Shown here: one piece after another, positions 1-47,123 of the stretch | How positions within the stretch are numbered: position 1 is the first letter of the stretch | Layout of the letters: each line of letters opens with the position of its first letter | DNA from: an uncultured archaeon | GTDB taxonomy: Archaea; Altiarchaeota; Altiarchaeia; IMC4; SCGC-AAA252-I15 | Assembly: GCA_902384455.1 (NCBI GenBank) | Contig: CABMCB010000032.1 | Location: forward strand, 1 to 47,123 | Direction of reading: 5' to 3' | DNA: 47,123 bases | Program-made: the position numbers and the translations under genes | The notes under the pieces: model-generated | Seen by the model: only the letters and a program-made list of their open reading frames with translations | What the model was told of the DNA's origin: nothing | Database searches by the model: none

Positions 1-1
1 C

Positions 2-613
2 ATAGCCACCGCCGCAAAACACTACCCCATGAACATAGCCCTCCACGACATACAAAGGAAGGCCATACTAAACGACCCCGAATGGAAAAACGGCAACTAC
101 TACGACCGCGGTCAGCCTAAGCGAGGACTGTCTCTTGCCCGCCAGATGGGACACATCACATACCTAAGCCACGAAACATTCACAAGGAAATTCGGCAGAG
201 ACCAAAAGAAGACAATTCCAAAAAAGAAGTTTGGGATAGAATTCGAAGTCCAAAGCTACCTCGACTACAACGGCGAAAGCTTCGTCGGAAGGTTCGACGC
301 CAACAGCTACCTCTACATAACCCACGCCATAGACCACTTCGACCTAACCGAAAACGGGAGAAAAACGCTAAAAGGCGTATTCAAAAACGTTAAGACGAAA
401 ATCCTGCTGGTATCATTCACCTCAGACAGCCTGTACCCGCCAGAATACGTGGAAGAAGTATACGCAGGACTTGCGGAAGCAGGCGTCCCCGTAGTCTACA
501 AGAAACTGGACCTGCCTTACGGCCACGACGCATTCCTCGTCTACAACAACACACTAGGCAACGTACTAATCGACTTCCTCACCGAAAACGAGAAACTTAC
601 AGCAACTAAATGA
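2..613 (+). CDS. metX: Homoserine O-acetyltransferase, C-terminal part (5' end outside window)
   Basis: Frame is open from base 2. MetX motifs GLSLARQMGHITY, FDANSYL, SDxLYP (catalytic Asp) and GHDAFL (catalytic His). Confidence 0.9.
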   Translation: MATAAKHYPMNIALHDIQRKAILNDPEWKNGNYYDRGQPKRGLSLARQMGHITYLSHETFTRKFGRDQKKTIPKKKFGIEFEVQSYLDYNGESFVGRFDANSYLYITHAIDHFDLTENGRKTLKGVFKNVKTKILLVSFTSDSLYPPEYVEEVYAGLAEAGVPVVYKKLDLPYGHDAFLVYNNTLGNVLIDFLTENEKLTATK

Positions 614-1145
614 TGGCGTCGAAAGACTTGACGATAGCCATAGTCTTCTCTGCGGCCTCTTTCACCTGCTTGAATGTTTTGGCGCCGGTGATTATCATGT
701 TTCCGCTTCTGAATATGAGCATTACTGTTTTGGGTTCTGCGAGCCGGTAGACGAGGCCGGGGAATTGTTCCGGCTCGTATTCGGTGTTTTCGCTTTCGAC
801 CGCGAGTACGTCAAGGTTCACCTTGAATCCCATGCTTGAGGATGCGACGATGTTTTGTATTGCTACTGTGGGCTTGGCTTTGACCGTTACGCCTCCTTCC
901 TTGAGTTTCTTTAGCAGGTGTACTACGGCTATCTTTATGTCTTTGTTGCTTCTTGCGCCGGTGCAGATTACTTTGCCGGAGGAGAATATGAGCATCGCCA
1001 TCTGAGGGTCCTTGACGCGGTATACTACGCCTGGAAAGTTCTTTGGGTTGTATTCTATTCCAGTGACTTTCTTGGAAAAAACAGCCAAGTCTATTTTAGT
1101 GTAAAGTGTGATGGCCGAAACCATGTTTTCTACGCGAGTTTCCAT
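606..1145 (-). CDS. tbp: TATA-box binding protein
   Basis: Two TBP repeats: EYNPKNFPGVVYR...LIFSSGKVICTGA and EYEPEQFPGLVYR...LIFRSGNMIITGA. Confidence 0.97.
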   Translation of the reverse strand: METRVENMVSAITLYTKIDLAVFSKKVTGIEYNPKNFPGVVYRVKDPQMAMLIFSSGKVICTGARSNKDIKIAVVHLLKKLKEGGVTVKAKPTVAIQNIVASSSMGFKVNLDVLAVESENTEYEPEQFPGLVYRLAEPKTVMLIFRSGNMIITGAKTFKQVKEAAEKTMAIVKSFDAII

Positions 1146-1225
1146 GTGAGAGTGAGCCGTTTGTGCGGTTTACATCAGAAAGATATACATAAGGGGTAAA
1201 GGCAGCTAAAAAATGAGTCTTAGGG

Positions 1226-1840
1226 TCAAATGATGGCGAGCACGTCTGAAAGAGACTCTATTTCCTCGTCGGCCATTGTTTTTAGGCCTATTGTGTATAT
1301 TCCGGCTTGTTTTCCTGCTGCTGCGTCCACGTCTGTGTCGCCTATGAATACGGCTTGGTGTGGGGGTATGCCGAGTTCTTTCAGGGCTTTGTTTAGCATT
1401 GCGGGGTCTGGTTTTCCTTTGGGTACGTCGTCGCCGCATACTATGGCGTCGATTAGGGGTCTCATCATTGATGCGTTTAGTATGGATTCGGTTACGTCTC
1501 TTGCTGAGTTGGTGGCTACGGCAGTCTTGATTTGGCGTTTCTTAAGTTGCGTTAGGACTTCTTTTGAGTCTGGGAATGGTTTTAGGTTGTTGTAGAATTT
1601 GGCGAGGTTGCGTTCGTATGCTTTGTTTATGGTTTCGGGTGTTGCGCCGGGAAAGAAGAGTTCGATGTCTTTTTCGGTTGATTCGCCCATGATGCTCGTT
1701 TTGAAGTCTTGGTAGTCTACTGCGGTTTTTCCGTATTCGGCAAGCGTTTCGACGAAAACTAGGTACCATGTGCGGACGCTGTCGACCAGTACGCCGTCCA
1801 TGTCGAATATGACGGCTTTAACTTCTTCAGGCCGGTTCAT
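1226..1840 (-). CDS. HAD-superfamily hydrolase (phosphoglycolate phosphatase-like)
   Basis: Motif I FDMDGVLVD, ATNS, KPDP and IGDT. Confidence 0.9.
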   Translation of the reverse strand: MNRPEEVKAVIFDMDGVLVDSVRTWYLVFVETLAEYGKTAVDYQDFKTSIMGESTEKDIELFFPGATPETINKAYERNLAKFYNNLKPFPDSKEVLTQLKKRQIKTAVATNSARDVTESILNASMMRPLIDAIVCGDDVPKGKPDPAMLNKALKELGIPPHQAVFIGDTDVDAAAGKQAGIYTIGLKTMADEEIESLSDVLAII

Positions 1841-1849
1841 GCTGTGTGC

Positions 1850-2203
1850 TCAGGAGAATGGCGTTGGAGCAGGCGAGTTGCTGACTCCTTTAGTCAGGTA
1901 TCTTTCTGCCGGGTTTATTGTGTTTGGGGGAATCTGCCTGGGCACCCTTTTGTATAGGGTGTCTGAGAGGCGGTATGTGTCTTGGCTTATGCTTTCGAAG
2001 TAGAGCAGCGCCCCTTCCGTAAGCTGCTCCAAGTCCCCTTCGTTCAGCCGGACTTCAATCAGAACCTCTTCTCTGTTTGGCGGCCTGACCATTATGCCGA
2101 GCACTGAGCCGGCGGGGGTTGCCCCTTCTTTGAGGGCTTTTTCTGTGTATTCTGTGGGTATGCCGCGTATGTAGGCGATGCGTTGTAGTTTGGCTAAAAA
2201 CAT
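1850..2203 (-). CDS. Hypothetical protein (117 aa)
   Basis: ATG-started ORF filling the gap, co-oriented with the HAD gene. No recognisable motif. Confidence 0.55.
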   Translation of the reverse strand: MFLAKLQRIAYIRGIPTEYTEKALKEGATPAGSVLGIMVRPPNREEVLIEVRLNEGDLEQLTEGALLYFESISQDTYRLSDTLYKRVPRQIPPNTINPAERYLTKGVSNSPAPTPFS

Positions 2204-2322
2204 GGTGAGTATGAAGAGTATTATAGTGGTTATACAAGCCGAGTTGTGGCTATATAAGTAGGGGCGGGAGTTAAAAAAGGTTTCGGAAAAAAACGTGAAT
2301 GACGTTCGATTGAACCCGAAAA

Positions 2323-2877
2323 TTACCGAACGTCTGAGGGAACGTTAACCCAGAAGCTGAATTCCTCCATCTGCTTTTTCAACGCCGCAGGAGTCGACCG
2401 GCCATACGACGAAAGCCAACCTCCGTCAGCAAACTCCGCCGGAAGAGAATCATCAACAACTTTGGCGCGGCGAACAAACTCCGCCACACCCCGATTCCTT
2501 ATGACGCTGTCCCGCGGCTTAAAAACGCCGCTCCACAAAGCCCAAACCTTAAACACAGTATCAGGATAACGCCCCCCGCCCATGTCCACAGCCAAAACAT
2601 CGCACCGCTTAACGCGAGAAAAAACCTCCTTAACAGTCTCAAAACTCCTCGCATCACCGCGGACAAAAAAAAGGTTGCTATGCACCTCAACCAACTTCTT
2701 AAACGCCTCCTCCCCCTGAACACCCTTCTCAACAGCAACCGCAACCTTAGCCTTAGACAAATAAGGAACAGTGCTCTGACCCAAATGCGGCCCAATCTCC
2801 ACCACCACATCCCCAACCCTAACCGCCTGCGCAAGAACACTCCTATACCTACCCACCTCATAACAGACGGATATCAT
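2323..2877 (-). CDS. SAM-dependent methyltransferase-like protein
   Basis: VVEIGPHLGQST motif I, GDA and LAVDMGGGRY. Confidence 0.7.
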   Translation of the reverse strand: MISVCYEVGRYRSVLAQAVRVGDVVVEIGPHLGQSTVPYLSKAKVAVAVEKGVQGEEAFKKLVEVHSNLFFVRGDARSFETVKEVFSRVKRCDVLAVDMGGGRYPDTVFKVWALWSGVFKPRDSVIRNRGVAEFVRRAKVVDDSLPAEFADGGWLSSYGRSTPAALKKQMEEFSFWVNVPSDVR

Positions 2878-2921
2878 GGCGTTTTATTTAAGTTACGGCG
2901 GCCTAATTAATCGGATTAACA

Positions 2922-5900
2922 ATGCGGCTTAGGAAACTCGAGGTTAAGGGTTTTAAGACTTTCAAGGACAAGGTATCCCTCGAGTTCCCAGACAAGTTCA
3001 CCGTCATTGTAGGCCCCAACGGAAGCGGAAAAAGCAACCTCACTGAAGCCATCTGCTTTGTACTCGGCAAAAGCCGCGGACTGCGGGCGACAAACCTTCA
3101 GGAACTTATTTTCAACGGCGGGAAAAACTTCGCCCCCGCAGACAAAACCATCGTGTCCGTAGAGTTCGTGGAAGACGACGGCACAGTCCACCGGCTAAGC
3201 AGGATGGTAGACCGCGACGGCCACAGCCAATACAAACTCGACGACAAAAGAGTGACGCGCCAGCACATCATAGACCTTGTCGGCGACAACGAATACAACA
3301 TAATACTTCAGGACGACGTAACCCGCGTCATAGAGATGAAGCCGCAGGAACGCCGCACCATAATCGACGACCTATGCGGAATAGCTGAATACGACCAAAA
3401 GAAGGACAAAGCACTCAAAGAACTCAAGAAAGTCGAAGAGCACATAAACGAATCCCACATACGCCTGGGAGAAAAACAAAACTACCTAAGGGAACTCGGA
3501 AAAGAAAGGGACGAAGCATTAAGATTCAAAAAAGCGCGCGAAGACCTACGCCAAATAGAAGCAAGCATACTACACTACGAAATCAACCGCCTAACAACAA
3601 GCGAAGTAGGCCTCAAAGAAAAACAGACCACAATAGACACGCAACGCGACGAAGACGTCAAAAAACTCGCCGAAACCAAAAACGCGCTCGAAAAAATACG
3701 CCAAAGAACAAGGGAAATAAGCAGCCGCCTCATACAACTCGAAGAAGAAAAAGGAGTGACCAAGGCCGTGGAAATGCGCGGCCAAATAGCGAGGATACAA
3801 GACCGCATACACGACACCGCAGACAGAAAAAAGAAGGCGGACGCGACTATACAGGACGGCAAGCGCCGCACTCACGCCCTGCAGAAGGAGGAGGAGACCC
3901 TTTCAGCGAAGGCGCATGAACTTCACACACGCCTTGTAGAACTCACAAAATCCATAGACGAAGAAACAAAGAAACTGGGAGACGAAAAACTGGAGGCGCA
4001 AATAAACGAATTGCGCCAGCACATCTCCGACCTCAAGGCCGAAAGGAAATCCCTCGTCGAATCGACTGAGCGGCTTACTGAGGAGCGGGCTGCCACAAGT
4101 CAGAAGGAACTCGCAGACAAGGCAAGCGAAGCCAAATCAACCCTTGACGAAATCCGCGAACGCATAACTGAAGCGGAAGGAAAACACGAAGTCACGACGC
4201 GGCGCATAGACAAACTTAAGGAGAGAAAGAAAGGCCTGGACGAGAAGATAATCCGCCTAAGAAGCGAAGCCGAAAAACTGCGCATAGACGAGGCGCAAAA
4301 GCAGGCGGAATGGAAGGCGCTATCGGATGCCGGCGGCGGAGTAAACAAGGCGGTAAGCTCCGTGCTCAAACTCAAAGACGTCATAAGAGGAATCCACGGA
4401 ACAGTAAGCCAGCTGGGGAAAGTCGTGGACGAAGACTATGAAATCGCCCTTGAAATAGCAGCTCAGGGGCGCCTGCAGGACATAGTGGTGGATAACATAG
4501 ACGTCGCAGCCAAGTGCATTAGGTACTTGAGGGAGAAGCAGATTGGGCGCGCAACTTTCATTCCTCTTGACAAGGTTCGGGTGAAGACTGCTAAGGAGTT
4601 TCCAAGCCGGGCGTTCGGTTTCGCCAGAGACTTCATCGACTGCGACGACGCCTATGACGGCGTATTCAACTACGTCTTCGGCGATACGCTTGTTGTGTCC
4701 GACTTGGAGACTGCAAAGCAGATTGGCATAGGTTCTTACAGGATGGTTACGCTTGAAGGAGACTTAATAGAGCGCACTGGGGTGGTCACCGGCGGGCACA
4801 TAATAAAAAGCCAGGGCATAGGATTCACGAACATCGACGCGTTGGAGGAGGAAGTCAAGAAAATCCGCCGCACACTCGAAGAGCAAATATCAAAGGTTTC
4901 CGAAGCTGAGGAAGAGGCCTCGGTCGTAGACAATGAGATAAGGGAGGTTTCTGTCATCGCCTCCGAAAGCCTTAAGGCAAGTCATGATTTGGCGGTCGAA
5001 CAGAAGGGTCTTGAGGAGCGTGAGGGCGATTTCAGGCGCAGAGCCGAGGAAGCGGAAGCACGTCTTACAGCAGTGGAGGAGACGCTTGAGAAGAACAGGC
5101 AGCGCATCAAAGACATAGACAGGCAGGTGCAGAAGGAAGACGAGACTTTCCAGAAGCTTTGGGCCGAACGCGGAGGGTCTTCTGAGTCGCCGGTTAACCG
5201 GCTTAAGGATGAGAGCAGGGACGTTGAGATTGAGAAGGGTCGTGTTGAGGAGAAGATTACTCTCAACAAACAGCAGATTAAAGAGATTCATGAGTTGGTG
5301 AAGGTTGCTGAGGAGGAGATTAAGGTTCATGAGAAGGCGATTGCCGAGCTTGATGTTCAGAAGGGCGAGATTGAATCGGCTTTGAAGAAGGTTGAGGAGG
5401 AGACTAAGGTTTTGTCTAAGGAGATTGGGAAGCTTCTTGCGGAGAGGGAGGTTCTTGACGGCGAACTGACTGAGTTGGGGTCTCAGCAGGGCGCTGTTGA
5501 GCGCCGTCTGCTTGAGGTTGGCGATGAGGTCAGTAAGTTGCGCGTCCGTTTGGCTGAGGTTACGGCTCAGCTTAACGAGCTTAGGAAGCAGTACGCGGGG
5601 TATGAGGGCGTTGCTGTTGTGGACTTGCGTATAGGAGAGCTTACGCAGAAGAAGCAGCAACTTGAGGAGATGCTTGCGACTTTTGGGGCGGTGAACCTGA
5701 AGTCCATTGAAACATACGACGTAATCAAAAACGAGTATGAGGAGGTTAGAGGTAAACTCGACACATTGAAAAGCGAGCGCCAAAGCATCTTCGACTTCAT
5801 GGCTGAAGTGGAGAAACGCAAGCTTGAAGCGTTCACAGGCGCGTTCGACGTTGTGCGCGCCAACTTCGAAGACATTTACTCTAAACTATCTGGCGGCTCA

Positions 5901-6263
5901 GGAACCCTGATACTGGACAACCCCAAGAGCATAAGCGAATCGGGGCTCATAATAAAGGCTTCTCCGCCGGGCAAGAAGGTAATGAACCTTGAGGCTATGA
6001 GCGGCGGCGAAAAGACTCTCACAAGCTCCGCTTTCTTACTGGCAATCCAGCAGTACAAGCCCACCCACTTCTACGTCGTGGACGAACTGGACGCGGCGTT
6101 GGACCGCTCCAACAGCCTTAAGCTTGCGGAAATGCTCAAAGGAAGCGACTCGCAGTTCATACTGGTCACACACAACGACGCAATGATTCAGTACGCTCAG
6201 TCAGTGATAGGCGTCTCAATGAAAGACGGATTCTCCCAGATAGTCGGCGTAAGACTGGAGTAA
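2922..6263 (+). CDS. smc: Chromosome segregation protein SMC
   Basis: Walker A GPNGSGKSN, coiled coils, hinge (GRATFIPL, VTLEGD...GVVTGG), signature MSGGEK and Walker B VVDELDAALD. Confidence 0.97.
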   Translation: MRLRKLEVKGFKTFKDKVSLEFPDKFTVIVGPNGSGKSNLTEAICFVLGKSRGLRATNLQELIFNGGKNFAPADKTIVSVEFVEDDGTVHRLSRMVDRDGHSQYKLDDKRVTRQHIIDLVGDNEYNIILQDDVTRVIEMKPQERRTIIDDLCGIAEYDQKKDKALKELKKVEEHINESHIRLGEKQNYLRELGKERDEALRFKKAREDLRQIEASILHYEINRLTTSEVGLKEKQTTIDTQRDEDVKKLAETKNALEKIRQRTREISSRLIQLEEEKGVTKAVEMRGQIARIQDRIHDTADRKKKADATIQDGKRRTHALQKEEETLSAKAHELHTRLVELTKSIDEETKKLGDEKLEAQINELRQHISDLKAERKSLVESTERLTEERAATSQKELADKASEAKSTLDEIRERITEAEGKHEVTTRRIDKLKERKKGLDEKIIRLRSEAEKLRIDEAQKQAEWKALSDAGGGVNKAVSSVLKLKDVIRGIHGTVSQLGKVVDEDYEIALEIAAQGRLQDIVVDNIDVAAKCIRYLREKQIGRATFIPLDKVRVKTAKEFPSRAFGFARDFIDCDDAYDGVFNYVFGDTLVVSDLETAKQIGIGSYRMVTLEGDLIERTGVVTGGHIIKSQGIGFTNIDALEEEVKKIRRTLEEQISKVSEAEEEASVVDNEIREVSVIASESLKASHDLAVEQKGLEEREGDFRRRAEEAEARLTAVEETLEKNRQRIKDIDRQVQKEDETFQKLWAERGGSSESPVNRLKDESRDVEIEKGRVEEKITLNKQQIKEIHELVKVAEEEIKVHEKAIAELDVQKGEIESALKKVEEETKVLSKEIGKLLAEREVLDGELTELGSQQGAVERRLLEVGDEVSKLRVRLAEVTAQLNELRKQYAGYEGVAVVDLRIGELTQKKQQLEEMLATFGAVNLKSIETYDVIKNEYEEVRGKLDTLKSERQSIFDFMAEVEKRKLEAFTGAFDVVRANFEDIYSKLSGGSGTLILDNPKSISESGLIIKASPPGKKVMNLEAMSGGEKTLTSSAFLLAIQQYKPTHFYVVDELDAALDRSNSLKLAEMLKGSDSQFILVTHNDAMIQYAQSVIGVSMKDGFSQIVGVRLE

Positions 6264-6332
6264 TTCCATTACAACGCCCCGCACACTAATGCTCCCGCAC
6301 GCAGAAAAAAATATGCGGAAAAAATTCGACTG

Positions 6333-6488
6333 CTAAATATCCTTTAGGCCTAGGTCGTTGCCGCCTGCTGCGCCCGGTCCTCGGGGGAATTGTTTGCCTG
6401 TTGCGGTGCATATGCCCGCCGGAACGTTTGCGGCTATGCAGCCGTTTGGGTTGCAGGTCTTTCGCGGGTTGAGGTAACAAGATGACAC
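6333..6488 (-). CDS. Putative small four-cysteine protein (51 aa, GTG start)
   Basis: MSSCYLNPRKTCNPNGCIAANVPAGICTATGKQF...LKDI. Fills the smc/cdc48 gap and uses genome-typical codons (ATA, GCA, AAC). Confidence 0.45.
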   Translation of the reverse strand: MSSCYLNPRKTCNPNGCIAANVPAGICTATGKQFPRGPGAAGGNDLGLKDI

Positions 6489-6543
6489 AGTAAGTATAGT
6501 GCGGGGGGAGTAAAAAACTTTGGGCGCGTAATATCGTATTACT

Positions 6544-8712
6544 TTATCCTCTTTCTCCGATTGTTTCCCTAAGGCGCTTCCACTTCTCACTGTCGGATTC
6601 AGTGAACGACGACTTCACCTGAGCGAACGCGTCAGTGAAGTTCTTCATCGAGACCTTCTGCGCCTTCGGCTTGTCCTTGCTCTTTTCGATGGCTTCGCGA
6701 ATGGCGTTCATTCCGGCTTCCCTGCATACTGCGGCGATGTCTGCGCCCGTGTATCCTTCAGAGTTCTCCACCAGATCATCGATTTTCACGTCCTCAGCAA
6801 CCTTCATGCCGCGCATGTTCACCTGGAAAATCTTCCTTGCAGACTCCTTGTCAGGGTAAGGAACGTAGAGTATCCTGTCCAGGCGGCCCGGCCGCATTAG
6901 TGCTTCGTCAAGTAGGTCTGGGCGGTTGGTTGAGCCGATTATCATGACGTCCTTGAGTTCTGAGACTCCGTCTATTTCAGTAAGCAGTTGCGCGACGACT
7001 TTTTCGGTGACGTCGCTTCCGAAGTCCTGCCCTCTTTTTGGTATGAGGCTGTCTAGTTCGTCGAAGAATATTATTGCCGGCGCAACCTGCCGCGCGCGGT
7101 GAAACACCTTCCTGACTCCGCGCTCGGACTCTCCCACGTATTTGTTGAGTAGCTCCGGCCCCTTCACTGAAATGAAGTTGACGCCTGATTCCGTCGCGAC
7201 GGCTTTGGCAAGAAGAGTCTTCCCACATCCGGGAGGACCGTAAAGCAATACGCCTTTGGGCGGGGAAACTCCCGTTTCCTTGAAAAGGCCGGGATACTTT
7301 ATCGCCCATTCTACGGCCTCGGAAATCTGCCGCTTCACTTTGTCTAAGCCGCCTATGTCGTCCCATTTTACGGAGGGGACTTCTACTGCGACTTCGCGCA
7401 TTGCTGAGGGCTCTACCCGGGTCATTGCGTCGCGGAAGTCTTCTGCGGTGACCTTGATTTTGTCGAGTATTTCTTTTGACAGTTGCGTGCCTTTCGCCTT
7501 CTTTATGTCGGGCATTATTTTCCTTAGCGCCTTCATCGCCGATTCTTTGCACAGTGATTCCAGGTCTGCGCCGGAGTATCCGTGCGTGATGCTTGCGATG
7601 GCGTCAAGGTTTACGTCTGACGTTAGAGGCATGCCTCGCGTGTGGATTTGAAGTATCTCTTTTCTTCCGTCGCGGTCGGGTATGCCTATGTCTATTTCGC
7701 GGTCGAATCTGCCGGGGCGTCTTAGTGCGGGGTCTATGGAGTCGGGGCGGTTGGTTGCCGCAATCACGACTACTTCCCCCCTGGATTCTAGTCCGTCCAT
7801 TAGGGTTAGAAGTTGGCTTACGACGCGCTTTTCCACTTCGCCCGTTACTTCCTCGCGGCTTGGGGCTATTGCGTCGAGTTCGTCTATGAATATGATTGCG
7901 GGAGTGTGTTCCTGCGCCTGCTTGAATACGTCCCTCAGGTTTTCTTCGCTTTGCCCGTAGTATTTGCTCATTATTTCCGGGCCGTTAAGGGGTATGAAGT
8001 GCGCGTCTGTTTCGCTTGCTACCGCGCGCGCTAGAAGCGTCTTTCCTGTTCCAGGCGGGCCGTGAAGCAGCACGCCTTTGGGCGGCTTGATGCCTAGTTT
8101 TTTGAAGACTTCAGGGTGCTTTATGGGAGTCTCAATCATCTCCCTTATCGCCTCGATTTCATCTTTGAGGCCGCCGATGTCTTCGTACCTTAGGCCGGGG
8201 GAGACTTCGGCCGCTTTGACTGGTGTCTTTGATATTTTGATGGCTGTTTCGGGTGTTACGCGGACGACTCCTCGCGGTTTGACTCCTGCGACGGCTAAGG
8301 GGAATGGCGTTCCCATGACGTCTATTACTACTGAGTTGCCGTGCATCAGAGGCATGTTCATTATGCGCTCCAGCACGTACTCCACGAAGTCTTCGTCGAA
8401 CTCAATCTGCTGTGTCGGCCCAAGGTGGACTTCGACTGCGTCGCTGCATTCGACCTTTTCCACTTTCACTTCGTCGTCAAGGCCTACTCCGGTGTTGTGC
8501 CGTATGATTCCGTCTAGGCGTATGACTCCTTTGTTTCTGTCGGATTCTGGTCCGGGCCATACTAGGACTGCTGCTTTTCTTTTTCCTTCGACAAGAAGTA
8601 CGTCTCCTGAGGAGAGGTTCATTTGTTTGAATGCCGCTGGGTCTAGGCGGGCTATTCCTCGTCCTACTTCGTTGATTTTGGCTTCTTTGACTCTGAGGTT
8701 GGTTTCTTCCAT
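6544..8712 (-). CDS. cdc48: CDC48/VAT family AAA+ ATPase
   Basis: N-domain plus two AAA modules ([16 protein letters not shown]; DELD; RPGRFD and RPGRLD). Confidence 0.97.
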
Positions 8713-8757
8713 CGTTAATCCCCCTTTTGATTTTGTGCTTTAATATAGGTTTGCCTG

Positions 8758-8773
8758 TTTATAAATCTTTTGG
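8758..8773 (-). promoter_or_regulatory. Putative BRE-TATA promoter of cdc48
   Basis: Minus strand reads CCAAAAGATTTATAAA about 45-60 nt upstream of the ATG, and a GGGGG SD-like run precedes the ATG. Confidence 0.5.
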
Positions 8774-8822
8774 GTTGGAAACTGGACCCGCACGGGGGAA
8801 CAAACCTAAAAGAAAAAAGTGC

Positions 8823-9440
8823 TCACGCGCCGCGTGCACCGGACTTCGCTTTTCCCGCCGCCGCACCCTTATTTACTTTCTTCAAAAGCCACGCCATGTT
8901 TCTGCCTAGCGTCTTCATGGTCTTGACCGCTTCCGCGTCATTCTCCACGTCGCCTTTGTTTCCGCCAAACCCAATGTTCCAGTAGGACGAACCGACCACA
9001 ATCATCTCCCCGATCGTGAAAAAGTGGTTTATGGAGTCGAACGTGTGGACTGAACCGGAACGCCTGGCCGCCACCACAGCCGCACCCACCTTACGCCCGA
9101 ACATGTTGTCGTTGGCGCGCGCAGTCATACCAGCACGCTCAATCAACGCCTTCAAAATAGCAGACACATCCGCAAAATAAGAAGGCGAACCCAAGACTAT
9201 TCCGTCGGCCTCAAGCATCTTTTCTATGCACTCGTTCACTACGTCGTCTTCGACCGCGCACCTCTTGTTCTTGTTTGCGTAGCACTTGTAGCAGGCAGTG
9301 CACCCGCGAATAGGCCTCTCAGAAAGCTGCACCAACTCAGTTTCAATCCCTTCCGACTCAAGCTCCGCCAGAACGTGCTTGATTAGAGCTGCGGTGTTCC
9401 CGTCTTTCCGGGCGCTCCCGTTGAATGCGACGACCTTCAT
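8823..9440 (-). CDS. Flavodoxin-like iron-sulfur flavoprotein (NADPH-dependent FMN reductase family)
   Basis: NGSARKDGNT FMN loop, CxxCxxC...C cluster motif and GSPSYF. Confidence 0.9.
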   Translation of the reverse strand: MKVVAFNGSARKDGNTAALIKHVLAELESEGIETELVQLSERPIRGCTACYKCYANKNKRCAVEDDVVNECIEKMLEADGIVLGSPSYFADVSAILKALIERAGMTARANDNMFGRKVGAAVVAARRSGSVHTFDSINHFFTIGEMIVVGSSYWNIGFGGNKGDVENDAEAVKTMKTLGRNMAWLLKKVNKGAAAGKAKSGARGA

Positions 9441-9467
9441 GTGAATTTTCCTCCATGTAATCTACTC

Positions 9468-9824
9468 TTATTTTCTGTCATGCTTTAACGCCTGTTGGAT
9501 ATAGTAGCGGAGAACGGTTTCGTCAACATCCTTCAGGCGTTTGAACCTTAAGTTTCTGGACACTTTTCCAACACCTCCAAGCAGGCCGTGTTTGTCCTCA
9601 AAATCCGACCCCCGCGAGAAGGAGAGGGTGATATACGTCTTTGCGGGACTGATTACCGCAAAAATCCGCTTACCCTTATATGCGGGTATGCCGTAACGTA
9701 TGGCTTCTTCGGCGTCCGGGGCGCACTCGCGCATAATCTCCCTCAGCGCCGCCACAACAGACCTAAACTCAGGCAATACTCTAGCCTTAACAAACTCGTC
9801 AACAGTAATGTTTTTGTCGGCCAT
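9468..9824 (-). CDS. DUF1801 (YdhG-like) protein
   Basis: APDAEEAIRYGIPAY and FSRG...DKHGLLGGVGKVSR pattern. Confidence 0.8.
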   Translation of the reverse strand: MADKNITVDEFVKARVLPEFRSVVAALREIMRECAPDAEEAIRYGIPAYKGKRIFAVISPAKTYITLSFSRGSDFEDKHGLLGGVGKVSRNLRFKRLKDVDETVLRYYIQQALKHDRK

Positions 9825-9838
9825 TTGCCCTCCTTTAC

Positions 9839-10312
9839 TTATCGCTGCTCATACGCGCGCTTCAACGTCTTAATGTCGATTTTATCCATCTGAAGCATCG
9901 CCTTCATTACTCTTTCTGATTTCTTGGGATCCGCGTCCCGCAACATCTCGCCCAAAACCACGGGGACGATTTGCCACGACACGCCGTACCTGTCCTTAAG
10001 CCAGCCGCATCTCCCTTTTTCCCCGCCTTCTGAGAGCTTCTCCCACAGCCGGTCAACTTCCTCCTGCGTCTCGCAGTTCACGAAGAAAGATATTGCCGGC
10101 GTGAAGGTGAATTGCGGGCCGCCGTTGAGCGCGGTGAATTCCTGCCCCTCGAGCTGGAACGTCGCGCTCATTACCGCTCCCTTAGGGCCTGGCCCCGCGT
10201 CGCCGTATCGGATGACGCTTTCAACCTTCGAGTTTCTAAATATTGAGACGTAAAGGTTCATCGCCTCTTCAGCTTTGCCGTCGAACCACAGGAAGGGAGT
10301 GATTTTTTGCAT
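9839..10312 (-). CDS. VOC family protein (PhnB / 3-demethylubiquinone-9 3-methyltransferase-like)
   Basis: [32 protein letters not shown] and [13 protein letters not shown]. Start set at ATG 10312. Confidence 0.92.
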
Positions 10313-10350
10313 GATTGATTTAATAGAGCGCAGCCCGTATATACAAAAAA

Positions 10351-10884
10351 ATGAAGCGCACTCTAGCATATACGGCGGCTTTCGGACTTATTCTCTCACT
10401 CTATGCGTCAGCCCAATCCGCCGCGCCGCAAGTCACAGTATTGGGGAACTCCATAGACATACCGCTCTCAACCGACACACTAGATACCATGAGGCTGCAG
10501 GGAGTAGACGCCACAACAATATCCGCCCAAGAACTAAGGCTACACCAAAACGACCCCTTAATACTGATATTAGGAGGCCAGAATTCTCCTGAAGGAGTAG
10601 GCGAAATAGTCGGTGGGATACTGAACATAAGCGAACAAGAGGAACTTGTCTCAAGCCCCTACGCTAGGACAGTTCAAGTTTACCCTAACTTATGGTGCAT
10701 AAACCAAACAGTGGTAATACTCGCAGGTTACAGCAAGGAACAGACTCATAAAGCGTTCGCAGACTCCGCCGGAGACATAGTAAGGATACTCACTCAAAAC
10801 GGCACTGCCATAAGCCTAGGCAACGAAACACCCACGACAGGAATACACCCAACACTCGACTTCAGCCAACTGAAAGTGTGTTGA
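10351..10884 (+). CDS. Secreted/surface protein with a cell-wall-binding-2/S-layer-like alpha/beta domain
   Basis: Signal peptide ending ASA-Q, plus ILILGGQNS and VVILAG segments. Confidence 0.6.
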
Positions 10885-10910
10885 AGAAAAAAAAGCAGGC
10901 AGTAAATTAT

Positions 10911-10983
10911 TAGCCCCGGCAGGATTCGAACCTGCGTCGCCCGGTCCAAAGCCGGGCAGGATTGGCCACTACCCCACGGGGCT
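10911..10983 (-). tRNA. tRNA-Gln(TTG)
   Basis: Cloverleaf AGCCCCG...CGGGGCT-A, anticodon arm CCCGG-CTTTGGA-CCGGG and T-loop GTTCGAATC. Confidence 0.96.
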
Positions 10984-11025
10984 GTTTTTGTTGCTTCGCT
11001 CCGCAGGCAGCAGTCTATTTGGGAT

Positions 11026-11074
11026 GCAACCCTTTCTTAAAGGGTTGCTGGATAGGCCACTACCCCACGGGGCT
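11026..11074 (-). repeat. Copy of tRNA-Gln nt 1-25 (11050-11074) followed by a 10-bp palindromic hairpin (11026-11048)
   Basis: GGATAGGCCACTACCCCACGGGGCT matches 10959-10983 at 24/25. Hairpin GCAACCCTTT-CTT-AAAGGGTTGC. Confidence 0.9.
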
Positions 11075-11185
11075 GTCTGCGTAGGTACTTGGTTTCTGGG
11101 ATATGTATAGGGCAACGGGGGATTAAAAAAGAGGTTTTTACGGCAGGTAAGCCGGATATATCCTTGAAATCCGAGGAGTATTTTA

Positions 11186-12178
11186 ATGGCCGGAGACTTG
11201 GGGAAGGTTGTTGGGTTTTCTCCTGCTTACAATGAGAGGGAGGGCATTGACCGCGTGATTTCAGCTATGATAGCCAGCCGCTTGGTTGATGATATTTTTG
11301 TCGTTGATGACGGCAGTACGGATGGCACGGCCGACGTAGTCACATCTTTTCCCAGTGTCCGGTTGATTCGCCATGGTACTAATATGGGGAAGATGGAGGC
11401 TTTTTTGACGGGCATAAGGGAGGCGGAGAGAGCGGGGGCGCAGGTGATGTTTATTACTGACGCGGACATGCGCGGTTTAACTGGAGTATTGACGGACGGA
11501 ATCATTACACATTTAACAGATAGACCTGACGTTGAGATGGTGCGGTGCCCTTATTACCAGGATTTGGGTGGGGGCGACAATGAGGTATGTCCGCCAGAGT
11601 ATTCTGGCCTGCGCGCTATAACCAGAGATGTATGGCAGAGGATTCTTTCCGGCTTAGAACACGATTCGAAATACCGTCAGATTTATAGGGCGCATAGCAT
11701 ACCTGAGCCGATGCTGGATGCAGCGGTATCTGAGGGTAGGATTGTTGACTTGGATGTTGAAGAGGTAACTCTCATCTCTAGGAGGGCCGGAGGAGGAGCC
11801 ACACCCCTGGGCAAGATAAGACAGCAGATTAGACAGGCGGAGGATGTCATACGCACGAGATCTATGATAGCGGACTACACCGCACTCCTTCATGAGCTAA
11901 AGTTAAGAGGCGATCCCGCATTCGCAGGTCTATCCAACGACGGAATTAGGGAATTAGCCAGAGAGTTGGATGACCCAGACATGGACGACATACTAAGGGC
12001 GTCGCCTACGGCCTACGCTAAGCATGTTCTTGATTTGAGGACGGCTTCGCGCAATCCTGGCATTCCCTTTGAGGGGCGGGCGGACTTGCGTAGGCAGGCG
12101 CGGATGCTTTCTGTTGACGAGGTGCCTAAGCCGCCTCCAAAGGATGCGGACGCCGGCCAGAAGAAGGATAAGGTGTAG
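11186..12178 (+). CDS. GT2-family glycosyltransferase with divergent C-terminal extension
   Basis: SPAYNEREGI, VVDDGSTDGT, NMGK and TDAD (DxD). SD GAGGAG upstream. Confidence 0.8.
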   Translation: MAGDLGKVVGFSPAYNEREGIDRVISAMIASRLVDDIFVVDDGSTDGTADVVTSFPSVRLIRHGTNMGKMEAFLTGIREAERAGAQVMFITDADMRGLTGVLTDGIITHLTDRPDVEMVRCPYYQDLGGGDNEVCPPEYSGLRAITRDVWQRILSGLEHDSKYRQIYRAHSIPEPMLDAAVSEGRIVDLDVEEVTLISRRAGGGATPLGKIRQQIRQAEDVIRTRSMIADYTALLHELKLRGDPAFAGLSNDGIRELARELDDPDMDDILRASPTAYAKHVLDLRTASRNPGIPFEGRADLRRQARMLSVDEVPKPPPKDADAGQKKDKV

Positions 12179-12251
12179 AGCCTCAGCCGGGAATTGAACC
12201 CGGGACCTCGTGCTTACCAAGCACGCGCTCTACCAACTGAGCTACTGAGGC
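12179..12251 (-). tRNA. tRNA-Thr(GGT)
   Basis: GCCTCAG...CTGAGGC-T, anticodon arm with loop TTGGTAA and T-loop GTTCAATTC. Confidence 0.96.
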
Positions 12252-12283
12252 GGTATGGGGGATATTTGTTTTTTGATTTATTA

Positions 12284-12352
12284 GTGGGCTTGAGCGCCTT
12301 ATGGCGCGAAACCCACCTTATCCGTCGGATAATTCCGACCTACTGAGGCGGT
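12284..12352 (-). repeat. Copy of the tRNA-Thr 5' end plus 3 leader nt (12340-12352) followed by palindromic hairpins
   Basis: CTACTGAGGCGGT is identical at 12242-12254 and 12340-12352. Hairpins at 12324-12339, 12318-12332 and 12284-12316. Confidence 0.8.
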
Positions 12353-12403
12353 GAATTGATGCGAAGTGAGGTAGTATTTTTGCGTTTTCCGGATAAAAGC
12401 GTT

Positions 12404-13288
12404 TTATAGCAGCGCTCCGGCGTAAAAAGCCAGCATGCTGATGGCTTGGCCTAACACAAGCATCCTTTGGGTGAGTGTTTCGTGCATTGTGTGGGCTGCG
12501 GCGAATACTGCTGCTGCAAGTAGCGTGAAGGGTAAGTATGCTGTTGTGTTGAATGTTTGCGGCGCTATGAATAGGGGGGCGAATCCTACTATTACTGCGG
12601 TTAGGGTGGATGTTTCTGCGATGCGTTTGGCCCATTTTACTCCGTAATGTATGGGTATTGTTTGGCTGTATTTTTTCATGTCGCCTTCCCGGTCTTCTAC
12701 GTCTTTGATTATTTCGCGGCTTAGTGTTGAGAAGAAGCTTGCGACTACGAGGGTGATTATGAGTGTGAGGCGGCTTATTTCTGGGACTGGAGATGCGGAT
12801 TCTGCGGCTGCGGCTCCGTAGAGGAAGAGGGATGAAACGAGGTATGCTACCGCGAAGTTTGATATCCCAAGCAGCGTTTTGCCGTATAAGCCGTATAGGA
12901 CGAGTATTATAGTGTTTCCTACTACGATAACCAGGCATAGCGTGCTTATTGATTTGGCAAGGCCCAATCCTATCAGGAACATTGCGATTGCGAGCATCAG
13001 TGCGTCAGGGCGGGTTATTCTTCCGCTGGGTATGGGCCGTTTAGGTCTGTTGATTCGGTCTATTTCGTGGTCGTAGTAGTCGTTGAGGACGTTTCCTGCG
13101 CCCATTATTAGTGCCGCGGACAATGCGGCGTAGAATACTGCCGTGTCTATGGTAGGGTGCGATGTGGTTGCCGCCGTAAGCAGGGCTCCCAAGTAGACGC
13201 CGACAAAAGATAAGGCGGCGTTGCGCACGCGGATTAACTCTAGGAATGTTTTAATTGAGCCCAGAAAGCTTGCTTCAACGGATTCCAT
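12404..13288 (-). CDS. Digeranylgeranylglyceryl phosphate synthase (UbiA family)
   Basis: NDYYDHEIDRINRPKRPIPSG and REIIKDVEDREGD motifs; polytopic membrane protein. Confidence 0.9.
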   Translation of the reverse strand: MESVEASFLGSIKTFLELIRVRNAALSFVGVYLGALLTAATTSHPTIDTAVFYAALSAALIMGAGNVLNDYYDHEIDRINRPKRPIPSGRITRPDALMLAIAMFLIGLGLAKSISTLCLVIVVGNTIILVLYGLYGKTLLGISNFAVAYLVSSLFLYGAAAAESASPVPEISRLTLIITLVVASFFSTLSREIIKDVEDREGDMKKYSQTIPIHYGVKWAKRIAETSTLTAVIVGFAPLFIAPQTFNTTAYLPFTLLAAAVFAAAHTMHETLTQRMLVLGQAISMLAFYAGALL

Positions 13289-13291
13289 CGC

Positions 13292-13912
13292 TTAGAACCG
13301 GATTCCCCCCTTAGGTATGTACCCGTACTTCTTTTTTTCTTGTATGCCGAAAATCATTCCCGCTATCATCCCGCCCAAATGGGCGTTATGCGCTATTGTT
13401 CCCATTGTGGCGGCCATGTCTGCGAGCGCCATGAAAGTGTAGAGTATTACCCATATGTAGAGGGGCATTGGGAATATGAAGCCGAGGTATATCGTTATGT
13501 TGGGTTGCAGGACCACTAATGTTCCCATTACCGCGAATACTGCCCCACTTGCACCTACCGCAGGTATGTTTGGAGCGGGTATGCCAAAGACGAGGGACGT
13601 GAATACGTATGCTAAGCTTCCGGCAATTCCGCCGAGGAAATATATGCGCTTCAGCGTCTTCGACCCAACAAGCTGCTCCACATATATCCCGAAGAAGTAG
13701 AGGCCTATCATGTTGAACAGCAGGTGGGTGAAGTCTACGTGTATGAACATGCTGGTTAGCAGTGTCCACGGCATGGTGAATACTGTTGCTGGCGTTAGCG
13801 CGAGGTATCTGTATGTGAATTGGGGGGCTATGACTGTGAAGAAGAACATTGCGCCGTTCACTATCATCATGTCTTCTATGAACCGGCTTTTGGGTCTGGC
13901 GTAAGCGTACAT
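13292..13912 (-). CDS. Rhomboid family intramembrane serine protease
   Basis: HLLFNM, GASG (catalytic Ser) and AHLGG (catalytic His). Start set at ATG 13912, just after the argJ stop. Confidence 0.92.
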   Translation of the reverse strand: MYAYARPKSRFIEDMMIVNGAMFFFTVIAPQFTYRYLALTPATVFTMPWTLLTSMFIHVDFTHLLFNMIGLYFFGIYVEQLVGSKTLKRIYFLGGIAGSLAYVFTSLVFGIPAPNIPAVGASGAVFAVMGTLVVLQPNITIYLGFIFPMPLYIWVILYTFMALADMAATMGTIAHNAHLGGMIAGMIFGIQEKKKYGYIPKGGIRF

Positions 13913-13914
13913 GG

Positions 13915-15066
13915 TTAGCTGTATTCGGCGTTGATTTTCACGTATTGCGGGGATAAGTCGCATGTCCACGCTTTAGCTTCTTCTTTTCCGGCGCCGATGT
14001 CGAAGTGGACGATTATGTCGTGGTTTTTTAGTATCTGGTGGGCGCTTTCAAGAGGCAGGCTGCGTCCGCGGCGGAATACGAACGCTTTTTTTCCGCCTCC
14101 TTCGAATGCGACGGTGGTTTGAATGTAGTTTATTTTTGTGGCTGCGCCTGCTGAGGCGAGTATGCGTCCCCAGTTGGGGTTTTCTCCGTACAGTGCCGTT
14201 TTTACGAGGGGGCTGCGGATTATGGCGTGCGCTGCTTTTTTGGCTGCGTCTTTGTTTTTGGCGCCTGTGACGTTTACTTCGATGAATTTGGTGGCTCCTT
14301 CGCCGTCGCGCGCTATTTGCTTGGCGAGGCTTGTCGTGACTTCGTCGAGGGCTTTTTGTAGGTCTATTGTTGTGCCTTTTTTAGTGCGGTTTGAAAGCAA
14401 AAGCACGGTGTCGTTTGTGCTCATGTCTCCGTCTACCGCAATCATGTTGAAGCTTTTTTCCACTGATTCCTTAAGGCAGCGCTGCAGGATTATAGGGGGG
14501 AAGTCTGCGTTTGTCGTTATGAAAGCGAGCATTGTCGCCATGTTTGGGGCTATCATTCCTGCGCCTTTCACTATTCCTCCGACTTGGATGCCGCCGTACT
14601 CCGCGTGCGCCTGCTTTGGGACTGTGTCGGTGGTCATTATGGCTTTCGCTGCGGCCAAACTTGCGGCGGAAGAAGAGGATAATGAAGGAGCCACCCTATC
14701 AACCAGCGAAAATAATTTTTTCAGGTCGATTGGTTTTCCTATTATGCCAGTAGAACAAACACCCACACTAGACGACTCAACACCCAACACCTTAGCGGCA
14801 TAAGACGCCATACTGCGCGCATCCTTAACCTGCGAATCAACACAACAATTAGCGTTACCAGAATTCGCAACCACAGCCCTCAAAACACCCGGAACCAGCT
14901 TCCCAGACACCAAAACAGGCCCCGCCTTAACGCTATTGCCCGTAAAAACACCCGCAGCAGCACAAAGCCTATCTGCCACAATAAGCATGACACCGTACTT
15001 GCCGTCCTTCAAACCGGCTGCCTTAAAACCCGGAACGCACACTCCGCGGCACTTTTGCGAATCCAT
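13915..15066 (-). CDS. argJ: Ornithine acetyltransferase / N-acetylglutamate synthase ArgJ
   Basis: NSGNAN, IMTTDT, KGAGMIAPNMATML (autocleavage site), DGDMSTND, RDGEGATK and NWGRI. Confidence 0.96.
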   Translation of the reverse strand: MDSQKCRGVCVPGFKAAGLKDGKYGVMLIVADRLCAAAGVFTGNSVKAGPVLVSGKLVPGVLRAVVANSGNANCCVDSQVKDARSMASYAAKVLGVESSSVGVCSTGIIGKPIDLKKLFSLVDRVAPSLSSSSAASLAAAKAIMTTDTVPKQAHAEYGGIQVGGIVKGAGMIAPNMATMLAFITTNADFPPIILQRCLKESVEKSFNMIAVDGDMSTNDTVLLLSNRTKKGTTIDLQKALDEVTTSLAKQIARDGEGATKFIEVNVTGAKNKDAAKKAAHAIIRSPLVKTALYGENPNWGRILASAGAATKINYIQTTVAFEGGGKKAFVFRRGRSLPLESAHQILKNHDIIVHFDIGAGKEEAKAWTCDLSPQYVKINAEYS

Positions 15067-15123
15067 CCCCACTATTTAAGATTAAGGGGAAAAAAGTATT
15101 ACTCCAAGACAGGGAGGGATATT

Positions 15124-16509
15124 ATTACCCGTAAAACGACTGATGGACCGCGGGACCACTGCGCAGTATTCGGCATATACTCGTCTGAGCCCGCCTTCAA
15201 GTCCATCTACTATGGATTATATTCCCTGCAGCACAGGGGTCAGGAGTCGGCCGGAATAGCCACCTACACAAACAAGGTCCACCTACACAAGGACATGGGC
15301 CTTGTCTACGACATCTTTGCTAGAGTGGAATTGCCGGGAAACTGCGGCATAGGACACGTACGCTACAGCACCCAAGGAGCGTCAAACGTAGTCAACGCCC
15401 AGCCGATACTAATCAACTACAGCAAAGGCACATTCGCAATAGCCCACAACGGCCAGATAGTAAACCACCGCGAACTACGCCAAGTCCTTGAAGACAGAGG
15501 AAACATATTCACCACAACAAGCGACACCGAAATAATAGCGGTGCTCATCGCCCAAGAACACCATAAAACAGACGACTTCCTCGAAGCCATACGCGGCGCA
15601 ATGAAACAACTCCGCGGCAGCTACTGCCTCACAATACTCCATGAAGGAAAAGTCTACGCAGTAAGAGACCCAAACGCCATACGGCCGCTGGTTTTGGGCG
15701 GCGAGAAGGGCACTTACGCGGTGGCAAGCGAAAGCTGCGCTTTGGACACCATAGACCTCCCGTTGATTAGGGACGTGAAGCCTGCGGAGATAATTGTCAT
15801 CGATGAAAACGGCTACAAAAGCCACCCGGGAGTCGCTGGAAGACGAGCCCACTGCATGTTTGAGTACGTTTACTTCAGCCGCCCGGACAGCGTCTTGGAT
15901 GGAATAAGCGTCTATGAAGTCAGGAAAAACCTGGGCCGCCTATTAAGCGAGGAAGGTCCTGTGGACGCGGATCTTGTGATACCGGTTCCAAACAGCGGCA
16001 TAACTGCGGCCATAGGTTACAGCGAGGAAAGCGGCGTGCCTTACAGTGAGGGGCTGATGAAAAACAGGTATATGGGTCGTACGTTCATTATGCCGAATCA
16101 GGAGCAGAGGGATGCGGGAGTTAAGGTTAAGCTTAATCCGATTAAGAGCGAGGTGCAGGGGAAGAATGCCGTTCTGATAGACGACAGCATAGTCCGCGGG
16201 ACCACCCAGCGGCGCATCGTCAAGATTCTGAGGGACGCAGGCGCCGAGGAGATTCACGTCAGGATAAGCTGCCCTCCGATAAAGCACGTTTGCCCCTACG
16301 GCATAGACATGCAGGTTAGCGACGAATTCATAGCCACAGAAAAGAACGTCGAGGAAATATGCAAAACCATAGGCGCAGACAGCTTAGTGTACCTCAGCAA
16401 GGAGGGGTTGGTGCAAGCCATAGGGCTTCCCGCAGACAAAATCTGCATGGCATGCTTGACTGGCGATTACCCGATTAAACCTCAGCAAACAAAACTCACA
16501 GACAAATAA
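15124..16509 (+). CDS. purF: Amidophosphoribosyltransferase (start uncertain, probably ATT)
   Basis: CAVFG Ntn cysteine, QHRGQESAG, GHVRYST, CMFEYVYFSRPDS, DDSIVRGTT and C-terminal CMAC. Confidence 0.95.
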   Translation: MTRKTTDGPRDHCAVFGIYSSEPAFKSIYYGLYSLQHRGQESAGIATYTNKVHLHKDMGLVYDIFARVELPGNCGIGHVRYSTQGASNVVNAQPILINYSKGTFAIAHNGQIVNHRELRQVLEDRGNIFTTTSDTEIIAVLIAQEHHKTDDFLEAIRGAMKQLRGSYCLTILHEGKVYAVRDPNAIRPLVLGGEKGTYAVASESCALDTIDLPLIRDVKPAEIIVIDENGYKSHPGVAGRRAHCMFEYVYFSRPDSVLDGISVYEVRKNLGRLLSEEGPVDADLVIPVPNSGITAAIGYSEESGVPYSEGLMKNRYMGRTFIMPNQEQRDAGVKVKLNPIKSEVQGKNAVLIDDSIVRGTTQRRIVKILRDAGAEEIHVRISCPPIKHVCPYGIDMQVSDEFIATEKNVEEICKTIGADSLVYLSKEGLVQAIGLPADKICMACLTGDYPIKPQQTKLTDK

Positions 16510-16510
16510 A

Positions 16511-17557
16511 TTGCACGTCATAGTAGGCGTCGACCCCGGAACAACGACAGCACTCGCGTTTCTAAGCCTTGAAGGCCGATTCCTGGACGTCGTGTCCGCA
16601 AAGGAGATGGGGTTGTCCGGCGCAATAGACGAAATAATCAAGCGCGGCAAACCCTCCATAATCGCCACCGACGTCAACCCGCCGCCTTCTTTCGTCGAAC
16701 GACTCGCATCCAAAATGGGGGCGACCCTTTACACGCCCCCGGAACCGCTCACAGTCGCAGACAAATGGGAACTGACCCGGGAACACCGCATAGAAGACGC
16801 ACACCAAAGAGACGCGCTGGCAGCCGCACTAAACGCATACCAGCACCTGCACAACAAACTCAAGAAGGCGGCTTCGCTCGGCCTTCCCGACGAGGTGACG
16901 CACCGCGTTCTTAAGGGGGTGAGCATCGACAACGCCATCCACGAACTCGATGAGAAGAAGAATCAGGCCATGCAGCATCCGCCGTATATTCCAGTGCGCA
17001 ACGACGAAGAGCGCGCCCGGCTTAAAGACGAGAACGTGAGGCTCAGAGAGATGCTTAATTCTGCTGAAGAGGAAATTTCGCGCCTGAAAAACCAGATTCA
17101 CGATGAAAAACGGAGGTACATCCTTGAAGTAAGCCACGACAAGGAAATCCGTGAGAGAGACCACACAATACAGCACCTTACGAGAAAAAACGACGAACTC
17201 AGAAGGAAACTCGACAGGATGGAGGCCGTCCGCGCACTCTGGAAGCAGACGGCGACAGGCACAATACACCCCGTAGGCCTTTTCCCCCAAGCGCTCGCAG
17301 GAATCACACTCATCACTAGGCCGCTGAAAAACAAGGATTTGCCTCTTTTGACGGGGGTCATAACTGCGTTCAACAGCATCCCCCAAAACGACAGGATACT
17401 CCTTGACCACAACATAATCGTAATCAAGGCATCTACAGTGCGCGAAATAGAACGCTTCTACTACGTCACGACAAAAGACATGAATGACGCGGAAAAAAAG
17501 AGGCCTGTTGACCTCACCAAGATTATAGGGGAATACCGCACTGAAAGAGGCCAATGA
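16511..17557 (+). CDS. DUF460 family protein (RNase H-like N-domain plus coiled coil)
   Basis: IVGVDPGTTTALA, IIATDVNPPP and HQRDALAAA, followed by a coiled coil. Confidence 0.85.
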   Translation: MHVIVGVDPGTTTALAFLSLEGRFLDVVSAKEMGLSGAIDEIIKRGKPSIIATDVNPPPSFVERLASKMGATLYTPPEPLTVADKWELTREHRIEDAHQRDALAAALNAYQHLHNKLKKAASLGLPDEVTHRVLKGVSIDNAIHELDEKKNQAMQHPPYIPVRNDEERARLKDENVRLREMLNSAEEEISRLKNQIHDEKRRYILEVSHDKEIRERDHTIQHLTRKNDELRRKLDRMEAVRALWKQTATGTIHPVGLFPQALAGITLITRPLKNKDLPLLTGVITAFNSIPQNDRILLDHNIIVIKASTVREIERFYYVTTKDMNDAEKKRPVDLTKIIGEYRTERGQ

Positions 17558-17598
17558 CGAGGGACGCTTATTTAGGCGCGCAGGACAGATTAGGGAGT

Positions 17599-18339
17599 AT
17601 GGCAAAGAAAGAGACTTCCGAGAACCAACCTGAAAAGAAAGGCCGTGTAGAGATTGAGAGAAACGGACCTTACGTCGTCTCAGGCAACCTGCCGCTTAGC
17701 AAGGAAATCATCTGCCCGGACGAAGACGGCGAACCGCTTAAGTGGGCTGCAGGAGAAAAGTATCCGCCTCAGGAAGAATACCGCCTATGCAGGTGCGGGC
17801 AATCCAAAAACAAGCCTTATTGCGACAAAACACACGTGAAGATAGATTTTGACGGCACCGAAACAGCCAGCCTGAAAAAATACGGCGAACAAGCAGACTG
17901 GGTGGACGGACCGGACCTCATTTTATACGACGTTCAAAAACTTTGCGCGGCAGCACGCTTTTGCCATAGGGAGGGTGGGACGTGGGAGCTTACGGAGAAA
18001 TCCGGCGACAAAAGATGCCGTGAAACCGCGATTCAGCAGGCGGGAATGTGCCCTTCAGGCAGATTGACTGCGTGCGACAAGAAGACTAAGAAGGCGCTTG
18101 AGCCTGTTTTTGAGCAGGAGATAACTCTGGTGGAGGACCCTGAGGAAAACGTGAGTGGACCTATTTGGGTGAAAGGCGGCGTGCCCATTAAGGCGTCGGA
18201 CGGAAGCGAATACGAAGTCAGAAATAGGGTCACATTGTGCCGTTGCGGAGAATCCCGCAACAAGCCTTTTTGCGACGGAAGCCACATTCCCTTCGAATTT
18301 AATGACGGAGACAAGTCACTCAGGAGAAACAAAAGGTGA
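17599..18339 (+). CDS. CDGSH iron-sulfur domain protein (two CDGSH motifs around a divergent ferredoxin domain)
   Basis: CRCGQSKNKPYCDKTH, CAAARFC...CPSG and CRCGESRNKPFCDGSH. SD GGGAG before ATG 17599. Confidence 0.9.
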   Translation: MAKKETSENQPEKKGRVEIERNGPYVVSGNLPLSKEIICPDEDGEPLKWAAGEKYPPQEEYRLCRCGQSKNKPYCDKTHVKIDFDGTETASLKKYGEQADWVDGPDLILYDVQKLCAAARFCHREGGTWELTEKSGDKRCRETAIQQAGMCPSGRLTACDKKTKKALEPVFEQEITLVEDPEENVSGPIWVKGGVPIKASDGSEYEVRNRVTLCRCGESRNKPFCDGSHIPFEFNDGDKSLRRNKR

Positions 18340-18340
18340 A

Positions 18341-20786
<2,446 letters not shown>

Positions 20787-20844
20787 CGGTGCACCTTTAA
20801 CATTAAACGTAATGAATGACGCAGGCGAGGATAAAACACGGCAA

Positions 20845-22716
20845 TCAAGCTTTTACGTAAACTGCTACTGGCTGCGACGACCAGCCGGGAACATACTTGA
20901 CGCTTTGGACGAATAACACAGGATCCTTAAAGCGGACTGAAAAAACAGCGCAAGGCGTAAAGTCTTTCTGCAGCTTAACGCTCGGATTATCTTTCGCCAA
21001 AGCAACATGCTCTATCCTCAACCCCCCTTTAATGCGCTCAGACAAAAGCACCCACAACGGGTATTCGTAGTCGTCTTCCCTGACTAAAAGCCCGACGTCC
21101 GAACACCCCCTAGACGCTATGAAGTCTGCAGCGCCGCGATACGGTACGGCAATAACCATTTGATTCGCAAAATACTGGGCCTCACGCGGCACGTTGAAAA
21201 CCGTACGCTCCCCGTAAAGCGGACGCGACGCATTCCACAGCACATAAGGAACGGCAAAAACAACAAGAGCCAAACAAACCGCAAAACCCACATTGCGACT
21301 GCGAAAATCAGCCAAAACAAACCCCACAACAGGAGAAAACAAAACAAAAAAAGACAGATGAAGACGGCTATTCCACGGCGACCACTTAAGGAAAAAACAG
21401 AAAAGCAAAAAACCTAAGACGACGGCCGCTAAGTAAGTTAAGAGCTCTCTTCTTCTATGCCGCAGCGTGAGGTAGGCGATTGCGCAAAGCGCAAGCAGCA
21501 GGTGGAATGGGTTTCCGCTTAAGTCCTCGTGGAAAACGTAAGAAACCGCGAACCGGGTAGAGCCGTACGTCGTCTGGCGGTCGTTTACGTCCGTATTTAT
21601 GGCGTCATGCAGCGCATAAACTGTTTGATTGACTAAGCCGTTGACTGCGGGAAAAGGTGTTGCCCCCAAATGCAAAGCGGCAGTGCGCAACAAATTTGAC
21701 GCAAAAACGTTCACGCCGTACTTGCCGTTTATGCTTATGCTGTAAGGAGAAAATGAAGTCCCAAATAAAACAAAGTTCCTGGCGATATGGCCGCTGCTGA
21801 TGAGCACTGCTATAAGGAGGATGAGACAGACGTTTCTAACCCTTTCCAAACGGGTATGCCGTGAGAAGATTAAGTACAGAAGAATAAACGGCGGCACTGC
21901 CAGATAGGCCGTTGGCTTGGTCAGGAAGGCCATTCCGACGCTCGCTGCGGCCGCTGATATATCAGCAAAAGAAGGCTTAGAGAAGTTCTTAAGCCGCAGT
22001 ATGTAGTAAGCAGCGCATACGACCCAGAAGGATGTTACGTAGTCTGTTTGGGTGCTTGAGCCTTCAAGTAGGCCCATGGGTATTGTGGCGCAGAATACTG
22101 CCGTAAAAACCTGGCCTCTTTGCGGTATGCCTAATTGTTTTGCGATGAGTGTTATGCCTATTATGCAGCCGATCATGCTTGCCCACTGGATTAGGTTGAC
22201 AAATGAGTCGCCTCCGCATAGAATGTAGACGTTAAGAAGCAGGAACTCCGCTGCGGGGGTGCTATAGATCTGGCGTAATATGGCCGTAGGGTAGTGGTTT
22301 ATGTTTTGGTTTTGGGTCCAGTGAGCTACGCGGCTCATGTGGTACGTCATTGAGTCCCATGTGTTGGGAGGCGCGAATATTGCGGCTGCTCCTACTGCGG
22401 CGACTAATAGGCCGACTGCGGTCAGAAGGATTATTTGGTCGCGGGGAATCCTGAGTTTGGGAATTCCGTCCCACCTTGTTTTATGGATTTTAATGGCTGC
22501 TACTGCAACAACCAACGTCCACGAAAGCAAAAACCCTGGAAGCGCTAACAGGCCAACTGCGCTGAGGGCTTCTACGATGACCACCGCGATTACGCCGTAA
22601 GATACGGCCGCCGACAGCAGTGCCTGGCGCCATCCGGATGTTAGGGGGCGGAAAAAAAGGTAGAGTAGTAGAAACGACGAGGCGACTACGGCGAGGCCTG
22701 CTAATGCTGCATACAT
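20845..22716 (-). CDS. GT-C (PMT/ArnT-like) membrane glycosyltransferase
   Basis: PPNTWDSMTYH acidic loop motif, STQTD, LTKPT and about 12 TM segments. Confidence 0.75.
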   Translation of the reverse strand: MYAALAGLAVVASSFLLLYLFFRPLTSGWRQALLSAAVSYGVIAVVIVEALSAVGLLALPGFLLSWTLVVAVAAIKIHKTRWDGIPKLRIPRDQIILLTAVGLLVAAVGAAAIFAPPNTWDSMTYHMSRVAHWTQNQNINHYPTAILRQIYSTPAAEFLLLNVYILCGGDSFVNLIQWASMIGCIIGITLIAKQLGIPQRGQVFTAVFCATIPMGLLEGSSTQTDYVTSFWVVCAAYYILRLKNFSKPSFADISAAAASVGMAFLTKPTAYLAVPPFILLYLIFSRHTRLERVRNVCLILLIAVLISSGHIARNFVLFGTSFSPYSISINGKYGVNVFASNLLRTAALHLGATPFPAVNGLVNQTVYALHDAINTDVNDRQTTYGSTRFAVSYVFHEDLSGNPFHLLLALCAIAYLTLRHRRRELLTYLAAVVLGFLLFCFFLKWSPWNSRLHLSFFVLFSPVVGFVLADFRSRNVGFAVCLALVVFAVPYVLWNASRPLYGERTVFNVPREAQYFANQMVIAVPYRGAADFIASRGCSDVGLLVREDDYEYPLWVLLSERIKGGLRIEHVALAKDNPSVKLQKDFTPCAVFSVRFKDPVLFVQSVKYVPGWSSQPVAVYVKA

Positions 22717-22730
22717 GGTGTTTAGGAGTT

Positions 22731-23315
22731 TTACTTTATTGCCGAAGCCCAAATATTCATAAATATTTTGAAGTATCCTGCGTGAACCGTTTTTTTGTCG
22801 AATCCTGCGTCCGCAAGTTGGGTTCGGATTGACGTGGTAGTGTAGTAAGCCGTGTGCTCATGTATTTCCTCGCGGCTTACAAGACGGATTTTCGCCATTA
22901 AATTAAGTGGAATGCGAGTCCACGGAGCGGGGGTAGTTACTACAAGCGTTCCCCCCTGTTTGAGGACTCTGCGTACCTCTTTGAGGACTTCAGGCACGCG
23001 TTCAGGCTTAATGTGCTCTATCACCGCAAGCATCGTGACGGCGTCGAAATACCCGTCGTCAAAAGGCAGAGGCTGCTCCTCTACGTCGCTTGCCTTAATT
23101 TGTATTCCCGGTAAATTTTGATTTGAAGAAACGTGCTTGTCGACGCCGTATTTTTCAGAAAAATTCGTGGCGGAAAGAAAAACAGGGTAAGCGCCGCATC
23201 CGACGTCAAGTATGCGGCCTTTTCTTGCTGAATCGGGGATTATTTTTTCCGCCTTCTTTCTGCGTTGGCTGGCGAAGTATGCTTCGAGTAATCCGTTGCC
23301 TCGTGTTGGGTTCAT
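22731..23315 (-). CDS. Class I SAM-dependent methyltransferase
   Basis: [23 protein letters not shown] and RVLKQGG. Start set at ATG 23315 because the upstream extension is antisense to folE. Confidence 0.9.
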
Positions 23316-23363
23316 TGCTGTGCGAAGTGGTGTTTTATATGTATTGAAGGCAGAATAATAGCC

Positions 23364-23912
23364 GTGGACCAGATGGAAAAGCTGTACAGGCAGCTTATTC
23401 AGGAGGTCGGAGAAAACCCAAGCCGCGAGGGGCTTAAGGATACTCCCAAGAGGGCGGCGGAGGCCTTCAGGTATTTGACTAAGGGTTATTCTCAGGATGT
23501 CGGCAAAGTAGTTAATGGGGCTGTTTTCAAGTCGAAGAACGAGGATTTGGTGATTGTGAAGGACATAGAGTTGTATTCTTTGTGCGAGCATCATCTCCTG
23601 CCGTTTTTTGGGAAATGCCACGTAGGATACACGCCCAAAGGCAAAGTCATAGGGCTCTCCAAGATTGCCCGCATAGTGGACGTTTACGCTCGCAGGCTTC
23701 AAGTGCAGGAGAATCTTACCAACCAGATAGCCGACGAAGTCATGAAACAGACCGGCGCCTCCGGAGTCGGCGTCGTCATTGACGCGCAGCACCTTTGCAT
23801 GATGATGCGCGGAGTGGAGAAACAGCAATCGGTGACAAAGACTTCGTGCATGAGGGGCGTATTCAGGACTAATCCGGCCACAAGGTCGGAGTTCCTAAGC
23901 CTCATTAAGTAG
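23364..23912 (+). CDS. folE: GTP cyclohydrolase I (FolE, type IA)
   Basis: [35 protein letters not shown] and HLCMMMRGV. Confidence 0.96.
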
Positions 23913-23922
23913 ACGAGGATAC

Positions 23923-24369
23923 ATGAAGGCCAGAGAGCGTTTTCCCAAAGTCGTCGTTGGGGCGCTTGTTTTCAACAAAAAAGGCGAGGCCCTTCTTCTT
24001 AAGACGCACAAGTGGGGAAACAAATACGGACTGGCAGGCGGAAAAGTAAGGTACGGAGAAACGCTGAAAGAAGCGGTTAAACGAGAGGTGCTGGAAGAAA
24101 CCGGCCTTGCAGTAAGCGAAATAGAATTCTTCATAGTACAGCAGATGGCGCGCCCCAAAGAATTCTACAAAGACGTGCACTTCATCGCCATCAACTTCCT
24201 ATGCAAAACATCAAAAACCAAAGTCACACTAAACGAAGAATCGGAGGAATACGTCTGGGTGAAACCTGAGGTGTCTTTGCGGCTTGAGTTGAATGCGCCG
24301 ACTCGGGAATTTATGCGGGAGTACGTTAAAAGGAAATCAGGTAAGGCAAACTATTGCGAGGGGAGATAA
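23923..24369 (+). CDS. Nudix hydrolase, probable dihydroneopterin/dihydromonapterin triphosphate pyrophosphatase
   Basis: Nudix box GGKVRYGETLKEAVKREVLEETGL. Specific function inferred only from operon context. Confidence 0.85.
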   Translation: MKARERFPKVVVGALVFNKKGEALLLKTHKWGNKYGLAGGKVRYGETLKEAVKREVLEETGLAVSEIEFFIVQQMARPKEFYKDVHFIAINFLCKTSKTKVTLNEESEEYVWVKPEVSLRLELNAPTREFMREYVKRKSGKANYCEGR

Positions 24370-25100
24370 TGAGCAAACAGATTCTGAAGGGGAAGGTAGC
24401 TTTGGTGACCGGCAGCGCCAAACGCACAGGGCGGGCTATAGCGTTGGCTTTGGCCGACGCGGGAGCCGACGTCGTAGTTCACTATAACACTAGCAGTAAG
24501 GAGGCGACCGAGGTCGTCCGTCTCATACGGAAGAAGGGCCGTAAATCGGTTGCTTTGAGGGCTGATTTGCGCAGTCCTCAGGAGGTGGCGGCTTTGTTTT
24601 CTGGGATTGAGAAGGAGTTTGGTGGCGTTGACGTGTTGGTGAATAACGTGGGGACGTACATGAAGAAGCATGTTGCCGATATTACTGCTGACGAGTGGGA
24701 CTCTCTTCTTGACGGCACTTTGAACGCCACTTATTACTGTTGCTGCGCCGCTCTTCCATACATGAGGAGGCGGAAGTGGGGGCGGATAATCAACATGGCC
24801 GACGCTTCGGTTGACCAGATTAAGCCTTTTGTTTATTCGACTCCGTACAAGATTGGGAAGATGGGCATCGTAGTTTTGACTAAGACGCTTGCTGTTTCCG
24901 AGGGGCGTTATGGGGTTACGGTGAACGCAGTTTCTCCGGGCGTCCTGTTCAATTCGGTAGTTAAACCCGGCAAGGATATTCCTTTGGGCAGGATGGCGAA
25001 GTACGAGGACATAATAAACGCCATAATGTTTTTGATTGACCCCGCCTCAGAGTACATTACTGGAGTCAACCTCAAGGTGTCTGGGGGGTTTGACGTTTGA
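24369..25100 (+). CDS. SDR oxidoreductase, pteridine reductase (FolM/PTR1)-like
   Basis: TGSAKRTG (PTR1-like), VHYNTS, NMAD and YKIGK (YxxxK). TAATG overlap with the Nudix gene. Confidence 0.8.
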   Translation: MSKQILKGKVALVTGSAKRTGRAIALALADAGADVVVHYNTSSKEATEVVRLIRKKGRKSVALRADLRSPQEVAALFSGIEKEFGGVDVLVNNVGTYMKKHVADITADEWDSLLDGTLNATYYCCCAALPYMRRRKWGRIINMADASVDQIKPFVYSTPYKIGKMGIVVLTKTLAVSEGRYGVTVNAVSPGVLFNSVVKPGKDIPLGRMAKYEDIINAIMFLIDPASEYITGVNLKVSGGFDV

Positions 25101-25106
25101 TTGACG

Positions 25107-25481
25107 ATGAAAACGGCTGTATTGAAAATCAGGGGGCTCAAGGCGCACACTCTTGTGGGAGTAAAAAAGTCTGAGCGGAAGAAAAAGCAGAAACTGGTTA
25201 TTAACGTTAGATTGGAGTACGACGCGACCAAGGCAATCAAAACCGACGACGTCAAATATGCCGTGGATTACGACGCGCTTTCAAAGAGGATAACCAAAGA
25301 AGTTGAAAAAACCCGTTTCTACCTCATAGAAAAACTGGCCGACCACATTCTTTCTGTGATTATGGAGGACAAGCGCGTGCTTGAGGCGAAAGTTAAGGTT
25401 TCGAAGCCCGGTGCCCTGCCTTCAGCTAAGTCGGTTAACGCCGAATTAAGCGCTAAGCGGCCTGCCAGAAAATCCGGTTGA
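25107..25481 (+). CDS. FolB/FolX-family T-fold protein (dihydroneopterin aldolase/epimerase)
   Basis: VGVxxxER...Q, VDY, FYLIEKLA and SKPGA. Confidence 0.88.
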   Translation: MKTAVLKIRGLKAHTLVGVKKSERKKKQKLVINVRLEYDATKAIKTDDVKYAVDYDALSKRITKEVEKTRFYLIEKLADHILSVIMEDKRVLEAKVKVSKPGALPSAKSVNAELSAKRPARKSG

Positions 25482-25522
25482 CTGCATTCTTCTTTTTTCC
25501 TTCCGCATAATTGGAGTGAACA

Positions 25523-26590
25523 ATGAGGGTATTAAGCAGAAACATTAAGTCAGGCTACTTGAAGTTTGAGGTGGAAAACCTCGACGACCTATGGTTTCTG
25601 GCGCAGGTTATTCAATCTGGCGACGCAGTCAAAGGCAAGACTGAACGCAGCATCAAAGGCAAAGACGACATGGTAAGAAGCGGCGGCGGAGAACGGCTCA
25701 CGGTCACCCTCGCAGTGTCCGTCGAAGAAGTGGAATTCAAATCAGAAGGCGACACACTCAGAATCAAAGGCAAAATAACCGAAGGACCCGAAGACGTCAT
25801 AGCGCTCGGAGGCCATCACACGTTCGTAGTCGAGGCAGGAACTGTGCTTTCGCTGGAGAAAAAGCAGTGGAATGAAACCGAAATAAACCTAATCCGGGAG
25901 GCGGAAAAACAGGCGCACCGGCCCAAGGTCGCCATTGCGGTTATAGACGAAGGAGAGGCGACCGTCGCCTTGATCAGGGAAAGCAAAGTACAGTACTACG
26001 AAGTCTCCCACACGGTAGGCTGAAAATACGACACAGGAGGACGCGAAATCCGCGTCAAAGAATACTACGCGGAAGTAGGAAAACTACTTTCAGACTTAAT
26101 GACCAGAGAAAACGTCGTCGCAACCATAATCGCAGGCCCAGGATTCGAGAAAAACCACTTCATGGAATACTTCACCCAAAACTTCCCAGAAGCCGCAAAA
26201 AACGCGTCCGTCGACAACATAGGAAGCAATGGCAGAAACGGCGTCTCAGAAGTAATGAAACGAACACTATTCACGCGAATAATCCAAGACGCATCCGCAG
26301 CACGCGACATCAAACTACTCGACGAATTCCTAAAACACGTAGGCAAAGACGACGGACTCGCCTCATACGGCCTAAACGACGTCAAAAACGCCGCGCTCTC
26401 AGGAGCCGTAGAAACTCTCCTTGCGACAGACACCTTCTTCAGGGAACGCCGTGCTGAACTAGAGGAAATATCAGGCCTCGTTAGGTACAAGAAAGGCACT
26501 GTGCACCTTATGAACTCGGACGGCGACGCAGGAAAACAACTACAGGCGCTTGGCGGACTAGCCGCCGTCCTAAGGTACAGGACGAGCTGA
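25523..26590 (+). CDS. pelA: Pelota (aDom34) ribosome-rescue factor with one in-frame TGA at 26021-26023 (readthrough, pseudogene or sequencing error)
   Basis: ENLDDLWFL, HHT, AGPGFEK, ASYG, GAVETLL and QLQALGGLAAVLRY. The two track ORFs share one frame and give 355 codons if joined. Confidence 0.9.
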
Positions 26591-27142
26591 ATCAGGCACT
26601 GCCTTCTGATGCGTCTTTCTGAACAGCCAAACAGTGTACGCCACCATAAGCGCTATCTCTATAACGTAGAATTCGAAGCTCCCCCAATGCATAACCCCGC
26701 TCGTCTTAACGTCCCACAAAGGAAAAAAAGGCTTCAACGCAGTCGCATCCTTATGAGTGAAAATATCCATCGTAATATGAAGCCCCATACCAAAAACAAG
26801 CGGCCAATAAACCCGCTTCAAAACCACATAGAAGATTAAAGTAAGCGCCGCCAACGTCACATAACTATGGTGGATGTAGTAGACGTTCTTCAGCGGACCG
26901 TCAAACACCGCCCGCACCTGAGGATACATCTGCGCGGAAGGGCCAGGCATGAAAGGCAGTCCGTTTGACGTCATAATCCACGCTGCCGTCAGGATAAGCG
27001 TGAGGTTGCCTAGGTCCGGCAGAAAAGTGAAGAAGTAGAACGCAATCCGCCCTCGCCGCGTAGCGAAGTCTTTCATACTCCGTATGCGCGGATGCTTGAG
27101 CAGCAGGTACGTCCATAGTAGGTGGCTTATTTCGTCGGGCAT
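26570..27142 (-). CDS. Membrane-bound metal-dependent hydrolase (YdjM-like)
   Basis: ISHLL, LPDL, HHS and HITMDIFTH motifs with TM segments. Confidence 0.75.
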   Translation of the reverse strand: MPDEISHLLWTYLLLKHPRIRSMKDFATRRGRIAFYFFTFLPDLGNLTLILTAAWIMTSNGLPFMPGPSAQMYPQVRAVFDGPLKNVYYIHHSYVTLAALTLIFYVVLKRVYWPLVFGMGLHITMDIFTHKDATALKPFFPLWDVKTSGVMHWGSFEFYVIEIALMVAYTVWLFRKTHQKAVPDSARPVP

Positions 27143-27247
27143 AGTTTGAACAGCGGAATTGAATGAGGAAGGAGAATCTTAATAAAGGAATATGGTTTCG
27201 TTTGGGTTACTGCCCGCTTTATATTAAAACGGCGCCCAAGACATAGC

Positions 27248-27895
27248 ATGGATAAAAAGGCGGCGTTCTCAGTCACAATACTACTATGCCTAATCGCAGG
27301 CTGCCTAGAAAACCAGCCCATCCAGCTTAACGGCACAGAAATCAACGAATACAAAGGCGAAAAACTATCCTCCATAAACGACTTCAGAGAAAACTCCATA
27401 AACGGCCCGCAATACATCAACATCAGCACATACCGACTTGAAATTTCAGGGCTAGTGAACAACCCTCAAAACATCACATACGACGAAGTACTCAACCACC
27501 CAAGCTACGCAAAACCAGTGCGCCTAAACTGCGTTGAAGGCTGGAGTGTGACCATACTCTGGGAAGGCGTGAAAGTCAAGGACCTGCTTTCCGAGGCCAA
27601 CGTGAAGCCTGACGCGAACACGATAATTTTCTACGCCTACGACGGCTACTCCACCTCGTTCCCGCTGGACTACATCCTGAACAACGACATACTCTTGGCG
27701 TACAAAATGAACAACGCCACAATTCCGCCTGAACGCGGATACCCGTTCCAACTGGTGGCGGAGCAAAAATGGGGCTACAAATGGATAAAATGGGTGACAA
27801 AAATAGAGCTGTCAAACAACACAGACTACAAAGGATACTGGGAAAGCGCAGGATACAGCCAAAACGGAGACCTAGACAAACCCAAATTCAATTAG
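27248..27895 (+). CDS. Lipoprotein molybdopterin-dependent oxidoreductase (sulfite oxidase/MsrP family)
   Basis: Lipobox LIAGC, LNCVEGW (Mo-ligating Cys), RGYPFQL, GYKWIKWV and GYWE. Confidence 0.88.
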   Translation: MDKKAAFSVTILLCLIAGCLENQPIQLNGTEINEYKGEKLSSINDFRENSINGPQYINISTYRLEISGLVNNPQNITYDEVLNHPSYAKPVRLNCVEGWSVTILWEGVKVKDLLSEANVKPDANTIIFYAYDGYSTSFPLDYILNNDILLAYKMNNATIPPERGYPFQLVAEQKWGYKWIKWVTKIELSNNTDYKGYWESAGYSQNGDLDKPKFN

Positions 27896-27899
27896 GACA

Positions 27900-28715
27900 C
27901 TATCCCTTGCTTCCCATGAATATGCTAAGTGAAAGCCCAGTAAGCAAAGCAACAAGCGAATTCGACGCAAAGTACCCCAACGAAAGAAGCTGCTCAACAG
28001 AGTAATTACCCCAAAAATGCCCTAACAACACAGACAGAACGCCACCAAAAACCAACGCCACAAACAAATGGAACAACCCCTTCTGGTACTCCTTATAGCT
28101 CCTACGAACGAAAAGCAACGCCGCCGCTAAAAACAAAACAAAGAAACCCAAACCAACGCTTGCAACAGGAGGAGGCGTAGTATAAGACGAAAACACGCCA
28201 AACTCCGCAATCACGACATAAACCAAAATAACTCCGACACTCTTATCGCCACCTTTAGGGACAAAAGAAGGCAACCCCTGCGATTCCGCCGGCTTAGAAG
28301 CCGCTTCAACAACCTTAGGCTGCGCTTCAGCAGAAGCACCCTTAATCCTAAAAACAGAACCAATCTGCTTGAAAGAATAAAAAGCAGAATACAACGCAAT
28401 GACCACAGCCAAAAGACCAGCAGCCAAACCTATACCCCCCATAAGAGCCAACATTAAAGTAAAACCTTCTGCAGCCACCTTAGAAGACAAACCCAACAGG
28501 AACTGAAACAAAGCCAACGTGACTATCGTCAGCAGAAAGAGCTTCTTAAGAAGGAATATGATAAGGCCTGTCAGCTTGTTTATCAGAAACACAACTACGT
28601 AGGTAAAAATCAAAAGTACTGTGACGGCAAAAAGGTCCCCCTCCAGCACTCTTGACGGCAAACTATTAACGCTTTCCAAAAGGAAACTCGTCAGACCAGC
28701 AACCTCCATGACCAT
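27900..28715 (-). CDS. Hypothetical polytopic membrane protein
   Basis: 271-aa ORF with about 7 hydrophobic segments. Confidence 0.7.
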   Translation of the reverse strand: MVMEVAGLTSFLLESVNSLPSRVLEGDLFAVTVLLIFTYVVVFLINKLTGLIIFLLKKLFLLTIVTLALFQFLLGLSSKVAAEGFTLMLALMGGIGLAAGLLAVVIALYSAFYSFKQIGSVFRIKGASAEAQPKVVEAASKPAESQGLPSFVPKGGDKSVGVILVYVVIAEFGVFSSYTTPPPVASVGLGFFVLFLAAALLFVRRSYKEYQKGLFHLFVALVFGGVLSVLLGHFWGNYSVEQLLSLGYFASNSLVALLTGLSLSIFMGSKG

Positions 28716-28768
28716 ACTGCAGAGTTATGTTAAGACTTACTTCTGACCACTAATAAACCAAGCGGCCC

Positions 28769-29095
28769 TCACACAATCAGGTTATACAAAACAAGCGCGC
28801 CTGACGCCAAAACCAATAGCCCCGGGAGAATATCTCCGGAGTAAAACCATAGCATATAACCGCCGCACGCCAGACAAAGAAACCCAAACAATACAGAAAC
28901 GAACCTGCGCCGCAGCAGAATATGAACCATGTAACCGCACGCCAAAACCAGAAGAACCCAACTTAAACCCCCACGAGGCAGACCGCCTATAAGGTCGATT
29001 TTGATTATGACTATGAGTAGGACTGATAGCGCCAGCACCATCGTCCCAACGCGCGTCAGGACGTCTATTTTCTTGTATCTGTTTTCCTTTTGCAT
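28769..29095 (-). CDS. Hypothetical small membrane protein
   Basis: About 4 TM helices; start at ATG 29095 (MQKENRY) is uncertain. Confidence 0.55.
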   Translation of the reverse strand: MQKENRYKKIDVLTRVGTMVLALSVLLIVIIKIDLIGGLPRGGLSWVLLVLACGYMVHILLRRRFVSVLFGFLCLACGGYMLWFYSGDILPGLLVLASGALVLYNLIV

Positions 29096-29203
29096 ATGTG
29101 TGAGATGAATGCGCTCATGCGAAAGAAATACGCCAAACAAGTAGGTGGCTTATTTCATCGAGCATCTCAAAATGAAGGAAAACGCGATAGAAAAGTGTTT
29201 CGT

Positions 29204-29884
29204 TTACCAGATGCCAGGTATTAATCGATACTTTACTTGTTGGGTGTATTCTCTGTATCCCTCCAAGTCTTTTAGCAGTAACCTCTCTTCGTCGAATATT
29301 CTAATTAATATTACGCCGACTGCGGGAGCGAAAAAAATCAAACCCACATAAGAGCCGAGGGCGAGGGGAATGCATAAGTACATGGGTATTATCGCCGCAT
29401 ACATGGGGTGCCGGACTATGGCGTAGGGCCCTGTTTTGATGACCTTCTGTTTCTTATCGACTTCGACTATCCTTGAAGCATAACTATTTTCCTTAAACAC
29501 GCGGAAAACAACCATATACGCCGTGAAAATAACGGCGTCCGATGCGACAACAAGCCAAACAGGCACGTTAGACCAGCCGAACCGGTAATCAAACCCAGAT
29601 ATCAGGAAGCCTATGAAAAAGAGCATCTGAGCTATTTTGATTATAGACTTTTCTTTAGCCTCTCTTTCCTTGAACCTAAGTCTTCTCTCAAGAAGCTGCG
29701 GATCATTCTTCAGGAAATAGGATACCACAAAAACAAAGGGTATGAATAAAGTACCCATAAACAACCAAGCTTGCCAGTAGTTTAATGAACCAGCAGGCAC
29801 GAAAAGCATCAAACCAGTGACTACAATAGCCAAAGGAAAAAACAAAAAAATCCTTTTCTTCAAACCCGAACGTGACTGCTCCAT
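29204..29884 (-). CDS. Isoprenylcysteine carboxyl methyltransferase / PEMT family membrane protein
   Basis: GPYAIVRHPMY and RIFDEE...L.GYREY...YRLIPGIW. Confidence 0.9.
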   Translation of the reverse strand: MEQSRSGLKKRIFLFFPLAIVVTGLMLFVPAGSLNYWQAWLFMGTLFIPFVFVVSYFLKNDPQLLERRLRFKEREAKEKSIIKIAQMLFFIGFLISGFDYRFGWSNVPVWLVVASDAVIFTAYMVVFRVFKENSYASRIVEVDKKQKVIKTGPYAIVRHPMYAAIIPMYLCIPLALGSYVGLIFFAPAVGVILIRIFDEERLLLKDLEGYREYTQQVKYRLIPGIW

Positions 29885-29933
29885 AATAATAAACGCCGTA
29901 TATCACTAATTACTCAGCGAATAAAAAAAAAGT

Positions 29934-30008
29934 TGCTCCCGCCGGGATTCGAACCCGGGTCGCGAGGTCGAAAGCCTCGCATGATTGGCCGGACTACACC
30001 ACAGGAGC
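29934..30008 (-). tRNA. tRNA-Glu(TTC)
   Basis: GCTCCTG...CGGGAGC-A, anticodon arm CGAGG-CTTTCGA-CCTCG and T-loop GTTCGAATC. Confidence 0.96.
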
Positions 30009-30057
30009 GGACGTAGGTTTTATTTTTACGTTGTTGGGGAATATAAACGGGGTTTGT

Positions 30058-30603
30058 TTATTGTTTCTTCTTTTTTGCTTGTTTTTTGTAGGCTTCTATT
30101 GAGCGCAGTACTTCTTTGCGGGCGTCTGCTGCGAGACCCCATTTTTTGACGTCGACCCATTTTCCGGGTTCGAGTTCTTTGTAACGCATGAAGAAGTGGC
30201 TTATTTCTTCTTTCGTGTGGGGCGGCAGGTCTTTGATTTCTTTGGCTCCTGCGAAGCGGGAGTCTACTTCCGCTGCGGGCACGGCGAGTATTTTGTTGTC
30301 TACGCCTTCTTCGTCTTCCATTATTAGGACGCCTACTGGTTTGCAGGGTATTACTGCTTTGGGGACTAAGGGTTCGTATCCCATGACCAGTATGTCTAGG
30401 GGGTCTCCGTCGTCGTCTAGTGTTTGCGGTATGAAGCCGTAGTTGAAGGGGTAGAACATGCTTGTGAACAGTATCCTGTTTACGAACACTGTGTCTGAGG
30501 AATCTACCTCGTATTTGACGCGGCTGCCTTGAGAAACCTCTATGACGGCGTAAACGTCATGCGGTGGTTTTCTGCCTGGCGGCAGCGTATCCTTCAACGC
30601 CAC
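30058..30603 (-). CDS. ppa: Inorganic pyrophosphatase (family I)
   Basis: KYE, YPFNYGFIPQTL, DGDPLD and FFMRYKELE. Confidence 0.96.
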   Translation of the reverse strand: MALKDTLPPGRKPPHDVYAVIEVSQGSRVKYEVDSSDTVFVNRILFTSMFYPFNYGFIPQTLDDDGDPLDILVMGYEPLVPKAVIPCKPVGVLIMEDEEGVDNKILAVPAAEVDSRFAGAKEIKDLPPHTKEEISHFFMRYKELEPGKWVDVKKWGLAADARKEVLRSIEAYKKQAKKKKQ

Positions 30604-30612
30604 GTTAGAAAC

Positions 30613-30921
30613 CTATTTAGTCAGCTCTATTTCGATGTGGACTCCGTCAGGAACCTGCACCCGCATAATCTGGCGCAAACTGCGTTCCTCGGCGTCCACC
30701 TCGATTACGCGCTTGTGAATCCGCATCTCCCAGCGTTCCCAAGTGGCGGTTCCGTCTCCGGAAACGCTCTTGCGTGTGGTCACACGCATCTTCTTGGTCG
30801 GAAGGGGGACGGGTCCAGCGTAGTCTACGCCAGTCTTCTCGGTTATGCCGATAATCTGGCCGCAGACGTCGTCTATTTGTTTGACGTCTTTTCCTATGAG
30901 GATTATTCGCGCCTTCTCCAT
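30613..30921 (-). CDS. rps10: 30S ribosomal protein S10 (uS10)
   Basis: GPVPLPTK and [15 protein letters not shown]. Start at ATG 30921. Confidence 0.97.
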
Positions 30922-30949
30922 GGAGAATAAATTGGGGGAAGAAGGCGTT

Positions 30950-32218
30950 TTACGCCTTCTTCTTGACCTCAAGTACCATGCCTGCGGCGACGGTTTGTCC
31001 CATGTCGCGGATTGCGAAGCGGCCTAGTTGTGGGAAGTCTTTGGCGCTTTCCACGACGACGTCTTTTGTCGGCTTTATTTTTACGACTGCGACGTCTCCT
31101 GTTTTCAGGAATTGCGGGTTTTCTTCTTTTACGCCGCCTGTTTTCGGGTCCATCTTTTTGAGGAGTTCTATGAAGGTGCAGGCGACTTGCGCAGTGTGCA
31201 GGTGGAATACGGGTGTGTATCCGACTGCTATGGCGCTTGGGTGCTGTAGCACGACTATTTGTGCTGTGAATTCGTCTGCGACTGTGGGCGGGTGCTCAAC
31301 TGGCCCTGCTACTTCGCCGCGGTGTACTTCGCCTTTGCCGACTCCTCTTACGTTGAATCCGACGTTGTCGCCGGGTCCGGCTTCTGGCATCTGCTCGTGG
31401 TGCATTTCGACGGTCTTGACTTCGGCGACTTTACCGGAAGGCATAAAGACGATTTTCTGGCCGGGCTTCAGTATGCCGGTTTCGACTCGTCCTACTGGGA
31501 CTGTTCCGATTCCTGTGATGCTGTAGACGTCTTGCACCGGCAGGCGCAGGGGTTTGTCCACTGGCTTCGGCGGTGCTTTGAGTTTGTCTAGTTCCTCAAG
31601 GAGCGTTGAGCCTTTGTACCAGGGCATGTTGGCGCTCTTTTTGGCTATGTTGTCTCCTTCGTAAGCGGATATGGCTAGGAAGGGCAGTTCGTCCGTCTTG
31701 TAGCCGATGCTTTTCAGGAGCTTGATAAGGTCTTCTTTGACGGCCTTGTATTTTGCTTCGTCGTATTTGACGGCGTCCATCTTGTTGATGGCGATGATTA
31801 TTTGTGGTACGCCGAGCGTCCGTATGAGGAACGCGTGCTCTTTCGTCTGGGGTTGTACTCCTTCTGGTGCGGCGCACATGAGGATTGCGGCGTCAGCTTG
31901 GCTTGCGCCGGTTATCATGTTTTTGATGAAGTCCTTGTGGCCGGGAGCGTCGATTATGGTGAAGTAGTTCTTCTGTGTCTGGAACTTTTTGTGGGCGATG
32001 TCGATGGTGACGCCGCGCTCACGCTCCTCCTTGAGGTTGTCCATGACCCATGCGAACTCGAACGTTGCCTTTCCGCCTGCTTGCGCAGCGTCGCGGAGTT
32101 TTTTGAGCTGCTGCTCTGTGACTTCGCCTACTTCGTATAGGAGGCGTCCTACAGTTGTGGATTTCCCGTGGTCTACGTGTCCAACGAACACGATGTTGAT
32201 ATGGGGTTTTTCAGCCAT
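30950..32218 (-). CDS. tuf: Elongation factor 1-alpha
   Basis: [26 protein letters not shown] and GRFAIRDMG. Confidence 0.98.
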
Positions 32219-32287
32219 TGTTGTTCCTCTTGTTAGTGTTATTGTGGGTTTTAGTATTACGCTCTGATGCTTTAAATAATGGTGGTT

Positions 32288-34477
32288 TTACTCCATGAAG
32301 TCTTGGGGCTTAGGCAACTCCTTCTTGAGTCCCTTGCGCTCCCTTATTTTCATGATTATGTTGTTTGCAAGTTCAGGCGGCAGCTTGTCGAAGCCGGCGT
32401 TTTCCGTGCTCCATAGGGCGTGGCCTTCGCTTGCTCCGCGCATGTCTCCTGCGAATCCGAATGATTCTGCGACCGGTACTTTTCCGTCGATTGTCATAAG
32501 CTCGTCTTTTTGGTTCATTTGGCCTATGACTCCTCGGCGGCGTTGTACTTCCCGGACTATTGCGCCCATGTAGTCTTGCGGGACGTCCACCCAGATGTTC
32601 TGGATGGGCTCGAGGAAGCCGGGTTTGGCTTTTAGTATGCACGCGTAAATGGGGTTTTTGATTGCGGGGTATATCTGAGCTGGTCCTCTGTGTATGGCGT
32701 CTTCGTGAAGGGTTGCGTCCACGATTTTTACTTTGAGGCCCATCATGGGTTCTTTGGCGAGCGGGCCGCTTTTGCAGACTTGCTCGAATCCGTCCATCAG
32801 AAGTTCCATGACTTCGTCCAGGTGCTGGACTCCGCGAGTGTTGTCTATGAGTATGTTCCCGTGGTATATGTCGACTATGCGGCGGGCTTCTTCGTTGTCC
32901 CAGCCTAACTCCACGAGTTTAGCCCTGAGGTCTTTGCTTTTGTCTTTGCGGCGCCCTTCAGGTAGTTCTCCTTCCTGGATTGCGTCTCGGACTCCGGGTT
33001 CTACCGGCTCGATAACTATCTGGAATTTATTGTGCTTGTTGGGGCTTTTACCTTCTATGGGGCCGGCTGTGCCGTCTATTGTTTCGCGGTATACGACGAT
33101 TGGCGGGCTGGTGAGTATTTCTAGGCCTGTGGCTTTGATTCTGTTTGTGACTACTTCAAGGTGTAGTTCGCCCATCCCGGATAGGAGGTATTCGCCTGTT
33201 TCCTCGTCGATTTCTGCGCGGAGTGTCGGGTCTTCTCTGGCTGTTTGGCGCAGTACTTCTATTACGCGCGGCAGGTCTTTCATGTGTTTGGCTTCGACTG
33301 CGACTGTAACCACGGGCTCGCTGTGGTGCTTTATTACCTCAAATGGCTCCATGGGTTCGCTGCCGACTGATTCTCCTGCGAAGGCATGTTTGAGTCCTGT
33401 GACTGCGATGATGTTTCCGGCTGCGACTTGGTGTATGTTCAGGCGTGTTGCGCCCTGGTATACGCCGACTTGCATGACGCGTTCGCTGGTTTTAGCGCCC
33501 ACAAGGTAGACTGTGTCGCCTTCGTGGATTGTGCCCGAGAACATTCGGCCGGTGACGACTTCGCCTTCTCGTTTGTCGAATGTGGTGATGTTTGTGACCA
33601 TGAGGGCTAGTGGGCCGTTTGGGTCGCAGTTGAGCATTGATTGGGCTAGTTTGCTTTCTAGGTCGCCGTGCCATATTGCGGGTATCCTTATTTTCTGGGC
33701 TTGGGCGGGGTTTGGCAGGTGGCGGATTGCCATGTTTAGTATGATTTCGTATGCGGGCGCTTTGTCTGCGAGTATTCTGTGTTCGCCTTTTTGGCAGTAG
33801 TCTATTATGTCTTTGAATGTGATTCCCGCTTTTTTCATGTGGGGTACGTTGATGGCCCAGTTGTGGAATCCGGTTCCGAATGCGACGCTTCCGTCTTCTA
33901 CTTTTACGGTCCAGTCAACGCCTTCCGGCTGCTTCATCTTTATGATTTTGTTGACTTCGGCTATGATTTTGAGGAAGCGTTTTTGGAGTTCTTCTGGGGA
34001 AAGCTTGAGTTCGTTGACTAAGCGGTCGACTTTGTTTATGAAGAGTGTGGGTCTGACGCGTTCTTTGAGTGCTTGGTTGATGACTGTCTTAGTCTGCGGC
34101 ATGACGCCTTCGACTGCGCAGCACACTACTACTACGCCGTCTACTGCGCGCATGGCGCGGGTTACGTCGCCTCCGAAGTCCACGTGGCCGGGCGTGTCGA
34201 TTAGGTTGACTAGGTATTCTTCGCCTTCGAATTCGTGGACCATGCTTGCGCATGCGGCGTTGATTGTGATTCCTCGGGCTTGCTCGTCTTCACGGAAGTC
34301 TAGGGCGCATTGTTTTCCTGCTCCTTCGCGGCTTATCATTCCGGCGTGGTATAGAAGGTTGTCGGAGAGCGTAGTTTTGCCGTGGTCTATGTGGGCGACT
34401 ATGCCCATGTTCCTTATTTTCTCCGGCGTGTTGATGATGGAGTTGATGCTTTTAATTATTTCTTCGTTGCGTCCCAT
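32288..34477 (-). CDS. fusA: Elongation factor 2
   Basis: [21 protein letters not shown] and diphthamide loop [11 protein letters not shown]. Confidence 0.98.
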
Positions 34478-34487
34478 TTTAGAACCT

Positions 34488-35096
34488 CTATCTTGATGAC
34501 TGGGCTATGCGCTCTGTCTCGTCTTTCCGCTGGATTGCGTAAGACTTTTGGTCGGCGGCGGCTGCCCAGATTATTTCGTCTGCAAGGCATTCGGCGGTGG
34601 ACTTCTTGCTGTTGAAGGCTACCGCAAACGCCCCTAAGCTCAGGTATTTGAGCGCGAAGTCCACGCGGCGTTGGCTGCTCACGTCGACTGCCTGGTGGTA
34701 ACGGATTCCTCCGTAGATGATTGTTGTGGTCTCCTCGCGAGGTCCGCTTTTGGATACGGCGTCTACGAGAACCTGCACAGGATTCTTTTTAGTCCGCTGC
34801 TCTATGATTTCGAAAGCCTCGCGGATTATGTTGACGGTAGTCTGCTTCTTCCCCATAGCGCCTTCACCGCGAATGAACTTCCCCGCGACCTTCCGAGTAC
34901 CCTGACCGGAACGCATCATGCGGTTGATCAAGCGTTCAACAACGTTAATCCTGGATTTCGCAAACTGCTTCTTGCTGTGGCGACCGTGAGTGTGAGGCAC
35001 AAAAATAGGCTGGATATCAATGTACTTCGCCAAGGCCTTATCTTGGACTTCAACGCCTTCAAAGTCCCACCGCCCGAAAAGTTTAAGTCCTTCCAT
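34488..35096 (-). CDS. rps7: 30S ribosomal protein S7 (uS7)
   Basis: LFGRW, PHTHGRH, NPVQVL, PREE and [12 protein letters not shown]. Confidence 0.97.
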
Positions 35097-35097
35097 T

Positions 35098-35265
35098 TTA
35101 AGTTAATTTTTTGAATCCGATGCTTGTGGCAACCTCACGGAAGCATCTCCGGCAAATGTTCAGGCCGTACTTGTGTATCAGGCCTGATGTTGAACCGCAG
35201 GTTGTGCATGCCAAGTCTCTGGCGGCCTTTGAGGGCTTTTTGGGTGTTTCAGTCTTCGCTTCCAA
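35098..35265 (-). CDS. rps14: 30S ribosomal protein S14 (uS14, Zn-binding), 55 aa, not in the ORF track
   Basis: TTG start after GGTG. ...[37 protein letters not shown], at its canonical position after L5. Confidence 0.93.
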
Positions 35266-35776
35266 TTTTTACACCGAATTTTTGTTTCATGAATTCTATG
35301 GATTCTTCTGGGGTTAGGCGCGCTTTTTGCGGGATTTTTGAGGCGCGCAGCGACCGGCGTTTGACGTGTCCTCCGGGGCGCTCTATTGTGGCGCAGATGT
35401 TTAGGCCGAATATTCCTATGTCGGGGTCGTATTTGATTCCTTGTATGTCGATGTATTCCTGTATGCCGAAGCTTAGGTTTCCGCTTGCATCAAAGTGCGA
35501 TGCGGTTAATACGTTGTCTTTGGCGTACAGGCATCGTTTGAGTACTTCCTCGGCGGGTTTTCCGCGGAGTGTGACTTTACACCCTATGGGCTCTCCTTTG
35601 CGCAGGGTCCATTGGGGTATTCGCTTTGTGCTGACTGTTCTAACTGGTTTGCGGCCTGTGAGCTTGGTGAGTAAGGCTTCTGCTTTTACGAGCCGTTCTC
35701 CGCTTTCTCCCACACCTATGTTAAGCACGACTTTCTCCAGGCGCGGCAGCAGCATTGGGTTGGTTTTTTCTGACAT
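35249..35776 (-). CDS. rpl5: 50S ribosomal protein L5 (uL5)
   Basis: [24 protein letters not shown] and YDPDIGIFG. Confidence 0.97.
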
Positions 35777-35777
35777 C

Positions 35778-36443
35778 TTAGTTTAGCTTAAATGTGGTTT
35801 TGTCGTCCCCCACTAGGATTATGTAGTCTGTGAGCGTCTGTATGCTTCCAATCGAAGTCAGGGACTTGCGCGTGACTGTCGACGGAATAATCGACGTTAT
35901 CGCGCCCACCTGCCCTTTGTGGCGGCCGTGTGTTACGAGCGCTATTTTTCCTTCTGCGAAGGGTATGTGGTGTTTTATGTGCCCTGTTGAAACGTCGAAT
36001 ACGACGGTGTCTTTGACTTTGTATTCGCCTTTTGTAGAGGCGATGACGTATCCGTCGTGGAAGCTGTATTGGATTTTTCCGCCGGGTGTTACGCGTTTGC
36101 CGGTTACCTTCCGGGGCTTAAGGTGAGTTTCTGCTTTGTCCACGGGCTGTAGGCGGAGTCCTTTTTGGCCGGGCACTATCCGGTATGCGGCTTGTAGTGC
36201 GGGTATGAGTAGTATGTCTAGTGCGCCGACTCCGAATGAGGGGTCGCGGCGGACTACGCCGTCCACTGTTATTGACCCGTCCACAATGATTTTTCTTGCT
36301 TCCCGGGCGTTATCGGCGTAGCAGATGTAGTCGCGCACAAGCGAGAGTAAAGGTACGCTGTCTGCTTTAGCGTGGGGACTCCTAGGTGTCGTCACCCATT
36401 TACTTGCTTTTCCGTAACCTGTAGCTATTCTTTTACTGTGCAT
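35778..36443 (-). CDS. rps4e: 30S ribosomal protein S4e (eS4)
   Basis: PH...SVPL..LVRD, VDG.VR, HDG and KOW-like GRHKG; canonical operon position. Confidence 0.93.
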   Translation of the reverse strand: MHSKRIATGYGKASKWVTTPRSPHAKADSVPLLSLVRDYICYADNAREARKIIVDGSITVDGVVRRDPSFGVGALDILLIPALQAAYRIVPGQKGLRLQPVDKAETHLKPRKVTGKRVTPGGKIQYSFHDGYVIASTKGEYKVKDTVVFDVSTGHIKHHIPFAEGKIALVTHGRHKGQVGAITSIIPSTVTRKSLTSIGSIQTLTDYIILVGDDKTTFKLN

Positions 36444-36816
36444 TTTCTGTCTTCATGGTGCGCTCCAACATTTCGCGGCGTTGGGCGTCATCAAGCTCTA
36501 ATTCGGTGATTTGAAGCTGACTGGAACGAAGCGGCCTTTCCACGTCCGTGTTGTCGCTCTTTTTTACTGTGACTCCGGCGACATACACTTTCAGCGTTTT
36601 CAGTTCTACTCGGGTAACTTGGCCTGAAACGCCTTTGAATGAGCCGGACAGCACTTTGACTACGTCGCCTTTCCGCACTGGAAGGGAGCGGCGGCCGTAT
36701 TTTTTGCGTAGTTCTGCGCTTAGGCTGCTGACTACCATCTTCTGCTTTTTGTGCAGTGGGGCGTCGCGGGCCCATACGCGTTGTTTGCGCGGTTGTGATG
36801 ATGTTGGCTGCTTCAT
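36433..36816 (-). CDS. rpl24: 50S ribosomal protein L24 (uL24)
   Basis: SSQPRKQR, APLH and RSLPVRKGD. Confidence 0.96.
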   Translation of the reverse strand: MKQPTSSQPRKQRVWARDAPLHKKQKMVVSSLSAELRKKYGRRSLPVRKGDVVKVLSGSFKGVSGQVTRVELKTLKVYVAGVTVKKSDNTDVERPLRSSQLQITELELDDAQRREMLERTMKTENAQ

Positions 36817-36828
36817 GGTATTGAGTGT

Positions 36829-37269
36829 TTAGATTACGATTTTGGATATGGGCCCTACTTTCACCCAGCGTTCTGCGGCTTCGCGGGCTACTGGTCCCTT
36901 GATTTCTGTTCCGCGCGGCATTCCGTCTTCGTTGACGATTATTGCCGCGTTGTCGGCGAACTTGATTTTAACTCCGTTGTATCGTGTGTAAGCGCGCTTC
37001 TGCCTTATGATGACTGCGTGCAACACCTGCTTTCTGATGTCGGGGCGGCCTTTTTTGACTGATACGATTACCATGTCGGCTACTCCTGCCGACGGCATTC
37101 GGTTTAGCACGCCTTTGTATCCTTTGACTGCGATGATTTCCACTTCTTTTGCGCCGGTGTTGTCTGCGCACGTCAGTTGCGCTCCCACGGGTAGGGCACG
37201 GCTTATTCGGGCGGTCACCGCCTTTCCGAGGGGGATGTTCTTGGGCATCCCGCCCATTGGCTTGGCCAT
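36829..37269 (-). CDS. rpl14: 50S ribosomal protein L14 (uL14)
   Basis: CADNTGAK, AVIIRQK, DNAAIIV and KGPVAREAAERW. Confidence 0.97.
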   Translation of the reverse strand: MAKPMGGMPKNIPLGKAVTARISRALPVGAQLTCADNTGAKEVEIIAVKGYKGVLNRMPSAGVADMVIVSVKKGRPDIRKQVLHAVIIRQKRAYTRYNGVKIKFADNAAIIVNEDGMPRGTEIKGPVAREAAERWVKVGPISKIVI

Positions 37270-37270
37270 C

Positions 37271-37600
37271 TTAGAGTTTTTCGATTACTTTGAAGTTCTT
37301 CGTTTTGCTGATTTTGCGGCACTCCATTATGCGGACTTTGTCGCCGACCTTAAGGTTAATCTCAGGCGGCTTGTGCGCGGGAATGCGGCTTCTCTTGCGG
37401 AAGTACCTCTCGTACTTCTTGGACTTGTCGTAGTAGTCGCGCTGCACTATGACGGTGTTTTCCATCTTGTCCGATACGACTACTCCTTCGAGTATGAGGC
37501 CTCGCGTAGGCAGAACTTTGTCTTTCGCCGCCTGAACCTGCGTTTTCTTGGCGGATTCGGCTTTTGCCTTAGGGGCTTTGGAGACTTTTCCTGTTGCCAT
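37271..37600 (-). CDS. rps17: 30S ribosomal protein S17 (uS17)
   Basis: [17 protein letters not shown] and [11 protein letters not shown]. Confidence 0.96.
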
Positions 37601-37601
37601 C

Positions 37602-37889
37602 TTAGTTTGTGATGCGTATTTTCTTTTTTATGCGGTCTTCCGGCCGGCCCGCTAACAGGCGGCCTTCGACTTCCACTGTCGCGCCTTCCGGCAGCGTTAG
37701 GCGGAGGACTGTTTCCTTCTTGGGGAAGGAGCGGGTCGTTCCGTCTGCGCACTTGAGGGTTATCGTTTCGCGGGTTTCGTCCGCGATGATGCCCTGCGCT
37801 GGCGCGTATCCCCTTCGGCCTTGAGGGGAGCTTATCTCCGCTGTTAGGCCGATCAGTTCGTGCTTAAGCACGTTCTGGGGGGTTATCAT
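37602..37889 (-). CDS. rnp1: RNase P protein component 1 (Rpp29/Pop4)
   Basis: [22 protein letters not shown] and GRPEDRIK; canonical position. Confidence 0.93.
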
Positions 37890-37921
37890 GAGTTGTTGTT
37901 TTGCCGTTTTTTTTCGGCGTT

Positions 37922-38218
37922 TTATGCCGTCTCTATCATGTCCTCGGAGAATCCGAGGTCGTGTAGGACGTTTTTGGCGCGGTTTACGTGTTCGCCTTGG
38001 AGTTCTATTATGTTGTTTTTTGAGGTTCCGCCGCAGGCGAGTTTTGTTTTTAGTTCTTTTGCTATTTTGTTGACGTCCACGTTTTGGAACCCGTCGACTA
38101 TTGTGACGTATTTGCCGTAGCGGCGTTTGTCGCTGCGGACGCGGATTTTCTGCCCGACGTAGGAAATCTCGTCCCATACGCCGAGTTCTTCGGGCAGTCC
38201 GGTCTTAGGGTCCCTCAT
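37922..38218 (-). CDS. Translation initiation factor aIF1 (SUI1)
   Basis: KRRYGKYVTIV, LKTKLACGGT and IELQGEH. Confidence 0.95.
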   Translation of the reverse strand: MRDPKTGLPEELGVWDEISYVGQKIRVRSDKRRYGKYVTIVDGFQNVDVNKIAKELKTKLACGGTSKNNIIELQGEHVNRAKNVLHDLGFSEDMIETA

Positions 38219-38439
38219 TTCTGAGTTTTTTTCACCTCTCCGTGGGCTTTTTGTTTTTGTATGGTGAGTATGCGTGCTATGTTGCGGCGTAGTATGCGGG
38301 CTTTTCCGACGTCTTCAGGTACGCCGCCGCTTTTTAATGCCCCTTTTATCTTCATGTACTGTTTTTTCAGCTCCGTAATCTGCAGGCTCATGTCGTCGTC
38401 AGACATCTCCCGGATTGCTGTTGATTTCAGTTGGGCCAT
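38215..38439 (-). CDS. rpl29: 50S ribosomal protein L29 (uL29)
   Basis: IREMS...LRRNIARILT; canonical position. Confidence 0.93.
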   Translation of the reverse strand: MAQLKSTAIREMSDDDMSLQITELKKQYMKIKGALKSGGVPEDVGKARILRRNIARILTIQKQKAHGEVKKTQK

Positions 38440-38474
38440 TGGCGAGGGTTATAGTTTATGGAGGGTTCGGTTAT

Positions 38475-39335
38475 TTAAGCTTCTTCTTTGCTTGCTTGTT
38501 CCGCAGGAGTTTCTTCCTTGGGTTCTTCTCCCGCGTTGGGGGCTTTTTCGGCGTTTACCGCCTTCTTCCTCGGCGCCCTCTTTTTGGGTTCCGCCGTTGC
38601 TTCGCCTTCAGACGCCTCCTTCTTCTTGGGGGCGGCCCGCTTGCGCGTCTTCGGCTTTTCAGAGGCGGTTTTGACTGCGTCGGCAGCTGTTTCCGCTACT
38701 GGAGCTTCTGCGGCAGCCGCTGGTTCTTGCGGGGCTTCAGGCTGTATGACTCTGATTTGGTCGGGGAACGTTATTTCTGGGGGAACTATGCGCACGCTGA
38801 CGCCGATTACGCCGCTTTTCACGAAAGCCTGCGTCTTCCCCATCTTGACGAGCTTGCTTGAGTCGCCGGCCTTCTTCATGTATCCTTCCAAGTATTTTTC
38901 CGAGCGGCTTCGGCCTCCTTTGCCGGCGAGTTTTCCGCCGATTTGGATTTCGACTCCGCGGGCGCCGGACATCATTATTGCGCGTAGTGCCTTGTAGACT
39001 ATGCGTCGGCGGTTCATTCCGCGTTCTAGTGCGACGGCTATTCTTCTGGCGACTATGTTTGGGTCGAGTGTTGGGCGTTCTATGCGCTGTACGTCTATGA
39101 CCGGGTTTTCTATTCCGTAGTCTTCTTTGAGAGCGCGTGTTAGCTTGTTTATGCGTTTGCCCTTCTTTCCGATTACTATCGGGGGCTTTTCAACGTAGAG
39201 TATTACGCGGGTGGCTAGGTGAGTCTTTTGTATGTTGATTCCGCTGTATCCCGCGCGGTTGAGTTCGTCGTGGAGGTATTTCTCAACTTGGCTTCGTATG
39301 ACTCCTTCCTGAATGAAGTGTTTCTCCATTGCCAT
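38475..39335 (-). CDS. rps3: 30S ribosomal protein S3 (uS3) with long Ala/Lys/Glu-rich tail
   Basis: AGYSG, KH domain VIGKKG, GARGVEI.I.GKL and GVIGV.V.IVPP. Confidence 0.96.
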   Translation of the reverse strand: MAMEKHFIQEGVIRSQVEKYLHDELNRAGYSGINIQKTHLATRVILYVEKPPIVIGKKGKRINKLTRALKEDYGIENPVIDVQRIERPTLDPNIVARRIAVALERGMNRRRIVYKALRAIMMSGARGVEIQIGGKLAGKGGRSRSEKYLEGYMKKAGDSSKLVKMGKTQAFVKSGVIGVSVRIVPPEITFPDQIRVIQPEAPQEPAAAAEAPVAETAADAVKTASEKPKTRKRAAPKKKEASEGEATAEPKKRAPRKKAVNAEKAPNAGEEPKEETPAEQASKEEA

Positions 39336-39336
39336 T

Positions 39337-39786
39337 TTACTTCTTCTCCTCCGCAACCGCCTGGATGCTCACATACTGGCGAGCCCAACCGTGCCAGCGG
39401 CCTTTAGGTCGTCTGCGTACGCGGTCTACTCCTTTTTGAGCTTGTATGTGTGTGATTGTGAGTGATTCGGCGTCTAGCCCCTTGAAGTCTGCGTTTGCCG
39501 CTAAGTTTGTAAGTAGCTCCAGCATTCTCTTTCCGACTTTGATGGGGTATTTGCCGATTTTGGGTTGGCCGCTTCTGTGGCCTATTCCTTTTCGGTGTAT
39601 TGGAAATGGTAGTGCTACGTTTTTTTCTGTGACTGCTGTGATGTATGTTGTGGCGTCTGAGACTTTCATTCCCCTTAGTTTTTTGCAGTAGACTGTGGCG
39701 TCTTTGAAGCTTATGTCTTGGTCGCGCAGCTGGGCTTTCGCCGCCTTTGATGCGTCTTTGATTGTGTTTGAGTATTTGAGCTCCAT
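39337..39786 (-). CDS. rpl22: 50S ribosomal protein L22 (uL22)
   Basis: ISFK, GHR...GKYP.K and NADFKGLD. Confidence 0.95.
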   Translation of the reverse strand: MELKYSNTIKDASKAAKAQLRDQDISFKDATVYCKKLRGMKVSDATTYITAVTEKNVALPFPIHRKGIGHRSGQPKIGKYPIKVGKRMLELLTNLAANADFKGLDAESLTITHIQAQKGVDRVRRRPKGRWHGWARQYVSIQAVAEEKK

Positions 39787-39793
39787 TTTTGCT

Positions 39794-40204
39794 TTACTTT
39801 AGCGGCACGAACATGCTGCTTCTGGTTGCGCCGATTCCGGGTGCGCTGTGTTTGACCTGCTTGCAGGTTATTGAAAATTCTCCGAGGTAGTGGCCTATCA
39901 TCTCGGGGTTGATTTCGACGTTTATGAACTCTTTGCCGCTGTATACGCCGATTGTGAGTCCGACCATTGCCGGCAGTACTGGGAAGTCGCGGCAGTGTGT
40001 TTTTATGACTACTGGTTTTCCGCCTTCGACCGGGTTTTTCGCTGCTTTTTTGACTTCAGACAGGAATTTTTTGCTTTGAGCGTTAAGTCCGCGCTTGAAG
40101 TTTCTGCGTACGCGGGAGGGCAATAGCGCCACCATCTCCTCCTGCGGGAGCTGCTTTAGTTCTTCGATTGTTTTGCCTCGGTAGGTGAATTCTTTGCGCG
40201 CCAT
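39794..40204 (-). CDS. rps19: 30S ribosomal protein S19 (uS19)
   Basis: FTYRGKT, KTHCRD, EMIGHYLGEF and PGIGATRSS. Confidence 0.97.
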   Translation of the reverse strand: MARKEFTYRGKTIEELKQLPQEEMVALLPSRVRRNFKRGLNAQSKKFLSEVKKAAKNPVEGGKPVVIKTHCRDFPVLPAMVGLTIGVYSGKEFINVEINPEMIGHYLGEFSITCKQVKHSAPGIGATRSSMFVPLK

Positions 40205-40206
40205 TT

Positions 40207-40935
40207 TTACTTCTTCCTCTTACCTGTGCGTTTTGCAGCGATGTGACCGACTTTTCTTCCTGCGGGCGTGTCACGTGAAACTGTGGTTGGCCGTCCGACG
40301 TGCGGGTGGCGTCCTCCTCCGTGCGGGTGGTCGACTGCGTTTTTGGCTCTGCCTTTGACGACTGGCCAGAGTTTTCCTCTTGCTTTCTTGGCGTAGAACA
40401 TCTGTCCTGCGTGAGCCATCAATTTGTCTTTGCGTCCGCCTCCGGCGACTCTGCCGACTGTGGCTAGACAGCCGTTTTTTATGTGGATTGTTTTCTTTGA
40501 GGGGAGCCGTATTTCGGTTAAGTTCAGTATTCTGTCGTGGGATACTACTTGAGCGAATGTTCCGGATGAGCGCACCAGCTTGCCTCCGTCTCCTTTCCTG
40601 ATTTCGATGCAGTATATCTCCGTCCCTTCTGGGATGGTTTCTATGGGCAGCACGCTTCCTGCTGCGACATTTGCGCCTCTGCCGAACTGGAGCATGCGGC
40701 CGACTGATATGCCTTCGGGGGCTATTAGTAGTGTTTCTGAGAAGTTTCCGTCTAGTATTACTTTCATTATGGGGGCTGAGCGCGCTGCGTCATGCACTAA
40801 GTCTATGACTTGGCCGACGGATAATGTTTCGTAGTTTATTTTTGGGTATTCGATGTTGGCGAGGTACCTGGAGCTTGGGCTTAGGAAGCGGGGGTTTCCT
40901 GCGCCGCGCCGTTGCGTGATTAATCGTTTACCCAT
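40207..40935 (-). CDS. rpl2: 50S ribosomal protein L2 (uL2)
   Basis: MGKRLITQRRG, DGGKLVRSSG and NAVDHPHGGG. Confidence 0.97.
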   Translation of the reverse strand: MGKRLITQRRGAGNPRFLSPSSRYLANIEYPKINYETLSVGQVIDLVHDAARSAPIMKVILDGNFSETLLIAPEGISVGRMLQFGRGANVAAGSVLPIETIPEGTEIYCIEIRKGDGGKLVRSSGTFAQVVSHDRILNLTEIRLPSKKTIHIKNGCLATVGRVAGGGRKDKLMAHAGQMFYAKKARGKLWPVVKGRAKNAVDHPHGGGRHPHVGRPTTVSRDTPAGRKVGHIAAKRTGKRKK

Positions 40936-40945
40936 TTTTGTTTTA

Positions 40946-41206
40946 TTAGATTATGCCGAAGTGGCTTGCGACTTCTTCTGCGGAGTCCTTTGGAGACAGC
41001 CGGACGTGAGCCTTCTTTAGGCCTTCTGACGTCACCATTACGTTTATTTCCTGGATGGTGATTTTGTAGAGGGTTTCTACTGCCTCTTTCACGTCTTTTT
41101 TCGTCGCTTTTTTGTCTACGATGAAAGTGAGCACGTTGGATTTTTCCCTGAGTAACGTCGCCTTCTCGCCCATTAGGGGGTAAAGTATTACTTTATTGGG
41201 TTCCAT
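40946..41206 (-). CDS. rpl23: 50S ribosomal protein L23 (uL23)
   Basis: YPL..EKA, NVLTFIVD and KKAHVRL. Confidence 0.96.
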   Translation of the reverse strand: MEPNKVILYPLMGEKATLLREKSNVLTFIVDKKATKKDVKEAVETLYKITIQEINVMVTSEGLKKAHVRLSPKDSAEEVASHFGII

Positions 41207-41993
41207 GTTGCGTTGGTAAGTGCTTGAGCGCTGACTGAGTCCAGACGGTTAGCCGGCCGGCTTTGCCGCCGGGAGCCACGTCTTCGACAGTCAGACTTGT
41301 CGCTTCTACTGCGTCCACACCAGGTATGTTTGTGGCCGCATTGAGGACTTTTGATTTGGGGCCTACTACTATGAGGACGCTTTTTTTGGTGCGTTTTACT
41401 CTTCCGCGGCTTACGCCGTGTGATGAGCCGGTTGTTTTGGTTTTGGTGCGCTCTATTTCTGCGGTTAATCCTAGCTTCTTGAATGCTGCGAGTATGTCTT
41501 TGGCTTTGCTTAATGATTCGAATGCATCTTCGACGACCAACGGGACTTCGGGGACTTCGCTTACCTTGTGGCCTCTTTGTAGTATGAGGTCGATGTTGGA
41601 TGTGGCCGCTATTGCCGACTTTAGTGCGAGTTGTGCTTCTTTGTTGTTTATTTTCTTTGTGTAGTCGGTTCCTTTTGGGGCGTGAAGTTTGGGTCCGGCT
41701 TTTGCTTGGGATACGCCGCGTACTTGGCCGAGTCCTCCTCCGCCTGGTTTGATGCGGGGAAGGCGACTCATGCTTTTGTTCATTGTTATGCGGGCGCCTT
41801 CTTTTCTTTGGCCGTAGTATTCTGCGCTTGTGTGGCGGCCGGCTAGTTCGTATTGCGCGTAGGGTGTGCGTCTGCTTGATTGTTGGGCTATTACTGCGCG
41901 TTGTATGACGTCTGGGCGGTAGGGCGTCTTGAATACTGCAGGCAGGTTTACTGTGCCTTTTGAGGCGCCTTCGATGCTGTGTAATTTCGTCAT
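41193..41993 (-). CDS. rpl4: 50S ribosomal protein L4 (uL4)
   Basis: LPAVF...RPDVI, KINNKE and APGGKAGRLTVWT. Confidence 0.96.
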   Translation of the reverse strand: MTKLHSIEGASKGTVNLPAVFKTPYRPDVIQRAVIAQQSSRRTPYAQYELAGRHTSAEYYGQRKEGARITMNKSMSRLPRIKPGGGGLGQVRGVSQAKAGPKLHAPKGTDYTKKINNKEAQLALKSAIAATSNIDLILQRGHKVSEVPEVPLVVEDAFESLSKAKDILAAFKKLGLTAEIERTKTKTTGSSHGVSRGRVKRTKKSVLIVVGPKSKVLNAATNIPGVDAVEATSLTVEDVAPGGKAGRLTVWTQSALKHLPTQHGTQ

Positions 41994-42973
41994 TGCGGTG
42001 AGTGCGTGCTCATTCTGGTGATTGTGTATGATTCTTCTTTGGCTTTTCTTCTAGGTTGAGTCAGGCGGACGAGACGTTTGGCCGGGCCGGGTATGCTTCC
42101 GTGGAGAAGTACGTAGGGGCCTTGCACTGGGCCGTACCTGAGGAATCCTCCTTTGGGCGTTATTTCAGTTCCGTCTTCGCCCAGCTTGAGGACTACTTTG
42201 TTTAGTTCGACTCGGCCGTGGAATCCTAGTTGGCCGGGTTGGTGTTCTGTGTAGACTTTTCTGCTTGGCACCCATGCTCCGCCGCTTCCTATGTGGCGGC
42301 GTTTTTTGGTGCTTTTGTGGTGTTGCTGGCGTGTGCCTGCACGTTTGATTACGCCTTGGAATCCTTTGCCTTTGGTGACTGATACGACGTCGACGTGCTG
42401 GTTTTCCTTGAATAGTTCTTTAGCGCTGATTTCCTTCCCTAAGACGCCTTCAGCATATGCGATTTGCGCCGCGACGTCTCCGCCGATAGCCAACTCCATT
42501 ACGTCAGGGTTTTTGCGCGCGAAAGGTATCTTGGACGGCTGAGTGGCAACAATCAAGTGGATTTCAGTGTATTGGTCGGCCGACTCCTTTAGGGCGGCGA
42601 GTTTTTTCGCTGTGTTCGGCTTTTTGGCGACCGGCACGCTTCTGCTGAGGTCTTCAGGGAGTTTTTCCGCCCAGACTTCAGTAGCTGACGGTTTGCCGCC
42701 GTATCCTTGCGAGTAGGCGCGGATTCCGACGACGAACAGCGGAGGAATTTGGATGACGGTTACGGGTATGAAAATTTCGAGGCCGGAAGTCGGAGTGTTT
42801 TTCCGGTTGTCTGTGGCCATGACGTGGGTCATTCCGGCTTTGTATCCGGCAAACCCCAGCGGCATGGGAGTGTCGCTTTTAGGCCAGTTCTTTATGCGGT
42901 GGCTTATTTTCTTAACTCTCTTGCGAGGTAAGTAGGCGAGCGACCCTGCGTGGGGTTTGTTTGTTTTTGCCAT
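41990..42973 (-). CDS. rpl3: 50S ribosomal protein L3 (uL3)
   Basis: GSLAYLPRKR, FAGYKAGMTH, TKGKGFQG and TPKGGF..YG. Confidence 0.97.
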   Translation of the reverse strand: MAKTNKPHAGSLAYLPRKRVKKISHRIKNWPKSDTPMPLGFAGYKAGMTHVMATDNRKNTPTSGLEIFIPVTVIQIPPLFVVGIRAYSQGYGGKPSATEVWAEKLPEDLSRSVPVAKKPNTAKKLAALKESADQYTEIHLIVATQPSKIPFARKNPDVMELAIGGDVAAQIAYAEGVLGKEISAKELFKENQHVDVVSVTKGKGFQGVIKRAGTRQQHHKSTKKRRHIGSGGAWVPSRKVYTEHQPGQLGFHGRVELNKVVLKLGEDGTEITPKGGFLRYGPVQGPYVLLHGSIPGPAKRLVRLTQPRRKAKEESYTITRMSTHSPQ

Positions 42974-43043
42974 TGTGTGAGTGTGAAATCTGAGAGACGG
43001 AAAGAGGATTTTGTATCCCGAGTTTAAATACTTTGAGAACGCC

Positions 43044-43110
43044 TTGCCCGACTCTCATTACAAGACGTCCTATGAGCGGAGAATTCGACTTCTCCGTCTC
43101 TGCCGGGCAA
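43044..43110 (-). ncRNA. Candidate structured RNA (three-way junction) upstream of rpl3
   Basis: P1 UUGCCCGGC/GUCGGGCAA, P2 CGGAGAA/UUCUCCG and P3 CUCAU/AUGAG. TTTTAAA box about 25 nt upstream on the minus strand. Confidence 0.5.
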
Positions 43111-43155
43111 CGAGAAAAGTATAGGCATTTATGGTTTAAAAACAATTTGGTTGTC

Positions 43156-43983
43156 ATGTTGGATGCAGCAGCCGATTTCCTATACCAGCGCTTTGTCGTA
43201 CCGGGGTACGATTGGGTGGACACGCCCACATACGGCATCATACTCGGCCTTGCGCTTTTGTATTTGGTCATACCGGTGGTGAAAAGAACGGGCGTAAAGT
43301 TCGATAAGCCCTTCGTTTATGCGCTCGCCCCTTTCGTCATATTCGGCGCCACCACCCGCGAACTTGTGGACAGGAAACTGGGAGTGTACGCTCTGTCCGG
43401 CGAGTATCCCCACAACTTCTACCTTGTTTCCCCCACGATATTTCTTACTATGTTCGCGGTGACCGCGGCGATACTTTACGCTTCAGTCCTAATTCAACGC
43501 CGCTTCAAAATACCGTACTATAAGCCGATGGCCGCCGTAGGACTTTTGTTTTCTTTGTATAACGTGGTTCTTATCTTGGGTAGCGCCGAGGACTATGCTT
43601 CGATAGGATTCGCGCTGGTTGTTTTCCTTCTGCTTTCAGTCTTGGTGTTCAGCGTTGCCTCCGTATGGAAAATTCAGTTTGTAAGAAGAGAAGGAAACTG
43701 GCTCGTCATAGCCGCCCACCTGCTTGACGCCTCAGCCACATACGTAGGAGTCGACTTGAAAGGCCATTTGGAACAGCACGTCCTGCCCAACCTCCTCATA
43801 CACAATTTCGGAACAGCCGCAGTGATGTTTCCCCTCAAGCTCGCCGTAGTGCTGCCCGCGCTCTACGTCATAGACAAAGAAATGGCCGACGACGAAACTG
43901 GCCGCAGGGTGATTAAGCTTGCGGTTTTCGTTTTGGGCGCCGGACCTGCGTTGAGGGATTTGACTCTTCTATTGATGGGTTAA
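43156..43983 (+). CDS. DUF63 family membrane protein
   Basis: GY..VDT.TYG, PFVIFG...R.L.D, AHLLDASATYVG, EQHVL and LG.GPALRD. Start set at ATG 43156. Confidence 0.85.
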   Translation: MLDAAADFLYQRFVVPGYDWVDTPTYGIILGLALLYLVIPVVKRTGVKFDKPFVYALAPFVIFGATTRELVDRKLGVYALSGEYPHNFYLVSPTIFLTMFAVTAAILYASVLIQRRFKIPYYKPMAAVGLLFSLYNVVLILGSAEDYASIGFALVVFLLLSVLVFSVASVWKIQFVRREGNWLVIAAHLLDASATYVGVDLKGHLEQHVLPNLLIHNFGTAAVMFPLKLAVVLPALYVIDKEMADDETGRRVIKLAVFVLGAGPALRDLTLLLMG

Positions 43984-45611
43984 GTGAGGATTTCTTCGTC
44001 AGACTCCTTTTCGCCTTCCGCCAAAAAGACGGAGTCCACTATGAACTCCAATTGGTCTGAGAAGTCGTTGTATTTCACGCGCCCCAACAAAGAAACCGGC
44101 TTCTCCAAAAGAGCCTCCTTCGCTTCAGCAATAGGCGCCAGCTCATCCTGGCTCTTCTCAATCAAAGCCACCGCATCACCGGTCGCAATACCCAAAATCT
44201 TTTCTGCCGAAGACCTGAATGCGACGGCGCGGACGTTACCAGTCTCATCTTCAACAACCAAACTAACCACAAGATTAGGACTGCCATCATCGCTCGCGTA
44301 AACGCAAGGCCTATCCTCAACCTCGACTATTACGCCGGATATGCGGACGTTCTTGTCGCCGTTCTCCAGCTCCCCAATGTCCTTTTCCTGCGCCAACGCC
44401 GCCTTAATGTCGGCGGCCAACGGAGCATCCACGTCGCTTGCCTGACTCAGAGTGCCGTACTTGCCTATGTGGACTTCAGGCTCATTGGTGAGGTTGCTTT
44501 TGCTGTAAGCATTTATGATTCTGACTCCGTCACCCGCCTTCAAAACTTCTGCGACCACGACCTTATCATCCCACAATACTACGCGGATGCTCCCAGTCGC
44601 GTCCCCAACAACAAGAGAAGCCATACGACCCCCAGAATACTCCCGCGGAGGATACACCTGAAGGACGCGGCCGTCTATGTTGAATCCGCTTGCGTTTGAT
44701 TCTATTTCTGCGACAGTGATTTTTTCTTTCTTTTCCTTTATTGACGGGAGTTTTAGTTTTTTATTGGAGTGCTCGACTCTGCTTCGGCTTCCTGCTTGTA
44801 GTTCCACTCCGGTTCCGCCGAATCCGGCGCGGGTGTAGCCGTTCTCGATTTTTACTGTGTCTCCGACTTTCAACTGCAGATCCGCCGCCGAATCCCACAG
44901 TACTACTCTGACTTTGCCGGACTCGTCTTCGCCGATAAAAGACGCGCGCTTTCCTTTTGTGCCGTCTGAACGTGCGAACTCGACCGGCGGGTAATAAGAT
45001 GCCACACGGCACACAACAGTGACGGAAGGATTGCCCGCCTCCAACGCGGCCACGTCAATCACCTTCTCATGGACGTCCGGCAAATCAACTCCCTCGTCTT
45101 TAGGATTAACCGAGACCGTAGTGCTAGAGCCGGCATGAATCTCAATTGCGCCATTATTATCTTTACTGTAACCATTCCTCACCAAAAGAACATCCCCCAC
45201 GCGAACGGACTTTACCAGTTCAGCGCGATTATCCCACAAAACAACCCGCCTCTCGCCGCCCTTATCCATCAACACGACGCTCGCAAAAACACCCCGCGAA
45301 CCATCCTTCTTACCGAACTCCTTAGGGGAAAAAACCGCCTTAACACGTCCGACGACATTAACTGACGGCGAGGGTTTGACGTCGGAGAGCTTTGTCAGAG
45401 GAGGCGCCTTGAATCCTTTTGATTTGTGTGAACCATCACCGGAATCGTTTAAATCTGCGCCCAACTCTTTGGCGACCGCATAGATAGCGCCGTAATCGGA
45501 GAGGAGGCCGTGTGTCCGTTCGCGGCGTTCGCGCATCTTCTCGCGGATTTCCTTCTCGCTGCAGCCTGATGCTTTAGCCACGCTTCGAACAAGCTCGTCT
45601 ACGTCCGTCAT
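43980..45611 (-). CDS. rpa: Replication protein A (multi-OB-fold ssDNA-binding protein)
   Basis: N-terminal helical domain and four OB folds (D.xG..RVVLWD three times; EDETGNVRAVAF). Confidence 0.9.
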   Translation of the reverse strand: MTDVDELVRSVAKASGCSEKEIREKMRERRERTHGLLSDYGAIYAVAKELGADLNDSGDGSHKSKGFKAPPLTKLSDVKPSPSVNVVGRVKAVFSPKEFGKKDGSRGVFASVVLMDKGGERRVVLWDNRAELVKSVRVGDVLLVRNGYSKDNNGAIEIHAGSSTTVSVNPKDEGVDLPDVHEKVIDVAALEAGNPSVTVVCRVASYYPPVEFARSDGTKGKRASFIGEDESGKVRVVLWDSAADLQLKVGDTVKIENGYTRAGFGGTGVELQAGSRSRVEHSNKKLKLPSIKEKKEKITVAEIESNASGFNIDGRVLQVYPPREYSGGRMASLVVGDATGSIRVVLWDDKVVVAEVLKAGDGVRIINAYSKSNLTNEPEVHIGKYGTLSQASDVDAPLAADIKAALAQEKDIGELENGDKNVRISGVIVEVEDRPCVYASDDGSPNLVVSLVVEDETGNVRAVAFRSSAEKILGIATGDAVALIEKSQDELAPIAEAKEALLEKPVSLLGRVKYNDFSDQLEFIVDSVFLAEGEKESDEEILT

Positions 45612-45649
45612 ACGACAACCCAATAGGAAACAGAGTAATAAAAGGGGGT

Positions 45650-46252
45650 TTATTCTTCAGGCTTCTTTTTCATGTAAAGCCACACTGAAGCGGCCCCTAA
45701 GATGACGCCGGCAAAAAGCAACAGCACTCCGGCGCCTACTACAAACATGGGGATAGGTGAACCTTCTTCAGCCGCTGTAGACTCTGTGTTAGGGGAGTTA
45801 GGCTGCGGCAGGGTTGTCGCAGGCTCAGGTTCGACCGGCAGCTCAGCATTGCCTTCGCCTAAGTTGATTACGCCAAACGAAGAAGCGTCAGACCTTGTTG
45901 ACCTGACTCCCGACCATACTCCGCTTGCGCCGTCTGCGCGAACGGTAACCTGGATTCTGTCGCCCGCCTGCACGCACACGCTACCGTCAGCTCCCGGCAG
46001 ATTCGCTAACTGAAAACTCAGCAAGCCGTTTGTGGGCGTGTATCCGGCGTAACTTGTTGCTGTAGTGTTTTTGAGTGGGCCGGATAGTATTGAGATTTCC
46101 GCGTCTACTGTTTCTGGTATGGTTTAACCGTGTTTTATTAGCCCCATTAGCACATGCGGTGAACATGTTCCTGCGGGCAGACTTTGGGCTGATGCGTACG
46201 GTAGTGTAGACAGAAGTAGGATGAAAGATAAGAGACGGGAGAAAGAAAACAT
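45650..46252 (-). pseudogene. Membrane-anchored secreted protein (200 codons) interrupted by in-frame TAA at 46124-46126
   Basis: ATG 46252 gives signal peptide MFSFSRLLSFILLLSTLPYASA-Q, then ...KHG*TIPE... in frame with ORF 45650-46024, which ends in a Pro/Thr linker, TM helix and KKK. Confidence 0.7.
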
Positions 46253-46257
46253 GGGGA

Positions 46258-46278
46258 AGGGGGAGCAATGCTCCCCCT
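46258..46278. promoter_or_regulatory. Perfect 10-bp inverted repeat (operator or terminator-like)
   Basis: AGGGGGAGCA-A-TGCTCCCCCT in a 40-bp intergenic gap. Confidence 0.45.
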
Positions 46279-46292
46279 CAATTTAAGGGTTT

Positions 46293-47123
46293 TTATGACG
46301 ACCCTTTGTCGCCTCCTTTCTTTAGGAGGAGTACCAGTATGCCGCCGATTATCAATAGTACTATTATGATAATCAGGATTGTTCCCATTCCTAGTCCTCC
46401 GGATGGAGGCTCAGGTTGAGCAACAGTCGTCGTTGTGACTGGCGCTGACGGCACTGTAGTGGTGGTCGTAGGCGCTGGTTTTACAGTTGTGGTGGTCGTT
46501 GGGATTGGTATTGGAGGAGTGCATGGGTTGCAGTTTGGTCCTCCGCAGTCTACTTCAGTTTCTCCTTGGTTTAGTACGCCGTCGTAGCATGTGCCTTCTC
46601 TTTTGGTTGTCGTTGTGGCCTTGGGCACTGTGCTAGTTGTCGTCGACGGAGCAACTGTTGTTGTTGTAACAGCGCAGTTCTTTACCGTAACTGTTATGCT
46701 CTTGTCGGTGTAACCTGTGGTGGATGCGCTAACTTCGTAGTCTCCGGTTGACTTGGGCGTGAAAGTGTATTCGCCGTTGCTGTCTGTTGTGCCGGAGAAC
46801 TCTACCGCACCGTTCAGGCGGACTTTAACAGTTACTCCTGACAGAGGAACATTGTTGGTGTTTGTCGTAGTGATTTTCACTGCAGTATTAACGCAGTATC
46901 CGCGCGCATCAACGTTTACCGCATCAACATTCAAATCTTTGTGACCGCGTCCGCCGGGTCGTCCTGTTGTGGTGGACGTAGTTGAGGACGTTGTTGTGGT
47001 GGATCCTTCTGGAATTGTTGTTGTGGTCGTAGTTGTCGTGGTTGTAGTTGTCGTAGTGTTTGTCTTAGTCGTTGTTGTCGTGGGTGTAGTTGTCGTTGTG
47101 GTTGTGGTTGACGAAGATTTCGG
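46293..47123 (-). CDS. Thr-rich cell-surface glycoprotein, C-terminal part (5' end outside window)
   Basis: Frame is open from 47123. Poly-Thr linkers, a prealbumin/CarboxypepD_reg-like beta domain (GVTVKV...TTDSNGEYTF), a TCYDGVLNQGETEVDCGGPNCNPC motif and a C-terminal TM plus KK. Confidence 0.88.
   Translation of the reverse strand, partial: PKSSSTTTTTTTTPTTTTTKTNTTTTTTTTTTTTTTIPEGSTTTTSSTTSTTTGRPGGRGHKDLNVDAVNVDARGYCVNTAVKITTTNTNNVPLSGVTVKVRLNGAVEFSGTTDSNGEYTFTPKSTGDYEVSASTTGYTDKSITVTVKNCAVTTTTVAPSTTTSTVPKATTTTKREGTCYDGVLNQGETEVDCGGPNCNPCTPPIPIPTTTTTVKPAPTTTTTVPSAPVTTTTVAQPEPPSGGLGMGTILIIIIVLLIIGGILVLLLKKGGDKGSS

Follow-up and report, generated by a model that had tools for sequence, protein, structure and literature searches.

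Probable hairpin insertions that duplicate tRNA gene starts, a pervasive form of tRNA gene remodelling in Altiarchaeota

Described systems and the two window loci

The origin of archaeal tRNA introns, of their non-canonical positions and of split tRNA genes has long been debated, and the debate has so far rested on few single-locus cases. In Thermoproteales, Fujishima et al. are said to have described in 2010 tRNA introns in which related short sequences occur at varied positions and in varied tRNAs, and to have proposed transposition; duplications of the flanking exons are reportedly no part of that description. The modules reported here are alike in this respect, as they also form canonical introns. 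The inserts in our window (the whole analysed stretch of DNA, 47,123 nucleotides) differ in leaving the mature sequence whole, with the full gene following. A stranded fragment in front of a complete gene has been described for tRNA-Thr(GGU) of Caldiarchaeum subterraneum. In the account of that locus by Sugahara et al. (2012, PMC3293823), a 5' fragment (nt 1-27) with its native flank is followed by an insert and by the complete gene, and the arrangement was read as mobile-element integration and tied to intron gain and gene splitting. Our loci share the stranded fragment, the inserted DNA and the complete gene behind it. However, the Caldiarchaeum insert, as given there, is a repeated element of 1.87 kb with a putative recombinase, whereas the window inserts are 64 and 85 nt long, contain no ORF, consist of hairpin modules and belong to a layout found at a large share of tRNA genes.

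According to a review (PMC8371274), the pTN3-like (SSV-family) integrases of Thermococcales use the 5' half of a tRNA gene as attB. As at our loci, the 5' part of the tRNA is targeted and an intact gene is restored, the expression of which then depends on insert-borne sequence. In that review's treatment, however, the elements reach the size of plasmids or viruses, and integration splits the integrase gene, within which att is located; the window loci hold no integrase remnant. Partial tRNA fragments near tRNA loci of Aeropyrum pernix and Thermosphaera aggregans were noted by Chan et al. (2011, PMC3218864), and there too stray tRNA pieces mark integration or rearrangement at tRNA genes. Their passages on these fragments cover few cases and name no defined short cassette, fixed spacing of about 100 nt or shared hairpin modules. 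Our literature searches found no description of the layout in Altiarchaeota or DPANN.

The window belongs to an Altiarchaeota MAG that is 92% complete. A sequence-only reading of it had proposed that two neighbouring tRNA genes are each preceded by a TATA-like box, a copy of their own 5' end, hairpins and an A-rich spacer, with offsets of 91 (Gln) and 98 (Thr) and with 2-3 nt of leader in each duplication. ARAGORN, Rfam and a repeat search confirmed this layout (Table 1), and the leader bases within the exact repeats number 2 at Gln and 3 at Thr. The reading also held that the feature is missing at the window's tRNA-Gly and tRNA-Glu genes, in agreement with our scan for upstream self-matches. 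Both loci resemble the att footprints of integrative elements in having direct repeats of a tRNA end around an insert and an intact tRNA at one border; neither has an integrase with element-sized cargo between the repeats.

Table 1. Positions of the features at the tRNA-Gln and tRNA-Thr loci of the window
Feature	Position	Strand	Basis or remark
Intact tRNA-Gln(UUG)	10911..10983	-	ARAGORN (ttg); Rfam tRNA 61 bits
Gln repeat copy 2: 2 nt leader + tRNA nt 1-20, inside the presumed functional gene	10964..10985	-	exact 22-mer present twice
Gln insert, 64 nt	10986..11049	-	hairpin 11026-11048; linker ATCCCAAATAGA 11014-11025; A-rich spacer
Gln repeat copy 1: stranded leader + tRNA nt 1-25, 27 nt	11050..11076	-	BLAST 96.3%; single mismatch at nt 21
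Gln exact direct repeat, 22 nt	10964-10985 and 11055-11076		period 91
TATA-like box CTATACATAT before Gln copy 1	11101..11110	-	start 36 nt ahead
Intact tRNA-Thr(GGU)	12178..12251	-	ARAGORN (ggt); Rfam tRNA 74.5 bits
Thr repeat copy 2: 3 nt leader + tRNA nt 1-10	12242..12254	-	exact repeat
Thr insert, 85 nt	12255..12339	-	hairpin 1 GTCGGAATTATCCGAC 12324-12339; GGATAAGG 12316-12323; hairpin 2 12284-12316
TATA-like CTAATAAATC, then A-rich leader, within Thr insert	12275-12284	-	
Thr repeat copy 1: former gene start, left stranded upstream	12340..12352	-	exact repeat; 54 nt past UbiA stop
Thr exact direct repeat, 13 nt	12242-12254 and 12340-12352		period 98
Native Thr promoter region	12371..12400	-	TATA-like boxes 12371-12382 and 12391-12400
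UbiA prenyltransferase gene, synteny anchor	12404..13288	-	Pfam UbiA 1e-35

The scan found a self-match of at least 13 nt upstream of 6 of the 35 host-type tRNAs in the MAG, five of them true self-copies and one a neighbouring paralogue; self-copies of 13-22 nt were sited 89-104 nt upstream of 5 of the 35. The pattern on whose recurrence the sequence-only reading had made its proposal depend does recur: three further host-type tRNAs of the MAG share the 5' layout and several show its mirror image at the 3' end, and tRNAs of relatives have the 5' layout as well. Tandem arrays are present at loci L175 and L097. The same reading had allowed that the 13-bp Thr match might fall within chance expectation. 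It lies beyond it, a 13-nt match being reached in 1 of 7000 shuffles of upstream regions. Other partial copies of tRNA-Gln or tRNA-Thr in the MAG (at least 14 nt, at least 90% identity) were not significant; the two found had E values of 0.03 and 0.5.

Relatives supplied an empty site for Thr. UbiA orthologues lie directly upstream of tRNA-Thr(GGU) in genomes G011 (45% identity, gap of 63 nt) and G027 (49%, 50 nt). In the window, the full tRNA-Thr gene begins 152 nt past the UbiA stop, and copy 1 is at the distance given in Table 1. Because tRNA-Thr sits 50-63 nt after UbiA in relatives, copy 1 marks where the gene began in the ancestor, and the insertion is the 98 nt that follow it. No empty site was found for Gln among relatives because their synteny differs, and a 26-nt flank pattern for an empty allele at strain level had 0 matches in metagenome contigs. 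Read support was thin. A look for public sequencing runs turned up 4 DNA runs of one study, with small shares, and no RNA run; the contigs from them were short and 100% identical, and none spans both copies or shows an insert-free allele; one of 151 nt (12268-12418) carries the flank, Thr copy 1 and 72 nt of insert.

TATA boxes of host tRNAs start at -49 to -27 (median -40). At Thr, the region before copy 1 and the promoter of a paralogue, tRNA-Thr(TGT), are more alike than in shuffles (p=0.0025), and the similarity of the promoter-like part of the insert to the Thr-CGT promoter was non-significant (p=0.24). A duplication that always reaches far into the leader was rejected for Thr, where the leaders before copies 1 and 2 are unrelated (p=0.80). 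Far-leader duplication is partly visible by eye at Arg(TCG), Met and Asn; automated extension mostly failed. Neither window insert has an oligo-T run. Rfam searches of 13 loci (E up to 0.1) returned tRNAs only; the modules matched neither C/D-box RNAs nor any other family.

Recurrence in relatives and hairpin module families

Across relatives, metagenome contigs and the MAG itself, a 5' repeat of at least 12 nt was present at 29 of 130 distinct tRNAs; at 25 of these 29 loci the period fell between 77 and 142 nt. Genome G012, the sole relative sampled without bias, had a 5' repeat at 7 of its 27 tRNAs. Repeat lengths ranged from 12 to 40 nt or more; repeats ended in the D-loop, anticodon loop or T-loop region, and 3' repeats began about 14-17 nt before the tRNA 3' end. 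Among relatives' tRNA-Gln loci, 5 of 24 carried the 5' repeat, all within the window's family. These loci hold at least four different inserts, and every repeat ends at nt 17-20. A near-identical insert occurs in two genera (G011 and G019), whereas genomes of the same genus as G019 otherwise carry another insert or lack one. Hairpin insertions that duplicate tRNA starts are a pervasive and apparently undescribed form of tRNA gene remodelling in this archaeal group.

The sequence-only reading had stated that the inserts share no sequence. The Gln and Thr inserts are indeed unlike each other; the statement misleads because both belong to module families with kin at other tRNAs. These families also make up tRNA trailers and canonical introns in Altiarchaeota. 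Module A recurs with more than 90% similarity in the trailers of Ala and Val, a Met intron and the Arg(TCG) 5' insert, and module B is common to a Met trailer and a Met 5' insert. At Thr in the window, at Gln in G009 and at two G012 tRNAs (called Gly-GCC and Ser-CGA by ARAGORN), the Thr-type module comes after a tRNA 5' fragment. Its hairpin 1, identical at 16 of 16 positions across genera, also stands with GGATAAGG ahead of tRNA-Thr in G019 and G007, where there is no fragment. Two more places in G009 have it too, one of them with no tRNA within 130 nt.

The Gln insert is a degenerate member of the T/A-hairpin family. Of the T/A-hairpin copies in the MAG, 14 of 16 are at tRNAs; in metagenome contigs the figure was 23 of 47 (12 introns, 6 trailers and 5 upstream), the rest being mostly on low-GC contigs. 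A T/A covariance model had matches in 52 of the phylum's 61 genomes, and the family also occurs in a single Micrarchaeia MAG. In 60 of 80 T/A copies a second purine tract mirrors the hairpin arm, which points to structural constraint. The CTCGCT-loop hairpin of relatives is absent from host tRNAs of this genome, and the CDC48 neighbours L001 and L002 have no tRNA.

Origin of the insertions

We consider it probable, with no great assurance, that both loci are footprints of short non-autonomous cassettes that were inserted in the D-arm, with regeneration of the gene. Such a cassette, about 60-85 nt long with one or two hairpins, an A-rich tail and no ORF, would enter a pre-existing tRNA gene in its D-arm region. 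With it would come the final leader bases and the tRNA 5' end a second time, so that a complete gene would be regenerated downstream, and the original gene start would be left beside the native promoter as a dead fragment. For Gln we infer the same order of events. The functional tRNA would in each case be the downstream copy; the Gln transcript would start from the native promoter, its structured leader of about 100 nt likely being cut off by RNase P, the RNA of which was found in the MAG, and the Thr transcript may start from the TATA-like box within the insert. Since the repeats consist of each target's own sequence, the process would have to either copy or match the local tRNA end. Gln copy 1 may be alive, as an in-register splicing motif can arise in the Gln precursor. 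The Thr copies are identical over 13 nt despite unrelated leaders, which is odd for an old neutral relic and makes gene conversion or function possible.

Scars or miniature forms of an element that targets tRNA 5' halves and restores the gene had been suggested in the sequence-only reading. The insertion footprint at the 5' part of the tRNA, the intact gene, the Thr empty site and the recurrence agree with that suggestion, but no enzyme of an element was found. Larger versions with a nuclease, HUH transposase or integrase, which the reading had envisaged, were not found between such repeats, and no recombinase is encoded in cis. Matches to tyrosine recombinases (PF00589) sit only on other contigs, away from these loci; two of them adjoin bacterial-type, CCA-encoding tRNA-Ser genes. 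Contig C71 has two inserts of about 600 nt with 3' fragments, and these contain only ORFans without a convincing Pfam or PHROG family. The 92%-complete MAG had no Y1_Tnp or Cas1. A MITE or DNA transposon was rejected on this absence, on the span of repeat lengths and on module ends that are not mutually inverted. As counterpoints to the cassette explanation, repeats of 12 to 40 nt or more are unlike the fixed target duplication of any transposase, and an element of the attP type would have to carry tRNA pieces that match many different tRNAs.

It is unlikely that the loci are deletion scars of ordinary integrase-bearing elements (pTN3-like or pNOB8-like), the repeats being attL and attR and the interior lost. 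The succession of displaced 5' end, insert and regenerated gene is the layout of 5'-targeting archaeal elements as set out in the accounts cited above (PMC3293823; PMC8371274); the places where repeats end are like known att crossovers, and the two longer inserts of C71 also fit. However, random deletions would scatter in size, whereas the insert sizes cluster, and the inserts are conserved modules common to introns and trailers, with no integrase remnants in them and no integrase between any repeat pair seen. One module accompanies repeats of many different tRNAs, and the T/A hairpin pattern had 0 matches in viral contigs. We regard as quite unlikely a functional leader, in which selection keeps the fragment and hairpins as a competing acceptor strand, a processing or termination device or a small RNA of its own. 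In its favor, copy 1 equals copy 2 within each genome even though tRNA-Gln varies between genomes, hairpin 1 of the Thr module and the mirrored purine tract of the T/A module are conserved as described above, and the folds are steadier than those of shuffles (z -3.7 and -5.8). Many orthologous tRNA genes, however, have neither fragment nor module, inserts at one site are wholly unlike between genera, and the Thr module occurs without a fragment in G019 and G007; the minimum-energy folds in which copy 1 pairs with the tRNA 3' strand are an automatic energetic tie between identical strands and not evidence of competition. Chance similarity or an assembly artefact is very improbable indeed. The Thr match is only 13 nt long and no public contig bridges both copies, but such a match is rare among shuffles, the Thr fragment lies exactly at the orthologous gene start, and repeats of 13-27 nt are too short for contig misjoins; the layout also recurs in dozens of independent assemblies, which speaks against an artefact.

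Relation to tRNA introns

Neither insert interrupts the mature tRNA as an archaeal bulge-helix-bulge intron does, a contiguous full tRNA following it at both loci, and a split (trans-spliced) tRNA gene was rejected, the intact gene being 91 or 98 nt downstream. A rearrangement derived from an intron is rather unlikely: a tRNA gene with a non-canonical D-arm intron would have recombined, only on its 3' side, with a copy that lacks the intron (a cDNA, a paralogue or an allele), leaving 5' exon, intron and complete gene, or, in the reverse direction, the layout would be the first step to a new intron. The inserts share homology with bona fide canonical introns, and at locus L158 the fragment equals exactly tRNA-Gly nt 1-38 and is followed by an intron-type module. 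The 3' repeats start near the T-loop sites 53/54 and 59/60, which are intron positions in ARMAN-2 as listed in PMC3239211, and the displaced 3' fragment of Arg(TCG) has a T-loop insertion of its own. In silico, the Gln precursor forms an in-register hBHBh' motif (bulges AGU/AGU, helix GGCC/GGCC, two swapped D-stems). Against this, Thr does not form the motif, which in its strict form was present at 3 of 29 loci versus 0-2 in shifted controls. The repeats also take in part of the leader, 2-3 nt at the window loci and as many as 12 or more at others, which excludes a mature-tRNA cDNA; the one reverse transcriptase (RVT) in the MAG is on a 3.2-kb low-GC contig, and no host-like one was found. Orthologous Thr genes of relatives lack a D-arm intron.

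That the loci are snapshots of the birth of non-canonical tRNA introns and split tRNA genes is possible, if doubtful. The duplication would render the insertion harmless, and if a four-base palindrome such as GGCC of tRNA-Gln lies in the duplicated loop, the copies could pair as a perfect bulge-helix-bulge, from which the splicing endonuclease (EndA, encoded in this genome at C71:38338-38598) could already cut out the insert. Later decay of either copy would yield a true intron or a plain leader. Hairpin insertions at tRNA starts may in this way show the beginnings of tRNA introns and split tRNA genes. This lineage gives dozens of fresh, comparable events with the same short modules in three roles, namely leader inserts with a stranded 5' fragment, canonical introns, and trailers with stranded 3' fragments, and the polarity of insertion, the choice of target and the role of the splicing endonuclease become testable. 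The fragments and modules also help explain the poor tRNA counts of these MAGs and can mislead tRNA annotation.

Duplicated tRNA ends in the window and its genome

The tRNA-Gln and tRNA-Thr genes of the window had been described, in a sequence-only reading, as each preceded by a copy of its own 5' end plus hairpins, and both were confirmed. On the transcribed strand, the Gln 22-mer ACAGCCCCGTGGGGTAGTGGCC occurs twice (lengthened to 27 nt by BLAST, with a single mismatch at tRNA nt 21), as does the Thr 13-mer ACCGCCTCAGTAG; the exact repeat periods of 91 nt and 98 nt agree with the offsets first given. Hairpins lie directly behind each upstream copy (copy 1; copy 2 is the same stretch at the start of the intact gene). 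An upstream self-copy was sought at the tRNA-Gly and tRNA-Glu genes of the window, which had been said to lack the feature, and none was found. Chance had been considered for the Thr match; a 13-nt match was reached by 1 upstream region in 7000 shuffles, which argues against that explanation. The repeat layout is a real, non-random, recurrent feature. Between the two genes lies an ORF of 330 aa whose N-terminal part is a glycosyltransferase family 2 domain; its stop codon abuts the tRNA-Thr 3' end.

The window is contig C32 of a MAG of 2.41 Mb in 103 contigs. The CDC48 protein of this MAG has 77% and 74% identity to proteins from two records bearing the names Candidatus Altiarchaeales and Altiarchaeota, and the genome was therefore treated as Altiarchaeota. 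ARAGORN found 138 tRNAs, of which 89 are grouped into arrays, one each on contigs C4, C38, and C59; these are bacterial or phage-like, encode CCA, and are not the host's. The three contigs probably derive from huge phages or other foreign DNA and were binned together with the archaeon, and two of the arrays contain weak RNase P RNA-like matches. About 35 tRNAs appear host-type, and the MAG has one EndA gene.

The upstream scan that had been proposed recovered the same 5' layout at three more host tRNAs, Arg(TCG), Met, and Asn, with periods of 89-104 nt. ARAGORN calls the Arg gene 'tRNA-SeC(tca) with intron', but tRNA-Arg(TCG) carrying a canonical intron of 22 nt is the better reading. A mirror layout was found at tRNA-Leu(CAA), tRNA-Lys, and tRNA-Leu(TAG), with an 18-21-nt copy of the 3' end 110-223 nt downstream (26 nt for Leu(TAG) when read by eye). 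Taking this genome and the relative G012 together, each mirror locus has a complete tRNA followed by some 65-220 nt of insert and then a 14-26-nt 3'-end copy that begins in or just after the T-loop. PMC3239211 places ARMAN tRNA introns at 53/54 and 59/60, and the 3' repeats here begin close to those positions. On contig C71, 3' fragments of tRNA-Arg(TCG) and tRNA-Arg(CCT) lie about 600 nt downstream, after inserts bearing ORFans for which no family was found. The T-loop of the displaced Arg(TCG) fragment is in turn split by about 56 nt, resembling the relic of an intron near 59/60.

Coordinates of tRNA genes, repeats, inserts, and related loci (C, contigs of the MAG; L, fetched loci)
Feature	Location	Strand	Details
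tRNA-Gln(ttg)	window 10911-10983	-	ARAGORN
Gln 22-mer	window 10964-10985, 11055-11076	
tRNA-Thr(ggt)	window 12178-12251	-	ARAGORN
Thr 13-mer	window 12242-12254, 12340-12352	
330-aa ORF	window 11186-12178	+	
tRNA-Arg(TCG)	C71:59039-59134	-	21-nt 5' repeat
tRNA-Met, intron-bearing	C74		15-nt 5' repeat
tRNA-Asn	C20		13-nt 5' repeat
Mirror 3' loci, own genome	C21:2540-2760; C71:134422-134743; C94:47668-47942	
Mirror 3' loci, G012	L207, L210, L213, L216, L220, L226, L231	
Inserts behind tRNA-Arg genes	C71:58419-59039 and 49057-49678		ORFans 154 and 170 aa
tRNA array	C4 2065-9860		25 tRNA genes
tRNA array	C38 18856-28629		30 tRNA genes
tRNA array	C59 49310-58891		34 tRNA genes
RNase P RNA-like matches	C59:51272-51549; C38:25233-25510	
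T/A hairpin module, example	L146:844-900	-	
T/A hairpin module, example	L149:156-212	+	
Tandem arrays, tRNA-Gly	L175:1-365; L097:1-400		units 105 nt; 103 nt
G061 tRNA-Thr(CGT)	L234:290-460	
G061 tRNA-Ser	L233:1-300	
Minihelix upstream of tRNA-Ser	C23 upstream of 3820; C71 upstream of 84405	

Hairpin modules

The inserts between copy 1 and copy 2 had been held to share no sequence. This was borne out for the two window inserts against each other, but each belongs to a module family present at other tRNAs. The Gln insert carries a degenerate copy of the T/A module, a T-rich/A-rich palindromic hairpin (e.g., CCCCTTTCTTTCTT-loop-AAGAAAGAAAGG) followed by a small, covarying linker hairpin and a second purine tract. 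Fourteen of the 16 copies of this module in the own genome are at tRNAs: 8 begin 4-9 nt past the tRNA 3' end, 2 are in canonical introns, 3 follow 5' fragments, and 1 lies by a 3' fragment. One subfamily is more than 90% alike in the Ala trailer, Val(CAC) trailer, Met intron, and Arg(TCG) 5' insert, and another is common to one Met trailer and the Met 5' insert. Of 80 copies among the fetched loci, 60 had a second purine tract mirroring the hairpin purine arm, 1 had a direct repeat of it, and 19 were undecided; such mirroring is typical of triplex-forming (Y.R*R) elements and suggests that the module could form an intramolecular triplex at tRNA genes.

The Thr insert represents the second family, GTCGGAATTATCCGAC plus GGATAAGG plus a second hairpin. 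It also follows 5' fragments at tRNA-Gln in G009 and at two G012 tRNAs (Gly-GCC and Ser-CGA by ARAGORN), and stands without a fragment upstream of tRNA-Thr(GGU) in G019 and G007.

Relatives, metagenomes, and another lineage

The pattern extends to related genomes, as had been anticipated: a 5' repeat of at least 12 nt was present at 29 of the 130 distinct tRNAs in everything fetched, a set in which Gln, Gly, and Thr loci and hairpin matches are over-represented. All but one of these repeats have their inner end between tRNA nt 7 and 25; the exception ends at nt 38. Five of 24 tRNA-Gln genes of relatives, all from the window's family, carried 5' repeats 19-32 nt long, the periods being 105-142 nt. 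Their inserts are of at least 4 unrelated kinds, and every repeat nonetheless ends at nt 17-20. One insert is common to G011 and G019, which are of different genera, with about two differences by eye in the first ~59 nt; the remaining members of the G019 genus carry another Gln insert or none. G012, sampled via all its Rfam tRNA matches, had the 5' repeat at 7 of 27 tRNAs and, at six, a 14-19-nt 3' repeat whose period is 75-86 nt and whose start lies 14-17 nt short of the 3' end. In at least 4 of the G012 3' loci, the fragment comes right after a conserved GAGATAAGCGAG..CGAGCGG motif, and in a fifth after a looser form.

A T/A covariance model, built from loci of these same relatives, matched 52 of 61 genomes of the phylum, with 11 copies in the own genome and up to at least 52 per genome. 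Four of 5 control archaeal genomes had no match; the fifth, the Micrarchaeia MAG G061, had 20 and is a genome of another DPANN-type lineage. Its tRNA-Thr(CGT) has the same kind of 5' repeat with a T/A module, and tandem 3' fragments lie behind its tRNA-Ser. On metagenome contigs, the T/A hairpin was in canonical introns (12), in trailers (6), and upstream of tRNAs (5), with 24 further matches mostly on low-GC contigs. Two loci hold perfect tandem arrays of at least 3 copies, each unit comprising module, leader, and tRNA-Gly 5' fragment, and the array closes with a full tRNA-Gly(TCC). These arrays imply amplification or repeated insertion.

Polarity, expression, and possible mechanism

In G011 and G027, tRNA-Thr(GGU) comes directly after a full-length orthologue (45% and 49% identical, respectively) of the UbiA gene that lies upstream of the window Thr locus; the gaps are 63 and 50 nt. 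In the window, the UbiA stop is 54 nt from copy 1 and 152 nt from the full tRNA-Thr. Because the gap to copy 1 compares with 50 and 63 nt in the relatives, copy 1 is where the gene ancestrally began, and the 98 nt that follow are an insertion relative to G011 and G027. The stretch before copy 1 is similar to the promoter of the Thr(TGT) paralogue (p=0.0025); its resemblance to the stretch before copy 2 was not significant (p=0.80). A clear TATA box was present at 17 of 30 host tRNA genes, starting at -49 to -27 (median -40). TATA-like boxes precede copy 1 in all five own-genome loci, some weak or further upstream, and precede copy 2 in just two of them, Thr (CTAATAAA at -33) and Asn; none was found for copy 2 at Gln, Arg, or Met. 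Neither window insert has an oligo-T run, and RNase P RNA was found in the MAG; a read-through precursor with a leader of about 100 nt is therefore workable.

The window layout is that of archaeal elements integrating in the tRNA 5' part, as exemplified by Caldiarchaeum, where a tRNA-Thr fragment accompanies a recombinase-bearing insert of 1.87 kb (PMC3293823), and by the targets of pTN3-like integrases (PMC8371274). The fit is incomplete. In contrast to the Caldiarchaeum insert, those found here are 64-85 nt and ORF-less. No recombinase was present between the repeats of any pair examined, and neither a Y1 transposase nor Cas1 was found in the MAG. One module family accompanies repeats of many different tRNAs, which favours a process copying or matching its local target over one fixed attP. 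The repeat lengths are too variable for a classical transposase. Given the variable repeats, the many tRNA targets, and the lack of a recombinase, we propose only that a short non-autonomous cassette would have been inserted and the gene regenerated. The most fitting reading of the layout is a miniature form of the footprints of tRNA-targeted insertion, tied to the intron and trailer modules of the lineage; literature searches, and passages from papers on Altiarchaeales genomics, MITEs, ARMAN tRNAs, and DPANN EndA, yielded no account of it.

A palindromic tetranucleotide (AGCT, GGCC, or CTAG) lay within one base of the repeat end in 12 of 29 loci compared to a background of 16.8%; the loci are not independent, and a tie between repeat ends and palindromes is suggestive only. 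At Gln, domain swapping allows the two D-arm copies, in silico, to pair as an in-register hBHBh' motif with two AGU bulges, a GGCC/GGCC central helix, and the two D-stems as outer helices, and cleavage at this predicted motif would give a normal tRNA. The strict motif occurred at 3 of 29 loci (0-2 in shifted controls) and a relaxed form at 13 of 29 (0-7 in controls), the latter being partly automatic for a palindrome-holding repeat. Upstream of two tRNA-Ser genes, a minihelix is formed by GCCGAGGTA (acceptor 5' strand), a hairpin, and AACCTCGGCA (acceptor 3'-like), and may be a collapsed tRNA copy.
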